Source: Armatimonadota bacterium
GTDB taxonomy: Bacteria; Armatimonadota; SYMT01
NCBI GenBank assembly: GCA_041690135.1
Contig: JAWLHY010000009.1
Location: forward strand, 288,001-352,000
DNA length: 64,000 bases
Reading direction: 5' to 3'
The stretch's first letter is position 1; the number at the start of each line of letters is the position of its first letter. The notes beneath the pieces are model-generated. The model was not told the DNA's origin, ran no database searches, and saw only the letters and a list, made by a program, of their open reading frames with translations. A program made the position numbers and the translations under genes. Below are positions 1-64,000 of the stretch, piece by piece.

Positions 1-900
1 ACGGACGGTGGATTTCCGCTGGATGAGCCTGAGATTGGCCTGAACCGCACGCTCCTGCTGCGCCTGATCCGCCAGGCGCGAGCGAAGGGATGCCGCGTGA
101 TGCTGAATGGTTGCGGCGGTGATCAGGTACTGGGGGGCGAGCCGTACCACCTGCCGCACCTGCTGCAGGATGTCGGACTTGCGCGCCTGTGCGCGGAGTT
201 GCCGCACTTCCGGCGGTGCAGTCGCCGTCCTCTCTGGTGGATTCTGCTGGCGGCCTATGGATTGCCGCTCTTCGGCGGGGAGATCTCCTCCCGCTTGCGG
301 AGTTTGCTCCGGGGGCGAGAAATGGATGCCGCGGGGTTACCGCTCCGTCGCCCCAGTGCGGCGCCGCTTGCCCTGCCGGAGCCGTTGCAAGCGCCGGAGT
401 TCTCCACGCGAGCGGCTGCGGAGAGTTACCGGCAGTTGACGCACGGACTCTTCGTGGCCAGTCTCCAGGAGTTCGAAATCATCGGGGGGGAGACAGGCGT
501 GGAGTGGCGCTTTCCGTTCCTGGATCGCCGCCTGGTCGAATTCATGTTGGGCGTACCTGCCGCTGCGCGATTCGCCGCCGGGTGGCCCAAGCGCATGGTG
601 CGAGAAGGCTTGCGCGGCGTACTGCCGGAGAAGGTGCGTTTCCGGCAGGGCTACGCTCACTTTAGCGGCTTGATCGAACGCGGACTGCGGGAGCGTGAGG
701 TGCCGCGGCGTCAGGAATTGTTGCGGGACCCTCTGCTGGTGTCGTGTGGCCTGGTCGAGCGGGAGCGCCTCGCGCGGGCCTGGAGTTACTGGGAGGATCG
801 GCCGCAAGTGAACTGCTTGCAGCCGTTATTCTCCTCTCTTTTAGTGGAAGCGTGGCTGCGCCATTTTTCGCCCGGGGCTCTCGCCGCGCTGCAAAGTTGA
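1..900 (+). CDS. Asparagine synthase-family protein, probable lasso peptide cyclase (C-terminal part; gene starts before the window)
   Basis: Frame +1 is open from base 1 (TDGGFPLDEPE...RVMLNGCGGDQ). It has the G-x-GGD, E-x-R-x-PFLDRRLVEF and K-x-x-x-R-x-x-x-R-G-x-LP-x-x-V-R motifs of the Asn_synthase domain, and a lasso-type precursor follows directly. Confidence 0.85.
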   Translation, partial: TDGGFPLDEPEIGLNRTLLLRLIRQARAKGCRVMLNGCGGDQVLGGEPYHLPHLLQDVGLARLCAELPHFRRCSRRPLWWILLAAYGLPLFGGEISSRLRSLLRGREMDAAGLPLRRPSAAPLALPEPLQAPEFSTRAAAESYRQLTHGLFVASLQEFEIIGGETGVEWRFPFLDRRLVEFMLGVPAAARFAAGWPKRMVREGLRGVLPEKVRFRQGYAHFSGLIERGLREREVPRRQELLRDPLLVSCGLVERERLARAWSYWEDRPQVNCLQPLFSSLLVEAWLRHFSPGALAALQS

Positions 901-946
901 AGGAACCCGGAGGAGCAACCCACCGGGACCAAGGGATGAAAGTACG

Positions 947-1147
947 ATGGAAATGGAACAAAAGGGAACGCCTGTCAAAACCCTGGCTCAGCCGGCGTAC
1001 GCGGGATCGGACACTGCGGCGCAGATGCCCCGGAAGAAGGAATACCGTCCACCGCTCCTGGAGCGCCTGGGTCCCCTGGAAGAATTGACCCAGGGTGGAA
1101 ATGGCGCCTTTTCCGACGCCCCCCTCGCCGGCACCCGCGCTTTCTAG
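947..1147 (+). CDS. Lasso peptide precursor (49-aa leader + 17-aa core GGNGAFSDAPLAGTRAF)
   Basis: Leader has YRPPLL (YxxPxL) and GPLEELTQ with Thr at -2. Core starts with Gly1 and has Asp8 as acceptor. Lies 46 nt downstream of the cyclase-like gene. Confidence 0.88.
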   Translation: MEMEQKGTPVKTLAQPAYAGSDTAAQMPRKKEYRPPLLERLGPLEELTQGGNGAFSDAPLAGTRAF

Positions 1148-1338
1148 GGTTCCCCCGCCCCGTCCGACGAGTTCTTTCACTGTTTTGGTCGCGTTTGTAG
1201 GCGACCCGCTCCCCTTCCACTGCGCCCCTGGCAGCCAGGCTCGGAACAGTTCCCCAGGTTTCCGGCCCGCCTGCCGAACGGCCACAATTTTGGACCGGCG
1301 GCCCGATTTCCCCGGCAGCGGTTCGAGGAACGACTGAA

Positions 1339-4300
1339 ATGGGTTACGTGCGGAAGTTAGCCTGGCTGCTATTGCTGGGCGTAGTCTCTATGCTGATCAC
1401 GACCGGAGCGATCAGTTCCGAGTCTCTGGGTTCGGCCGCGAGACGCGCCGCGGCGCTGCGTCCGGTCCGAAGAGGCCGCGGCGGCTTTCTGGATTCCGGG
1501 CCGAAAATGGCCGAGACCCGGCGGAAACTGGCGAACCTGTGGCGCAACCGGGTGATCCGCGAGCGGATCCGCCGCCGCCTGGATCTCCGCACTCCGGCTC
1601 CGACGGCCGGCCGTCCCCGCCAGCGCCGGCCGCTGGTGGACGGTCCCGCTCCCGGGGAGTACGTTTACTTCCCGAGTGGCGCAGTCGACGACGGTCGGTT
1701 CCTCACAATTGCGGGCACCACGGGTTCCGCCACTCTTGCGACGGAAATCAAGGTGAAGCTCGCGGCGCCCAGCACCGCGGGAACGCTCGAGATCGGGATC
1801 TTTGACGGGGATACCAGTGGACTGTGGGACCAGGGCACCGGAGCGCTGGAATATACGCTGTATGAGGATAAGGACGGCAACGCGAGTGGAACTACGCAAG
1901 TAGGGCAGTGGTCCGGCTCCGCGATGTCGGACAACACCTGGTTCAGCACCTCGATCAGCACCGGCCCGGGCGCGCAGGCGCCCAGTGGCAACTACTTCTA
2001 CTACCTGCGGGTGCGCCTGGTCGATACGACCTCCATTACGCTCAGCAGCTTCAAGATCCGGACCAATGCCAGCGTCCGCCTGGAACCCCAGAACTCGTTC
2101 AACGTCATCGCCCCGGTCTCTTCGGAGGCGGCCGCGCAGATCATCTATCCCGATTGGCCCTCGCTCACGCCGACGACCTACGACGGCTCGTGGAATTTCT
2201 ACGCCTATGTTCCGAATTCCACGACCTTCTTCGACGTGTGGGATGGCGACCTTGACTTCGGTACTTACAACGGCAGCGTTAAGGACACGGACGACCAGAA
2301 CACAACGACCATCCCCGCCTGGGCGACCGGCACGCCGGCCAACCTGGACGGCGCCTCTTCCGGGTTGAATGCTTCCTCCGGGAATCCGCCGGACGACGAC
2401 ACCCACGCGGTTTTCCGGCGCTCGCCGGACGTCGTTTACGACGTTACGGACCCAAACGGCATTCGGTATTTCAACGGCAACCCTTCCGGAAATCTGGAGT
2501 GGGAGAACTTCCGCATCGATACGGCGCCGTTCAACGCGAGCAACATGGACTACCACGCCGACGAGCTTCCTCCTGGCGTGTATGAGGTTCATATCGACGG
2601 CCTCGACATCAACAACCTGGATGCCTTCCGCTTCGATTTCGACCTCCTGGGGGTCGACAAAGACGGGAACCCCGTCCGCCCCCTGCTGCCCTACATCGTG
2701 GGCGATACGGTGTGGATCGACCAGGTGGCGGACAATGCCTTCGGTGGATTGGGTTCGGGAGAGGGCCACGCAAACGTTACCGTGGAACTGCTCGACGCCA
2801 ACGGGTTCACCCTGGATACGACCACCACGGATGCGCAGGGGCAGTATAGTTTCCCGGTAGAAGCAGGGACCTTTACCGTCTACGTTTCACCGGCGAACTT
2901 CCTTCCGACCGGACCTCTTGCGGGGTACCGGAATATCGCGGGCGGCTCCAACACGCTCACCTACACGGTAGTCAACGCTAATGTCGACACGTACGACTTC
3001 GGGTACCGGGCGGAGGGTCCCGACCGCCTGGGGGATCGGGTGTGGCTTGACGTAGACGGGGATATGACACAAGACTCCGACGAACCCGGCATAGGGGGGG
3101 TCACGGTCATTCTCCGGGATAACGGCGGCGTGCAACTCACGACGACGGTGACGAACGCTAACGGCACGTATCTGTTCACCGGGCTGGCCGCCGCGACTTA
3201 CCAGGTGCAGGTGGACACTACCACCCTGCCGCCCGGCCTGACCCAGACGCACGACCTGGACGGCACGGGAACAGCGCACCTCGCGACCGGCGCCCTGGTG
3301 GGTGGCACCGAGAAGCTGGACTTTGACTTCGGCTATCGGGGGACCGCCTCGATCGGCGACCGGGTCTGGAACGATGTGAACAACTCCGGCGTCCAGGACA
3401 GCGACGATCTCGGCATTGGCGGAGTGAAGTTGGTGCTTACGGGCGATTTCAACGGAGACGGCACCGCGGACCTGACCGCTACCGATACCACCGACTCCAC
3501 CGGTGCCTACCTCTTCGACCGGTTGCCCAGCCTCGACACCGGGACCTATCCGGGTGCGAAATACACGGTGAAGGTGGATACCAACACGCTGCCATACGGC
3601 CTCACCTTGATTTCCGATCCGGACGACAGCCCATCCGTGGCCACGCCCAACCGGTCGGAAGTGACCAGCCTATCCGTCGGACAGGCGAACCTGGTCCAGG
3701 ACTTCGGCTACCGCGGCGGCGGCTGTCTCGGCGGCACCCTCTGGAAGGATGACGATCAGGACGGGAAGATCGATACCGGCGAGACGGTCTTCAGCAACAT
3801 CACCGTGACGCTCTCGGGCGATCTGAACCTGGACGGCGTGTTCGGTGAGTATGCAACGAGCCAGTTGACGGATGCCGACGGCAAGTACTCGTTCACAAAT
3901 CTTCCCGGCGGACGTTTCAAGATCGTGGTCACGGCGTCACAATTGCCTTCCGGCGCCACCTGGAGCCCGACTTACGATGTAGACGGTACCGGCACTGCGA
4001 GCGAGGCGACCCTGATGCTCCACTCTCGGGTCTGTCGGACGGACATCGACTTCGGTTACCGGGCCACAGCCACCGTGACGGGACTGGCCGGAACCGTGTG
4101 GCATGACACCGGCGTGGACGGGATTCTCGATCCGGGTGAGGATGGCATTCCGAATGTCACCGTCAGCATCAGTGGCCCGACCAGCGCCAGCATGCAGACG
4201 GATGCGGACGGCAAGTACAGCTTCCTGGGAATCCCCGCCGGAACGTACACCGTGACGGTGACCCATGCGGAAGTGCCGACCGCCTACAACACTCCCACCG

Positions 4301-6036
4301 GTGACTACGACGGCCTGGGCACCCAGAACACCGCCTCCGTGGCGGTACCCGCGGGCACGACCGTGCAACCTGTGAACTTCGGCTACGTTGGCGTTTGCAA
4401 CCTTGGGAACCGGGTTTGGGACGACCTGGACTTTGATGGAATCCAGGACACCGCGGAATTCGGTACCGGCACGGAGCCGGGGATCAGCGGCGTGACCGTC
4501 CAACTGTACTCGGCGACTACGCTCACCTTCATCGCCAGCACACCGACGGACTCTAACGGGAACTACCAGTTCCAGAACCTGCTACCGGGCGCCTACTACG
4601 TCAAGTTCATCGCCCCTTCGGTCAACCACGTGTTCAGTCCCAGCCTGGAAGGGTCGAACCGCGCGGTGGATAGCGATCCCGATACCGTGACCGGGGAATC
4701 GGGGGTGGTGACCCTGACGGAGGGCACCACGAACCTGACGGTGGACTGCGGCTTCTACGACATCTCCAAGGGCCAGAGCGTGGGCGACCTGGTGTGGATC
4801 GACGCCAACGCGAACGGGGTGCAGGACGCCGGAGAAGCCGGTGTGGCCGGCGTGACGGTGGAACTCTACCGCCAGAGCACGGGCGCGCTGTTGCAAACCA
4901 CCGTCACCAACAGCGACGGCAACTATCTGTTCACGGGGGTGGGGGTCGGCCGGCACTATGTGAAGTTCTACCTGCCGAACGGCTTCGCGTTCACCCAGGC
5001 ACTCCAGGGTGGCGACACGACGAAGGACAGCAATGCCAACGCCTCGACCGGCATCACCGCAGAGTTCCAGGTAAACGGCGGAAACGACGTTTTCACCATC
5101 GACTGCGGCCTGCTGTCGCCGATGATCGAAGGCTGCGTGTGGTATGACCAGAACCGGGACGGGGTGTTCCAGTACACGGAATCGGGCCTGGGGGGGGTGA
5201 CGGTCCAACTTTACAGTGGCGCAACGCTCCTGAAGACCACCACCACTTCGGGCGGCGCCTTTACTTTCACTGGTGTGGCCGCGGGTGTTTACACCGTGAA
5301 GGTGGTCACTTCTTCCCTTCCCGCGGACAAGACGATCGCGACCGTGGACTCGGACGACATCCAGCCGCCGTTGCTCACCCCCCACGAGGTGATCGTGGAC
5401 GTGGAAGCACTGCCCACGGGTACGGACGGGTCTGTTTTCGTGGGGCCGAAAGCATGCTTCGGCTATTCGGTAGCGCCGCGGCTCAATACGGCCAGCAACT
5501 ACCGGTCGCAGACGCAGGGCGGTTGGGGGGCCGAACCCCGCGGCGGGAACGCCGGCGGCTTCCTCCATGCCAACTGGACCACGGTCTACCCAACGGGCAC
5601 GCTGGTAGTGGGGAAAGAGGCGGGCGCCAGTGGTTCGTTCTGGAATATCTTCCTGAACGGTGCCCAGGCGGTCACCAACTTCCTCCCGCAGGGCGGAACG
5701 GCGAGCGTCCTGACGCAGAACCACACGAACCCGCTCAGCACGGAAGCGGGGGTCCTCGCCGCGCAACTGGTCACCGCCCAGATTAGCCGCGACTTCTCGG
5801 CCGCAGGGGTGACGAAGAGCGGCTTGGGCAGCCTGAAGCTGACAAACCCGCCCAACGCGAGCAACCCTTTCAAGGGTTACTCGCTGGATAAGATCCTCGT
5901 CGTCGGCAACCGGGTGCTGTCCGGCAACCTGAACGCTCTGCCGAATGGCGCTACGATCACCCATCTCAACGAAGCCCTGGACTACTTGAACAACTGCTTC
6001 GTCGATGGGATCGAGGACAAGGGCTACTACCGCTAG
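1339..6036 (+). CDS. Large secreted protein with 8 SdrD B-like (CnaB-type) repeats and uncharacterised N- and C-terminal domains
   Basis: Signal peptide. Eight repeats of G(D/N)xVWxDx(D/N)x(D/N)G...ExGxxGVTVxL...TDxxGxYxF...D(F/C)G. Confidence 0.85.
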   Translation: MGYVRKLAWLLLLGVVSMLITTGAISSESLGSAARRAAALRPVRRGRGGFLDSGPKMAETRRKLANLWRNRVIRERIRRRLDLRTPAPTAGRPRQRRPLVDGPAPGEYVYFPSGAVDDGRFLTIAGTTGSATLATEIKVKLAAPSTAGTLEIGIFDGDTSGLWDQGTGALEYTLYEDKDGNASGTTQVGQWSGSAMSDNTWFSTSISTGPGAQAPSGNYFYYLRVRLVDTTSITLSSFKIRTNASVRLEPQNSFNVIAPVSSEAAAQIIYPDWPSLTPTTYDGSWNFYAYVPNSTTFFDVWDGDLDFGTYNGSVKDTDDQNTTTIPAWATGTPANLDGASSGLNASSGNPPDDDTHAVFRRSPDVVYDVTDPNGIRYFNGNPSGNLEWENFRIDTAPFNASNMDYHADELPPGVYEVHIDGLDINNLDAFRFDFDLLGVDKDGNPVRPLLPYIVGDTVWIDQVADNAFGGLGSGEGHANVTVELLDANGFTLDTTTTDAQGQYSFPVEAGTFTVYVSPANFLPTGPLAGYRNIAGGSNTLTYTVVNANVDTYDFGYRAEGPDRLGDRVWLDVDGDMTQDSDEPGIGGVTVILRDNGGVQLTTTVTNANGTYLFTGLAAATYQVQVDTTTLPPGLTQTHDLDGTGTAHLATGALVGGTEKLDFDFGYRGTASIGDRVWNDVNNSGVQDSDDLGIGGVKLVLTGDFNGDGTADLTATDTTDSTGAYLFDRLPSLDTGTYPGAKYTVKVDTNTLPYGLTLISDPDDSPSVATPNRSEVTSLSVGQANLVQDFGYRGGGCLGGTLWKDDDQDGKIDTGETVFSNITVTLSGDLNLDGVFGEYATSQLTDADGKYSFTNLPGGRFKIVVTASQLPSGATWSPTYDVDGTGTASEATLMLHSRVCRTDIDFGYRATATVTGLAGTVWHDTGVDGILDPGEDGIPNVTVSISGPTSASMQTDADGKYSFLGIPAGTYTVTVTHAEVPTAYNTPTGDYDGLGTQNTASVAVPAGTTVQPVNFGYVGVCNLGNRVWDDLDFDGIQDTAEFGTGTEPGISGVTVQLYSATTLTFIASTPTDSNGNYQFQNLLPGAYYVKFIAPSVNHVFSPSLEGSNRAVDSDPDTVTGESGVVTLTEGTTNLTVDCGFYDISKGQSVGDLVWIDANANGVQDAGEAGVAGVTVELYRQSTGALLQTTVTNSDGNYLFTGVGVGRHYVKFYLPNGFAFTQALQGGDTTKDSNANASTGITAEFQVNGGNDVFTIDCGLLSPMIEGCVWYDQNRDGVFQYTESGLGGVTVQLYSGATLLKTTTTSGGAFTFTGVAAGVYTVKVVTSSLPADKTIATVDSDDIQPPLLTPHEVIVDVEALPTGTDGSVFVGPKACFGYSVAPRLNTASNYRSQTQGGWGAEPRGGNAGGFLHANWTTVYPTGTLVVGKEAGASGSFWNIFLNGAQAVTNFLPQGGTASVLTQNHTNPLSTEAGVLAAQLVTAQISRDFSAAGVTKSGLGSLKLTNPPNASNPFKGYSLDKILVVGNRVLSGNLNALPNGATITHLNEALDYLNNCFVDGIEDKGYYR

Positions 6037-6051
6037 GGAGCAGTGGACGCA

Positions 6052-8091
6052 ATGAGGATTCAGCAGTACCTCACACGAAGACAGGCGGACCGGGAGGGGA
6101 AGGGTAGCTTTCCTCTCCCGCCGCGACGGCTCCATCCGGCTTCCCTGTGCGCCATGGGGATGGGCCTGGGTTTGACCTACCTGGGGGCACAGCCCGCCGT
6201 GTCGGAGACGGCGCCTAACCCCTCCTGGAGCAAACTCTACAACGGCGCCGGCAACTTCTACGACTATGCCCGCGCGACCACCGTGGACACCGCCGGCAAC
6301 GTTTACGTGACGGGCAGTTCGGATGGGGACTACGTTACCGTCAAATACGGTCCCACCGGGTCTCAACTCTGGGCGGCCCGTTACGATGGTCCCCGCCACG
6401 GTCTCGATACCCCTACTGCCATTGTTGTGGACAGCGCCGGAAACGTCTACGTCACCGGCGCTTCCTACGGGGGAAACCCCGCCCTGGCCGGGACGGACTT
6501 CGACTTTGCCACCGTCAAGTACGACCCCGCTGGGGATGAACTCTGGGTCGTCCGTTACGACGGACCGGCCGGACGGGAAGATGCGGCCGCGGCGATGACC
6601 CTCGACTCCGAGGAGAACCTGTGCGTGGCCGGCACCTCTTCCACCCTCGCCACGGGCAAGGACTTTACCCTGATCAAGTACTCCCCGGCCGGTGAGGAAC
6701 TCTGGACCTCGCGGTACGACGGCACCGGTGGCGCCGACACCCTGGCGAGCCTGGCGATCGGGAGCGACGATACCCTGGTGGTCACGGGCGAGTCGTGGGG
6801 TGGAGTTTCCCTGATGGACTTCGCCACCGTAAAGTTCAGTGCGGCGGGTACGCGACTGTGGGCCGCCCGTTTTGACGGCAACCTTGCCGCGGATGCAGCG
6901 GTCGCGGTGGCGGTCGACAGCACCGGAGCGGTCTACGTGACCGGCGCCACCGATGGGGGGCCCGCGGGCGCCGGAGGGAGCGAGCTGGACTACGCCACCC
7001 TAAAGTACACGGACCAGGGCGGACAGGTGTGGCTCAAGCGTTATGACAGTGGAAGCCGTAACCTGGACGTTCCGGCCGCTCTGGCGGTGGACGTTAATGG
7101 AAACGTGTTCGTCACCGGCCGGTCCCGGACCCCTACTGGCGGGTACGGCTTTCTGACCCTCGCCTATAACACGGGCGGGACCCAGTTGTGGTCGGATCGG
7201 TATGACGCCAGCGGCAACCGGGATGATTACCCCACCGGTCTCGTCGCCACCGGGGTCGGTACCCTCTACATCGCGGGCCAGGCGACGGCCGGCTCGGGGC
7301 GGGTGGGCTTCGCCACCCTCAAGTACAGTCTCGCCGGCAGTCGACTCTGGGTGGCGCGGTATGACGGACCCACGAACGGCGATTCCGCGCCGGTCGCCAT
7401 GGCCCTCCAGGGAGACGATGCCCTGGTGGTGGCCGGAACCGCCTGGGGGACCAGCGGCACCCAGGACTACGCCACGCTGAAGTATCTCATCGGCGCCTCG
7501 GCTCCCCCGTCCGCCCCGAGCGGTCTCGTCGGCGCTCCCACTTCCGCCGGCGACGTTCTCCTGACCTGGCAGGACACCAGCGGGGATGAAGCGGGGTTCC
7601 GGATCGAGCGAAAACTCGGCCGTGCCGACTACGTGGAGGTCGGCACGGTAGGCGCCGGGGTTACCAACTTCGTCGACATGAGCGCCGCACTCCGGTCGAA
7701 GTATCGCTACCGGGTAGTGGCCTTCAATGCCCTGGGGAGTTCCGCGCCTTCCAACGAGTTGGCGGTGAATCTTCCCGCTCGCCTGACCACGCGTATCTCC
7801 GTTTCGCCGACGAAGGTGAAGTTCCCCCGAGTACGGATCGGCAGTACCGGAAGCAAGTCGGTCACGGTGCGCAACCTCGGCAGCACCATCCTGACCGGAC
7901 GCATAGTAGCGCCCTCGACTCCGTTCAGTGCGGCGAGTGAGGAGTTCACGTTGTATCCCCGGGCTCGGAAGCAAGTGTCCGTGCAGTTTGCCCCTACCGC
8001 CACGGGTGATTTCACCGGTGAGCTGCAGGTGGAGAGCAACGATCCCAAGAAGCCGGTGGCTCCGGTGAAACTTTCGGGTAAAGGCTTCTAA
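6052..8091 (+). CDS. Secreted SBBP-type beta-propeller protein with fibronectin III and C-terminal ASH/choice-of-anchor D domains
   Basis: Eight W-x-x-RYDG...VDxxGNVYVTG...D(Y/F)ATxKY blades, FN3 (LTWQDTSGDEAGFRIER...YRYRVVAFN), and a C-terminal SPTKVKF...VTVRNLG...SNDP...VKLSGKG domain. Start may be 6043. Confidence 0.82.
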   Translation: MRIQQYLTRRQADREGKGSFPLPPRRLHPASLCAMGMGLGLTYLGAQPAVSETAPNPSWSKLYNGAGNFYDYARATTVDTAGNVYVTGSSDGDYVTVKYGPTGSQLWAARYDGPRHGLDTPTAIVVDSAGNVYVTGASYGGNPALAGTDFDFATVKYDPAGDELWVVRYDGPAGREDAAAAMTLDSEENLCVAGTSSTLATGKDFTLIKYSPAGEELWTSRYDGTGGADTLASLAIGSDDTLVVTGESWGGVSLMDFATVKFSAAGTRLWAARFDGNLAADAAVAVAVDSTGAVYVTGATDGGPAGAGGSELDYATLKYTDQGGQVWLKRYDSGSRNLDVPAALAVDVNGNVFVTGRSRTPTGGYGFLTLAYNTGGTQLWSDRYDASGNRDDYPTGLVATGVGTLYIAGQATAGSGRVGFATLKYSLAGSRLWVARYDGPTNGDSAPVAMALQGDDALVVAGTAWGTSGTQDYATLKYLIGASAPPSAPSGLVGAPTSAGDVLLTWQDTSGDEAGFRIERKLGRADYVEVGTVGAGVTNFVDMSAALRSKYRYRVVAFNALGSSAPSNELAVNLPARLTTRISVSPTKVKFPRVRIGSTGSKSVTVRNLGSTILTGRIVAPSTPFSAASEEFTLYPRARKQVSVQFAPTATGDFTGELQVESNDPKKPVAPVKLSGKGF

Positions 8092-8276
8092 CTTGGAGGT
8101 CCGCCCGAGTGAGGAAACGGTCCCCACGCTCTACCGGTTGCCGTTCGGCCTTTGTCAGCTTCGCCTGGGGTGAGCCGGATTGCACGGTCCGCAGCGGGAA
8201 CACCTCCGATCGGGAACTCGCCTGGCGTTTGCTCCCACCGCACCTTTGCCTCCAGGCTGCGACAGCCGCGCAGGTT

Positions 8277-8615
8277 GTGCCCGTCAGCGAGCAGGATGAG
8301 GCTCGGGGATCTCTCTGGCCGGTGAAAGACCTGCTCTTCGGAGAGTTCGAGGGGGAACTCCTGCTGGCCCGCGACGAAATCGGTGAGGGGTATCGCCTCT
8401 CCGGTATTGGGGCGGAGTTCTGGCGGTCCATCCTTGCGGGTGAGCCCGCCGCCGAAACGGCGGAACGCTTGAGCCGCGTCTACGACGTAGACGCCGGTAC
8501 CGTTTGCACGAATTTGGAAGGCTTCACCCGCACGCTGCTCCAGCAAGGTTGGCTGCAGCCTGCCGGTGCGGCGGATGGGGATGGGCAGGAAGTCCCGAGC
8601 ATTCCGGAGAGGTAA
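8277..8615 (+). CDS. PqqD-family RiPP recognition element (lasso B1/E-type)
   Basis: EFEGELLL...YRLSGIGAEFWRSI...ERLSRVYDVDAGTVCTNLEGFTRTLLQQGWL matches the PqqD winged-helix pattern. Start uncertain (frame open from 8109). Confidence 0.8.
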   Translation: MPVSEQDEARGSLWPVKDLLFGEFEGELLLARDEIGEGYRLSGIGAEFWRSILAGEPAAETAERLSRVYDVDAGTVCTNLEGFTRTLLQQGWLQPAGAADGDGQEVPSIPER

Positions 8616-8748
8616 TACCGAAGAGGTGATAGAGGACAGCGGCGGCATTCCCCTTAACCAGGTAGCAACGGATCCATGTCGGACCCGTCGATGGCAGCGT
8701 CCCGCGTCTACACTACGATCCGCGGGCTTCCACGGTAAGGAATGTGGG

Positions 8749-9606
8749 ATGAAACGTCGGGATTTTCTCATCGGTTCTGCCGGCCTTCTGCTGGCGGCGG
8801 ATCGCGCGTGCGGCGAGCCACGCGTGGTGCGCGATGTCGTTTATGGCGAGCCTGGCGGACACCGCCTGCTCATGGACATCTACCGTCCGGAGACGCCCGG
8901 GCCGCACCCCGCCGTGGTGCTGGTCCATGGCGGTGGCTGGCTGGGAGGCAGTAAGGCGGGGCACCAGGGCACGGGGATGCTGCTGGCGCGGCACGGGTAC
9001 GTTGCTTGCGCCATCAATTACCGCCTGGCACCCCAATATCCGTATCCCGCCGCCTTTGATGATTGCCAGAGGGCCGTGCGGTGGGTCCGCGCGCACGCCG
9101 GGGAGTACGGGATCGATCCGAAGCGAGTCGGGGCGATGGGGGATTCAGCGGGAGGCCACCTGGTGGCCCTGATCGGGGTGCGGCACACCCGCGACAATAG
9201 CGATCGGGAGCTCTCGCGGTTCCGGAGCCGTCCTGATGTGGTGGTCGCCTATTACGGCGCCTTCGAGCTCGTGCGGATGTGGGATATCGAGATGGCCCAT
9301 CGCCCGCTGACCGCCTGGCTCGGGGGTCCGCCCGATCAACACGCCAAGGTATACCGGGAGGCCTCACCCGTGGCGATGGTCACTCGCAAGTCGCCGCCGT
9401 TCCTGATCCTGCACGGCAACCGGGACATGGTCAATCCGCTGGAGCAGTCCGAGTTGCTACATGCGGCTCTCCGAAAAAAGGGTGTCACGAGTGAGATGGT
9501 GGTCCTGGACGGTGCGGGGCACGGCTGGGCCCTGGACTCCCCGCATGGGAAACAGGCCGAGAAGGCCGTGCTGACCTTCCTGGACAGGCACCTACGACGC
9601 AAATAG
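8749..9606 (+). CDS. Alpha/beta hydrolase (BD-FAE/HSL-like esterase) with Tat-like signal
   Basis: MKRRDFL signal, HGGGW oxyanion motif, GDSAGG nucleophile elbow, HGNRD and GAGHGW. Confidence 0.9.
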   Translation: MKRRDFLIGSAGLLLAADRACGEPRVVRDVVYGEPGGHRLLMDIYRPETPGPHPAVVLVHGGGWLGGSKAGHQGTGMLLARHGYVACAINYRLAPQYPYPAAFDDCQRAVRWVRAHAGEYGIDPKRVGAMGDSAGGHLVALIGVRHTRDNSDRELSRFRSRPDVVVAYYGAFELVRMWDIEMAHRPLTAWLGGPPDQHAKVYREASPVAMVTRKSPPFLILHGNRDMVNPLEQSELLHAALRKKGVTSEMVVLDGAGHGWALDSPHGKQAEKAVLTFLDRHLRRK

Positions 9607-9752
9607 GCGCGCCCGATGCAGAGCTTGGACGACACAATACCCGAGGATAAACCTCACCCTGAACGGCGGCCCCTGTGGACCCTATCGCATGGCGAGCGAT
9701 ACCGTTGACGACGGTTCACACCCAAAGTGTACGCGCCGTCTAGCGGGAGGTA

Positions 9753-9806
9753 CGGCTGGGCGAGTGAACTCGCGGCTACACAAAGCGAAGCCTGCCTCCG
9801 CAGGCT
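9753..9806 (+). repeat. REP-like double-hairpin element, family A copy 1
   Basis: CGGCTGGGCGAGTGAACTCGCGGCTACACAAAGCGAAGCCTGCCTCCGCAGGCT recurs at 26982, 40933 and, inverted, at 9896. Confidence 0.8.
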
Positions 9807-9895
9807 GGAAACACCTTGGTGCAGAAGTCTTCTGGTTTGACGGTCCTTTTGCTTGTGGCTGGAGCTGTTGATGCACGTAGGCGGAATGCCCGGGG

Positions 9896-9942
9896 AGCCG
9901 ACGGAGGTCGGCTTTGCTTTGTGTAGCCGCGGCTTGAGCCGC
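9896..9942 (-). repeat. REP-like element, family A copy 2 (inverted partner of copy 1)
   Basis: Reverse complement reads GCGGCTCAAGCCGCGGCTACACAAAGCAAAGCCGACCTCCGTCGGCT. Confidence 0.78.
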
Positions 9943-10122
9943 TTGGGAACCCGCACCAGCCCTTGGGCGTTACCTCCTGTCGCACACGGAGCAATGAGGG
10001 TCTGCGGCTGGACGGGTGGTGAGCCGCGTGAGTATCCCGGCTACACATTGTGGAACCGACATCCACACCCTCCTCCCTGGGTACCCGGGCGTAAACCTCC
10101 GTCGGTGGGGAACAACAAGCGG

Positions 10123-10794
10123 TTATTTCTTGACAGAAGCTTCGTCGGCGAACTGCAGCGCCTGGTGAAGCGCTCCCGTCCACATCTCCCACGTGAGCAC
10201 GCCGGTGTTGGTATTCTGCCTGCTCGGGTGGTAGCTGTCCACCAGGGTCGGTTCTCCCTCACCCAGATCGTGGACCGCGCCGTGGCGGAAGGGAAAGGCG
10301 GAGAGCCGGTGTCCCCGTAGCTTCAAGTAAGTATCGTGCGCGAGCTTGCCCAGGGCCAGCACCACGCGTGTGTTGGCGATCAGCTCTAACTCGCGCTCCA
10401 GGAAGGGGCGGCAGGCATCGAACTCCGCGCCGGTGGGCCGGTTCTGCGGCGGCACGCACCGCACGGCGTTGCTGATCCACACGCCGCGAAGCTCCAGGGG
10501 CTGATCCCCGCGGGTACAGTTGGGTTCGGAGCAGACCCCCAGCTCATGGAGCGCTCCCCAGAGCCAGCGCCCGGAATCGTCTCCCGTGAACACCCGCCCG
10601 TGGCGGTTGGCGCCATGGTAACCAGGGGCAAGGCCGAGGATGAACAGGCGCGCCTCCGGATCGCCGAAACCGGAGACGGGGCGAGACCAGTATTCCGGAT
10701 GCTTCTCCCGGGATTCCTGGAGGAAGGCGGCCAGACGGTCGCACCGGGTGCAGCCGTGGATCTCTCCGGCCAGCTTCAGGATCGTGTCATTCAC
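10123..10794 (-). CDS. udgB: Uracil-DNA glycosylase, family 5 (UdgB type, Fe-S)
   Basis: CxxC, GLAPGxHGANRxGRxFTGDxSG, NAVRCVPPQNRP, and YHPSRQNTNTG. Confidence 0.88.
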   Translation of the reverse strand: MNDTILKLAGEIHGCTRCDRLAAFLQESREKHPEYWSRPVSGFGDPEARLFILGLAPGYHGANRHGRVFTGDDSGRWLWGALHELGVCSEPNCTRGDQPLELRGVWISNAVRCVPPQNRPTGAEFDACRPFLERELELIANTRVVLALGKLAHDTYLKLRGHRLSAFPFRHGAVHDLGEGEPTLVDSYHPSRQNTNTGVLTWEMWTGALHQALQFADEASVKK

Positions 10795-11052
10795 GGTCTC
10801 AGTATACGGTTCGGTTCGAACGCTGTCGCATTGCTCCGGAAACGGAAGCTTCCGGATGGGGAGGATGTACCTTTGCGGCGGGACCGCGAAGGCACTTCCG
10901 CAGGACGCTCGCTAACTTACAACAACTCCGCAGCCTGGCGCGGGAGGTGCTGAGGCGGAAATAGAGAATTACAGATGGGTCCTTTCCCAAGTGTGTTGTG
11001 GACCCGGTTACTCAGCATCAAATTATCTCCAGCGTTGGAGAGGGAGTCGTCC

Positions 11053-11751
11053 GTGAAGAAGCGTGGGTTTACACTCATCGAATTGCTCGTGGTGATTGCC
11101 ATTATCGCCATCCTCGCCGCTATCCTCTTTCCTGTATTTGCGCGCGCCCGTGAGGCCGCACGCCAGTCCGCCTGTCTCAACAACACGAAGCAGATCGGCA
11201 CCGCCATCATGATGTACGTGCAGGACTACGACGAGTTGTTCCCGCATGACAGCACGGCGGCCAACACCGGAGCCGGAGTAGGCACCGGTGTTTGGACGGG
11301 GAACATGTTCACCAGCATCGAGCGCTGGCCGAACAAAGTCGCCCCTTACATCAAGAACCAGAATGTCTTCCAGTGCCCCAGCAGCACCCCCACCACCACC
11401 GCTCCGCGCACCGATCACATCGGCTACTGGGCGAATGGGGCGGTGTTCGCCACGAGTGGGAACGCGCCGGTGGGACTTGCGGCGCTGACGGCTTCGGCAG
11501 ACATAGTGATGGCTTACGACGACCTGGGCAAGCAGAACCGGAACCAGATTGTGATGCGGCCCTACTGGAGTGGTGGCACGTTCATCGACTCGAATGCGTT
11601 CGACACGATCAGCAACGGTGCTTACCGGAGCGGCCCTCACAACGATATGATCAACGTGCTCTGGGCCGACGGCCACTCGAAGGCCATCAAGAACCGCCTC
11701 TTGAAGCAAGTGACGATGCGGGCGCCTATTGGCGCTGCTGTCTTCCCATAA
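11053..11751 (+). CDS. Prepilin-type N-terminal cleavage/methylation protein with DUF1559 and H-X9-DG motif
   Basis: [37 protein letters not shown]...MYVQDYDE, and [16 protein letters not shown] start follows GGGAG. Confidence 0.92.
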
Positions 11752-11768
11752 ACAGGGACGGCAACCAG

Positions 11769-11823
11769 AAAAGCGAATGGGGTCACGGAGAAGCACTTCT
11801 CCGTGACCCCATTCGCTTTTTTT
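11769..11823. terminator. Long perfect hairpin, probable bidirectional intrinsic terminator
   Basis: AAAAGCGAATGGGGTCACGGAGAA-gcac-TTCTCCGTGACCCCATTCGCTTTT followed by more Ts, between convergent genes. Confidence 0.85.
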
Positions 11824-11834
11824 GGGGGGCTCTC

Positions 11835-12410
11835 TTATCCGATTCGAGGCTTCTTCTGGGCGCCGCTGGGATGCGGATCGAAGTCGGCGGGCCAGAGGGT
11901 GCCGGTGTCGTAGATGGCGTCGCTGATCTCGGCGCGGTGCATCCGGGCATTACGGAAGTCGGTGCCGCGCAGGTCGGCGCCGCGCAGGTTCACGCCGCGC
12001 AGGTCGGCGCCGCGTAGGTCCGCGCCGGAGAGGTCCGCCATCCGGAGGTCCGCCTTATGCAGGTCGGCGCCGCGCATCGACGCGTGCTGCAGGTCCGCGC
12101 CCACCAGGGCGATCCCGCTCAGCTTCGATTCGATCAGCGAGGCTCCGGCCACCGTGTGCAGAAGCGCGCCTGTGCGCCGGTGCGAAATCATTGTCGTGGG
12201 AGTCTCGGACTTCTCCTCGACCACGGCGACCGTGGCGGCGGCCCTTTTCTTGGCCGCGCCGGTCTTGGCCCACATCTGGAAGCGCCGGGAACTCTGGCAC
12301 TCGGTGCATACCATAGCAACGCTGTTAAACCCGTTCCAGGTCGCCGGCGTCACCGAAACCATCGGCACATCTTCCTTGTCGTTTCCACACAGGGTGCAGG
12401 TTCGGATCAT
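11835..12410 (-). CDS. Pentapeptide repeat protein with N-terminal CxxC...CxxC segment
   Basis: Tandem ADLxx repeats (ADLQH ASMRG ADLHK ADLRM ADLSG ADLRG...), C-terminal AIYDTGTLWPADFDP, N-terminal CTLC and CTEC. Confidence 0.85.
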   Translation of the reverse strand: MIRTCTLCGNDKEDVPMVSVTPATWNGFNSVAMVCTECQSSRRFQMWAKTGAAKKRAAATVAVVEEKSETPTTMISHRRTGALLHTVAGASLIESKLSGIALVGADLQHASMRGADLHKADLRMADLSGADLRGADLRGVNLRGADLRGTDFRNARMHRAEISDAIYDTGTLWPADFDPHPSGAQKKPRIG

Positions 12411-12557
12411 AGGGCCTCTTCCTTGGCGGCAAAGCCGCGGTCATGTCACGGAGATCGATCGGCGGGACCAGCTCACGGGCAGCGGTCGCACTTTCGCTAG
12501 CGGAGCGTTCGGTCTTCCGGCATGGTCAACGGGAGTTGATTAGGCCGGAATGTACAA

Positions 12558-12596
12558 AGGCCGTCCCGGTGCTGATAGAGCACTGCGGGACGGCCT
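12558..12596 (-). terminator. Probable intrinsic terminator downstream of the oxidoreductase
   Basis: Stem AGGCCGTCCCG...CGGGACGGCCT with a short U tract on the minus strand. Confidence 0.55.
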
Positions 12597-12684
12597 CGAC
12601 GCTCCGAACGGTAATGCGCTACGAACTCAATCTGTGGTTTACACAGCTACTATAGCGGAATCCCGCCCGAATAGCCAATCGGGT

Positions 12685-14115
12685 TCATGCCCAGCCTTTT
12701 CGATACTCCGGTCGTTTCAGGAAGCGGTTGGCGCGCTTGACGTTCGAGACGCGCCCGCGCTCGGCATTCCACTCGATGCTCTCGCCGGAGCGGACCGCGA
12801 GGTTGCCGAGCAGCACGAACTCGGTGAGCGGCGCGGAGTAGTCGAAGTTGGAGCTGGGCAGGCCGCCGTTGACGATGCAGTGGGCCCATTCCAACTGCGG
12901 ATTGCCGGGCTGCGGGCTCCGCTCTTCGGTCTTCTTGAACTTACCTGCCTCGGTGTCCCGCTTCACCGCCTCGAAGCGCTCCACCGGGTAGATGTCCGGG
13001 TTCACGCAGTAGGCATCGGGTTCGAACAGCACGCCTTCCGTGCCGATGAACATCATCCCACTGCTGGCCTTATCGAATGCGGCCACAGGGATCCGCTCGT
13101 CCCGCTCGGGCTTGTTTGGCTTGCCGTCCTTCTCCCCGTCGTGCCAGGTCACCTTGATCCCGGGGAATGGCCCGGAGTTGGGCATGTGGTAGGTGAGGAT
13201 GGACCATTCCGGCGCGGTAAGCGCGGTGTACGGACCGCTCTGGACGTCCACCCGGACGGGGACCTGCCGCCCCAGGATGTTGAAGGTGGCGTCCATGATG
13301 TGGCAACCCATGTCTCCCAGGGCCCCGCACCCGAACTGCCACCAGCCGCGCCAGTTGAACGGATGGACGGAGTTGCCGCGCCGGTTCATTTTGCCTTCCG
13401 GAAGGTCGAGCACGAAATACGGCTCCATCGTTTCCATGGAAAGCCAGGCATCCCAATTCAACTCCGCCGGGCAAGTAACCACCTTCTTGTTGATGGGGCC
13501 CTGGGGCCAGATCGGGCGGTTGGTCCAGAGGCGGATCTCCTGGAGCTTTCCGATGGCGCCCTGATCGATCCATTCCTTGGAGCGGCGCTGGCCGTCCATC
13601 GTCCGACCCTGGTTGCCCATCTGGGTGACCACGCCTGCTTTCTTGGCGGCCCTGTGGAGTTCCCGCACTTCATCGATGGTATTGCAGAGCGGCTTCTGCA
13701 CACAGACATGCTTTTTATTCCGCACTGCCCACATCGCGGCGTTGAAGTGGGTGTGGTCCGGAGTGGAGACGATGACGGCATCGATCTCCTTGCCCATCTC
13801 GTCGAACATTTTCCGGAAGTCGGAATAGGTGCGAGGTGCGCGGGAAGGAGTGACGCTGCGGTTCGCGTAGAACTTGGCGAGGCTGGCAACGGCTCCGTCG
13901 AGGCGCTTGGCGTCGACGTCCACGAGGGCGACGATGTTGTGCTGCAGGGCAACGTTGTGGGTGTCCGACTGGCCCTTACCCATGGCGCCAATGACAGCGA
14001 TGTTGAGCCTTTTTCCCGGCGTGTCCTGGGCATAGCTGGGGCGGGCCAGGCCGGCAACTGCCAGTCCGGCAGTCCCGGCCAGGAAGTGACGGCGGCTAAG
14101 CGTGGATGACGACAT
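12685..14115 (-). CDS. Gfo/Idh/MocA family oxidoreductase, Tat-exported
   Basis: SRRHFL signal, IAVIGAMGKG, STPDHTH, HVCVQKPL, QMGNQ, and GALGDMGCH. Confidence 0.92.
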   Translation of the reverse strand: MSSSTLSRRHFLAGTAGLAVAGLARPSYAQDTPGKRLNIAVIGAMGKGQSDTHNVALQHNIVALVDVDAKRLDGAVASLAKFYANRSVTPSRAPRTYSDFRKMFDEMGKEIDAVIVSTPDHTHFNAAMWAVRNKKHVCVQKPLCNTIDEVRELHRAAKKAGVVTQMGNQGRTMDGQRRSKEWIDQGAIGKLQEIRLWTNRPIWPQGPINKKVVTCPAELNWDAWLSMETMEPYFVLDLPEGKMNRRGNSVHPFNWRGWWQFGCGALGDMGCHIMDATFNILGRQVPVRVDVQSGPYTALTAPEWSILTYHMPNSGPFPGIKVTWHDGEKDGKPNKPERDERIPVAAFDKASSGMMFIGTEGVLFEPDAYCVNPDIYPVERFEAVKRDTEAGKFKKTEERSPQPGNPQLEWAHCIVNGGLPSSNFDYSAPLTEFVLLGNLAVRSGESIEWNAERGRVSNVKRANRFLKRPEYRKGWA

Positions 14116-14140
14116 ACGACTCTCCGTAGTGGTGAAAGGT

Positions 14141-14220
14141 GTTCGGGTGTTCGGGTGTTGGGCTGTTCAGGCTTTCAGGCCTTCGGGCGTCCGGTATGCA
14201 GGCAGTCCGGCTGCCCGGTG
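14141..14220. repeat. Degenerate 8-bp tandem repeat (GTTCGGGT-like, about 10 units)
   Basis: GTTCGGGT GTTCGGGT GTTGGGCT GTTCAGGC TTTCAGGC CTTCGGGC GTCCGGTA... Confidence 0.6.
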
Positions 14221-14387
14221 AGGGGCAAAGTTCAGGCATGTTGTAACTATCTTCGCCCGTGCGCCGGTTGATCCTCCCCAGATCGTCTCTGGATGCAGGG
14301 GGGAGCCGATCTTGTAGAGGAACCGGGCTCCTGACGGCCGAATGGGTGGAGTGGGCGAAGAGTGGAGCCTCGTCCGGAACGGAAGAG

Positions 14388-16568
14388 ATGGCAGAACGAA
14401 GACTTGGGACCTGGAAGCTGCTGATCCCCGCGGTTGCCCTGGGTGCGGTTGGCTGGTCGGAGCTGGCAGAGGCCGGACGTCCAGGTCTTACCGCCGGCAA
14501 TGATTACTGGAGCGTGGAGAGTGATGCGGAGCGAAGGGCTCTCCCGAAGTACCAGGTGATTCCGGCGGCCCGTCCCGCGGAGTTGACCCCGGCCGGGGAA
14601 GGAAGGGACCTGCGGAGTGGACGGAACTGGCCGCGGTCTCACGGTGGCGACGCGGGAACCCGGTACTCCACCTTGAGCCAGATTGACCGCCGCAACGTGA
14701 GCGAGCTTCAGGTCGCCTGGACCTATCGCTCCAAAGACGGCACCGGCAATATCCAGTGCAATCCGATCGTGGTGGACGGCGTGATGTATGCGCCCACGGT
14801 GGGGCACAACGTGGTGGCCGTGAATGCGGAGACCGGACAGGAGATCTGGCGGTTCCGACCCGAAGGGCAGCCAGCCTTCCGCGGCCTCACTTACTGGCCG
14901 GGAGATGGTCGAAACGCTGCGCGTCTCCTGTTCAACGCCGGGAATGACCTGTGGTCGCTCGATGCGAAAACGGGGCAGCCGGTGACCTCCTTCGGCCAGA
15001 AGGGGAGGGTGCGCTCCGGCCATTTCCGGGTCGCGCCGGCCGTCTACCGCGATGTGATCGTGATCGCCGGGTACGACCGGGACGTCTTCGGTTTCGAACT
15101 GCTGACCGGGAAGCCGCTCTGGACATTCCACACCATCCCCCAGCCGGGCGAATTCGGGTACGACACGTGGGACGGGCCGGAGCAGGGCGCCAACTGCTGG
15201 GGCGGCATCGCGCTGGACGGCGAGCGAGGCATTGCCTACATCGCGACCGGTTCCCCCAAGCCGAACTACGATGGCGCGGGCCACTGGGGCGACAATCTCT
15301 TCTCCAACTGTCTGATTGCGCTCGATGCGCAGACCGGCCGCCGCCTCTGGCACTTCCAGGAGATCCGCCACGACATCTGGGACATGGATCTCCCCGCGCC
15401 CCCGGTGCTGGTCTCCGTGAAGCGCGCCGGGAAGAAGGTGGATGCCGTCGCTACGGTCACGAAACTGGGCAACACACTTCTGCTGGACCGGGTCACCGGC
15501 AAGCCGCTGTTTCCGTTTCGTCTGCGCCGCGCTCCCACGTCCAGACTGCCCGGGGAGCGGACCTCGCCCTATCAACCGGACCTGGAACTTCCGCAGCCGT
15601 TCTCCCGGCAGGTGTTCGGTCCGAACGACGTGACCAACATTTCTCCCGAGGCGCGGGAATTCATCTCGAAGCGGGTCCGCTCCGCGAACTACGGCTGGTT
15701 CCAGGCCTTCGAGCCCGGAAAGCCGACCGTTTACTACGGCGTGCATGGGGGCGGGGAGTGGACCGGGGCCTCGTTCGATCCTACCAGCGGTTACCTCTAC
15801 ATCAATGCCAACGAGTTGCCGTGGATCATCACGGTGATCCCGCATACGGCGCGGGTGAAACGCGACCCGCAACAGCCGCCGACGGCGGGGGAGCAGGTCT
15901 ATCGTCGCGAGTGCGTTTCCTGCCACGGATCGGAACGGGAGGGCGTGGGGGTCGCGCCGCCGTTGCTGGCGCTCGACTTCCGGATGAAGGATGCGGACCT
16001 GGTGCGCCTGCTGAAGACGGGCCGTGGCGGCACCCACCCGAGGTTCTCCCTGGCGGCGGCCGATGAGAGAACCCTGCTGGAGTACGTCTTCGACCGGGAT
16101 CGGCCGGCAGTCGCTGTGGACCGCGGTAAGCGGCCGGAGTACACCTTCCTGGGTTTCCAAAAGCTGCTGGATGAAAACGGCTATCCCGGCAGCAAGCCGC
16201 CCTGGGGAACGCTCAACGCGCTCGACCTGAACACCGGGAAGCTGGTCTGGAAGGTGCCGTTGGGTGAGTATCCCGAACTGACGCAGCGAGGGATCCCGAA
16301 AACCGGCACGGAGAATTTCGGTGGCGCCCTTTCGACGGCCGGTGGCCTGGTCTTCTGCGCGGGCACCCGGGACGAGAAAATCCGGGCCTTCGACGCGGCG
16401 ACCGGCAAGGAGCTGTGGGAGCACCGCTTGCCGTTCGGAGGCTACGCGCCTCCCGCGACGTATGAAGTGAAGGGTCGGCAATACGTGGTCATCCCCGCCA
16501 CCGGCGGGGGCAAGCTAGGCGGCCCGATGGGGGACGCCTACGTAGCCTTCGCCCTACCCCAACGTTAA
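14388..16568 (+). CDS. PQQ-dependent (glucose dehydrogenase-like) quinoprotein with inserted cytochrome c domain
   Basis: RYSTLSQIDRRNV, GANCWGG, WHFQEIRHDIWDMD, GGGEWTG, CVSCH heme motif, KPPWGTL, GTENFGG, and TYEVKGRQYVVI. Confidence 0.9.
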   Translation: MAERRLGTWKLLIPAVALGAVGWSELAEAGRPGLTAGNDYWSVESDAERRALPKYQVIPAARPAELTPAGEGRDLRSGRNWPRSHGGDAGTRYSTLSQIDRRNVSELQVAWTYRSKDGTGNIQCNPIVVDGVMYAPTVGHNVVAVNAETGQEIWRFRPEGQPAFRGLTYWPGDGRNAARLLFNAGNDLWSLDAKTGQPVTSFGQKGRVRSGHFRVAPAVYRDVIVIAGYDRDVFGFELLTGKPLWTFHTIPQPGEFGYDTWDGPEQGANCWGGIALDGERGIAYIATGSPKPNYDGAGHWGDNLFSNCLIALDAQTGRRLWHFQEIRHDIWDMDLPAPPVLVSVKRAGKKVDAVATVTKLGNTLLLDRVTGKPLFPFRLRRAPTSRLPGERTSPYQPDLELPQPFSRQVFGPNDVTNISPEAREFISKRVRSANYGWFQAFEPGKPTVYYGVHGGGEWTGASFDPTSGYLYINANELPWIITVIPHTARVKRDPQQPPTAGEQVYRRECVSCHGSEREGVGVAPPLLALDFRMKDADLVRLLKTGRGGTHPRFSLAAADERTLLEYVFDRDRPAVAVDRGKRPEYTFLGFQKLLDENGYPGSKPPWGTLNALDLNTGKLVWKVPLGEYPELTQRGIPKTGTENFGGALSTAGGLVFCAGTRDEKIRAFDAATGKELWEHRLPFGGYAPPATYEVKGRQYVVIPATGGGKLGGPMGDAYVAFALPQR

Positions 16569-16589
16569 ATTTCAATCCGGAGACCTGCG

Positions 16590-17474
16590 ATGGAAAGAAG
16601 AACGATCCTGAAGGGCACCCTCGGCGCCCTGGCCTGTGCCGGCATGAGCGGTGGTGTGCCGGCTTCCGCCGCGGAGCGGAAGCGCACCGGGCGCGACTTG
16701 TTCGCGAAGGACAATCTGATCGCCTGGTGCATCGTCCCGTTCGACGCGAAGAAGCGGGGGCCGGAGGAGCGCGCCGAGATGCTCAAACAACTCGGCATCC
16801 AGCGCCTCGCCTATGACTGGCGGGCGGAGCACATCCCCACCTTCGACCAGGAGCTGGATGCCCTCCAGAAGCGGGGGATCACCCTGGACGCCTTCTGGTG
16901 CCCGTGCGGGCCGGAGCCGGAGAAGGAAGGACATGTCACGGCGATCCTCGACTTTGTCCGGCGGAGGAAGTTGAAGACGCAGTTGTGGGTTTTGACCGGA
17001 GTAGGAGACCAGGGCAGCCAGCAGGAGAAGGTTGCGCGCGCCGCGAAGCCGCTCGCGTGGATGGCCGACGAGGCCGCTAAGCTTGGCTGTTCCGTGGGTC
17101 TCTACAACCACGGCGGCTGGTTCGGGGAGCCTGAGAACCAGATCGAAATCATCGAGGCGCTGGGCAAGAAGAACGTCGGCATCGTCTACAACTTCCACCA
17201 CGGGCACCCGCACATCGACCGCTTCCGCCCGATGTTCGCCAGGATGCAGCCGCACCTGATCGCCCTCAATATCAACGGAATGATGAAGAGCGGCAATCCC
17301 AAGATCCTCGGCGTCGGCAAAGGCGAGGTCGATCTCGACCTGCTGACTGTGGTGGCAAAGAGCGGCTGGAGCGGTCCCATTGGCATCCTTGGCCACCGCG
17401 CTGAGCTGGATGCTGAAGTGGCCCTCAAGGAAAACCTGGACGGCCTGGAATTGCTCAAGCCCCGGTTACCCTGA
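16590..17474 (+). CDS. Sugar phosphate isomerase/epimerase (AP endonuclease 2) TIM-barrel protein, Tat-like signal
   Basis: MERRTIL signal, LYNHGGWFGEPENQ, VGIVYNFHHGH, GPIGILGH. Confidence 0.75.
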   Translation: MERRTILKGTLGALACAGMSGGVPASAAERKRTGRDLFAKDNLIAWCIVPFDAKKRGPEERAEMLKQLGIQRLAYDWRAEHIPTFDQELDALQKRGITLDAFWCPCGPEPEKEGHVTAILDFVRRRKLKTQLWVLTGVGDQGSQQEKVARAAKPLAWMADEAAKLGCSVGLYNHGGWFGEPENQIEIIEALGKKNVGIVYNFHHGHPHIDRFRPMFARMQPHLIALNINGMMKSGNPKILGVGKGEVDLDLLTVVAKSGWSGPIGILGHRAELDAEVALKENLDGLELLKPRLP

Positions 17475-17695
17475 CCTGACCTGGATCTTGAGGAGTTTCG
17501 AAGGCGCTGCGCGACTGAAGGTCCGCGGCGCCGTACCTTTGGCCACCGAATGGGTGGGCACTCCCTCTCCGGTCCGCTCTCGGGACAAACCGCCGCCGGC
17601 CTATTCGCTGGTGCAGTGACTGGCATTGCCTTTGGATCTCGATGCCTTATCGTCAGTGGCGAGTGCCCTCATCGGCGGATCCACAGCGGATTTCA

Positions 17696-17711
17696 AGTGA
17701 CATTTTTCACT
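17696..17711. promoter_or_regulatory. Palindrome resembling a CRP/FNR-family site
   Basis: AGTGA-CATTTT-TCACT, about 210 nt upstream of the diheme gene. Confidence 0.3.
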
Positions 17712-17922
17712 CTTGGAACGGCGCCGGCAGGGGAATATTCTCTTGACCGCCCGTAGACCTCCGCAGCACGGGTAGTCCAGGCTCCCCCGCGGGCAACCAT
17801 CTCTCGAACCGGGACGATCAGCCTCCCCGCCGCCACCAAGTGTTTGCAAAATGTTCATCAATCGGCAGCCGGGTTGTCGTTCGGGGGAGGGTGAATGCCT
17901 GCTCGTTTGGAAAGGCAAATCC

Positions 17923-19293
17923 ATGAAGCGTCACCGCACCGTCGCGGCGGCGATTACGACCTCACTTCTGGTTGGCGGCACCATCGCCCTTGCGACCGCG
18001 TCACCGGCCAACATCCCCAACCTCAAGGCGTTCGCGAACCCAACGGGCGACTCGCACACCTTTGGGGCGGATGGGCAACTTCCCCTCGACAATCCTTTCT
18101 TCCAGAGCCTCGGCACGAACGGCCGCGCCTGCGTCCATTGCCACCAGCCCGGTGAAGGATGGGGGATCACTCCGGCCGGTGTCCAGGCCCGCTTCGAAGC
18201 TACGGAGGGTCTCGATCCGATCTTCCGCACCAACGACGGCTCGAACTCACCCCTTGCGGACGTCTCCACGGTGGAGGCCCGGCGGCAGGCCTACAGCATG
18301 CTGCTGAACAAAGGCCTGATCCGGGTAGGCATCGGAGTTCCGGCCGGCGCGGAATTTACTCTTACAGCCGTGGACGATCCCTACGGCTACGCGCATGTGG
18401 GAGAGTTGTCGCTGTTCCGGCGACCCCTGCCCTCCACCAATCTGCGCTATATGACCGCCATTATGTGGGACGGACGCCAGTCCCCCGCGGGCCGGAGCAT
18501 GGAAGACAACCTTATCGAGCAGGCTCGAGGCGCAACGCTGGGGCATGCGGAAGCCGCCACATCGCCAACGGATGCACAGCTTCGGGAGATCGTCCGGTTC
18601 GAAACGGGCCTGTTCACCGCCCAGTGCCGGGATTCGGATTGCGGCCAGCTTCATAGTCAGGGCGCGAAAGGCGGCGCGCAGGTCCTGGCAAAGGTCCCGT
18701 TCCACCCCGGTATCAATGATCCGATCCTCCCGGACCCCTCCGGCCAGCCTTCGACCCCGATCGTCATGACGTTGTTCGATGGTTGGAGCCGCGACAGCCG
18801 GAAATCCGCCCAGGCCGTGCGGCGTCAGGCCGTCGTGCGGGGACAGGCCCTGTTCAATTCGCGGCAGTTCGCAATCACGGGTGTCTCGGGGCTCAACGAC
18901 GAGCTGGGACAGCCTTTGATCATGGGCACCTGTTCCACCTGCCACAACACGCCCAACGTCGGAAACCACTCGATGCCCCGGGCGCTGGATATCGGCCTGA
19001 CCGATGCCTCGCTGCGGACCCCGGATATGCCGCTCTATACGCTCCGGAACAACACCACGGGTGAAATCCGGCTTACAACCGATCCCGGAAGGGCGTTGAT
19101 CACCGGGAAATGGAAGGACGTGGGTCGCTTCAAGGGAGCGGTGCTCCGTGGTCTTGCCGCGCGGGCTCCCTATTTCCACAATGGGCTGGCCGCAAGCCTC
19201 ATGGACGTGGTGGACTTCTACGACAGCCGCTTCAGTATGGGTCTTACCGCACAGGAAAAGGCGGACCTTGTTGCCTTCATGCGGTCCCTCTAG
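17923..19293 (+). CDS. Diheme cytochrome c peroxidase/MauG-family protein
   Basis: Signal peptide, CVHCH and CSTCH heme motifs, MWDGR, TDPGRALITG, and APYFHNG. Confidence 0.85.
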   Translation: MKRHRTVAAAITTSLLVGGTIALATASPANIPNLKAFANPTGDSHTFGADGQLPLDNPFFQSLGTNGRACVHCHQPGEGWGITPAGVQARFEATEGLDPIFRTNDGSNSPLADVSTVEARRQAYSMLLNKGLIRVGIGVPAGAEFTLTAVDDPYGYAHVGELSLFRRPLPSTNLRYMTAIMWDGRQSPAGRSMEDNLIEQARGATLGHAEAATSPTDAQLREIVRFETGLFTAQCRDSDCGQLHSQGAKGGAQVLAKVPFHPGINDPILPDPSGQPSTPIVMTLFDGWSRDSRKSAQAVRRQAVVRGQALFNSRQFAITGVSGLNDELGQPLIMGTCSTCHNTPNVGNHSMPRALDIGLTDASLRTPDMPLYTLRNNTTGEIRLTTDPGRALITGKWKDVGRFKGAVLRGLAARAPYFHNGLAASLMDVVDFYDSRFSMGLTAQEKADLVAFMRSL

Positions 19294-19325
19294 CCGGGTG
19301 GTTTAGAGAATCGGACCTCGCCGAC

Positions 19326-19355
19326 AGTGACCCAGGCTCGCGGGCCTGGGTCACT
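19326..19355. terminator. Hairpin between convergent genes
   Basis: AGTGACCCAGGC-N6-GCCTGGGTCACT with no U tract. Confidence 0.45.
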
Positions 19356-19761
19356 CCGTCCGTGGGGCGGAGGTGGCGACCAGAAGCTGCTCCACCTCCG
19401 CCGGCAACTCGGGGCGGCCGCGCTGGTTTAGCGCCGTGCCGATCACTTTCGCCCGGAGGACCGGTTTCTCGTCCGGAAGGCGCAAGATCTCCTGGTTGAA
19501 GCCGAACCGGAGACGCGAGATTCGCTCCGTCGTCAGCCGCACCTCGAACCGGTCGCCGCTGCGCAGCGGATAGAGGTAGTCCAGCTCGATCCGGACCACC
19601 ACCAGGTCCACCCCGCGCCGCGAGAGGTCCGCGAAGTCAAGGCCGTTCTGCTTCAGGAAAACGTGCCGGGTGTGCTCCAGGTAGTTCTGATAGACGGCGT
19701 TGTTCACGATCCCCTGCAGGTCGCACTCATAGTCGCGAACCTCGAACTCCAGCTTGAACAC
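19351..19761 (-). CDS. Acyl-CoA thioesterase (YbgC/4HBT hotdog family)
   Basis: VRDYECDLQGIVNNAVYQNYLEHTR motif. GTG start at 19761. Confidence 0.9.
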   Translation of the reverse strand: MFKLEFEVRDYECDLQGIVNNAVYQNYLEHTRHVFLKQNGLDFADLSRRGVDLVVVRIELDYLYPLRSGDRFEVRLTTERISRLRFGFNQEILRLPDEKPVLRAKVIGTALNQRGRPELPAEVEQLLVATSAPRTE

Positions 19762-20267
19762 GCTTGCGCTCCTATCATGCGAGGCGGTGGCTACTTCTCC
19801 AAGCCGAAGCCGAGCCTCTCTCCAGGGGAGTATATACCAGTCAGGCCTCCTCTGCTCCGGCAAGCTGTGCGGCGCCCGCACCCCGCCTGTAACTGTAAAT
19901 AACCTAATCATCACTGCGGGGAGGGGTAGAACCCAACTGCCTTCACAGACCACCACCGCCACATAGCCGAAGCACGGCCCTTCCGTGCCAGCACCTTATT
20001 ACCCGACGCGGCAGGCCCCCTGGTCGGGGAAGTTGTGATGGACGAGGACTCCTCATCCTTATCCTGGTCCTAATCCATCCGGGGCCCCCTGGTCAGGGGA
20101 GTGGCAATTACACGGACGTGGTAACCACATTCCACCCCGACCACATTCCCAACTACGAAGCCAAAACCCGTCAGAAGGAGTGCCGAACCTGCTCCTCCAA
20201 CTCAGTGGAGAACCTCCGGAACGCGAACCGTTGAGAGTGTCGAGTCTTGCGAGGGGAGAAAGCGGCA

Positions 20268-21620
20268 ATGCTCGGGAACAGCAGGGGTGTGAAGAAACTG
20301 GCAGCACTTACGCTCTTGGCGTCTACGGTCGCGGCGTGGGGTGCCTCGGAACCCATGCAGCCGGCGGATTTGAAGATTACAGGCGATTGGGAAATCACCG
20401 TTGCGGTTCCGGGCCGGAAAAGCGGCGAGGCGAAACTGCGGATCCCGCCTTCGGAGATGATCGCCGTCAACGGTGAAAAGTACGACGCACTGCCGCTCTT
20501 CAACCCGCGCGCCGGCGGCTGGATGCGGGGCGCCCGCCTGAAGCCGCTGATCGCCCAGGAGACCACGACGCCCTACCTTCTCGATCCGGCCAGCCTGACC
20601 GTGCGCGCGAGCGCCGAGGCGGCGGCGGAAACGTTCACGCGCGGCAAGGATTACGAGGCGGACCTCGATTGGGGGACCGTGGGCCGCCTGGCCAGTGGCC
20701 GGATCCGCGAGGGACAGCCGGTCTACATCAGCTACCGCTACGCACCACAGCGTCTCGACTCGATCGTGCTCACCCGGAGTGGGAAGATCGAGTTGCGCCG
20801 CGGGGAACCTCGTACATCCGCGGCCGCTCCCCCGGACTTGCCCGCAGGCGAACGGCGACTGGCGAATGTGTGGTTGCCCGGACGAGTGGCGAAATTGGCG
20901 CCGGAGCATCTGTTCCCGATCCTGGAGACGGAGTACCCGCGGTCCGCTCCCGCCGGTCCCTCCGTGGCCGAGAAGCTGCTGCCGAAGACGCTCAAGAAGC
21001 TCCGTTCCGGGGAGCCGCTGCGGATCCTGGCCTGGGGAGACAGCGTCACGGTGGGCACCTACGTTCCGGACCCGGAGCGCAACCGCTGGCAGGCGCAGTT
21101 CGTCGCCCGGCTCCGGGAGCGGTTCCCGAAGGCGAAGATCGAGCTGGTTACCGAAGCCTGGGGAGGCCGGAACACGGGGTCCTACCTGGCGGAGCCTCCC
21201 GGCAGCGAGCACAACTACCAGGAAAAGGTGCTTGCGGCGAAGCCGGACCTGGTCGTTTCCGAGTTCGTTAACGACGCCGGCCTGAACCCGTCGCAAGTCG
21301 AGGAGCGGTACGGCAAGCTGCTCCACGACTTTCGCGGGCTCGGGGCGGAGTGGATCATCCTCACACCGCACTACGTCCGACCGGACTGGATGGGCCTGAA
21401 CCGGGAGCGCGATATCGACCAGGACCCCCGCCCTTACGTCGCCGGTCTCCGCCAGTTCGCACCCAAGCATGGCGTGGCGCTCGCGGACGCCTCCCTCCGC
21501 TACGGCCGCCTCTGGCGCCAGGGCATTCCCTACACCACCCTGATGCTCAACTCGATCAACCACCCCGACGCCCGTGGAATGGCGATCTTCGCCGAATCGC
21601 TGATGGAACTGTTTCCCTGA
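20268..21620 (+). CDS. Secreted SGNH/GDSL hydrolase with N-terminal extra domain
   Basis: Signal peptide, WGDSVT (block I), WGG, EFVND, and INHP. Confidence 0.85.
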   Translation: MLGNSRGVKKLAALTLLASTVAAWGASEPMQPADLKITGDWEITVAVPGRKSGEAKLRIPPSEMIAVNGEKYDALPLFNPRAGGWMRGARLKPLIAQETTTPYLLDPASLTVRASAEAAAETFTRGKDYEADLDWGTVGRLASGRIREGQPVYISYRYAPQRLDSIVLTRSGKIELRRGEPRTSAAAPPDLPAGERRLANVWLPGRVAKLAPEHLFPILETEYPRSAPAGPSVAEKLLPKTLKKLRSGEPLRILAWGDSVTVGTYVPDPERNRWQAQFVARLRERFPKAKIELVTEAWGGRNTGSYLAEPPGSEHNYQEKVLAAKPDLVVSEFVNDAGLNPSQVEERYGKLLHDFRGLGAEWIILTPHYVRPDWMGLNRERDIDQDPRPYVAGLRQFAPKHGVALADASLRYGRLWRQGIPYTTLMLNSINHPDARGMAIFAESLMELFP

Positions 21621-21656
21621 AGTCTCCATCGTACAATAGTGAAGGGGGAGAACGCG

Positions 21657-21959
21657 ATGCCGCTTACTACTGACACCAATCTTTCGCCTCTAGGCGAGCA
21701 GGCAAGGAATATCTACGAGGCGAGGCTCAGATCTTTGTTAGAGCGGGATCATATGGGTCAGGCAGTTGCTATTCACGTAGACACGGGCGACTATGCGGTC
21801 GCTTCCAGCCACAGCGAGGCAGCCGGTTTATTGCTTACCCGCCACGAGCGAGACGGGCGAATTGTGACCTTGACAATCGGTCCACCAACTGATACTGACC
21901 TTCGACTTGCAGCACGGATCGCCGCTAGCCAGAAAATGCTGATTGAGTTTCCCGGCTAG
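21657..21959 (+). CDS. Small hypothetical protein (DUF5678-like)
   Basis: IYExxLRxxLExxHxGxxVAIHVDTGDY pattern, GGAG upstream, lower-GC codon usage. Confidence 0.6.
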   Translation: MPLTTDTNLSPLGEQARNIYEARLRSLLERDHMGQAVAIHVDTGDYAVASSHSEAAGLLLTRHERDGRIVTLTIGPPTDTDLRLAARIAASQKMLIEFPG

Positions 21960-21971
21960 GTAGGTTTGCCC

Positions 21972-23528
21972 TCAAGCGAGGATCCCATTTACGACCTTTC
22001 CCTCGTTGGTGGGGCCGATGAGGCGGTTGTTGAGGCCCTGGTAGGTGTAGTGGAAGCGGTAGGGGTCGAGGCCGAGCCGGTTCAGGATCGTCGCCTGGAG
22101 GTCCCGGACGGTGACCTTGTCCTTCACGATGTAGTAGCCGAGCTCATCCGTTTCCCCAAAGGCCAGGCCCGACTTGATCCCGCCCCCGGCCATCCACATG
22201 GTGAAGGCGAAGGGATGATGGTCGCGGCCGATGAAGCCCTTCGCCCGCTCCGTGCGGACGTTGTTCTGCATCATGGGGGTGCGACCGAACTCGCCGCCCC
22301 ACACCACCAGGGTGCTGTCGAGCAGGCCCCGCTGCTTCAGGTCGGCCAGGAGGCCCGCCACGGCGCGGTCGATCTGCCGGCACTTGATAGGGAGCGTCTC
22401 GTCGATCGACTCACCCGGTGAGCTGCCGTGGTGGTCCCAGCCCCAGTCGTAGAGCTGGACGAAGCGGACGCCGCGCTCCACGAGCCGCCGGGCCAGGAGG
22501 CAGTTGTTGGCGAAGGTGGCGTCTTCCCCCTTGTAGTCGGCGCGGGGGTCGTCCTTCCCTTCGATGTTGGAGACGTGGCCCGGCTTAGCACCGTACAGGT
22601 CGAGGACGTGCCGCGGCTCCTTCGAGATGTCCATCACGTCCGGGACGGAGACCTGCATCCGGAACGCCAGCTCGTACTGTTCGATGCGCGTGAGCGTCTC
22701 GGCATCGCCGACTTTCTTGAGCTGGTACTCGTTCAGGTCCTTCAGCGCGTCCAGGGTCTTGCGTCGGAGGTTGCGGTCGATCCCCGCCGGGTTGGAGAGG
22801 AACAGCACCGGGTCGCCGCCGTCCGTGCGGCACTGCACGCCCTGGTACACGGTCGGCAGGAAGCCGCTGCCCCACACGCTCTTGCCGGCGTCCGGCGACT
22901 TCCCACCGGAGGTGAGCACCACGAAGCCGGGGAGATCCTGGTTGACGCTACCGAGACCATAGGTGGCCCAGGCCCCCATGCTGGGATAGCCGAAACGGGG
23001 CTGCCCGGTGTGGAGATAGAGTTGCGCCGGCGCGTGGTTGAACTGGTCGGTCGTCATGGAGCGGATGACGCAGAGGTCATCCGCCTTTGCCGCTAGATGG
23101 GGCAGCAGCTCGCTGACCCACTGGCCGCTCTGGCCGTGCTGTTTGAACTTGAACACCGGCCCGAGCATCTTGGGGACGCCCTTGATGAACGCGAACCGCT
23201 TCCCCTTGAGGAACTCCTCCGGGCAGTCCTGGCCATCATACTTGATCAACTCGGGCTTGTGCTCGAACAACTCCAACTGGGAAGGCGATCCCGCCATGTG
23301 AAGGTAGATGACCGCCTTGGCCTGGGGCGGAAGCATCGGCGCCCGGGGGCTGAGTGGGCCCGGCTTCGGCGCCCCGGCCGGTGATCCGGCGGCCGGCGCG
23401 GCGTTGCCGTCGCTCTGGAGCAGGGTGCTGAGGGCCATGTTGCCCACCCCAAGCCCGATGCCGCCGAAGAACTGGCGGCGGGTCACTGCCTGGGCCTGAA
23501 GTAATCGGAGTTCGTCTTGGGGATTCAT
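21972..23528 (-). CDS. DUF1501 protein (Tat-exported, sulfatase-like fold)
   Basis: TRRQFF, AKAVIYLHMAGSPSQLE, PSMGAW, CLLARRLVERGVRFVQL, WDHH, and WGGEFGRTP. Confidence 0.92.
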   Translation of the reverse strand: MNPQDELRLLQAQAVTRRQFFGGIGLGVGNMALSTLLQSDGNAAPAAGSPAGAPKPGPLSPRAPMLPPQAKAVIYLHMAGSPSQLELFEHKPELIKYDGQDCPEEFLKGKRFAFIKGVPKMLGPVFKFKQHGQSGQWVSELLPHLAAKADDLCVIRSMTTDQFNHAPAQLYLHTGQPRFGYPSMGAWATYGLGSVNQDLPGFVVLTSGGKSPDAGKSVWGSGFLPTVYQGVQCRTDGGDPVLFLSNPAGIDRNLRRKTLDALKDLNEYQLKKVGDAETLTRIEQYELAFRMQVSVPDVMDISKEPRHVLDLYGAKPGHVSNIEGKDDPRADYKGEDATFANNCLLARRLVERGVRFVQLYDWGWDHHGSSPGESIDETLPIKCRQIDRAVAGLLADLKQRGLLDSTLVVWGGEFGRTPMMQNNVRTERAKGFIGRDHHPFAFTMWMAGGGIKSGLAFGETDELGYYIVKDKVTVRDLQATILNRLGLDPYRFHYTYQGLNNRLIGPTNEGKVVNGILA

Positions 23529-26500
23529 GGCTTCGTCACTGCCTCGTCCAGGTTCAGGAGCACGTTGGCGACCACGAGGTAGGCCGCCTGCGTGATGGGA
23601 TCGTCGGCCTTCAGCGTGGGCGCGTTTGCGGTGGTCAGGAGGGCCTTTGCGGCCTCCGGATTGGCGCGGAAGTCCGCCAGCGTGGCTTCGAAGAGTCGCT
23701 CCAGGCGGTCGAGCTCCGGCGCGGCGGGCTTCCGCGCGAGGGTGCGGTAAAAGCCGGCAGAGAGCCGCTCGCGTGCCTTCGTGGCCTTCTGTTCCAGCAT
23801 CACCCGCCCCAGCGCTCCGGCCGCTTCCACGAAAGCGGGGTCGTTCAGGGTCACCAGCGCCTGGAGAGGCGTGTTTGTCCGGATGCGCCGTACCACACAG
23901 AACTCTCCGGAGCCCGCGTCGAAGGTCGTTAGCGACGGATAGGGGCTCGTGCGCCGCCAGAAGGTGTAAAGGGACCGCCGATAACGATCTTCACCCTCGC
24001 TGGTTTTCCACTTCAATCCGCTGTAAACGGTTTTCCAGATGCCGTACGGTTGCGGCGGCATCACCGAGGGTCCGTGCGTTTTCGCGGAGAGCAGCCCCGA
24101 TACCGCCAGCGCCTGGTCGCGGATCACCTCCGCGGGCAGGCGGAAGCGCGGTCCCCGGCTGAGGAGCGTATTTGCGGGATCGATTCTCGCCTTTTCGGGC
24201 GTGACCTGCCCCGCTTGCCGGTAGGTCGCGGACATGACGATCAGCTTGAGCAGCTTCTTGGTGCTCCAACCTAGGCCTTCGGCGGGTGTGGGGACTGGGG
24301 ACTGGGGGCTGGGGGCAGCGTATCGCGTAGTGCGCAATGCCTTGCCGGCGTAATGCGTAGTGCGTATTGCATTGCCGGCGTAATTCGTATTGCGTATTGC
24401 GTAATCCGAACCCCGGGAACCAGAAGCTGCAGTGGTGCGCGAGGGTCGGGTCTCCCTTGCCCTCACCTGCCGCTTGCGGGTACCCGGTCCGCTCCCCTGC
24501 GTACTGGTGACCGCTGCGGGTGTGGAGTACATGGAAGCCAGAAAATCCAGCAGGTCCGGGTGCGAGGGCAGGGTGCCCTGGGTGCCGAAGTCTTCTTCCG
24601 TCTCTACCAGGCCGGTGCCGAAGAGACGGGCCCAGATGCGGTTGACGGCGACCCGGGCGGTCAGCGGGTTCTCCGGCGATACCAGCCACTGCGCCGCGCC
24701 GAGGCGGTTCAGGGGGGCGCCGGCGGGCAAGGCGCCGAAGGCGGCAGGGAAGCCCGGAGTGACTTCTTCGCCCGGGTCCAGGAAGTTGCCGCGCTGGTGG
24801 ATCTGGGTGAGGCGCTGCTTATCCTTCGGCAGGTCCCGCATCACGGGAGTCTTGGGGACTGCAGCCTCCAGGGCCGCCCGCTCCTTTTCCGTGGCGGTGA
24901 TCTGTCGATAGATGCCGGCCGTGGGCTCGTGGCTCTGTCGGAAGGCCTCGTCCAACCGCTTTTGCACCTCCTCGGAGCGTTCGGCACGGGGGATCCGGGC
25001 CAGGTCCGAATGCGGCTTCAACTCAGCCTTGAGCAGTTCCGGCTCCGCGGCGCTGATGGACAGGCGGAAGCAGCCATGCTGGAGGTTCGGATAGTTCTGC
25101 TGAATCTTGACCACCAGGCGCCCACCGTCGGGCACGGACAGCGGTGTTTTCAGATCGAACACGGCCACGTGCGCCTGCGCATTCTGCGGCGACCACGCCC
25201 ACCCGGTGGCGGGATTGCCGTCGATCGCGCCGCCTACGGGCCAGCCCTGCTGCTCGAAATCGGCGCGGGCATTGACCAGGGCGACGGGCCGGCGCTCTTT
25301 GCCATCCTCGGAGACGAGTTCCGCCGTGATCTCGGAGGTCACCACATTCTGGTCGCTGCCGTGTCGTCCCGGCCCACCGCTGGGGAGGGAGGGGTCCTTC
25401 AGGGCTTCCAACCGGAGGGAACGGACCGTTACGCTCGGAAGCGGAAACGTGAGCGTGTAGGTAGACTTCTCCGCTTTCGGACCGCCCACCACAAGGGCGC
25501 CGTCCGGCCGCGCGTGGAAGGTGGCGCCGGAGCTGCTCTCCGCCCGTTCCTGCCGCAGCGGCGTCCAGAGGGATTTCGCGGCGAGCTCCTTTTCCCATGT
25601 CAGTTGCCGCGCTTCCAAGTCGGGTGCGTCCTGGGCGAACGCCGCGCGCAGCGTCCGGATCTTTTCATCCAGCTCGGCGCGCCGCTTCATCTGCTCAGGC
25701 GTCGGCATGGGTACGGTAGGCGCTTCGTCGAAGCGGTTGGCATCTTCCGACTGGTTGAACAGAGCGTAGAACCGGTAGTACTCGCGATGGGTGATTGGGT
25801 CGTACTTGTGCGTGTGGCACTTGGCGCAGCCCATGGTGAGGCCCATCCACACCTGAACCGTGGTATCGACCCGGTCCTTCACGGCCGCAATCCGGAATTC
25901 TTCGCGGTCCACACCTCCCTCGGTGTTGGTCATCGTGTTCCGGTGGAACGCGGTGGCGAGGAGCTGCGAAGGAGTGGGATTGGGGAGCAGGTCGCCGGCG
26001 AGTTGCTCCACGGTGAACCGGTCGTAGGGCATGTCCGCGTTGAAGGCGTCGATGACCCAGTCCCGGTAGCGCCAGATGGTCCGCTGACCATCCTTCTCGT
26101 ACCCCTGTGTGTCCGCGTAGCGGGCCAGGTCCAGCCACATCCGCGCCCAGTGCTCCCCATAGCGGGGCGAGGCCAGCAGGCGGTCCACCACCTTCTCGTA
26201 GGCATTCGGGCTGCGGTCATTGATGAAGGCTTCCACCTCCGCCGGGGTGGGAGGGAGTCCCGTGAGATCGAGCGAGACGCGGCGGATGAGCGCGGAACGG
26301 TCTGCTTCTGTTTCCGGCTTCAGGCGCGCCTTCTCCAGCCGCGCGAGGACGAACGGATCGATCGGGTTGCGGCTCCACTCGCGGTTCTTCACCTTTGGCG
26401 GCGTGGGGCGGCGGAGTGGGGCGAACGACCAGTGGACGGCGTACGGTGCGCCCTGTTTCACCCAGGCGGTCAGCAGTTTCTTTTGCTGAGGCGTCAGTTG

Positions 26501-26863
26501 GTGGCCGCTGGACGCGGGCGGCATCAGCAGGTTCGGATCCGAAGTGTTGATCCGCGCGACCAGCGTGCTCTTCTCGGGCTTGCCGGGATCGATGGCCCGG
26601 CTGCCGTTCCGGAGTGCGACGGCCCCCTCCCGGGTGTCGAGCCGGAGCCCGGCCTGGCGGGAGTCGGGGTCCTGACCGTGACACGCGAAGCAGTTAGAAG
26701 CCAGGATCGGCCGGATGTCCCGGTTGTAGTCCACGGTCTCTGCCGAAAGTGATGGCTTCGGCGCTCCGGCCTGGGCGGCATTCAGCGCAAGAAGACCGAG
26801 GCCCGGAAGGGCTCCCAGGAGAATGGCTCGGACGGCGCCATGGCTGCGTCGGTGTCTGGTCAT
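23525..26863 (-). CDS. Planctomycete cytochrome c / DUF1549 (PSCyt2) / DUF1553 (PSD1) protein, copy 1
   Basis: YNRDIRPILASNCFACHG, WLDLARYADT, CAKCHTHKYDP, NPLTARVAVNR, and TNTPLQAL. Overlaps the DUF1501 start by 4 nt. Confidence 0.92.
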   Translation of the reverse strand: MTRHRRSHGAVRAILLGALPGLGLLALNAAQAGAPKPSLSAETVDYNRDIRPILASNCFACHGQDPDSRQAGLRLDTREGAVALRNGSRAIDPGKPEKSTLVARINTSDPNLLMPPASSGHQLTPQQKKLLTAWVKQGAPYAVHWSFAPLRRPTPPKVKNREWSRNPIDPFVLARLEKARLKPETEADRSALIRRVSLDLTGLPPTPAEVEAFINDRSPNAYEKVVDRLLASPRYGEHWARMWLDLARYADTQGYEKDGQRTIWRYRDWVIDAFNADMPYDRFTVEQLAGDLLPNPTPSQLLATAFHRNTMTNTEGGVDREEFRIAAVKDRVDTTVQVWMGLTMGCAKCHTHKYDPITHREYYRFYALFNQSEDANRFDEAPTVPMPTPEQMKRRAELDEKIRTLRAAFAQDAPDLEARQLTWEKELAAKSLWTPLRQERAESSSGATFHARPDGALVVGGPKAEKSTYTLTFPLPSVTVRSLRLEALKDPSLPSGGPGRHGSDQNVVTSEITAELVSEDGKERRPVALVNARADFEQQGWPVGGAIDGNPATGWAWSPQNAQAHVAVFDLKTPLSVPDGGRLVVKIQQNYPNLQHGCFRLSISAAEPELLKAELKPHSDLARIPRAERSEEVQKRLDEAFRQSHEPTAGIYRQITATEKERAALEAAVPKTPVMRDLPKDKQRLTQIHQRGNFLDPGEEVTPGFPAAFGALPAGAPLNRLGAAQWLVSPENPLTARVAVNRIWARLFGTGLVETEEDFGTQGTLPSHPDLLDFLASMYSTPAAVTSTQGSGPGTRKRQVRARETRPSRTTAASGSRGSDYAIRNTNYAGNAIRTTHYAGKALRTTRYAAPSPQSPVPTPAEGLGWSTKKLLKLIVMSATYRQAGQVTPEKARIDPANTLLSRGPRFRLPAEVIRDQALAVSGLLSAKTHGPSVMPPQPYGIWKTVYSGLKWKTSEGEDRYRRSLYTFWRRTSPYPSLTTFDAGSGEFCVVRRIRTNTPLQALVTLNDPAFVEAAGALGRVMLEQKATKARERLSAGFYRTLARKPAAPELDRLERLFEATLADFRANPEAAKALLTTANAPTLKADDPITQAAYLVVANVLLNLDEAVTKP
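24272..24526 (-). repeat. In-frame heptamer-repeat insert in the DUF1553 domain (85-codon loop)
   Basis: NTACGCA heptamers arranged in 30-bp units, followed by CCCAG(T/C)C heptamers. Confidence 0.75.
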
Positions 26864-26981
26864 CGGAATTGCAATCGGAGTGCCCGCGGCATGCCTCGGG
26901 GCGGTGGACAGGTAGCACGCTTGCGGATAGTGGGAGCTACTGGATCATATCCGCTTAAGGATTGCCAACAAACTGGCGCTA

Positions 26982-27035
26982 CGGCTGGGCGAGTGAACTC
27001 ACGTCTACAAAAGGCCAAGCCGGCCTCCGCAGGCT
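26982..27035 (+). repeat. REP-like element, family A copy 3
   Basis: CGGCTGGGCGAGTGAACTCACGTCTACAAAAGGCCAAGCCGGCCTCCGCAGGCT. Confidence 0.75.
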
Positions 27036-27212
27036 AACCCGAACGAAACGATCAATTACTGACGGATCCTTAGTTCACCTTCTGGGCAAAGATTCCCCGC
27101 CTGAAGGCTTTGCAATTGTGAGGCGGAGACGTGCTGGCCCAGCCCCTCGGAGCGTGAAGTCGGCGGGTCCCGTAGAACCTCCATTCGCGGGATCGCGCGG
27201 GAAAGACTGCCC

Positions 27213-28259
27213 CTACTTCTGAGGCCAGTTCCGGGGAAGCTGCAGAGACCAGACGTCGTTCACCAGGGGCGAAACGTTTCCGGCGGTCACCCAGAGGCGA
27301 TCCTTCCAGACGTAGGTGGAGTGCTCGTGGCGGACGGACCATACGTCCTTCGTCACAAGCCGCTCCCACTGTTCACCGTCCGCCGAGTGCCAGACGTCGT
27401 TCCAGTTCCGGAACGGGTGGTTGGACCAGCCTCCCAGCAGCCACATCCGGTTGCGGTAGACGGCGGCCGAGAACCAGATCCGCGGCTCCCACGGCGCGTG
27501 GGCGCGGACCTGGGTCCAGTTCACCCCATCCCGTGAGCGCCATACGTCGTTGAACGCCGCGTACTTTGGGACGTAGTTCCCCCCGCCGAACACCCACAGG
27601 TAGCCGTTATGGGCGAGGGCTCCGTGATAGGCCCGGGGCGCCCAGGGTGCATTGGCCGTAACCCGCTGCCAGGTCTTACCGTCGCCGGAGGACCAGACGT
27701 CGTTCTTGAGGTGGCGCTCGGTGCCGTCGTAGTAGCGCTCCACCCCGCCCAGGACCCACATCTTGCCCCGGAATACCACGCCCGCCGCGCCCAGCCGGGG
27801 GCTCCAGCCTGCGGCCGGGGTTATCTGTTCCCACCGCTCACCGTCGCGCGAGGCCCACACCTCATTGCCGGCCGAGGCGTCCGGAAGCCGTCCGTTGTGC
27901 CAGCCGCCCATCATCCACATCCGGTTCTTGAAGACCAGCGAGGTCGGCAGGTCGGAGTGCTTCCAGGGCGCCTTCGCGGTGACGAGATCCCACTTCGCCC
28001 CATCGGCCGAGTTCCAGACGTCGCGGGGCGGCTCGCTGAAGGAGTCGAACCAACCGCCCAGGATCCAGAGCCGGTTCTTGAAGACCACCTCTCCGGATGA
28101 ATCGCGGGGTTTCCAGGCCGCGTGTTCAGTGACCCGCACCCAGTTCGGCACGGCGTCCGTCGATTCCGGCTTTGCGGAAGCGGGCGGGGTGTCCGGGATC
28201 ATCGGGAGGGAGAGCAGGATGAGCGGCAGGACCAGAATCGGACGAGGCAGAGAAGGCAT
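27213..28259 (-). CDS. Secreted Kelch-repeat beta-propeller protein
   Basis: Six repeats of W-x-x-V-x-x-x-APW-x-PR...V(F/Y)-x-x-RMW-x-x-GG...NDVW-x-S-x-DG, with a signal-like N-terminus. Confidence 0.85.
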   Translation of the reverse strand: MPSLPRPILVLPLILLSLPMIPDTPPASAKPESTDAVPNWVRVTEHAAWKPRDSSGEVVFKNRLWILGGWFDSFSEPPRDVWNSADGAKWDLVTAKAPWKHSDLPTSLVFKNRMWMMGGWHNGRLPDASAGNEVWASRDGERWEQITPAAGWSPRLGAAGVVFRGKMWVLGGVERYYDGTERHLKNDVWSSGDGKTWQRVTANAPWAPRAYHGALAHNGYLWVFGGGNYVPKYAAFNDVWRSRDGVNWTQVRAHAPWEPRIWFSAAVYRNRMWLLGGWSNHPFRNWNDVWHSADGEQWERLVTKDVWSVRHEHSTYVWKDRLWVTAGNVSPLVNDVWSLQLPRNWPQK

Positions 28260-28582
28260 GGAGCTTCCTTTCAACCCCTCGTTGAGCGGTGGTCGCCGGC
28301 TCTCCTCCGCAAGCCCCACGATTGTAGCCGCACCTGCGACCAGGCGACCAACGGTATTACCTGGCGGTCGCTGGTTCTAGCCGCTGGCCTCCGATGGTGT
28401 TTACTTACTGGCTGTCGCGGTCCGCGCAGGATCAGCGTACCAAACGCTTAGGGTGTTAACTCCTCGAATTTCCCATCCAGTTTGCCCGCATCCTCAAGCC
28501 TCTATAAGTAGTCCCCACAGGCTTGCCAATCCCGCTACAGTCACCCTTCGGCTCCCGCGGAAGCCCGCTCCAGAAAATGCCA

Positions 28583-28667
28583 ACCCGTAGCCGCAACGAG
28601 CACAGAGGTTCCCAACCCCTGACCCACGAGGGGGCTTCAACCTTCCAACTTTCCAACCTTCCAACCC
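28583..28667 (-). repeat. Dispersed element, family B copy 1 (3' of rnhC)
   Basis: Shares ACCCGTAGC...CAACCCCTG-CCC-CGAGGGGGCTTCAAC and CAACC/TTT tandem units with the reverse complement of 32851-32930. Confidence 0.65.
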
Positions 28668-28681
28668 TGATCCCTAGATGG

Positions 28682-29629
28682 TCAAATCGTACCCGTCACA
28701 GACGATAGCAGTTCCTGGATCGGCTTGAAGTGCAGCTTGGCCGCCCGTGCCAGCCCGGCGCGCCCGTGCTCTCGTAGCACGGTGCGGGCGGTCCGCTCCA
28801 GCGTGGTCACGTCCGAGGCGCCGCGGGGGAGCGGACCCGGCAGGCCGAACTCCTCCCCCAAGGTGACCAGGGCATCCGCGTAGGCGGCGCTGGCGAGAAT
28901 CGAAGCGGCCGCCACCGCCAGGCTGGCCGACTCGGCGCGGGGAAGCTGGCGGGGTCGGGGGAGGCCCACCTCGCGGAAAGCAGATTCCAGCACATCGAGC
29001 CGCTGGGCGAACTGGTCGCAGACGAACCGTCCCCCCGCCACGTCCCGAAGTGGTGCCGCGTTCTCCGCGTGCAGCGCCGCCAGCAGCAGGTTCAGATTGC
29101 CAATAGCGTCGTAGCGCCGGTTGTAGGCCTCGGGAAGGAGTACCGTCACCCGACGCCACTCTTCCGGTACGGCCCGGTCGATCTCGCCGGCCATCCGCTG
29201 CACCCCTACCGCGTTCAGTTTCTTGCTGTCGCAGACGCCGGCGCTCTGGAGCCGTTCCGCGGTAGGCTCGTCCAGGTACACGGCCGCCACCACGAGCGGC
29301 CCATACCAATCACCCTTGCCGGACTCGTCCATGCCGGCGTGGGGGAGGGGAATGGTGGCCTCGGTTTGCCGGGGAGCTTCGGCGGGAGCCGCCGGCGCCT
29401 GCGGGCGAACCGGGATGAGGCGACCGTCGATCCACATCTCCAACTCGGAGCGGAGATCGGAAGCGGCGCCGCCGGGCACCATCGCTCCCCGCTTGGGATA
29501 GTACGTGACCGTTGCCTTCTGGCGACCGTCCGTAATCACAATCTGCTCGCCGTAGGGCACCGGTTTGCCCGGCTGCCACGACCAGCCGCGGTCGGAAATG
29601 TAAGTCTTGAGTTGGTAGAGGCGGTTCAT
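28682..29629 (-). CDS. rnhC: Ribonuclease HIII
   Basis: GMDESGKGDWYGPLVVAAV, DSKKL, DQF, AVAAASILA, and KLHFK, plus an N-terminal extra domain typical of HIII. Confidence 0.88.
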   Translation of the reverse strand: MNRLYQLKTYISDRGWSWQPGKPVPYGEQIVITDGRQKATVTYYPKRGAMVPGGAASDLRSELEMWIDGRLIPVRPQAPAAPAEAPRQTEATIPLPHAGMDESGKGDWYGPLVVAAVYLDEPTAERLQSAGVCDSKKLNAVGVQRMAGEIDRAVPEEWRRVTVLLPEAYNRRYDAIGNLNLLLAALHAENAAPLRDVAGGRFVCDQFAQRLDVLESAFREVGLPRPRQLPRAESASLAVAAASILASAAYADALVTLGEEFGLPGPLPRGASDVTTLERTARTVLREHGRAGLARAAKLHFKPIQELLSSVTGTI

Positions 29630-29800
29630 GCGGGTTCTCCTGGGGACAGCCGTTCGATTATAACCGCCCGGATACCTTGGTTCCGCAGCCGCTGGGCGAG
29701 CTGCCACCGGTCGGAATGCCTCGAAATGGAGGAAAAGGAGTCCGAGCGGTGCCTGGCGGACTACCGTCAGGGCGCCTCGTCGCTCTGCTCTTTGACTCAG

Positions 29801-31381
29801 ATGAACCATCTATTCTCTTACCAGGGCTCAGCATGGGTTGGGGTGTTGCTGCTGTGGGGACTCTCGCAGCCAACCCGTGCCGAAGAGAGTCCTGCAGCGC
29901 AGCCAAAGCCGATTGCGGCTGTTAGCCGAAGCCTGGCCGATGAGAAACCCGAGGCCTTCCTGCGGCGGGCCTATCCGGGCAGCCGCGTAGCTCTCGATCC
30001 TCGTTTTGCGACAGCCAGTGGAGTCTTCCGGGCCTATTTCGTCGCCCTGTCCGACGGCCGGTTTGTGCGCGCCGAGTTGGAGACCCAGTTTCAGCAGGTG
30101 GCGACGCGAAAGGGGAACGGTGCCGCGCGTGCCTTCCTGGCGTTGACGGAGAAGCCGCTCCACTCGCCGTTCACCTGGAAGGTGGTGGCCGACGCCGCCG
30201 GTCCGGTACGCCTGGGCATGATGCCCGCCGCGATCTCGCAGGCGTGCGCCGAGTATCCCGTGCTGGTGGAGCGCGTGACTCGCAAGCGGAATGGCCAGGC
30301 CCGCCCCGTGCTGGCCGTCTCCCATTTCGGCAAGCCGCTCCTGCTGCTGGAAACCGCCGGTCCTACCGTGTCGCGGATCGAGGTCCTGGACCGTCGATTG
30401 ACAACCCCGCAGGGCCTGGGGTCCGGCAGTACTTTGAGTGAGCTCGCCGAGCGCTACGGGACCGGGGAACTGCTGCTGGGGCCGGAGGGGATCTCCGTGA
30501 TCTTCGCCTCGTCGTGCTCCGGGCGTGCCTTCAAGCTGGCGGAGCCCGCGCCCTCCCCTGGAACCGCGCTGCGCTGGGAGACACTGCTGAAGCGCAACCC
30601 ACAGGTGGCCTCGGTATGGGTGGCGGGGAGTGCCGGCGCCTTTGCGGCCGAGACCCGGGCGACCGGTCTTCCTCGCGCGCGGCAGAGCCGGGCCGGTGAG
30701 CCGGTGGAGGCCTTCCTGAAAAGGGCGTATCCGGGATGCACGACTGCGTATGACGCCTTCCGATCCAGCCCGCGTGAGGGTTACCGGCGATACCTGGTCC
30801 GCACCCCTGCGGGTGCCGTGGTCGCCGCGGAACTGAAGCCATCCCCAGTGGATTCACGGGGTGGTGGGACAAAGACTCTGGTTCTCACGCCGACCGAGGT
30901 CCGCCAGCCGTATACCTGGCAGGTGACTTCGCGGTCGCTGGGCCCGATTGGTCTCGGCATGCATGCAGCGCAGGTTGGGAAGGCGTGCGAGAGCTACGCC
31001 GTGACGCTCCAGCGGACCACGGTTCTGGATGAAGGCGAGTGGACCGCGGCGCTGGTGGTGAGCAGCTTCGGCAAGCCGCTTGCGGAGTTGGTGCTGAGCG
31101 CCCGGAACGATGTGGAATTCATCCGGGTCCGCGATCCCCGATTGAAGACCCCCCAGAGCGCGGGCGTGGGGACCTCCGTGCGCGAACTGGCCCGGCTCTA
31201 CGGCACGGGTGAGGTGTTGCTCGAAGAGGGCGACGTCAGCGTGGTGTTCGATCGCCGCTGTCCCGGTCGCATTTTCCGCCTGGTGAAAGCGGGCAAGGCA
31301 CCATTGCCGAACCCGAACTGGAAATCGCTGGTGAAGGCTAATGCAAAGGTGGACACCCTCTGGGTGGTGGGGCAGGAATAG
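29801..31381 (+). CDS. Secreted hypothetical protein made of two about 250-aa tandem repeats
   Basis: Signal-like VGVLLLWGLSQPTRA. EAFLxRAYPG, GPxxLGM, VSxFGKPL, DxRLxTPQ and ELAxxYGTGE each occur twice. Start may be 29726. Confidence 0.72.
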   Translation: MNHLFSYQGSAWVGVLLLWGLSQPTRAEESPAAQPKPIAAVSRSLADEKPEAFLRRAYPGSRVALDPRFATASGVFRAYFVALSDGRFVRAELETQFQQVATRKGNGAARAFLALTEKPLHSPFTWKVVADAAGPVRLGMMPAAISQACAEYPVLVERVTRKRNGQARPVLAVSHFGKPLLLLETAGPTVSRIEVLDRRLTTPQGLGSGSTLSELAERYGTGELLLGPEGISVIFASSCSGRAFKLAEPAPSPGTALRWETLLKRNPQVASVWVAGSAGAFAAETRATGLPRARQSRAGEPVEAFLKRAYPGCTTAYDAFRSSPREGYRRYLVRTPAGAVVAAELKPSPVDSRGGGTKTLVLTPTEVRQPYTWQVTSRSLGPIGLGMHAAQVGKACESYAVTLQRTTVLDEGEWTAALVVSSFGKPLAELVLSARNDVEFIRVRDPRLKTPQSAGVGTSVRELARLYGTGEVLLEEGDVSVVFDRRCPGRIFRLVKAGKAPLPNPNWKSLVKANAKVDTLWVVGQE

Positions 31382-31466
31382 AAAAGGAGGCACCCCTGCC
31401 GCGTACATCGAAGCACGAAGGACAAATACGGCTCACTCCTAACTCAGGGGAGGGGGATTAGAGTAG

Positions 31467-32825
31467 ATGAAACGGCTCGCGGGACTCTGGTTGTTTGCGG
31501 CTACCTTCACGCCGCTTGCCGTGGCACAGGGTCAGGGCAGTGCGGACAACTGGCCCTCCTTCCGAGGGGCGGGGGCGCGGGGCATCGCCGAGGGGCACCG
31601 CACCCCTACCGAATGGGATGTGGAAACGGGTCAGAACGTCCTCTGGCGCACTCCCATCCCCGGCCTGGGGCACTCCAGTCCCATCCTCTGGGGCGACCGC
31701 GTTTACGTCACCACGGCGGTGAGCGGCCGGGATAACCCGGAGCTGAAAGTCGGCCTCTACGGCGACATCGCTCCCGTGCAGGACGACTCGGTCCACCGGT
31801 GGAAGGTCTACTGCCTGGACCGCAAGTCCGGCCGGGTGCGGTGGGATCGGACGGCCCATGCGGGTGCGCCGAAGGTCAAGCGCCACACCAAGGCCACGCA
31901 CGCCAACTCCACCATGGCGACGGACGGCAAACACGTGGTCGCCTTCTTCGGCTCCGAGGGGCTCTACTGCTACGACCCGGAAGGGAAGCTGCTCTGGAAG
32001 CGCGACTTCGGGGTCCTGGACTCCGGCTACTTCGCGGTCCCGGCGGCGCAGTGGGGCTTTGCCAGTTCGCCCGTGATCTGGAAGGACCGGGTGATCGTGC
32101 AATGCGACGTCCAGAAGGGATCGTTCCTGGCGGCACTCGACCTGAAGAGCGGTCGCGAGCTCTGGCGCACTGACCGTCGCGACGTGCCCACCTGGAGCAC
32201 CCCCACCGTCCACGAAGCGAGCGGCCGGGCGCAGGTGATCGTGAACGGGTGGAAGCACATCGGCGGCTATGACGCCGGCAACGGCGCGGAACTGTGGAAG
32301 CTGGTCGGCGGCGGCGACATCCCGGTTCCCACCCCGGTGGTGGCGCACGGCCTGATCTTCATCACCAACGCCCACGGGCGCATGGCCCCGATCTACGCGG
32401 TCCGCACGAACGCGGAAGGGGAGATCTCCCTGAAGGAAGGGGAGACGGCCAACGCCCACATTCCCTGGAGCACCCACCGGGACGGCGCCTACATGCAGAC
32501 GCCGCTGGTTTACGGGGATTATCTGTACGTCTGCCGCGACAACGGCGTGCTGAGCTGCTACGAAGCCCGGACCGGCAAGCGGCTCTACCAGGAACGCCTC
32601 GGTCCCGCCGGCCGGACCGGCTACACCGCCTCCGGCGTGGCCGCCGACGGGAAGCTCTACTACACGAGCGAGGATGGGGACGTTTTCATCATCCAGGCTG
32701 GCCCCGAGTTCAAGAAGCTCGGAACCCACACGCTCGGGGAGACCTGCCTCGCCACCCCCGCTATCTCACGCGGCACCCTCTTCTTCCGCACCCGGGGTCA
32801 CCTCCTCGCCATCCGTTCGCGGTAG
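31467..32825 (+). CDS. PQQ-binding-like (BamB/PQQ_2) beta-propeller protein
   Basis: Signal peptide, NWPSFRG, WRTPIPGLGHSSPILWGDRVYVT, WGFASSP, WSTP, and ATPAIS. Confidence 0.9.
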   Translation: MKRLAGLWLFAATFTPLAVAQGQGSADNWPSFRGAGARGIAEGHRTPTEWDVETGQNVLWRTPIPGLGHSSPILWGDRVYVTTAVSGRDNPELKVGLYGDIAPVQDDSVHRWKVYCLDRKSGRVRWDRTAHAGAPKVKRHTKATHANSTMATDGKHVVAFFGSEGLYCYDPEGKLLWKRDFGVLDSGYFAVPAAQWGFASSPVIWKDRVIVQCDVQKGSFLAALDLKSGRELWRTDRRDVPTWSTPTVHEASGRAQVIVNGWKHIGGYDAGNGAELWKLVGGGDIPVPTPVVAHGLIFITNAHGRMAPIYAVRTNAEGEISLKEGETANAHIPWSTHRDGAYMQTPLVYGDYLYVCRDNGVLSCYEARTGKRLYQERLGPAGRTGYTASGVAADGKLYYTSEDGDVFIIQAGPEFKKLGTHTLGETCLATPAISRGTLFFRTRGHLLAIRSR

Positions 32826-32850
32826 TGCGGTTTGGCAGGACGGGATCTGC

Positions 32851-32930
32851 GTTGAAGGTTGAAAGTTGAAGCCCCCTCGGGGGCCAGGGGTTGAAGGTTA
32901 AAGGTTAGGACCCCTGTGGTCGCTACGGGT
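32851..32930 (+). repeat. Dispersed element, family B copy 2 (3' of the beta-propeller gene)
   Basis: GTTGAAG GTTGAAA GTTGAAGCCCCCTCGGGGGCCAGGGGTTGAAGG...CTGTGGTCGCTACGGGT. Confidence 0.65.
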
Positions 32931-33159
32931 GCGGTATGCCATCCGGCAAGACAGGTACAAGCCCAGAACCAGGCGGTGACGGAGCATCCCGCCCTACTTC
33001 TGCCAGTGCGAGGACAAAGGCCACGCCGTTCACCGGGCGCCGCGCCTCACGGGATTCGTGGTGCGAAGCGGGCATCGATAAGCGGCCCTTTCGTGTCGGG
33101 CGACCCACCAACTGTCAGGCTTCAGCGAGGCATTCCGGGCTTACCCTCTTTCGGTTCCT

Positions 33160-33214
33160 CTTTGCGTCTTGGCGCCTTTGCGAGAGACTCCCCTTCCGAC
33201 TACCTTTGCGTGAG
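33160..33214. repeat. Octamer repeats CTT(T/G)GCG(T/C/A)
   Basis: CTTTGCGT CTTGGCGC CTTTGCGA...CTTTGCGTGAG. Confidence 0.45.
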
Positions 33215-33222
33215 CGTGTCGG

Positions 33223-34710
33223 CTAGCCCACCAGGTCCTTGATCACGTGCGCCGGTTCGACGCCGGTGAGCTTCTGGTCCAGGCCCTGGTACTTGAACGT
33301 GAACCGGTCGTGGTCCATGCCCAGCAGGTGCAGCACCGTGGCGTGGAAGTCGCGGATATGGACCGGGTCCTTGACGATGTTGTAGGAGAAGTCGTCCGTT
33401 TCCCCGTAGACCTGGCCGCCCCGAGCTCCGCCGCCGGCCATCCACATCGTGTAACAGCGCGGGTGGTGGTCGCGGCCGTAGTTCTCGCGCGAGAGTCCGC
33501 CCTGGGAGTAGATGGTCCGCCCGAACTCCCCGCCCCAGATGATCAGCGTGTCCTCGAAGAGACCCCGCTGCTTCAGGTCCTGAACCAGGCCCCAGCACGG
33601 CTGGTCCACGTCCTTGCACTGGCTCGGCAGGCGCCCGGCCACGTTGGAGTGGGTGTCCCAGTTGTTGTGGTAGATCTGGATGAAGCGCACGCCGCGTTCG
33701 GCCATCCGGCGCGCCAGCAGCACGCTGTGGGCGAAGCTGCCCGCGTTCTTGGCCTCCTCACCGTACAGCTTGTAGGTGCTCTCCGGCTCCTTGGAGGTGT
33801 CGGTCAACTCCGGCACGCTGGCCTGCATCCGGAACGCGAGCTCGTACTGCTGGATGCGGGTGTGTGTTTCTTCGTCGCCGACCGTCTTGAAGTTGAGCTG
33901 GTTGAGGGATCGCAGCGTGTCCAGCGTGCGCCGGCGGACTTCCGTGGGCACTCCGGGCGGATTGTTGATGTAGAGGATGGGATCTCCCGCCGAGCGGAAC
34001 GACACCCCGGCGTGTTCCCCGGAAAGGTACCCGGAGGACCAGAGCCGCGCCGAGATCGCCTGGACCTGCTCCTGGTTGGAGGGGCGGGCCACCAGCACCA
34101 CGAACGTCGGCAGGTTCTGGTTCATCGAGCCGAGGCCGTAGCTCGCCCACGCGCCCAGGCAGGGCCGGCCGGTGATCTGGTTGCCGGTCTGCATGTAGGT
34201 GATGGCCGGCTCGTGGTTGATCGCCTCCGTGTGCATGCTGCGGATGAAGCACATGTCGTCGGCCATCTTCGCCGTATAGGGCAGCAGCTCGCTGATCCAC
34301 ATTCCACCCTGCCCGTACTGCGCGAACTTGTACTTGGAAGGCGCGATGGGGAAGCGTGCCTGGCCGGAGGTCATCGTCGTCAACCGCTGGCCGCGGCGGA
34401 TCGAATCCGGGAGGTCCTTGTCGTAGAACTCCTGCATCTTCGGCTTGTAGTCGTACAGGTCCATCTGGGGCGGACCTCCGACCATGTGCAGGTAGATCAC
34501 CCGCTTGGCCCTGGGCGCGAAGTGGGGGCCGATCGCGCCCGCGACCTTCGCCGCGGCGTCACCTGCCGCGGGCGCGCCGTTCTTCTGCGCCGCCTCCGCC
34601 TCGTGCATGCCGAGGGCGGTGAGGGCCGCCCATCCCAGGGCATTCCCGCCACGGCGCAGGAACTGCCGCCGCGTTTCCAATCGAACCCATTCTTCTAAAT
34701 CAGGGTGCAT
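33223..34710 (-). CDS. DUF1501 protein
   Basis: TRRQFL, AKRVIYLHMVGGPPQMD, LARRMAERGVRFIQ, WDTH, and WGGEFGRT. Confidence 0.92.
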   Translation of the reverse strand: MHPDLEEWVRLETRRQFLRRGGNALGWAALTALGMHEAEAAQKNGAPAAGDAAAKVAGAIGPHFAPRAKRVIYLHMVGGPPQMDLYDYKPKMQEFYDKDLPDSIRRGQRLTTMTSGQARFPIAPSKYKFAQYGQGGMWISELLPYTAKMADDMCFIRSMHTEAINHEPAITYMQTGNQITGRPCLGAWASYGLGSMNQNLPTFVVLVARPSNQEQVQAISARLWSSGYLSGEHAGVSFRSAGDPILYINNPPGVPTEVRRRTLDTLRSLNQLNFKTVGDEETHTRIQQYELAFRMQASVPELTDTSKEPESTYKLYGEEAKNAGSFAHSVLLARRMAERGVRFIQIYHNNWDTHSNVAGRLPSQCKDVDQPCWGLVQDLKQRGLFEDTLIIWGGEFGRTIYSQGGLSRENYGRDHHPRCYTMWMAGGGARGGQVYGETDDFSYNIVKDPVHIRDFHATVLHLLGMDHDRFTFKYQGLDQKLTGVEPAHVIKDLVG

Positions 34711-34733
34711 GGTTCACCTCTTGCTGGGATCAG

Positions 34734-34936
34734 TTTTCGACACAGAGGGACACAGAGATTACAGAGAAACACGGAATTGGAAGCAGTATGTTTTGGAGAA
34801 ACAGGCCTGTGGCAACCGGTTAGCACCTGCACAGGGTAGCACCCCCGACCTATCCCCCGGGTAGCAGGCAATCAAGAGTGCCTGTTCGGTTCCTCTGTGT
34901 TCCTTCTGTTCCGTCTGTGTCCTTCTGTGTCGAAAA
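34734..34936. repeat. MITE-like element with 23-bp terminal inverted repeats built from ACACAGAG-type 9-mers
   Basis: TTTTCGACACAGAGGGACACAGA ... TCTGTGTCCTTCTGTGTCGAAAA (one mismatch). Confidence 0.65.
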
Positions 34937-34962
34937 TAGTCACCGTCAAAAACAAGCAAACG

Positions 34963-37900
34963 TTATTTGTTCAGGACCTCGTCGAGGTTCATCAACTGGT
35001 TGGTCACCATTGTCCAGGCGGCGAGTAGCTCCGGCTGGATGGAGGCGTCGGCCTTCGACTCGCCCACGGTGATGAGTTGGACCGCGTCCTTGGCCTGCGA
35101 CTTGTAGTAGGCCTCCAGGTCCGCCACGCTCTTTTTCACGACGGTCATCTCCTCCGGCCGGAGCGGCCGCGCCAGCAGGCGCAGGGCCAGGAAGTTGACG
35201 CGGCTCTCGACGGTGGCCCCGCCCTCTTTGAGCGCCCGCTGCGCCAGGTGGCGCGCCGCCTCCACGAACTGCGGATCGTTCAGCGTCACCAGCGCCTGGA
35301 GCGGGGTATTGGTGCGCTCCCGGCGGACGGTGCACGTCTCGCGGCTCGGGGCGTTGAAGATGTCCATGGAGGCCGGCGGCGCGCTCCGCTTCCAGAAGGT
35401 GTACATGCTCCGCCGGTAGAGGTTCTCGCCGGTGTCGCGGCGGTAGTCCCGGGTGTTGCTCCCGATCATCGCCACCGCCTCCCACACGCCTTCCGGCTGG
35501 TACGGCTTCACGCTTGGCCCCCCCAGCTTCGGCACCAGCAGCCCGCTCGCGGCCAGGGCGTAGTCTCGGATTACTTCAGCGTCCATCCGGAACCGGGGCC
35601 CGCGGGAGAGAAGCCGGTTCGCCCGGTCCTTCAGGCGCTTCTCCGGCGTGGTCACCGCGGACTGCCGGTACGTGGCGGAGGTCACCAGCAGCTTGAAGAA
35701 CTTCTTCACGTCCCAGCCGCCTTCGCGGAACTCCACGGCCATCCAGTCCAGCAGTTCCGGATGCGAGGGCAGTTCGCCGGTGATGCCGAAGTCGCCCGTC
35801 GTGGCCACCAGACCCGTGCCGAACAGCTCCTGCCAGAAGCGGTTCACCGTCACCCGGGTGGTGAGGGGGTGCTCCGGCAGCAGCAGCCACTTCGCGAAGC
35901 CCAGGCGGTTCTTCGGGAAGTCCGGCGGCATTGCGGGCAGGATGTCGGGCGTATCCGCCTTCACCGGGTCCTTCCGCTGGTCGTACTCCCCGCGGAACAG
36001 GATGTACGCCATGGCCGCCTCGTTCTTCTCGTTGGCCACGTGCGCGATGGTGCCGCGGGCGCGGATGTTCCGGTCTTCGCTCTCGAGAGACGTCAATTTC
36101 GCCGCGATCGGCTTGTACTGGTCGTCCAGCGCGGGGAGCCACCAGTTGAACAGCTCGTCCTTCTCCTTGGGAGAAAGCTGCTTGGCGCCTCGCGAGGCGA
36201 GCCACGCTGCCCGGGTGCCGCGCATCACCTGCTCGACCTCGGCCTCGGAGAGGCTGCGGTCGTAGAGGCGGATGTCGTGCACACCCAGGTTCTCGATGTG
36301 CGAGGTGGTGTGGCGCTGGGCGATCTTGAGCGGGACCTTCGTTCGGATGGTGCTCTTCAGCGCGTTCGCCTGGGCATCGTGCGGCTTCGGTTCTCCGTCG
36401 ACGTAGATCTTCACCGAGTCCGGCTTCGCGCCGCCGTTGTAGGTGATCGTGACGTGGTACCACTGGTTGGCGCGGAGCCGGTCGCGCATCACCACCTTCA
36501 GGGCGTCCTCGGGCCACTTGTTGATGATGTGCGTCCCGATCCGGTTGCCTTCCACCCACAGGTCCCACCCGCGGAAGTCATTCTGGTCGTCCATCCGCGC
36601 GATGATGGCGCCGCCGGTGCTGCCGGAGGGAAGCCGGACCCAGGCCGAGCAGGTGAAGCCCTGGTCTTTCTCGAAGTCGCCGGCCTCAGGGATCTGCACG
36701 TCCGCTCCCGGCTTGCGCTGGAATGCGCGGCCCGCGACCTGCCCGGCGATCCACCCGGGATCCCCGGCGGCGGTGAGCTTGACGGCCCGGCCGTCGACCG
36801 TGACGTTGAGGTCCTTGCCCTTGCCTTCGTCCAGCGGCGCGTGGAAGCGGAGGCCGTTCTTCGGAATCTGGGCCGTCACCGCGAGGGCGCTGGCGCCGTT
36901 CAGCCACTGTTCGAAGTCGGCGCGGGCGGCCTGCTTGCGGGCGTCGGACTGCATCCGGACTGCCTGCAGCTCCTTCTGGAGCGCATCGAACCGCTCCCGG
37001 TCTTCGGGCTTGGGCACGGCGATGATCGGCGGCGTGTCCTTGATGTTGCCGTCCATGGCGCCCTGCGTCGTGTTATTGAAGAAGGCCGCCATCTCGTAGA
37101 ACTCCCGCTGGCTCAGCGGGTCGAACTTGTGGTCGTGGCACGTCGCGCAGCCGGCGGTGGCGCCCATCCACACGGCCGCGGTGGTCTCCGTGCGGTCCCG
37201 GGTGTAGAGGACCAGGTACTCCTCCGGGATTACCCCGCCTTCGTTGGTGGTGATGTTGCACCGGTTGAAGCCAGTCGCCACCAGTTGGTCCACGGTCGGC
37301 TTGGGGAGCAGGTCGCCGGCGAGCTGCTCGATGGTGAACTGGTCGAACGGCAGGTTCCGGTTGAAGGCGCGGATCACCCAGTCCCGGTAGGCCCAGATTT
37401 CGCGGTAGTTGTCGAAGTGGATGCCGTGCGTGTCTGCGTAGCGGGCGGCATCCAGCCAGTAGCGGCCGCGGTGCTCGCCCCAGTGCGGGCTGGCCAGGAA
37501 CTTATCGACGAGCTTCTCGTAGGCGTTCGGGCTCTTGTCTTTGACGAACCGCTCCACGTCGGCGGGGTCCGGCGGGAGGCCGGTCAGATCGAGGCTAAGC
37601 CGGCGCGCCAGGGTCCGGCGGTCCGCTTCCAGCGCCGGTTTCAGCCCAGCCGCCTCGAGCTTTGCCAGGACGAAGCGGTCGATCGGGTTCCGGGACCACT
37701 TCTTATCCTTGACGGCCGGCAATGCGGGTCGGGTGGGGGGGATGTACGACCAGTGTCGTTCGTAGGTCGCGCCCTGGGCGATCCAACGCTTGAGGGTATC
37801 GATCTGCTGGGCCGTCAGCTTCTTATGCGAGCTGGGCGGCGGCATCAGCAGGCTGGAGTCCTTGGTGATCAGGCGCGCTACCAGGGCGCTCGCGTCCGGC

Positions 37901-38259
37901 TTACCGGGAACGAACACGCTCCGGGCCAGCGCATCCTCGCGCCGGTCCAGCCGGAGGTCCGCTTTCCGGGCCGCGGAGTCGGGGCCGTGGCAGGCAAAGC
38001 AGTTGTCGGCCAGGATCGGGCGCACGTCGCGGTTGTACTGCACGGTGCCGGCACCCGGTTTTGCATTACCGCCGCCGGCCGGTTTGGCACCTGCCTTGCG
38101 GGTGGGCGCTGCAGCCTGGACCGGCGCCTTCTTCGTTTGCGCGGTCTTAGGAGGTGCGGCCGGTGCCGCCTCCGACCACATCGCCGCGGCGAGCGGTACC
38201 AGCGTCACGGCGGCCCAGCCGAAGGTCTTTCGATAATGGCTTCTGTTCCGGTTGCTCAT
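34963..38259 (-). CDS. Planctomycete cytochrome c / DUF1549 / LamG / DUF1553 protein, copy 2
   Basis: CFACHG, WLDAARYADT, CATCHDHKFDP, central LamG-like FTCSAWV...QWYHVTITY...IYVDG, and HPLTTRVTVNR. Confidence 0.92.
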   Translation of the reverse strand: MSNRNRSHYRKTFGWAAVTLVPLAAAMWSEAAPAAPPKTAQTKKAPVQAAAPTRKAGAKPAGGGNAKPGAGTVQYNRDVRPILADNCFACHGPDSAARKADLRLDRREDALARSVFVPGKPDASALVARLITKDSSLLMPPPSSHKKLTAQQIDTLKRWIAQGATYERHWSYIPPTRPALPAVKDKKWSRNPIDRFVLAKLEAAGLKPALEADRRTLARRLSLDLTGLPPDPADVERFVKDKSPNAYEKLVDKFLASPHWGEHRGRYWLDAARYADTHGIHFDNYREIWAYRDWVIRAFNRNLPFDQFTIEQLAGDLLPKPTVDQLVATGFNRCNITTNEGGVIPEEYLVLYTRDRTETTAAVWMGATAGCATCHDHKFDPLSQREFYEMAAFFNNTTQGAMDGNIKDTPPIIAVPKPEDRERFDALQKELQAVRMQSDARKQAARADFEQWLNGASALAVTAQIPKNGLRFHAPLDEGKGKDLNVTVDGRAVKLTAAGDPGWIAGQVAGRAFQRKPGADVQIPEAGDFEKDQGFTCSAWVRLPSGSTGGAIIARMDDQNDFRGWDLWVEGNRIGTHIINKWPEDALKVVMRDRLRANQWYHVTITYNGGAKPDSVKIYVDGEPKPHDAQANALKSTIRTKVPLKIAQRHTTSHIENLGVHDIRLYDRSLSEAEVEQVMRGTRAAWLASRGAKQLSPKEKDELFNWWLPALDDQYKPIAAKLTSLESEDRNIRARGTIAHVANEKNEAAMAYILFRGEYDQRKDPVKADTPDILPAMPPDFPKNRLGFAKWLLLPEHPLTTRVTVNRFWQELFGTGLVATTGDFGITGELPSHPELLDWMAVEFREGGWDVKKFFKLLVTSATYRQSAVTTPEKRLKDRANRLLSRGPRFRMDAEVIRDYALAASGLLVPKLGGPSVKPYQPEGVWEAVAMIGSNTRDYRRDTGENLYRRSMYTFWKRSAPPASMDIFNAPSRETCTVRRERTNTPLQALVTLNDPQFVEAARHLAQRALKEGGATVESRVNFLALRLLARPLRPEEMTVVKKSVADLEAYYKSQAKDAVQLITVGESKADASIQPELLAAWTMVTNQLMNLDEVLNK

Positions 38260-38261
38260 AA

Positions 38262-38972
38262 TCAGTCCTCGATCGTTGCCGTCGTCACCAGCGCGCGGCT
38301 CCAGTACTTGGCGCCGCCTTCGATGTGGAGGCCCATCGACCGCACCGCATCCTGGCGCCGCCCGTCCAGCAGGCTCTCGACGATGGAGAGGTGTTCGTGC
38401 GCTTCTTCCGCCACCCGGTGCAGGTCGTTCATCGCCTCATCGTGCTCCCACGCCATGTCGCGGAAAGCCCGGAAGAGGACCTTCAACCGCGTCAGCTCCT
38501 TCGCCAGGAAGGCGTTGCCGCTCGACCCCGCGATCAGGTCGTGGAGGCGGTTGTCCGCATCCCGCGCTTCTTCCACGTACCGGGGGTCCGACAGGTCGGC
38601 CAGCGCCTGGCGCCGGAAGTCGTCCGCGAGGAGTTGCAGCGCCTCCGGATCGATCCGGCCGCACGCGGTGCGCACCGCCTCGCATTCCAGGGCACGCCGG
38701 ACCTGGCAGATCTCATAAACTTCCCGGGCCGTGACCCGGCGCACCACGGCCCCCCGGTTGGGGAGGAGGTCGATCACGCCGATTCCGGCCAGCGAGATCA
38801 GCGCCTCCCGGACCGGCGTGTGGCTGACCCGGAACCGGTCCGCAAGCTCCCGCGTCACCAGGTGCTGACCCGCCCGCAGTCGTCCCTGGAATACGTCCCG
38901 CAGCAGCGAGTCGACGATCATCTGGCGCCGCTGGCCGTGGTCCCAGGCCGGCGCTTCTACCAGTAACGACAC
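38262..38972 (-). CDS. GntR-family (FCD) transcriptional regulator
   Basis: LAxRFxVSxTPVREAL HTH, PNRGAVV, DNRLHxxIAxxSGN, and EH motif. GTG start follows GGAGG (alternative ATG at 38984). Confidence 0.9.
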   Translation of the reverse strand: MSLLVEAPAWDHGQRRQMIVDSLLRDVFQGRLRAGQHLVTRELADRFRVSHTPVREALISLAGIGVIDLLPNRGAVVRRVTAREVYEICQVRRALECEAVRTACGRIDPEALQLLADDFRRQALADLSDPRYVEEARDADNRLHDLIAGSSGNAFLAKELTRLKVLFRAFRDMAWEHDEAMNDLHRVAEEAHEHLSIVESLLDGRRQDAVRSMGLHIEGGAKYWSRALVTTATIED

Positions 38973-39033
38973 CCCACCCTCCATGCAAGTGAAACTTTGG
39001 AGATAGAGTTCCCGCCTGCTGCCTGTGCTTCCT

Positions 39034-39072
39034 GCAATTCTACAGAATCCGTCGCTAATTCTATAGAATTGC
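39034..39072. promoter_or_regulatory. Tandem palindromic operator, probable GntR site
   Basis: AATTCTACAGAAT (39036) and perfect AATTCTATAGAATT (39057), 21 bp apart, between the divergent gntR and sulfatase genes. Confidence 0.6.
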
Positions 39073-39158
39073 CACTTCCACCCGCCGCGGGAGGCGGTCA
39101 CACTTCAGTGGGCGAAAGGTAAGGTGAGCGCCGTTGCTCATCCGATCTTCGTGGATCT

Positions 39159-40898
39159 ATGCGCCTGAACTTTTCCAGCCAACTTCCTCCTAACCCGCGG
39201 GTTCGTCATCTCCGCTTCGCCGCCTCCGTCGCGGCGACCCTGGCCGCGACGGGACTGGTGGCCCTGGCCGCCGAAGCACCGGACCGCAACACCGCGCCCG
39301 CTCCTTCTGCAACCCTCCGCGCCGGGAGGGAACTCGCCGGTCAGCGTGCCCCGAACGTGCTGCTGATCCTGGCCGACGACATGGGCTTTTCCGATCTCGG
39401 CTGCTACGGCAGCGAGATCCGTACCCCGAACCTGGATCGCCTGGCGGAGAACGGCCTGCGGTTCACCCAGTTCTACAACGCCGCGCGCTGCTGCCCGACC
39501 CGGGCCTCCTTGCTCACCGGTCTCTACCCGCACCAGGCCGGCGTGGGGCATATGCTGGGGAACTGGCGGCCGCCCGCCTACACGAACGGTCTCAACGACC
39601 GCTGCGCGACGGTGGCGGACCTCCTGCGGGAGGCGGGCTACCGCACTTACCAGGTGGGCAAGTGGCATGTCGGCGGGATGGGCGTCCAGGCTAACGGCGG
39701 CAACTTCCCGCTCGACCGCGGGTTCGACCGGTTCTACGGCACGGCCGGGGGCGGCAACTACTTCGCGCCGAAACCGTTGTTCCTGGACCGGCAGCCGGTC
39801 CAGCCGGGGGAGGGGTACTACCTGACGGATGCCCTGAGCGACCAGGCTGTCCGCTTCCTCCAGGAACACGGCCAGGACCACGCGGAGCGGCCGTTCTTCC
39901 TGCACCTCTGCTACACCGCGCCGCACTTCCCGCTGCACGCCAAGCCGGAAGATATCGCCCGGTACCGCGGCAAGTACCGGGACGGCTGGGATGCGGTGCG
40001 AGAGCGGCGTTTCGCGCGCCAGAAGAAGCTGGGGATCGTCGATCGCCGGTGGAAGCTATCGCCGCGGGATCCGGTCGCGCAGCCCTGGTCCGAGACGAAG
40101 GACCGCGATGAGTGGGACCTCCGGATGGCCGTCCATGCCGCCATGGTCGACTGCATGGACCAGGGGATCGGGCGGGTGATGGACGCCGTCCGAAAGCTGG
40201 GGGCCGAGGAAAACACCCTGGTCCTCTTCCTCTCCGACAACGGGGCCAGCGCGGAGTTCCTCGACTCCTGGCCCAATCCGGCCCGCGGGCACAAGCCGGG
40301 CGCGGAGACGGGAACGCGGGAATCCCACCGGTGTGTCGAGGTCGGCTGGGCGAACGCCGCGAATACCCCATTCCGGGAGCACAAGATGTGGGCCCATGAA
40401 GGCGGCATCGCGACTCCGCTGATTGCACACTGGCCGAAGGGGATCCGCGGCACGAACCGTCTCACCCGCTCCGCGGGGCATGTGGTGGACCTGATGCCTA
40501 CCCTCCTGGATGTGGCCGGAGCCGGGTATCCGGAGAGTTTTCGGGGGCGGAAGCTGACCCCGGTGGAAGGCCGAAGCCTGGTACCGGCGTTTTTACGAAA
40601 CGAGCTCCCCGAGCGGACCCTCGCCTGGGAGCACGAAGGGAACCGGGCCATCCGCCGCGGCGACTGGAAGCTGGTGGCAACGTACCGCGGCCCGTGGCAG
40701 CTTTACGACCTGAAGAAGGATCGCACGGAGACGGACGACCTTTCGGCCCGGCACCCGGAGAAGACGCGCGAGTTGGCGAACCTCTGGCAGCAGTGGGCCG
40801 ACCGCGTGGGGGTGGTCCCGTGGGAAGAACTCCCCGGCGCCGGCTACAAGCCTACTCCGGGCTACCGGCGCAAGTCCGAACCCGTAGAACTCCAGTGA
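39159..40898 (+). CDS. Arylsulfatase (Cys-type formylglycine sulfatase)
   Basis: PNVLLILADDMG, CCPTRASLLTG, GKWH, APHFPLH, and SDNG. Confidence 0.93.
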   Translation: MRLNFSSQLPPNPRVRHLRFAASVAATLAATGLVALAAEAPDRNTAPAPSATLRAGRELAGQRAPNVLLILADDMGFSDLGCYGSEIRTPNLDRLAENGLRFTQFYNAARCCPTRASLLTGLYPHQAGVGHMLGNWRPPAYTNGLNDRCATVADLLREAGYRTYQVGKWHVGGMGVQANGGNFPLDRGFDRFYGTAGGGNYFAPKPLFLDRQPVQPGEGYYLTDALSDQAVRFLQEHGQDHAERPFFLHLCYTAPHFPLHAKPEDIARYRGKYRDGWDAVRERRFARQKKLGIVDRRWKLSPRDPVAQPWSETKDRDEWDLRMAVHAAMVDCMDQGIGRVMDAVRKLGAEENTLVLFLSDNGASAEFLDSWPNPARGHKPGAETGTRESHRCVEVGWANAANTPFREHKMWAHEGGIATPLIAHWPKGIRGTNRLTRSAGHVVDLMPTLLDVAGAGYPESFRGRKLTPVEGRSLVPAFLRNELPERTLAWEHEGNRAIRRGDWKLVATYRGPWQLYDLKKDRTETDDLSARHPEKTRELANLWQQWADRVGVVPWEELPGAGYKPTPGYRRKSEPVELQ

Positions 40899-40932
40899 AG
40901 TCTTGATGTGCGTCGTCGCGGACGCTGCGGAT

Positions 40933-40986
40933 CGGCTGGGCGAGTGAACTCGCGCCTACAAACAGCGAAGCCGACCTCCGTCGGCT
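40933..40986 (+). repeat. REP-like element, family A copy 4
   Basis: CGGCTGGGCGAGTGAACTCGCGCCTACAAACAGCGAAGCCGACCTCCGTCGGCT. Confidence 0.8.
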
Positions 40987-41145
40987 GGGAAGGTATAAGG
41001 ATTCATGCGCCTACCCACACATCCAGTTTGACAATTTCACCCTTGTTCACAGTCGATTTAAGAGCCACCACGAGAGAAGCGGCCCGGGCAGTCTGCCCGG
41101 CGGTACCCGTTTTTCTCGTGTGAAGTGGTCGTAAGCCTGCAACCT

Positions 41146-44100
41146 ATGTCCAATTTCAATAAGTCTCACCGGCACTCCCGCTCCTGGACGGCGGCCATAA
41201 CCCTGGCCACGCTCGCCGCCGGCTCTACCCTCTCCGGTCTCGCCGCCCCGCAGAACGGGACTAAAGCCGCGGCCGTTTCCCCGAAGCGCCAACCAGCGCA
41301 GACCATTTCGAAGGCTCGACCAACGCGCGCCGCGACTGGACCCAAGGGTTCGAATACACAACACGCAGCACGCAATAAGCAACCCAACGCCCAACGCCCA
41401 ACGCCTAACGCTCAACCCGTCCAATACAACCGCGACATCCGCCCCATCCTCTCCGACAACTGCTTTGCCTGCCACGGTCCGGATAAGAACACGCGGATGG
41501 CGAACCTCCGGCTGGACCTGCGGGAAGAGGCCGTGAGGCACGGGGCGCTCGTTCCCGGCAAACCGGACGCGAGCTCGCTTATCGCCCGCATCAATTCTGC
41601 GGACGCGGACCTGTTGATGCCGCCGGTCGCCTCCCACAAGAAGCTGACCCCGGCGCAGAAGCAGCTTCTCCGGCGCTGGATCGCGGAGGGGGCGAAGTAC
41701 GAGGCACATTGGGCCTACACGCCCATCCGCCGACCCGAGATCCCGAAGCTAACGGACCCCCGCTATGCCTCCCGGAACCCGGTCGATGCCTTTGTCCGCG
41801 AGAAGCTGGCGGCCCGGAAGATCCTGCCCTCGCCGGAAGCGGACCGCCGCACGCTGCTCCGGCGCGTCTACCTGGACCTGACCGGACTGCCGCCGACTCC
41901 GGAGGAGGTGCGGACCTTCCTCGAAGACCGTTCTCCGGATGCCTACGAAAAGGTCGTTGACCGGCTCCTGGCTTCCCCGCACTTTGGGGAGCGGATGGCG
42001 GCGCCCTGGCTGGACGTGGTGCGTTACGCCGATACGGTGGGCTTTCACGGAGATCAGAACCAGAACGCCTGGGCCTACCGGGACTACGTGGTCGATTCGT
42101 TTAATCGGGACAAGCCGTTCGACCAGTTCACGATCGAGCAGATCGCGGGGGACTTGCTGCCGAACCCCACGCCGGAACAGTTGAGCGCCACCTGTTTCAA
42201 CCGGCTGACGATGATGACGCGGGAGGGGGGCGCCCAGCCCAAGGAGTACCTGCTGAAATACCAGGCGGACCGGGTGCGCACCGTCGGCATGGCGTGGCTG
42301 GGGGCGACCCTCGGCTGCGCCGAATGCCACGACCACAAATTCGACCCGATCAGCCAGAAGGACTTCTATTCCCTCTCCGCATTCTTTGCGGACATGCGTC
42401 AGTGGGGGGTCTACGCGGACTATTCCTACACCCCCAACCCGGATCTGCGCGGCTACAACAACGACTACCCGTTCCCGCCGGAGATCAAGGTGCCGAGCCT
42501 CTACCTGAAGGAGCGCATCCGGAAGCAGCGAGCCCGGATCGAGGCGATCGCGCTCGGGACCGAGGCGGATCTCCGCGCCGAAGCAGCCCGGAAGGCCTAT
42601 GCGGAATGGCGCGCGGGTGCGGTCGAGTTCTTGACCCGCAACCCCGAGGGGTGGGCCGTGCCGGCGCCCGAGGCCATGGCCACCCTGGTGAGGGCTCCGA
42701 AGCTGAAGCCGGGGGAGAAACCGCCCACCCCAACAGTTGATGTCGCAGCCGACGGAAGCATCCGGCTGGCGGACCCGCGTCCGGCTCACCTGGAAGTGAG
42801 GCTGCGCCCGGAAATCCGCGGTGTGGCGGCGGTGCGCCTGGAGCTACTTCCGGACGCGGCCAATGGTGGCTCCATCTTCCGCCCGGAGGTGGAGAGCGCC
42901 ACGCTGATGTTATCCGCGACCGTCACCCGTGGGGCCGGTAAGCCGCAGTCGGTCTCCTTCCGGCATGCCGGGGCCAACATCGCCGAGCCGCGGTACCGCA
43001 GCGGGTTCGAAATCGTCGGCGTGCACGGCGGCTGGAAGCTCGGCGCGAAACAAGCGTCCGAGCGGCACGTATCGGTCTGGTTGCCGGCGGTTCCGCTGAG
43101 CCTGGCCTCCGGGGACGTGCTGACGTTCAGCCTGCGTGACCTGAAGGCGGCCAGGATCCGGTTTGCGGTGTCCCCCTTCGTTCCGGACGATCCGGACTCT
43201 CCGGCCTTTCCGCCTAACCTCAAAGAGGCGCTCGAGAACCCGGTCTCACCGGCTGGGAAGACGCTGGCCCTCCGTAGTTACCTGCTTTCCACTGCGTGGA
43301 ACAAGGCGGCTTTCGAGGGCGCAGCGGCGGCGGAAGCCGACTTGTTCGCCTGCCGGGACGGGATCACCCCGGTGATGGTTACCGAAGCGACCGAGCCGAT
43401 GACCATCCGCCTGCTGCCCCGCGGCAACTGGCAGGATGAGAGCGGGCCGGTCGTCCAGCCGGCGGTCCCGGCCTTCCTCCCCGGCTACCGGGCGGATCCG
43501 GGCCGGCGACTGAACCGCCTCGACCTGGCGAAGTGGCTGGTCTCCCCCGAGAACCCGCTCACGGCGCGCGTCTTCGTGAACCGCCTCTGGAAGCAGTTCT
43601 TCGGCAACGGCCTCTCCGGAGTGGTGGAGGACCTCGGCGCCCAGGGTGAATGGCCCACGCATCCGGAGTTGCTGGACTACCTGGCCTCTCGTTTCTCCGC
43701 GCCGGCTTCGGTGAGCAGCGCGCGAGGGAGCAAGGGTGAAGGGGGCAAGGGGGAACCGAGTAACTCGAACCGGTACGGCTTGGCAGGACGCAAGGGCGCC
43801 GGGGGAAAGGGGGAAAGGGAGATCCAAACTTTGCGCACCGTAGCAACTTCTGGTGCTCTGGGTTCGGATTACGCAATACGCAATACGCAATACGGGTTTG
43901 CGTGGCGCATCAAGCCCCTGGTCAAACTGATCGTGACCAGTGCCACCTACCGGCAGTCGTCCAACTTGCGGGCGGAGCTGCTTGAGCTCGACCCCAATAA
44001 CCGCCTCCTTGCGAGCCAGAACCCGCGGCGGCTGGAGGCGGAGTTCGTGCGGGACAACGCTCTCGCGATCGTGGGACTGTTGAACCGGGACCTCGGCGGG

Positions 44101-44649
44101 CCGCCTGTGAAGCCGTACCAGCCCGAGGGATACTACGCGAACCTCCAGTTCCCCAACCGTCCCTACGTGGCGGAGACGGACGACCGGCAGTGGCGCCGGG
44201 GGATCTACGTCCACTGGCAGCGGACGTTCCTCCACCCGATGCTGGCCAACTTCGATGCCCCCTCGCGGGAAGATTGCATCGCCGCCCGGACGACCGCCAA
44301 CACCCCGCAGCAGGCGCTGACATTGCTCAACGACCCGAGCTATGTGGAAGCGGCGCGGGTGTTCGGCGCGTCCCTCGTGACCTCGTCCGCGAAGAGCGAT
44401 GCCGAGCGTCTCGACCAGGCCTACCTGCGCGCACTCGCCCGCCCGGCGAAGCCGAAGGAGAAGCAGTCGATGCTGGCCTTCCTGGAGAAGGTCCGCGCCT
44501 CCTATCGCGAGCGCCCCGAGGATGCAAAGAAGCTGCAGTCCGTCGGCAACGCCCCGGTCCCCGAGAACCTGGATCCGGTAGAGCTGGCGGCCTGGACCAC
44601 CGTCGGCCGGGTCCTTCTCAACCTCCAGGAAACGATCACCCGCTACTGA
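41146..44649 (+). CDS. Planctomycete cytochrome c / DUF1549 / DUF1553 protein, copy 3
   Basis: CFACHG, WLDVVRYADT, CAECHDHKFDP, NPLTARVFVNR, and NTPQQAL. Confidence 0.92.
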   Translation: MSNFNKSHRHSRSWTAAITLATLAAGSTLSGLAAPQNGTKAAAVSPKRQPAQTISKARPTRAATGPKGSNTQHAARNKQPNAQRPTPNAQPVQYNRDIRPILSDNCFACHGPDKNTRMANLRLDLREEAVRHGALVPGKPDASSLIARINSADADLLMPPVASHKKLTPAQKQLLRRWIAEGAKYEAHWAYTPIRRPEIPKLTDPRYASRNPVDAFVREKLAARKILPSPEADRRTLLRRVYLDLTGLPPTPEEVRTFLEDRSPDAYEKVVDRLLASPHFGERMAAPWLDVVRYADTVGFHGDQNQNAWAYRDYVVDSFNRDKPFDQFTIEQIAGDLLPNPTPEQLSATCFNRLTMMTREGGAQPKEYLLKYQADRVRTVGMAWLGATLGCAECHDHKFDPISQKDFYSLSAFFADMRQWGVYADYSYTPNPDLRGYNNDYPFPPEIKVPSLYLKERIRKQRARIEAIALGTEADLRAEAARKAYAEWRAGAVEFLTRNPEGWAVPAPEAMATLVRAPKLKPGEKPPTPTVDVAADGSIRLADPRPAHLEVRLRPEIRGVAAVRLELLPDAANGGSIFRPEVESATLMLSATVTRGAGKPQSVSFRHAGANIAEPRYRSGFEIVGVHGGWKLGAKQASERHVSVWLPAVPLSLASGDVLTFSLRDLKAARIRFAVSPFVPDDPDSPAFPPNLKEALENPVSPAGKTLALRSYLLSTAWNKAAFEGAAAAEADLFACRDGITPVMVTEATEPMTIRLLPRGNWQDESGPVVQPAVPAFLPGYRADPGRRLNRLDLAKWLVSPENPLTARVFVNRLWKQFFGNGLSGVVEDLGAQGEWPTHPELLDYLASRFSAPASVSSARGSKGEGGKGEPSNSNRYGLAGRKGAGGKGEREIQTLRTVATSGALGSDYAIRNTQYGFAWRIKPLVKLIVTSATYRQSSNLRAELLELDPNNRLLASQNPRRLEAEFVRDNALAIVGLLNRDLGGPPVKPYQPEGYYANLQFPNRPYVAETDDRQWRRGIYVHWQRTFLHPMLANFDAPSREDCIAARTTANTPQQALTLLNDPSYVEAARVFGASLVTSSAKSDAERLDQAYLRALARPAKPKEKQSMLAFLEKVRASYRERPEDAKKLQSVGNAPVPENLDPVELAAWTTVGRVLLNLQETITRY
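41346..41417 (+). repeat. In-frame heptamer repeats in the N-terminal linker
   Basis: GGGTTCGA ATACACA ACACGCA GCACGCA ATAAGCA A CCCAACG CCCAACG CCCAACG CCTAACG CTCAACC. Confidence 0.65.
43696..43899 (+). repeat. In-frame heptamer-repeat insert in the DUF1553 domain (68-codon loop)
   Basis: AAGGGGG-type units, then GGGTTCGGA TTACGCA ATACGCA ATACGCA ATACG. Confidence 0.75.
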
Positions 44650-44654
44650 TCCCA

Positions 44655-46103
44655 ATGAGCCAATCAATGAACAGAGAGAAGTTTGCACAGGAGATCACCC
44701 GCCGGGCTTTCCTCCAACAGTCCGCCTACGGGCTGGGCGGGCTCGCATTTGGGTCCCTGCTGGGGCGTGGGGCCGAGGCGGCTCCCGCGTCCGGACCGAC
44801 GACAGGCGGCGGCGTGATCAGCCAGCCGCACTACCCGATCCGCGCGCGGCGGATCATCCACCTCTGTATGGCCGGCGGGCCCTCCCAGTTCGAAAGCCTG
44901 GACCCGAAGCCGGAGCTGAAAAAACTTCATGGCCAGCCCTTCCCGGAGTCGCTCACGAAAGGACAGCAACTGGCGCAGCTACAAGGCGCGAAGTTGATGG
45001 CCCGCGGTTCGTTCGTCGATTTCAAGCGGTGGGGGAAGTCCGGCCAGGAGATCTCGGAGCTGTTCCCGCACATTGGCGGTATTGCGGACGACCTCTGTAT
45101 CATCCGCTCGATGGTCACGGAGCAGATCAACCACGACCCGGCCCAGGCGTTCATGAACTCCGGCTCGATCTTGAAGGGTCGCCCCAGCATGGGCTCGTGG
45201 CTGCTCTATGGGCTGGGTACCGCGACCCAGGACCTGCCCGGCTTCATCGTGCTGGTTTCCCAGGGGCGGGCGGGCGGTGTGCAGCCGGTATCCGCCCGGC
45301 AGTGGTCGAGTGGCTTCCTGCCCGGTAAGTTCCAGGGGGTGCAGTTCCAGACGCGCGGCGATGCGGTCCACTACGTGGGCAACCCGGACGGGGTCTGCCA
45401 GAGCCTCCAGCGCCTGGTGGTGGAGGAGATCCAGCGCCAGAACGGACTGCTCGCCGCGGAGCGCCTCGACCCGGAGATCCAGACCCGCATCGCGCAGTAC
45501 GAGCTGGCGTTCCGGATGCAGGCCAGCATCCCCGAGTTGACGGATATGTCGAAGGAGCCGAAGCACGTCCTGGAAGATTATGGCGTGAAGGAGCCGGGAG
45601 ACGGATCGTTCGCCTCGAACTGCCTCCTGGCGCGGCGGCTGGCGGAGCGCGGCGTGCGGTTCATCCAGCTCTACCACCGGGCGTGGGACCACCACAGCGG
45701 GATCGAGCAGAACATGCCCAGCGCGGCGAAGGAGACCGACCAGGCCAGCGCGGCCCTGGTGCGCGACCTGAAGCAGCGGGGGATGCTGGACGACACCCTC
45801 ATCCTGTGGGGCGGCGAGTTCGGCCGCACCCCGATGGGGCAGGGGAGTGGGCGCGATCACCATATCTACTCGTTCAGCCTCTGGATGGCCGGCGGCGGGG
45901 TCAAAGGCGGCATCACTTACGGCGGCACCGACGAGCTGGGGTACCGTTCCGTGGAGAACGTCGTTACCTTCCACGACCTCCACGCCACTATGCTCCACCT
46001 CTCCGGCATTAATCACGAGCAGTTCAGCGTGAAGTTCCAGGGCCTCGACGCGCGCCTCACCGGGGTAGAGCCGGCCCGGGTCGTCAAAGAGATTCTGCAA
46101 TAA
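44655..46103 (+). CDS. DUF1501 protein
   Basis: TRRAFL, IIHLCMAGGPSQFE, PSMGSW, CLLARRLAERGVRFIQL, WDHH, and WGGEFGRTP. Confidence 0.92.
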   Translation: MSQSMNREKFAQEITRRAFLQQSAYGLGGLAFGSLLGRGAEAAPASGPTTGGGVISQPHYPIRARRIIHLCMAGGPSQFESLDPKPELKKLHGQPFPESLTKGQQLAQLQGAKLMARGSFVDFKRWGKSGQEISELFPHIGGIADDLCIIRSMVTEQINHDPAQAFMNSGSILKGRPSMGSWLLYGLGTATQDLPGFIVLVSQGRAGGVQPVSARQWSSGFLPGKFQGVQFQTRGDAVHYVGNPDGVCQSLQRLVVEEIQRQNGLLAAERLDPEIQTRIAQYELAFRMQASIPELTDMSKEPKHVLEDYGVKEPGDGSFASNCLLARRLAERGVRFIQLYHRAWDHHSGIEQNMPSAAKETDQASAALVRDLKQRGMLDDTLILWGGEFGRTPMGQGSGRDHHIYSFSLWMAGGGVKGGITYGGTDELGYRSVENVVTFHDLHATMLHLSGINHEQFSVKFQGLDARLTGVEPARVVKEILQ

Positions 46104-46107
46104 CAGC

Positions 46108-46135
46108 AACGGGGGCTTCAACAGCCCCCGTTTTT
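46108..46135 (+). terminator. Intrinsic terminator
   Basis: AACGGGGGCT-TCAAC-AGCCCCCGTT followed by TTT, right after the stop codon. Confidence 0.75.
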
Positions 46136-46197
46136 GACTGGCCCCCGCATGTTCCGGAAACAGGCAGCGGGTTGCCGATGCGGCACTGGCTAACCCA

Positions 46198-47370
46198 TCA
46201 CTTTTTGGACGCAGGACGCGAGCTCTTCGCTTTGAACGTGATCGTGCGCTCTCGCACGACCGCCGTCAACTCGTAGCAGCGCGCAATTGCGGAGACCGCC
46301 TCCGCAACCGGGAGGTCCACCAGGTCCGCCTCCAGCCTGCGCTGGGAAACGGAAGACCGGGGGGACCACTCCGCCAGCACCAGCCGCTTGCTCTGGTCGG
46401 TCAACTGGCGCAGCACGTTCTCCAGCGGACTTTCCTGTTTGCGGAGGGATATTCGAGCCCGCAGCGTCACCCGAACTGCCGGTTCGGCCCATGGCGGTGC
46501 GGGCTCATTCGGGGGTTCGGGTGCGCCTCGGGTCAGGCCGGCCTCATTGTCGCTACCATAGATCAGCTTCTTTACGGGACCCGGGAAGAGTTGATTGGGC
46601 GGTGGTGGCGGGCCAGACCCGATTTTGAGCTTTACATCGAGCAGGCCATTTCGTCCGCGGTCAGCACTCAGGGCGACAAATCCGTTGCCGCGGTCGACCT
46701 CTTCGTAGGAGAAGCTTACCCGCCGTTCTCCGGTGCGGAGATCAGTACTGATGACCCGGGTGCTTCCATGCGCGGCTTGGAGGGTTGCCCGGTCGAAGAG
46801 GGAGAGCGGCACAATCACGCGTTCGCCGGCCAGTGCTCGGCGCAGCACCCGGTCCAGGAGGGGCGGCGGAAGGGACTTCAACATGGCCAGGCGGGCCGGC
46901 TCCGCGTCGTTGTGGATTCCCCGCGCCTGCTCCTCCAGATTGGCCCGGAAGGGCGGCTGCTTCGCCAGCACCTCCAGGACCAGCTTGCGGGCGTGCTCCG
47001 CCTCGGCCCGCGGATGCCGGGGCCGACGGGTCAGGGTGAATACCGGAGTGTCCGCATATCCGTACCGGGGCCAGTAGTAGGTGTAGTTCCGATCGCCCAG
47101 GAACTCCGCCAGCTCGTCCAGTACCACCGCCGCCTTTTCTCCCGTAGTCCCTGCAAAGACCTCACGCTTGGGCACGAACTGAGAGAGGATGAGCCGGCGC
47201 CCCGTCATGTCTCCGATCTCATTGGCGAGGTCTTCCAGGTCCCTCTGCTGTCCTGCCACACTGATGGTTCGCTGCAGCAAAGGATCCTGGAGGACTGGCG
47301 AGGGAGTGGAAGGGACTGCTACGCCCGAAGTCGCCGCAAGTGCGGCCAGTCTCAACAGGCTCACAAACAT
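46198..47370 (-). CDS. Secreted hypothetical protein with possible STN/secretin-N-like modules
   Basis: Signal-like MFVSLLRLAALAATSGVA. DPLLQRTISV...LEDLANEI and LRARISL...PLENVLRQL segments resemble STN-type repeats. Confidence 0.55.
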   Translation of the reverse strand: MFVSLLRLAALAATSGVAVPSTPSPVLQDPLLQRTISVAGQQRDLEDLANEIGDMTGRRLILSQFVPKREVFAGTTGEKAAVVLDELAEFLGDRNYTYYWPRYGYADTPVFTLTRRPRHPRAEAEHARKLVLEVLAKQPPFRANLEEQARGIHNDAEPARLAMLKSLPPPLLDRVLRRALAGERVIVPLSLFDRATLQAAHGSTRVISTDLRTGERRVSFSYEEVDRGNGFVALSADRGRNGLLDVKLKIGSGPPPPPNQLFPGPVKKLIYGSDNEAGLTRGAPEPPNEPAPPWAEPAVRVTLRARISLRKQESPLENVLRQLTDQSKRLVLAEWSPRSSVSQRRLEADLVDLPVAEAVSAIARCYELTAVVRERTITFKAKSSRPASKK

Positions 47371-47562
47371 GGCGTCGCTTTCTCCAGGCCATTCAGCAGG
47401 TTGGTGTTCGTTGTCGCCACTTGCAAAGAGTCGCCTTTCCTGAGAATTATTGAGCCGCAAGCAAGTGCTATTGTTGCGGCTGATTCGGGGTGGCCTCCCA
47501 ACGTAACTGAGAGTAGCCGAACTCCGTCTGTCGGAGGTCGGGATCTCGGTAGATAGGTTCGG

Positions 47563-50500
47563 ATGCCGCAAATCACCTTCAACAGCGCCTGGTCATTGCT
47601 GCTGCTCCTGCCGCTCCTCGCGGTCACGTTCCGGATGGTTCGCCAGAGCCGGGCCGCCCAGGAGCGAGGCCGCGAGCGCCTCTGCCTCGGGGTTCGGACG
47701 CTGCTGCTCGGGCTGCTGGTCGTGGCGCTGGCGGAGCCGGTGATCGACTTTCCCTCCCGGGCGCTGGAGGTGCTGTTCCTTCTGGACCACTCTCGCAGCA
47801 TCTCGCCGGAGCAGCAGAAGCAGCAGGTCGCCCTGGTGAACGAGGTCGGGCGCCGGGTACCAAAGAATGCCACCGCCGGGGTGGCGGTATTCGGCCGGGA
47901 TGCCCACCTGGAGACCGATCTCCGGAGATCGCTCCACATGGGCGCCGTCCACAGCGTGGTCGGCAGCGACGCCACGGATCCCGGCGCCGCCCTGCGCCTG
48001 GGGGCTTCCGTCCTTTCGGAGCATGCCTCCCGCCGGATCGTGCTGGTGTCGGACGGTAACGAGACCAGCGGAGAAGCCTTCGCCGAGGCGCGGGCCCTGG
48101 CCGCCGATGGGTTGCAGGTAGACGTGGTCCCGATCGTCCACGACTACCGCCGGGAAGCCCTGCTGGAGAAGGTGGTGGCCCCGGAGCGCGCCAAGCGCGG
48201 GGAACCGCTGGAGGTGCGCGTGGTGGCCCGGAGCACGGCGGCCGGCACGGGAACCCTCCGCCTTCTGCGGGACGACCAGGTGGTGGCGGTGCGCCCGTGG
48301 TCGCTGCGTCCCGGTACAAACGTACTGACCCTGCCGCAGAGCGTGACCACCCCCGGCTTCCACCGCTGGGAGGCGATCCTGGAGCCCCGGACGGATACGC
48401 TGCCCGAGAATAACCGTGCCTTGGGTTTCACCTACGTCCAGGGGAAGCCCCGCGTGCTGCTGGTAGAGGGGACGCCGGGGGACGGAACCCTCCTGGAAGG
48501 CGTCCTCCGGGACCGTTCCCTGGAGGTGGTCCGGCGCGCTACTGCCGGGGTACCGGCATCCCTGGCGGAGCTTCAGGCATACGATGCCGTGGTGCTGGCC
48601 AATGTCCGGGCCGACCAGGTGACGGTCCGGCAGATGGAACACCTGCGGAACGGAACGCGGGATCTCGGCATCGGCCTGGCCATGGTGGGTGGTGAGAATG
48701 CCTTTACGGCGGGTGGCTGGCGCGGGTCCCCGGTCGAGGAAGCCCTGCCGGTCGACATGGAAGTCGAGCGCCGGGCGGACGAGCCGCTGGTGGCGCTGGT
48801 GCTGGTGATCGACCACTCCGGCAGCATGGGTGGCTTCTTCGACGACGACGCCGGCAAGCTGAACTACGCCAAGCGCGGCGCGCAGGCGGCGCTGACCGTG
48901 GTTCGGCCCGTGGATGAACTGGGCGTCATCGCCTTCGACGATTTCGTGAACTGGACCGTCCCCCTCCGCCCCCTCGGGAAACCCGAGGAAGCCCACCGCC
49001 GGATCGAGGGCATCCAGCCGGGGACCAGCACGCGGATGTACCCCGCCCTCTTGGCGGCCCGCGATGCGCTGGCCCGGAGCAAGGCCGCGCTCAAGCATGT
49101 GGTGGTCCTCACTGACGGCCATTCCCTGCCGGGCGACTTTGCCGGCATCGCGGCACGCCTGGCGCGCGAGCGGGTGACCGTTTCCACCGTGGGGGTCGGG
49201 CGCGACGCGGACGGCAAGCTCCTCTCCGCGCTGGCGGGGGCCACGGGTGGCCGCTATTACGCCTCCGTTCCGGCCGAATCGCTCCCGTTCATCTTCGACC
49301 GGGAAGCGCAATTGGCCGCCCGCGCGGCCCTCGTGGAGGAGACGTTCCGCCCACGGCAGGCCGGTGCGAGCGACCTTCTTAAGCCTCTTCCGCAGGCCCC
49401 ACCACTGCGGGGATACGTGGCCACGACGGCCAAGAAAGGCCCGGCGATCGAGGTTCCCCTGGTTTCGCACCGCGGCGAGCCGGTGGTCGCGCTCCGGCGC
49501 TACGGGCTGGGCCGGACCCTGGCCGTCACGACGGATGCCCGCGCGCGCTGGGCGGCGCCCTGGGTGGCCGGTGGCGACTACTTCTCCCGGTTCTGGCTGC
49601 GCTCTCTGCGCTCCATTGTCCGGGCCGCGCCGGCTTCCGACCTGGACGTGGCCGTGGACCTCGAAGGCAACACGGCCCGCGTGGCGGTGGATGCCGTCGG
49701 CGCAACCGGGGAGTTCCGCAATGGGCTGGATCTCCGTGCCCGGGTGGCCGGTCCGGACGGCAGCCGCTCGCTCCGGCTCTTCCAGACCGGCCCGGGACAT
49801 TACGAGGGCCGTTTCCCGGCCTCGGACCGCGGCCAGTACCTGGTGGCGGTCACCGGAGGCGGAGAGTCCCGGAAGCCGGCCGTGGGGGTCAGCGTCGGCG
49901 GTGTGGCTCGTGCCTACTCCCCCGAGTGGCTCCGTCCGGAATCAAACCCGTCGCTGCTGCTCTCCGTGGCGGAGGAGACCGGGGGACAGGCCTGGCCCGC
50001 GCTGGGGGAGAGCATCCACGGCGAGATGCTGACCCGCTTCTTCCGGCCGGGGCCTCCGGCGCGCACCGCGCCCTATGCCCTCTGGCCGCACCTGCTGCTG
50101 GCGGGTGCGCTGCTGCTGCCGGTCGACATTGCCCTGCGACGCCTGAACTTCCGCCGTGGGGAGTTCGCCGAAGCCGCCGCTCCCTTGACCGCCGCCGTGA
50201 TCCGCCGCCTGCCGGGCCGTCGCCGGGAGTGGGGCGAGCGTGACGAGGGCACGTCGCGCCTGCTCCAGGCCAAGGCCCGCACCTTCCGGCAGCCCCCGGC
50301 CGAAGACGAGGCCGTGCCCCATCCAACCATCCCCGCGGCCCAGCCCCGTCCGGAGCGGGTGCCGGCCGTCGAGAGCCCCGATGTGTCCCATCCGCGGCCA
50401 TCTCTCGCGGAAGAGCCGGTGCCGACCGGGGATCCCGTGCCGCCGTCCGAGGTTCGGACTTCCCCGGAAGGCGCCTCGGAAGAGGGCGAACCCGCTACCG

Positions 50501-50592
50501 GCGGCTTCTCCGGCCGCCTGCTGGCCGCGAAGCGCCGGGCCGGCGCGGGCCGCCAAAGGGAAGATTCACTCCCAATAGATGGGAGCAAATAG
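47563..50592 (+). CDS. Membrane-anchored double-VWA protein with glutamine amidotransferase-like domain
   Basis: N-terminal TM helices, MIDAS motifs DHSRS and DHSGS, SDGNET, LTDG, YDAVVLANV...GLAMVGG, C-terminal TM and Pro-rich tail. Confidence 0.85.
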   Translation: MPQITFNSAWSLLLLLPLLAVTFRMVRQSRAAQERGRERLCLGVRTLLLGLLVVALAEPVIDFPSRALEVLFLLDHSRSISPEQQKQQVALVNEVGRRVPKNATAGVAVFGRDAHLETDLRRSLHMGAVHSVVGSDATDPGAALRLGASVLSEHASRRIVLVSDGNETSGEAFAEARALAADGLQVDVVPIVHDYRREALLEKVVAPERAKRGEPLEVRVVARSTAAGTGTLRLLRDDQVVAVRPWSLRPGTNVLTLPQSVTTPGFHRWEAILEPRTDTLPENNRALGFTYVQGKPRVLLVEGTPGDGTLLEGVLRDRSLEVVRRATAGVPASLAELQAYDAVVLANVRADQVTVRQMEHLRNGTRDLGIGLAMVGGENAFTAGGWRGSPVEEALPVDMEVERRADEPLVALVLVIDHSGSMGGFFDDDAGKLNYAKRGAQAALTVVRPVDELGVIAFDDFVNWTVPLRPLGKPEEAHRRIEGIQPGTSTRMYPALLAARDALARSKAALKHVVVLTDGHSLPGDFAGIAARLARERVTVSTVGVGRDADGKLLSALAGATGGRYYASVPAESLPFIFDREAQLAARAALVEETFRPRQAGASDLLKPLPQAPPLRGYVATTAKKGPAIEVPLVSHRGEPVVALRRYGLGRTLAVTTDARARWAAPWVAGGDYFSRFWLRSLRSIVRAAPASDLDVAVDLEGNTARVAVDAVGATGEFRNGLDLRARVAGPDGSRSLRLFQTGPGHYEGRFPASDRGQYLVAVTGGGESRKPAVGVSVGGVARAYSPEWLRPESNPSLLLSVAEETGGQAWPALGESIHGEMLTRFFRPGPPARTAPYALWPHLLLAGALLLPVDIALRRLNFRRGEFAEAAAPLTAAVIRRLPGRRREWGERDEGTSRLLQAKARTFRQPPAEDEAVPHPTIPAAQPRPERVPAVESPDVSHPRPSLAEEPVPTGDPVPPSEVRTSPEGASEEGEPATGGFSGRLLAAKRRAGAGRQREDSLPIDGSK

Positions 50593-50628
50593 CCAGGGGT
50601 CCCGGATCCTCGTGGTGTGGTTTTGGGG

Positions 50629-51360
50629 TCAGTCCGAGGGTATCCGTATCCTTGCCCGTAAGGCGGCCACGGCCACGAGCCCAACCGCGAATAGCAGCAG
50701 CGACGAGGGCTCCGGGACAGTTGAAGGACCCCACGGAGGGTCACTGTCCTTGATACCCGTGTCCCCCGCAGTGATGGCGGCATCCGGCGTGTTATTGTAT
50801 GCCCAGTCTTTGATCGTCAGGTGCGTCGAGGCGTTCGTCATCTCGAGAGAAACGCGCACCCATCCGTAGTAGGTGTACGTCTCGAACGGGGACGGCTTGC
50901 GGACCATTCTCACGCCCACGTAGCGGTCCACGTTCTCCGGCCAGGGACCGGTATCGCCGCTGCCGAAAGACGAGCGCAGGAAGCCGCCTCCCAGCGCGTA
51001 GGCCTGCCCACCGGCGAGTGATGGCCCAATCGTCGCGGTGCTGTCCAACGGCGTGGCCACCGAGCCGCTGGCTACGATCCGGCTTGGGGAAGTTGCGGAG
51101 GCAGTCAGGGTGCGCACCCCCCCTCCCAGGTGAGTGTTGAAGAACACATCGACAACACCGGACTTGTCCAGGCTTACCGTCACCGACTGCGAACCGGCCT
51201 CGGTGCCCTGCTGAAGGATGATATCGGCGGGATCGGTGTAGACAATGGTTTGCGCGGAAGCGGGGGTGCCGATGAGCAGCGGGAGGCCCAGAGCGGCCAG
51301 GGATCGCCAGGTTAGCCCAAAGGCAGCACGGAGTGAAGACGGTAGGGGCCAGTAACGCAT
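50629..51360 (-). CDS. PEP-CTERM sorting domain protein
   Basis: Signal peptide ending PASA, YYGWVRV...DWAYN, and C-terminal VPEPSSLLLFAVGLVAVAALRAR. Confidence 0.88.
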   Translation of the reverse strand: MRYWPLPSSLRAAFGLTWRSLAALGLPLLIGTPASAQTIVYTDPADIILQQGTEAGSQSVTVSLDKSGVVDVFFNTHLGGGVRTLTASATSPSRIVASGSVATPLDSTATIGPSLAGGQAYALGGGFLRSSFGSGDTGPWPENVDRYVGVRMVRKPSPFETYTYYGWVRVSLEMTNASTHLTIKDWAYNNTPDAAITAGDTGIKDSDPPWGPSTVPEPSSLLLFAVGLVAVAALRARIRIPSD

Positions 51361-51426
51361 GAGACAGTCTCCCAGCAGCAAGACGTCGCTTGTTGATGCA
51401 CTGCCGGAAGCTTAACTGCCCAATCA

Positions 51427-52917
51427 TTAGGAATTCGTGAGGATGCCTGGCTGAACCTCTGGCAGCACAAGCACGGCTTCCGTGCCGACACCCACCTTGC
51501 TCGTCAGCTCAAAACGGCCGCCGTGCGCCTCCACCAGGCTGCGGACGATTGCCAGTCCGAGACCGCTTCCCCCGCGTGAAGACCGCGCCACATCGGTCAT
51601 CGGGCTCCGTGCGGTCTGTACCTGATAGAACCTTTCGCAGACCCGGGAGAGGCACTCTTCCGGGATGCCTTCTCCCGTGTCGCGCACGCACAGTGCGGCC
51701 GCGCCGGGCGCGGGATACACAGAGATCGCAATCGATCCGCTGGGTGGCGTGTGTCTCACGGCATTCTGGAGCAGGTTGTCCAGAACGCGGTGGAGATAGA
51801 TGGGGTCAGCTTGTATGGGCATGGGGGTTTCCGGAAGCTCAACCCGAACATCGGGGCCGGCATCTTCCCACAGGGCCGCCGCGTCGCGGACCAGGGCGCA
51901 GAGGTCCATCCGGCGCAGCCGGAGCGGAAGCTGTCCGCTATCCGAACGGGTGAGGATCAGCAGGTCCTCCGCCAGCGAGCCCAGGCGGTCCGCTGCGGCG
52001 TCGGCGACCCGCAGCGCCTCCTGGAGTTCCTCCAGCGTGGTGCCCTGGCTCAACGCCTCGCTCAGCGTGAGTTTCATGCGGGCCAGAGGCGTGCGCAACT
52101 CGTGCGAGGCGTCGGCCGTGAACTGCCGCTGCTGTTCGAACGCCGCGTGGAGGCGGGCGATCATCTCGTTAAAGGTCCGGGCAAGCTCTCCCAGTTCGTC
52201 CTTTCCCTGCACTTCCAGCCGACGGCACAGGTCATTCGCTCCGATCTCGGCGGCGGCCAGGGTCACCCGGCGCACCGGGCGCAGGGCCTGGTTGGCGAGG
52301 AACAGGCTCAGCAGCCAGATAGTGAGCAATCCGGCCGGCGCCAGGATCAGCATCCGCTGGGTGTGGGATCGGTAGACATAGTCGAAGTCGGAGAGCGCCC
52401 GGCTGACCTGCACGGTGCCGATCCTCGTATTGCCGCGGTGAAGCGCAGTGGTGTAGGAGCGGTACCGCTTACCGTCACGGAAGAGGGTGGTATGTCCGAA
52501 CTTCCCCGCCAGCGCCGCGCGGACAGCGGCAGGGTCGATGGCTTCGCCCGCTCCGGAAGGCAGCGGATCTCCGTCGAGATCGGTCAAGCGGACGATCGGC
52601 GGGCTGAGGGTACCGGCGTTTGCGCCCGTGGCGTCGGCCATTGTGGGAGGCGCTCCGGGTGCGACCCCCGACCGCTCCGCCAGGGCATTGAGGCGTACCC
52701 TCGCCAGCGGAGGCAGGAACCCCGGAAGGGGAGCCCCCATCCTGATTTCGGCCCGCGCACTCGCTGCACCGTGGGCGAGGGTCTCGAGCATGCGATCGAT
52801 GGTGGAATTGACCCCGAAGCGCAGCGACGCCAGCGACAGCCAGGCAATGCCTATCACGGCCAGGCTTAGGATGGCCGCATTGGCCAGGACCAACCGGGTT
52901 CGGAAGCTCGGAAACAC
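51427..52917 (-). CDS. Two-component sensor histidine kinase (2 TM, HAMP, HisKA, HATPase)
   Basis: DELGELARTFNEM, FTADASHELRTPL, NLLQNAVRHT, DTGEGI, and GSGLGLAI. Confidence 0.92.
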   Translation of the reverse strand: MFPSFRTRLVLANAAILSLAVIGIAWLSLASLRFGVNSTIDRMLETLAHGAASARAEIRMGAPLPGFLPPLARVRLNALAERSGVAPGAPPTMADATGANAGTLSPPIVRLTDLDGDPLPSGAGEAIDPAAVRAALAGKFGHTTLFRDGKRYRSYTTALHRGNTRIGTVQVSRALSDFDYVYRSHTQRMLILAPAGLLTIWLLSLFLANQALRPVRRVTLAAAEIGANDLCRRLEVQGKDELGELARTFNEMIARLHAAFEQQRQFTADASHELRTPLARMKLTLSEALSQGTTLEELQEALRVADAAADRLGSLAEDLLILTRSDSGQLPLRLRRMDLCALVRDAAALWEDAGPDVRVELPETPMPIQADPIYLHRVLDNLLQNAVRHTPPSGSIAISVYPAPGAAALCVRDTGEGIPEECLSRVCERFYQVQTARSPMTDVARSSRGGSGLGLAIVRSLVEAHGGRFELTSKVGVGTEAVLVLPEVQPGILTNS

Positions 52918-52919
52918 CC

Positions 52920-53603
52920 TCAGCTCTCGCTTTCTTCGGGACGGCGGAGCACGTACCCCACGCCGTGGACGGTGTGGATGAGACGGGCGCCGGGCCCGGA
53001 GTCGATCTTTTTCCGCAGCGTAGCGACGTGGTAGCTGACCGTATTGGAGTAGCTGTCTTCGTCGCCCCAGACCCGCTCCAGGATGTACTCCCGGCTGAGG
53101 GTGCGCCCTTCGTTTCCGGCCAGGGCCTCCAGCAGGGAATACTCGTGGGGCGTGAGGGCGACCGCCTGGCCGGCACGGCGCACGGCGCGGTTGTGGCGGT
53201 CGATCTCCAGGTCGGCGATCTGCAGGTGCTGCGAGCGATGCACTTGCTCGCGCCGCAGCAGGGCACGGATGCGCGCCAGGAGTTCGCGGAAGTCGAACGG
53301 CTTGGGAAGGTAATCGTCCGCACCCAGCTCCAGGCCGTGCACGCGGTCTTCGATGCTGTCTCGCGCCGTGAGGATGAGGATGGGGAGCCCCGTGCGTTCC
53401 TTTCGGATCGTCCGGCAGAGGCTCCAACCATCGCGGCCGGGCAGCATCAGGTCGAGAATGATGAGCGAGTAGATGTCCTCCAGCGCAAATGCGAGCCCCT
53501 GGACGCCGTCCGGGGCGACGTCTACGCGGAAGTGATGCTTTTCCAGCCCGCTCTGGATCCGTTCAGCAAGGACGGTATCGTCCTCGATAAGGAGAATGCG
53601 CAC
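52920..53603 (-). CDS. OmpR-family response regulator
   Basis: RILLIEDD, DLMLP, LTARD, GADDYLPKPF, and winged-helix IHTVHGVGY. GAGGAG precedes the GTG start. Confidence 0.94.
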   Translation of the reverse strand: MRILLIEDDTVLAERIQSGLEKHHFRVDVAPDGVQGLAFALEDIYSLIILDLMLPGRDGWSLCRTIRKERTGLPILILTARDSIEDRVHGLELGADDYLPKPFDFRELLARIRALLRREQVHRSQHLQIADLEIDRHNRAVRRAGQAVALTPHEYSLLEALAGNEGRTLSREYILERVWGDEDSYSNTVSYHVATLRKKIDSGPGARLIHTVHGVGYVLRRPEESES

Positions 53604-53933
53604 CGGTAGCTCCTCGCCTTCTAGATGCCGACAACCGGGCATAATGTCCCGGCGTTCCCTTTTCAGCCCTGATGGTGATAGCGCGGAGTCGTGAGGAAAT
53701 CGTGAGGATGAAGTCTGCGTTACCACGTTTCGTTGGGGTGTAGACCGGGAGTTTCCTCTCCACCCCGCCCGGAGCGGTCGTCCACCTTCATCTCTCCGAT
53801 GGATCATGAGATACCGGCTTGCAGAACCGGCGCGTGTTAGAGAAAATCGTCAACCAACACGGAGGAATGCCTCCCCGATATCGCGAACATCCGTTTGCAG
53901 TCATCCTGTCGAGCCCGTCCCTGGCTGGTGTCT

Positions 53934-54986
53934 ATGCCGCAAATCGAACTGACCGAACTGAAGAAGACCTATCGCGTGCACGAACGCGAAGCCGGGATGA
54001 AGGCTTCCTTTTCCAGCCTTTTCGCGCGCAAGTTCAAGAACGTGGAAGCGGTGAAGGGCGTCAGCTTCTCGCTCGAGGCCGGGGAGGTGGTCGGGTTTCT
54101 CGGTCCGAACGGCGCCGGGAAGACGACGACCCTCAAGATGCTCTCGGGCCTGCTCCAGCCGAGCGACGGCGAAGCGCGGGTGCTGGGTCACCTCCCCTGG
54201 AAGCGGGAGCCGAAGTACCTGCGGCAGATCAGCCTGGTGATGGGGAATCGGAACCAGCTTGTGTGGGACATCCCCGCGATGGACTCGTTCCAGGTGAACC
54301 AGGCCGTTTACCAGATCCCGCCGCAGCAGTTCCGCGAGACCCTGGACGAGCTGATCGAGCTGCTGGAGCTGGAGCCGCTTTTGAAGAAGCAGGTCCGCGG
54401 TCTCTCTCTCGGCGAGCGGATGAAGTGTGAGGTGGCGGCGGCTCTCCTGCACCGCCCGGCGATCCTCTTCCTGGACGAGCCGACCTTGGGCCTCGATGTG
54501 ACCATGCAGGGACGGCTGCGGCAATTCATCGCCGACTACAACCGCCGCCACGGCGCCACGGTGCTCCTCACCAGCCACTACATGGCGGACGTCACGGCTC
54601 TCTGCCGCCGCGTAATCGTGATCCACCACGGGCGGTTGCTGTATGACGGCAGCCTGTCGGCGCTGGGGGAGCGCATGGCGCCGTTCAAGCTCGTGCGGCT
54701 CGACGTGGAAAGCGTCGAGGCCGCCGAGAAGGTGGAGAAGCTGGCGGAAGTGATCGACCGGCAGGAGACGAAGATCCGCCTTCGCGTTCCGCGCGCGGAG
54801 ACGTCGGCCACGGTTGCTCGCCTGCTCTCGGAAGTGCCGGTGGTGGACCTCACGGTCGAGGATCCCCCGATCGAAGAGGTGATCGATCAGATGTTCCGCG
54901 GAAGCCTCGAAGAAGGAGAGGGGACCGAGCCCGACGGTACGGATGAGGGCACGCGGGATGCGGCGAAAGAGACGGCAACCGCATGA
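53934..54986 (+). CDS. ABC transporter ATP-binding protein
   Basis: GPNGAGKTT, LSLGERMK, LFLDEPT, and TSH. Confidence 0.94.
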   Translation: MPQIELTELKKTYRVHEREAGMKASFSSLFARKFKNVEAVKGVSFSLEAGEVVGFLGPNGAGKTTTLKMLSGLLQPSDGEARVLGHLPWKREPKYLRQISLVMGNRNQLVWDIPAMDSFQVNQAVYQIPPQQFRETLDELIELLELEPLLKKQVRGLSLGERMKCEVAAALLHRPAILFLDEPTLGLDVTMQGRLRQFIADYNRRHGATVLLTSHYMADVTALCRRVIVIHHGRLLYDGSLSALGERMAPFKLVRLDVESVEAAEKVEKLAEVIDRQETKIRLRVPRAETSATVARLLSEVPVVDLTVEDPPIEEVIDQMFRGSLEEGEGTEPDGTDEGTRDAAKETATA

Positions 54987-55828
54987 GCGACACCACCTGC
55001 TCCGGTCCACGCTATTACCTGGATGTCTGGCGGGCGCACCTGAAGGTGGGCATGGCGCTCATGCTTCAGTACCGGTTCGCGGTGTTGATCTGGGGCGTGT
55101 GGGGCTTCGTCGGTCCGCTCATTTCGCTGGCCGTGTGGACGGCCGCCACGCAGGCCCGCGGTGGCGCGGTGGCCAATGCCGCCAACGGGGTGGCCTTCGA
55201 CCGGGCGGACTTCGCCGCGTACTTCCTCACGTTCATGATCTTTAGCCACATCACCATGTCGTGGGATGCCTTCGAGTTCGCCTATCGAGTCCGTTCGGGA
55301 TCGCTGTCGCCGCACCTGCTCAAGCCGGTCCACCCGATCCATGCCGATGCCGCCAACAACATCAGCTTCAAGGTGGTCACCAGCGGCATGCTGCTGCCCG
55401 TGTGGATCCTGCTGTTCCTGCTGCTGAAGCCCACCCTGCCCACGTCCGCGGTGTCACTCTGCCTGGCCGTGCCGGCGCTCTTGCTGGCGGCCGTGATGCG
55501 GTACGTGTGGCAGTATTGCCTCGCGGTGATCGCCTTCTGGACCACGCGGGTCGAGGCGGTGAACCAGCTCTACTTCACGCTGGACGCCTTCCTCTCCGGC
55601 CGCATCGCTCCGCTGGCACTGATGCCGGGACTATTGGGTGCGGCGGCCTACTTCTCGCCGTTCCGTGCCATGGGTGCCTTCCCGGTAGAACTCGCCCTCG
55701 GCCGCGTCCCGCCGGGCGAGATCCTGCCCGGTTTTCTGCTGCAACTCGTGTGGCTGGCCGTCGCTTTCCTGGCCCTCCGCGTGATGTGGGCCGCCGGAGT
55801 GAAACAGTACTCCGCCGTCGGCGCCTGA
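54983..55828 (+). CDS. ABC-2 family (DUF990-type) permease
   Basis: Six TM segments, GSLSPHLLKP, LSGRIAPL, and C-terminal GVKQYSAVGA. Confidence 0.88.
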   Translation: MSDTTCSGPRYYLDVWRAHLKVGMALMLQYRFAVLIWGVWGFVGPLISLAVWTAATQARGGAVANAANGVAFDRADFAAYFLTFMIFSHITMSWDAFEFAYRVRSGSLSPHLLKPVHPIHADAANNISFKVVTSGMLLPVWILLFLLLKPTLPTSAVSLCLAVPALLLAAVMRYVWQYCLAVIAFWTTRVEAVNQLYFTLDAFLSGRIAPLALMPGLLGAAAYFSPFRAMGAFPVELALGRVPPGEILPGFLLQLVWLAVAFLALRVMWAAGVKQYSAVGA

Positions 55829-55839
55829 ACACCTGACCC

Positions 55840-56625
55840 ATGAACTACCTCAAGCTCTTATCCGTCTTCTACCGCACGAGTGTCCAGACGGACATGGAGT
55901 ACCGGGCGGACTTCTTCGTGCGGGTGGTGGCCAGCCTGCTGGGGCTGTGCACCACGGTGGGCAGCCTGGCGATCGCCTACCAGTACACCCCGCAGATCAA
56001 GGGCTGGAGCTTTGCCCAGGCGCTGGTGCTGCTGGCCGTCTACTACCTGATGGACGGCCTCATCGAGATGTTCATCGCGCCGAACATGCGCGAGATCATG
56101 AGCCAGGTGCGGCAGGGGACCCTCGACTTCGTGCTCCTGAAGCCGGTCAACTCGCAGTTCATGGCGACCTTCCGCACCCTGAATGTCTGGCGCGCGGCGA
56201 ACCTGCTGGTCGGGACCGGGGTCGCCGTGTACGCCATCCGGAAACTTGCGGTGGAGGTGGGGCCGGCTTCCGCGGGGACCTTCGCGCTCACGCTGGTGTG
56301 CGGTCTGGCGGTGATCTACTCGTTCTGGCTCGTGCTGGTGACTCTGAGCTTCTGGTTCGTGCGGGTGGATAACATCGAGCAGATCGTGTGGCAGGCGTTC
56401 GAGGCGGGCCGGTATCCCGTGGAGATCTACCCGCACTGGCTCCGGCTGACGCTCACCTACGGGATTCCCATCGTCTTCATCATCACTGTCCCCGCCCAGG
56501 CCCTCTCCGGTCGGCTCGACCCCAGTTTCGTCGGGGTGGCGGCCGCGGTCGCCGCGGGGGCCGTGGCCGCCTCGGCTGCCTTCTGGCGCTACGGTCTGCG
56601 TTTCTACACAGGCGCTTCCGCTTGA
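55840..56625 (+). CDS. ABC-2 family (DUF990-type) permease
   Basis: EYRADF, GTLDFVLLKPVNSQF, GRYPVEIY, and GLRFYTGAS. Confidence 0.88.
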   Translation: MNYLKLLSVFYRTSVQTDMEYRADFFVRVVASLLGLCTTVGSLAIAYQYTPQIKGWSFAQALVLLAVYYLMDGLIEMFIAPNMREIMSQVRQGTLDFVLLKPVNSQFMATFRTLNVWRAANLLVGTGVAVYAIRKLAVEVGPASAGTFALTLVCGLAVIYSFWLVLVTLSFWFVRVDNIEQIVWQAFEAGRYPVEIYPHWLRLTLTYGIPIVFIITVPAQALSGRLDPSFVGVAAAVAAGAVAASAAFWRYGLRFYTGASA

Positions 56626-58091
56626 CTTCCCTTTCGTTCGTTGAGCGCTGTACCGACCGCGAACCCGACCAGCAGGATTGCCAGCGTGCCGAAGACGATG
56701 GTGAGAAAGTTGTGGAAAGGGCTACGCAGGACCGGGTCGAGCGCTTCCGCCTTGGGCGACAGGGTCATCCAGAGGATCACTCCCACGCCCACAGTCGTAC
56801 CGAGTGCTCCCGCCAGGTTGCCGGCGCGCCGCGACAGGATCCCCAGCAGGAAGAGGCCGAGCATCCCGCCGCTGAAGATGCCGGCCATCTGCCACCAGGT
56901 GTCGAGAGCGCTCTTCGCCTGGATCATCCAGAGGGCCACCCCCGTGCCGAGGATCCCGAAGATCACGGTCGAGGCTCGTAACACGTGCATCGACTCCGCT
57001 TCCGAGGCCTGGGGCCGGAAGTAGCGCCGGTAGATGTCGCAGAGGGTCAGCGTTGCCATGCAGTTGAGGTTCGAGTCGAGGGCAGCCGCGCAGACAGCGG
57101 CGACGATGATGCCCCCGAGCCCGACCGGTAACTGCGTGCTCACGAAGTGGGGGAGGACGCCGTCGGCCTTGGTGCCCTCGGGAAGCAATCCCGGCTGGGC
57201 CTGGTAGAACGCGAACAGGGCCGTGCCGATAAAGAAGAAACACGCAGAGAGCGGGATGTAGAGCAGGGCACCCATCCAGACGCTGCGGATGGCGTCCCGG
57301 TCGGAGCGTGCCGTGATGTAGCGCTGCACGTAGCTCTGGTCGATGCCGAAGTTCTGCAGGTTGATGAACAGGCCGTAGACCAGCACCACCCAGAAGGTCG
57401 AGTCCGCGAGACTGCTTCCGAAGCTCCCCAGGCTGAACTTTCCGTGTTCCGAGGCGATCCGGAAGAGCTGCTCCGGGCCCTGCGGCATCTGCGCCACCGG
57501 GAAGACCACGCAGATCAGCGCGCCCACGATGAGGGTGATGGCCTGGACCACCCCCACCCACATCACCGCCTCGGTGCCGCCCAGGAAGGGATAGATCACC
57601 ATGACCACCCCCATCATCAGGATCACCACGCGGATGTCCCATCCCAGCAGGGGCACCAGCGCCACGCCGAGAAGGTAGAGGATCGTCCCCATCCGGGCGA
57701 ACTGCGTGAGGAGGTAGCAGACCACGGCGTAGGTCCGCGCCCAGCCGCCGAACCGCTGCTCCAGGTGGTGGTAGGCAGAGACGTCGCCCAGCTTCCGGTA
57801 GAACGGCACGAACCACCGCGCCGCAATCCATGCCGCGAGGGGGAGAGAAAGGCTGAAGACGAACGGGTTCCAATTGTCCGCGTACGCCTTGCCGGGGTTG
57901 CCCAAAAAGCTGATGCTGCTGACATAGGAGCCGAAGATCGAGAGCCCCACGGCCCACCCCGGCAGCGACCGCCCCGCGGCCATGAACTGCTCGGAGTCGC
58001 TCTGCTTGCGGAAGAACCGGCTGCCGTACCCGGTGAGCAGCACCAGGTAGAACAGCAAAACCGCCAGGTCAATCGCCGGTAGGCGCTGCAC
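56604..58091 (-). CDS. Sodium:solute symporter (SSS family)
   Basis: AGRSLPGWAVGLS, SAYHHLEQRFG, DQSYVQRY, and GLFLLG, with many TM helices. Confidence 0.92.
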   Translation of the reverse strand: MQRLPAIDLAVLLFYLVLLTGYGSRFFRKQSDSEQFMAAGRSLPGWAVGLSIFGSYVSSISFLGNPGKAYADNWNPFVFSLSLPLAAWIAARWFVPFYRKLGDVSAYHHLEQRFGGWARTYAVVCYLLTQFARMGTILYLLGVALVPLLGWDIRVVILMMGVVMVIYPFLGGTEAVMWVGVVQAITLIVGALICVVFPVAQMPQGPEQLFRIASEHGKFSLGSFGSSLADSTFWVVLVYGLFINLQNFGIDQSYVQRYITARSDRDAIRSVWMGALLYIPLSACFFFIGTALFAFYQAQPGLLPEGTKADGVLPHFVSTQLPVGLGGIIVAAVCAAALDSNLNCMATLTLCDIYRRYFRPQASEAESMHVLRASTVIFGILGTGVALWMIQAKSALDTWWQMAGIFSGGMLGLFLLGILSRRAGNLAGALGTTVGVGVILWMTLSPKAEALDPVLRSPFHNFLTIVFGTLAILLVGFAVGTALNERKGSQAEAPV

Positions 58092-58238
58092 GAATACCCC
58101 CTCGGACCGGAATCACCCTCGAACTCCGGGACCCGTTACCATTCACTCCCCCCGCCCCGCCCTCCTTCGAAGGACCGCGGATAAACTACCTCGAACTGAC
58201 TCACTGTTCACCAAGCACACAACCGAAGGAACGAAGCA

Positions 58239-58724
58239 ATGAATGAACCGGTCATCCGCCGCGCCACCAGCGAAGACGGCGGCATTCTGATCGATCTGAT
58301 CTGCGCGCTGGCCGATTACGAGCAACTCGCCCCGCCCGACCAGGGGGCCCGGCGGCGGCTCCTGGAGCACGGGTTCGGTCCGCAGCCCCGCTTCGAGACC
58401 TATCTCATCGAGCTCGACGGCGCTCCGGTGGGTTACGCGATCTGTTTCGAGACGTACTCCACCTTCCTCGCCCGCCCGACCCTCTACCTCGAAGACCTGT
58501 TCGTCCTGCCCTCCGCCCGACGCCGGGGCGCCGGCACGGCGATGCTCCGTTTCCTGGCGCGGGAAGCGGTCGCCCGCGGCTGCGGTCGAATGGAGTGGTC
58601 TGTGCTCGACTGGAACGAGCTGGCCCAGGGAGTCTACCGAAAGATCGGCGCCGCCATTCTCGATGAGTGGCGCTTCTGCCGCCTCACCGGCGACGCTCTC
58701 GCGAACTTCGCCGCCGGAGAGTAA
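58239..58724 (+). CDS. GNAT N-acetyltransferase (diamine acetyltransferase-like)
   Basis: LADYEQL, YSTFLA, LYLEDLFVLPSARRRGAG, and WSVLDWN. Confidence 0.92.
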   Translation: MNEPVIRRATSEDGGILIDLICALADYEQLAPPDQGARRRLLEHGFGPQPRFETYLIELDGAPVGYAICFETYSTFLARPTLYLEDLFVLPSARRRGAGTAMLRFLAREAVARGCGRMEWSVLDWNELAQGVYRKIGAAILDEWRFCRLTGDALANFAAGE

Positions 58725-58766
58725 GTCTCTCACCGCACTACGACCAAGCCGCGATGGAGTCCAGGG

Positions 58767-59543
58767 ATGCGCATCGAATACGCACATAACTCAGCATCCG
58801 GCGATCCATCTGGCCGGCGGAACCTGACCGAACGGCTCGATGGGGAATTGGATGCTCTGCTCCGGCGACTCCGCAATGGATCCAAATCGGAGCGGATCGC
58901 GGTGGCAGAGGAGCTTGGCAGGTGGGGTGGTTCGCGGGCCGTCAATCCTCTTTGCGAACTGCTCCGGGAGCCGGACGATGATCTCCGGGTCGCCGCTGCT
59001 GAAGCCCTGGGGGGTATCGGTTGTGAGCGAGCCATCCCGCACCTCGTTACCGCTCTACAAACTCGATGCGTAGGTGGCTCAGGATATCAGCAGAAGAAGG
59101 CCGGGCGCATCGCGCTTGTGTGGATAGTTCTAGCTTTTTTCGGTTCAGCGATGCTCGCTGCATACCTTCGATTGCCCATCGGAGGATTTGCGGGTGTAGT
59201 CATCGTTCCGCTCCTCACCGGCTGGAATACACTCCGACAAACGCGTGGGAGAGTGTTCCGTGCCATCACCTCCGCTTTGGAGCGCATTCTGGAGGCAAAC
59301 CCCACGCCCGAGGTGCGCTCAGTATTGCCTGAGTTGGAGGCGCTCTCCTCGGACCGGATCCAGCAGGACGCGGAAACTCGCCGAGTACTCTCCGCCGCGC
59401 GAGAACACATCGACACTCTCACCGCGCATTTCAAGAGCCTGCCCCTGACCTCCGCACCGCCAGCACCGGAGGCGGCTACTTTACCCGTGCCCGCGCAGGA
59501 TGCCGCGCCGGAAGCATTCAACCTGCCGCGCGCGTCAGGCTGA
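58767..59543 (+). CDS. HEAT-repeat / two-TM membrane protein, paralog 1
   Basis: PLCELLREPDDDLRVAAAEALGGIG, hydrophobic hairpin, PTPEVR...DRIQQ, triple LP tail. Confidence 0.82.
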   Translation: MRIEYAHNSASGDPSGRRNLTERLDGELDALLRRLRNGSKSERIAVAEELGRWGGSRAVNPLCELLREPDDDLRVAAAEALGGIGCERAIPHLVTALQTRCVGGSGYQQKKAGRIALVWIVLAFFGSAMLAAYLRLPIGGFAGVVIVPLLTGWNTLRQTRGRVFRAITSALERILEANPTPEVRSVLPELEALSSDRIQQDAETRRVLSAAREHIDTLTAHFKSLPLTSAPPAPEAATLPVPAQDAAPEAFNLPRASG

Positions 59544-59599
59544 GGGCTTCCGTACCCGGCAGGGTTTGTGTGTCGTTAGAACCGTGGGAGTTCGCTGGG

Positions 59600-60379
59600 A
59601 TGACCACGCCACTCAAGTCTCAAGATGCACTCGATCAGGATCAATTGATCCGCGACCTTCTGGCCGCAGGTCGGAGGCAGGCCTATCTGCGGGAGGTGGA
59701 CGCGCTAACAGCGGGGAGCCGGGGAGAGAAGAGGGACGCTGCTAACGCGTTGGTTCAGTACGGCGAGGCGGCCCTCGAACCCCTGTGCGGCGCGCTGATG
59801 GATCCGGACAACCGCGTCAAGGTTGCCGCCGCGCGAGCCCTGGCCGAATTGGGGGATCCCCGCGCCATCCCGGCATTGGCGGCCGCGCTTCGGGAAGGGT
59901 TGTCCGGAGGAACGGCTCGTTCTCACATTCTGGCAGCCGGGAAAGCTGTGCTTCGCGCTTACTCGGTAATGGTAGCGGGCGGTGTTGTGTCGATCCTGTT
60001 GGACATGCCACTAATTCAATGCTTGGTGCTCTATCCACCCTTCATAGTCACCTGGAATTGGTTCGTCGAACGGCGGGACCGGAGTTTGGTCAACCAGGCG
60101 ATTGTGGAAGCAACAGTTGCTCTCGGCGAGGCAAGTCCGACGCCCGAACTCCGGAAACTCTTGCCCGACCTGAGAACGCTCGCACTGGATCGCATTCAAC
60201 AAGAGGGCACGGCCCGGCAGGCGTTTACCAAGGCCGCAGACCGGATCGACACCCTCACTGCCAACCTGAAGAGTCTTCCGGTGGTCTCCGAACCGCCCGC
60301 TTCGGAGCCTTCGACCCTACCGGTTGCCGTACTGGGCGGCCCACCGAAAGGGACCGACCTCCCACGTGCCTCCTTGTGA
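59600..60379 (+). CDS. HEAT-repeat / two-TM membrane protein, paralog 2
   Basis: PLCGALMDPDNRVKVAAARALAELGDPRAIP, PTPELR...DRIQQ, triple LP tail. Confidence 0.82.
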   Translation: MTTPLKSQDALDQDQLIRDLLAAGRRQAYLREVDALTAGSRGEKRDAANALVQYGEAALEPLCGALMDPDNRVKVAAARALAELGDPRAIPALAAALREGLSGGTARSHILAAGKAVLRAYSVMVAGGVVSILLDMPLIQCLVLYPPFIVTWNWFVERRDRSLVNQAIVEATVALGEASPTPELRKLLPDLRTLALDRIQQEGTARQAFTKAADRIDTLTANLKSLPVVSEPPASEPSTLPVAVLGGPPKGTDLPRASL

Positions 60380-60434
60380 CAGTGCTCTTGATGACCCCCT
60401 CAACCCGTGATCAGGCCCGAGAATGCTGAAGCCT

Positions 60435-61244
60435 ATGACCACGACTCTCAAGTCACAGGAAGCGGCTGAGAGACCCCAGGTGCTCGAAGGATCCCCGTCA
60501 GGAGCATTGGAGCGGGAAAATCTCCGCGACCTGGATGCGCTAAAAGGTGGTAACCGGCGGGAAAGGTGCGAAGCTGCTGCGTCCCTGCCACAATACGGCG
60601 GCGAAGCCTTCGAGCCACTCTGTGCTGTGCTGGCCGACCCGGATGACCATCTGAAGATTGCAGCCGCAAATGCGCTCGCCGCGCTAGGAGACCCGCGCGC
60701 CATCCCCGCGATCACGAAAGCCCTGCGGGATGGTTTGGTGGGTGGAAACGCACGCGAGCACATGCTGAATGCGCGCTTCACCTTGGGTTTGGCACTTGGG
60801 GGAACGCTGTTGTTGGTCATCCTTCTGGACCTTCCGCAGCCTTTGTTCCAGGTGCTTGCAATGCAGCCATTGATCTGGTGGAGCCATTGGCAGCGAGGTC
60901 GGCATGCCAGGAGCCGGGTCCACGAAGTGTTCGCAGACGCAATTGTTACCCTGGGTGAGGTGAGGCCGACCCTGGAGCTTCGGGAGTTGTTGTCCGATTT
61001 CCGCACCCTGGCGGCAGATAGGTTGCAGCAGGCGCCCGAAGCCCGGCAGGCATTCACCGAGGCGGCTGAACGGATCGATCTCCTCACGCGCGACTTGAAG
61101 GTGCTTCCTATTGCCGCAACCGGCCCGCCATTGGATAGGGACTCACTTCCCCGCCCGGCGAAGGCTCCCGCTTCCAGCGCCGAGAATCTCCCCGTGGTAG
61201 AGAGTGCGCCCGGAACCCTCGGGTTAAAACCCGAGGCTGACTGA
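60435..61244 (+). CDS. HEAT-repeat / two-TM membrane protein, paralog 3
   Basis: Start MTTTLKSQ matches paralog 2 MTTPLKSQ. AAANALAALGDPRAIP and PTLELR...DRLQQ. Confidence 0.82.
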   Translation: MTTTLKSQEAAERPQVLEGSPSGALERENLRDLDALKGGNRRERCEAAASLPQYGGEAFEPLCAVLADPDDHLKIAAANALAALGDPRAIPAITKALRDGLVGGNAREHMLNARFTLGLALGGTLLLVILLDLPQPLFQVLAMQPLIWWSHWQRGRHARSRVHEVFADAIVTLGEVRPTLELRELLSDFRTLAADRLQQAPEARQAFTEAAERIDLLTRDLKVLPIAATGPPLDRDSLPRPAKAPASSAENLPVVESAPGTLGLKPEAD

Positions 61245-61362
61245 CCGAAGTCGCCACCCAGGGGGTACCCGGCGCGGACTCGGGTGATGCAAGGACTGCG
61301 TTCCTATTGTTCCAAGGTCATCAGCCCCCTTTCGCAGAATGCTGGAGGCGTGCGTGCGCGAA

Positions 61363-62184
61363 ATGAGCGGACAAGTGCGGATTTTGCAGCACTCAGAAGC
61401 TGATCAAGAGCTCGCTGGAAGGTCCGGTGATGCAACCAGCGCTGAAGAGTTGAATAACCTGGCCCGGCAACTCAATGAGGGTGACTCCACCGCAAGAGTA
61501 GAGGCGGCGAGACATCTCCAACGGTACGGTTCGGAAGCGGTTCCGGCCCTCTGCGAAGCGCTGGAACATGGGGACCCGGAACTTCGGCTGGCGGTGGTGG
61601 AGAGCCTGGGAGCGGTCGGGGACACACGGGCGGTGCGTCCGCTGCTGGAGGCGCTGCACCGGTGCCATCGCAAGGTGGGAGCGGACCAGCGGCGGATGGT
61701 TTTCTTCCTTGCGCTGGCCGCCCTGGGCGGGATGGGGGCGGCCTATTGGATCGGAATTGGCAGCTTTGCGGCCAGCCCTCTGCTGGTAGCCCTGGCCGGC
61801 TGCGGCTCCTCCCTCGATGGGTACCGCCGGCGAAGCAGTCCGCTCAACTGTCGGATTGCGGAGGCCCTAGCGCGCATCGCCGAGCGGTACCCGAACGCCG
61901 CGTTACGGGAGGTGATTCGGGAACTAGAAGAGGTGGGCTCCAGCTTTGTTCTGCAAGACTCATCGGCACGAGACGCAATTCTGGGAACTGCCCAACGAAT
62001 CGACGCTCTCACCCATACGGTGAAGGACCTTCCGCGCGCCGCAGAGCGTGGCGGCGTTGCTGCAGCAAACCTGCCGCGGGTCGAAGCGGATGGCGCCAGC
62101 GGTCATCGGGACTGGCCGGTGCCTCTGGGTGCGGACGCAGAGTTTTCGGAGTGCGCCGATACGCATGCACCGGATCCAGCTTGA
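61363..62184 (+). CDS. HEAT-repeat / two-TM membrane protein, paralog 4
   Basis: ALCEALEHGDPELRLAVVESLGAVGDTRAV and QRIDALT...KDLP. Confidence 0.8.
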   Translation: MSGQVRILQHSEADQELAGRSGDATSAEELNNLARQLNEGDSTARVEAARHLQRYGSEAVPALCEALEHGDPELRLAVVESLGAVGDTRAVRPLLEALHRCHRKVGADQRRMVFFLALAALGGMGAAYWIGIGSFAASPLLVALAGCGSSLDGYRRRSSPLNCRIAEALARIAERYPNAALREVIRELEEVGSSFVLQDSSARDAILGTAQRIDALTHTVKDLPRAAERGGVAAANLPRVEADGASGHRDWPVPLGADAEFSECADTHAPDPA

Positions 62185-62244
62185 TCTCTCGAAGGAACGG
62201 ACGCAAGCCCTGTAGATGGCGGCGGAACAGGAGCAGGCGCGGCG

Positions 62245-63069
62245 ATGAACGTGGGTCACTTGATCGCATCGCAACCAGCCGAAACTCGAGGCCGCTACCC
62301 GCTGAGTGAACGCTTCGACGCGGAGTTCGAGGCCGAGGTCCGGCGTCTTCAGTCGGAATCTGAAGCAGAACGTGTAGCCGCGGCAAAAGCGCTTGGCCGG
62401 TGCGGTGGCAGGGCGGTGGAGCCGCTCTGCCAGGCCATGTCGGACCCGGTTGAAGCGGCCCGGATCGCATCGGCGGAGGCGCTCGGAGCCGTGGGAGATG
62501 CCCGAGCCGTTGGCGTGCTAGGGGACGCCCTCCGAGCCTGTTTTGTCAGTTCGTCCCCTCGTTGGCAGCTAATTGCGGGAGCGCTGGTGATCTTAGGGGC
62601 GGCTTTGGCGTTCGTCAGTCTGGGCTGGATCGCGTTGCTCCTGAAGTGGTCGAGTGTCGGCTGGTTGATTTTCCAGATCTCCGTGTCGCCGGCTCGTGCC
62701 TGGTTCGCCAAACGGCGAGCGCGGAGCAAAGAAGCCAATGCCATTGCTCGTGCGCTCGTCAACATCGCGGAGCGGGACCCCGCCCCCGAAGTACGGGCGG
62801 TCCTCCCCGACCTTCAGGTCATTTCCGTGGACCTGTTGCATCAGGAAGGGTCCACCCGCAAAGCGACCCGGTCTGCGGCGAGGCGAATCGAGAGGCTCAC
62901 TGCCCAGTTGAAGAGTCTTCCGGTTCCCTCTGCCCCGTCAGCGCAGGGTGACGAGTTGGCTTCTGCCTCCTTTCCCCTGCCCAGCCATGCCGAGCCACCT
63001 GACGTGGCGACTCTTCCCATGGTCTCTGGGAGCAAACTGCAGAAGGGCCAGGGGGAAGACGGGGTCTGA
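62245..63069 (+). CDS. HEAT-repeat / two-TM membrane protein, paralog 5
   Basis: PLCQAMSDP...AEALGAVGDARAV, PAPEVRAVLPDL, and RIERLTAQLKSLP. Confidence 0.82.
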   Translation: MNVGHLIASQPAETRGRYPLSERFDAEFEAEVRRLQSESEAERVAAAKALGRCGGRAVEPLCQAMSDPVEAARIASAEALGAVGDARAVGVLGDALRACFVSSSPRWQLIAGALVILGAALAFVSLGWIALLLKWSSVGWLIFQISVSPARAWFAKRRARSKEANAIARALVNIAERDPAPEVRAVLPDLQVISVDLLHQEGSTRKATRSAARRIERLTAQLKSLPVPSAPSAQGDELASASFPLPSHAEPPDVATLPMVSGSKLQKGQGEDGV

Positions 63070-63106
63070 TGCAGTGCGGTTCAGTTTTCGAAGGGAGCCA
63101 GTCCCC

Positions 63107-63155
63107 TAGCCCCGGAGGGGCGGAAAGATAATAGCCGGGGGTGCAAGCCCCCGGT
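63107..63155. repeat. REP-like double hairpin (single copy in window)
   Basis: GCCCC-GGA-GGGGC and CCGGGGG-TGCAAG-CCCCCGG, with a partial AGCCCCGG again at 63175. Confidence 0.5.
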
Positions 63156-63288
63156 CTTGCCGCCGGTGCGAAAGAGCCCCGGCGCTTGCGTCCGTAGGGA
63201 AGGGGTGGCAGAGTATCGCGCTGCGAGGAGAACTGAACCGCCCGAGGGATCTGACGGGCGGAAAGGGTCCTCTCGGAGGTGACCTCGG

Positions 63289-64000
63289 ATGGAACAAGAG
63301 CTTGCTCGGATCGTCCGCCAGTTCAGCGACCACCGTCGGGAGCGGCGGATAGAGGCGGTGCGGCTACTGGGGGCGCACTGGCCTGCCTCACTGCCTTACC
63401 TGCGGAAGGCACTGCAAGGGACCGACGACCCGATGCGGCTGGCGGCGGCTGAGGTTCTCGGATCCGTGGGGGATGATCGCGCCATTGAGCCGCTGCTGAA
63501 CGCTCTCAAGAGCAACTGCCTCGCTCGATCCGCGCAGAGACAGCGGGTGTTGGGCCTGCTTTTACTCGTTGCCACCCTCGGCATAATTGCCGGTGGCGTG
63601 GTGTGGGGAATAACGGCACTCAAGTATGGGGGATTCGCCACTATCCCCTTTCACTTGATTAGCGGCCTCGCCCGGTACTACGATAGCCGGAAGAAGCGGA
63701 GCGCTCTCAACGGCGCTATCGTAGCGGCCCTGGCGGAGATTGCCTCGCGGCACCCCACGCCGGAGATTCGCCGGGTCCTGCCCGAACTCCACGCTCTGTC
63801 CGCGGATGCGCTCCAGCAGAAAGCGAGCTTTCGGGCTACCACCCGGGAGGCCGCCACCCGGATCGAAGCCCTCACCGCGGCGCAGCAGGGATTGCCCCTC
63901 CCCGCTGCTGTCCCAGCGGTCGACGCCGGCGCAGAACCTCAAACTCTCCCGCTGCCTGCGCATAACCAGGAACTGCAAGAGGCCACCCTCCCCCGGACTG
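63289..64000 (+). CDS. HEAT-repeat / two-TM membrane protein, paralog 6 (runs off the window end)
   Basis: Manual translation: MEQELARIVRQF...MRLAAAEVLGSVGDDRAIEPLLNAL...PTPEIRRVLPEL...DALQQ...RIEALT...GLPLP...TLPLP...TLPR. GGAGGT RBS upstream. No stop codon inside the window. Confidence 0.82.
   Translation, partial: MEQELARIVRQFSDHRRERRIEAVRLLGAHWPASLPYLRKALQGTDDPMRLAAAEVLGSVGDDRAIEPLLNALKSNCLARSAQRQRVLGLLLLVATLGIIAGGVVWGITALKYGGFATIPFHLISGLARYYDSRKKRSALNGAIVAALAEIASRHPTPEIRRVLPELHALSADALQQKASFRATTREAATRIEALTAAQQGLPLPAAVPAVDAGAEPQTLPLPAHNQELQEATLPRT

Follow-up and report, generated by a model that had tools for sequence, protein, structure and literature searches.

A predicted class II lasso precursor–cyclase pair without a B2 peptidase gene in cis in an Armatimonadota genome

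Microcin J25 has a Gly-rich, 8-membered ring that connects Gly1 to the Glu at position 8, and its system, located on a proteobacterial plasmid, includes a fused B protein and a dedicated exporter. The common rules for mining genomes for lasso peptides require a cyclase and a B2 peptidase together. The class II systems with a split B protein and an NF033521 leader (e.g. Tbi of Thermobaculum terrenum) share with the locus described here the leader pattern, Thr at position -2, Gly1 and Asp8 of the core, an asparagine synthase-like cyclase that lacks Cys1 and a separate gene for a PqqD-type RRE, a candidate one in the present case. Lasso rings are 7–9-membered and join the N-terminal residue to an Asp or Glu at positions 7–9, and B and C act in all lasso clusters known by 2021, according to a review from that year (PMC8498205). 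The first lasso route that dispenses with both B1 and B2, that of triculamin, employs a follower peptide and an N-truncated cyclase, as described in PMC12070363.

The locus analyzed here lies at the start of the window, i.e. the whole stretch of 64 000 nucleotides of contig 9 that was analyzed; the scanned genome comprises 9.1 Mb in 25 contigs and is 97% complete. The original prediction placed the DNA in an Armatimonadota-like host, in agreement with the best named relatives of the GyrB protein (76–78% identity), all of which are Armatimonadota. A full-text literature search, in which the terms co-occurred only outside titles and abstracts, returned no characterized lasso peptide from this phylum. 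It is very likely that the locus contains a real pair of a lasso precursor and a cyclase. Its sole unusual trait is a split cluster without B2 in cis; otherwise, this is an ordinary family member, given that a curated NCBI family covers the leader and that cyclase homologs (E ≤ 1e-40) are present in 4 of the 40 related Armatimonadota genomes. If made, the product would represent a new lasso scaffold from Armatimonadota, 17 residues long and with a Gly1–Asp8 ring, and cluster rules that demand a cyclase and B2 in one neighborhood may skip such precursors.

The precursor gene and its cyclase

The features of the pair, in window coordinates, are the following.

1–900, plus strand: C-terminal 299 codons of the predicted lasso cyclase (C), assigned from Pfam, NF033535, the Ser at the Cys1 position and the tree
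947–1147, plus strand: predicted lasso precursor gene (A), 66 codons plus stop, with an NF033521 match and coding-like GC
953 (Met3) and 1025 (Met27), plus strand: alternative starts of the precursor
1043–1093, plus strand: predicted recognition and cleavage motif of the leader, YRPPLLERLGPLEELTQ, with the NF033521 match and Tyr-17, Pro-14, Leu-12, Gly-8 and Thr-2
1094–1144, plus strand: predicted core GGNGAFSDAPLAGTRAF, with a predicted Gly1–Asp8 ring and residues 9–17 as the tail

The 66-amino acid ORF at 947–1147 of the plus strand (MEMEQKGTPVKTLAQPAYAGSDTAAQMPRKKEYRPPLLERLGPLEELTQGGNGAFSDAPLAGTRAF) is co-oriented with the upstream cyclase gene, and its ATG follows the stop codon of the latter (898–900) after a gap of 46 nt. 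The leader pattern YxxPxLxxxGxxxxxTx, with Thr at position -2, can be read directly in the sequence at the canonical spacing, and residues 33–51 match the NCBIfam model NF033521 (lasso_leader_L3) with 22.5 bits (cut-off 19, E = 8.2e-5). This model represents a curated family whose name, ‘lasso RiPP family leader peptide-containing protein’, is assigned automatically by the NCBI annotation pipeline. The original prediction reported YRPPLL, the GPLEELTQ/G junction, Met27 and a 17-residue core within a 66-amino acid ORF located directly after an asparagine synthase homolog; all these elements are found as described, and the proposed identity of the ORF as a lasso precursor is borne out by the above-cut-off NF033521 match, the spacing of the motifs and the lasso cyclase upstream.

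The alternative that this 66-codon frame is untranslated, with the motif being a coincidence in GC-rich DNA, appears highly improbable. It would fit the lack of whole-peptide homologs in two very large protein searches, the one exception being a protein with leader repeats, P0123: the query alone was matched in a word search of 5.8 billion proteins, and a HMMER search of 1.84 billion proteins with the precursor returned only the query and P0123. Against this reading, the match to the curated family is unique in the genome, where a six-frame search of the 9.1 Mb with NF033521 yielded 3 matches at E ≤ 1, only the window ORF scoring over the cut-off. A loose custom regular expression for leader and core matches 32 places in the genome, one of them just downstream of each of the two lasso-clade cyclases (contigs 9 and 4), compared with an expectation of ~5e-4 per given 300-nt same-strand window. 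Furthermore, the ORF occupies the position that is typical of leader-like ORFs near the surveyed cyclases, and its codon-position GC (0.69/0.52/0.70) is coding-like and close to that of the cyclase (0.72/0.50/0.76), unlike that of the overlapping minus-strand ORF at 662–1285 (0.68/0.64/0.60). On sequence grounds, 947–1147 is a genuine class II lasso precursor gene rather than a chance ORF. No precursor ortholog that could show purifying selection was found in the searches of protein collections and of the 40 related genomes.

In the precursor of the window, the paralogous precursor on contig 4 and the precursor of the metagenomic locus L108, an ATG is located 28–32 codons before the Tyr, whereas many other members of the leader family start 6–12 residues before it; the agreement of the three related precursors mildly favors the long leader over a start at Met27. 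A scan of positions 1–9800 of the window detected 0 promoter-like sites and 6 terminator-like sites, with 6.5 of the latter expected from shuffled sequences.

The core combines a small N-terminal residue, Gly1, with an acidic residue in the 7–9 range, Asp8, and contains none of the disulfide-forming cysteines that class II peptides lack. As the core has no acidic residue other than Asp8, Gly1–Asp8 is the only ring that the sequence permits, in line with the macrolactam originally proposed; both the ring and the plug residues are predictions. The 9-residue tail, APLAGTRAF, includes Leu11, Arg15 and Phe17, and is predicted to be threaded. The calculated mass of the lasso is 1589.7586 Da vs 1607.7692 Da for the linear core.

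The complete cyclase gene (G000:C9:286996-288900) encodes 634 amino acids from an ATG, with a TTG 10 codons upstream, and its intact PP-loop SGGMDSS lies upstream of the window start. Pfam recognizes Asn_synthase (140.3 bits), GATase_7 and GATase_6. The best NCBIfam match is the lasso cyclase model NF033535, with 361.6 bits, below its strict cut-off of 525, and the AsnB model TIGR01536 scores 219.9 bits, also under its cut-off (267.1). The N-terminus, MSSIGAIL, has Ser in the place of the Cys1 of AsnB. In an alignment of the query with 27 homologs of 36–51% identity, none of the 25 alignable N-termini has Cys at this position (Ser in 23 and Gly in 2; the remaining 3 rows are truncated there), and each of the 48 columns that do not vary among the 28 homologs is conserved in the query.

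A FastTree phylogeny of 82 rows, namely the 70 best full-length cyclase homologs from two collection scans and 12 proteins from the same genome, with partial sequences shorter than 520 amino acids left out, places the 8 AsnB-like paralogs of the genome in a clade of their own (support 100). The contig 9 cyclase falls within a lasso-context clade of 74 rows, where it forms a subclade with the cyclase of L108 (support 99), joined next by the contig 4 cyclase (support 99). Only these groupings are relied upon, because the tree is rooted at the midpoint and the supports are SH-like. The case against the pair, as originally framed, was that the upstream gene might group with true AsnB enzymes with an intact Cys1; the Ser at this position, NF033535 as the best family and the separation from the AsnB-like paralogs all point the other way, and the gene is a predicted lasso cyclase, not AsnB. 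None of the cyclase homologs in the 40 related genomes exceeds 40% identity, so that no ortholog is recognized there.

Related loci and close paralogs

Two scans with the cyclase alignment delineated at least 158 loci, in which iteratively built HMMs detected at least 108 B2 and at least 114 PqqD segments. The usual gene order among the loci listed is RRE, B2, cyclase, precursor. Within 6 kb of the surveyed cyclases, at least 98 ORFs match a regular expression for the leader kkpYxxPxLxxyGxvxxLTq followed by a core with Asp or Glu at positions 7–9, and none of them has a core identical to GGNGAFSDAPLAGTRAF. Given the shared leader type and the lack of an identical core, the precursor adds another hypervariable core to a common leader type: as judged by these comparisons, the predicted core is previously unseen and the leader is of a well-known family.

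The precursors nearest to that of the window are the contig 4 paralog, the one from L108 and one from a genome of the same phylum (G016). Six positions are invariant across these 4 precursors (alignment A2), namely Y33, P36, G42, T48, G53 (core Gly4) and D57 (core Asp8).

The contig 4 cluster (~139.5–144.7 kb, locus L011) is a complete paralogous cluster with the following genes, in locus coordinates.

2–877, minus strand: NTP_transf_5
918–1526, plus strand: B2
1495–3375, plus strand: cyclase
3427–3609, plus strand: precursor
3625–4809, plus strand: RRE

Its cyclase, 38% identical to that of contig 9, belongs to the same subclade (support 99). The leader, YEAPRITHLGQVEAVTQ, resembles that of the window, both cores contain G-A-F-x-D with the Asp at position 8, and the RRE is encoded downstream of A. 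The differences from the contig 9 locus are that B2 is located directly upstream of C, with an NTP_transf_5 gene nearby, that ~290 amino acids without a Pfam family are fused to the N-terminus of the RRE, and that the core would start with Asp (DGGGAFVDGLGTSQI) if the Tyr-17/Thr-2 spacing is canonical.

The cyclase of L108 shows 50% identity to that of contig 9, the closest among the matches listed, and L108 is the only locus among these matches from the group of ~50%-identical cyclases P0004–P0008. As in the window, the cyclase gene precedes that of the precursor, an ATG ~28 codons before the Tyr makes for a long leader, Asp occupies core position 8 and there is no B2 beside the cyclase; the RRE-C-A arrangement leaves no room for one between RRE and C. 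L108 differs in having the RRE directly upstream of the cyclase and in its core (GTQGALDDLGTTRAT), and its 4.4-kb contig shows little context.

Two more clusters of a cyclase homolog, PqqD and B2 are present in the genome, on contig 3 (~73.6–77.1 kb) and contig 1 (~1,190.3–1,194.3 kb) (L017, L023, L005, L015 and L025); within the lasso-context clade, their cyclases are basal and long-branched, and the leader regular expression detected no precursor in either. In P0123, a protein of 199 amino acids, four tandem units each combine a lasso-like leader (YEPPRLVSLGSVRELTQ or YEPPAVERLGTLADLTAG) with a core-like stretch behind it; this may represent either a multi-cassette precursor of lasso peptides or genes fused in the gene call.

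The candidate RRE and the B2 peptidase

Downstream of the precursor, the window contains the following genes.

1339–6036, plus strand: predicted 1565-amino acid surface protein with SdrD-like B repeats
6043–8091, plus strand: 682-amino acid protein with an SBBP beta-propeller and a choice-of-anchor D domain
8277–8615, plus strand: candidate RRE (B1, PqqD-like), 112 codons from the GTG at 8277, also open from the TTG at 8229 and the GTG at 8109

The PqqD-like ORF is encoded on the same strand as the precursor, 7.1 kb downstream, beyond the two unrelated genes for predicted surface proteins; no homologs of these two proteins were detected near the esterase orthologs of related genomes. The ORF scores 31.6 bits against Pfam PqqD (cut-off 23.4) and 37.9 bits against a custom HMM built from lasso-linked RREs. 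Its only two NCBIfam matches are both lasso RRE models, far under the cut-off (19.3 vs 80), and in the PDB it is best matched by the lasso RRE TbiB1 (E = 0.0026). The codon-position GC from 8277 (0.73/0.48/0.74) supports the frame. The nearest BLAST neighbors are lasso-linked RREs, at ~30% identity (34.6% for the contig 4 RRE); the RRE of L108 is outside the top 25, although the cyclase of L108 is the closest.

Several observations tie this ORF to the lasso pair. In both loci of the genome with such a precursor (contigs 9 and 4), the RRE lies downstream of A, no other RiPP enzymes were detected among the ORFs scanned from ~15 kb upstream to ~18–26 kb downstream, and in 3 genomes of the same family, neither PqqD nor B2 nor a cyclase adjoins the orthologs (66–72% identity) of the esterase that is encoded after the ORF here. 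The ORF at 8277–8615 is thus a candidate RRE for the leader of the window, with leader binding being a prediction. A role of the PqqD-like ORF in PQQ synthesis is unlikely, with no PqqC match and no PqqE over the cut-off in the genome, the PqqC negative carrying little weight because the PqqC control matched in none of the 14 control genomes. The adjacent alpha/beta hydrolase (8749–9606) was considered as a lasso isopeptidase and rejected: it has 285 amino acids and no propeller, and is conserved without PqqD in 3 related genomes.

Farther downstream, the window encodes a PQQ-dependent dehydrogenase with a cytochrome c domain (14259–16568, plus strand; Pfam PQQ, 501 bits), the cofactor of which may be scavenged given the same lack of PqqC and above-cut-off PqqE matches. 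The minus strand at 21972–26863 carries a DUF1501 gene and, after it, a PSCyt1/DUF1549/DUF1553 gene, a pair typical of Planctomycetota and Verrucomicrobiota that is found here in Armatimonadota, with several DUF1559/N_methyl prepilin-like genes nearby.

No B2 gene was detected on the 366-kb contig 9. Pfam PF13471 has 4 matches in the genome, none of them on this contig; the HMM built from 108 lasso-linked B2 proteins has 3, on contigs 4, 3 and 1, and again none on contig 9; and in a filter-free B2 scan of C9:262-318 kb, the best score was 5.9 bits (E = 0.4). The fourth PF13471 match, on contig 15, was rejected as a B2, being a generic Transglut_core protein of 502 amino acids. The three bona fide B2 genes each adjoin their own cyclase homolog, and the one on contig 4 scores 64.1 bits on NF033537 (cut-off 33). 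Immediately upstream of the contig 9 cyclase, there is a 336-bp gap followed by a divergent TPR-CHAT gene. The original prediction suggested looking upstream of the cyclase for a B2 gene and would have fallen had the genome contained none: the genome encodes three, so that the prediction survives this check, but none of the three lies upstream of the cyclase or anywhere else on contig 9. The other genes of the usual cluster set, for a transporter, a kinase and a nucleotidyltransferase, are not found near the contig 9 locus either.

The contig 9 locus is atypical in this respect because, B2 is present within 5 kb in 24 of the 29 comparable cyclase–precursor loci listed and absent from this range in the other 5; these 29 have 5 kb or more of flanking sequence on either side of the cyclase and a precursor recognized by the regular expression within 1 kb on the cyclase strand, and 35 further well-flanked loci without a recognized precursor were left out of the count. 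With no B2 on contig 9, a B2 peptidase would have to come in trans. A lasso B2 that serves a cluster other than its own is not known to have been documented, and literature searches for B2 supplied from elsewhere in the genome and for phylum surveys yielded nothing relevant among the records listed.

The layout of the locus would also be compatible with a silent remnant, i.e. a cluster that lost B2 and was broken by rearrangement, with the genes still intact and no mature peptide formed. We consider this unlikely, but not negligible: besides the missing B2, two unrelated genes separate the RRE from the pair, neither export nor immunity genes were found nearby, and the lack of orthologs of more than 40% identity in the 40 related genomes fits a recent, possibly transient acquisition. 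However, both ORFs are intact, the cyclase retains its full set of invariant columns and the leader keeps every motif residue. In addition, L108, with the closest cyclase among the matches listed (50% identity), likewise has the RRE-C-A order without B2 between RRE and C, which suggests that a B2-less layout persists rather than representing a one-off decay.

Maturation of the predicted peptide and comparison with known systems

The best overall explanation, and a fairly probable one, is that a canonical leader–cyclase pair operates with the RRE of the window and with B2 supplied in trans. By analogy with the established lasso pathway, the PqqD-like RRE (~8277–8615) would bind the leader via Tyr-17, Pro-14 and Leu-12, and a B2 cysteine peptidase of the transglutaminase fold would cut after Gln-1, guided by Thr-2. 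The most likely source of B2 would be the B2-C-A-RRE cluster on contig 4, the cyclase of which is the nearest in the genome; that the contig 4 B2 performs the leader cutting is plausible but somewhat doubtful. The ATP-dependent cyclase would then adenylate the side chain of Asp8 and join it to the amine of Gly1, with the tail APLAGTRAF threaded and held by bulky residues, Arg15 and Phe17 being the likeliest candidates, to give a 17-residue lasso of 1589.76 Da. The arguments for and against actual maturation of the peptide in the host organism appear evenly balanced.

Maturation independent of B2, with the leader cut by a housekeeping peptidase or by an unrecognized dedicated non-B2 peptidase, so that the subclade works without B2, is quite improbable. 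The contig 9 locus and L108 form a subclade in which neither cyclase has a B2 next to it, although the B2 of L108 may sit just outside the sequence given the short contig. The 5 well-flanked loci without B2 within 5 kb point in the same direction, as does a Pfam search of 48 ORFs from 8 B2-less loci that found no Transglut_core3. The B2-less loci (L069, L103, L167, L073 and L083, and also L053, L068, L146 and L181) come from several phyla, and several of them carry PqqD, NTP_transf_5, HPr-kinase-like and ABC genes along with ORFs of 320–590 amino acids without a Pfam family.

The search for a replacement peptidase argues against such independence. No family was found to be specific to the B2-less loci except a glycosyltransferase (9 B2-less loci vs 0 with B2), which was rejected as a B2 substitute because it marks non-lasso polysaccharide contexts. 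Nor do the neighbors of the contig 9 pair, the cyclase aside, recur in other lasso loci, save for one CHAT match; the upstream CHAT/TPR protein was itself rejected as a substitute peptidase, with a homolog in 1 of 162 loci, a locus that has its own B2. Moreover, three B2 genes are available in trans in the genome, and the only proven route without B1 and B2, that of triculamin, relies on a follower and an N-truncated cyclase (PMC12070363), unlike the locus analyzed here.

Also rather improbable is the idea that the contig 9 locus and L108 represent a lineage with a canonical leader and a full-length cyclase that has given up a dedicated B2, cleavage being performed by a different protease that has so far escaped recognition or by one that several clusters share. 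If such a lineage exists, it would constitute, after triculamin, the second non-canonical route, and a class of lasso peptides would escape genome miners that depend on B2.

Under the reading we prefer, with B2 supplied in trans, the locus compares with the known systems as follows. Like microcin J25, the core GGNGAFSDAPLAGTRAF is predicted to form a Gly-rich, 8-membered ring from Gly1, but with Asp rather than the Glu of microcin J25, the tail of which is longer. From the split-B class II systems, the contig 9 locus differs in having no B2 on the contig and in the location of the RRE, 7 kb off behind two genes. The kinase, nucleotidyltransferase and ABC transporter that are common in the cyclase family are absent at this locus, and the core is unmatched. 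With the triculamin type (PMC12070363), the locus has in common that neither B1 nor B2 is clustered with the cyclase and the precursor; in contrast to triculamin, with its follower and truncated cyclase, it has a predicted C-terminal core behind a canonical leader and a cyclase that keeps the GATase_6/GATase_7 N-domains.
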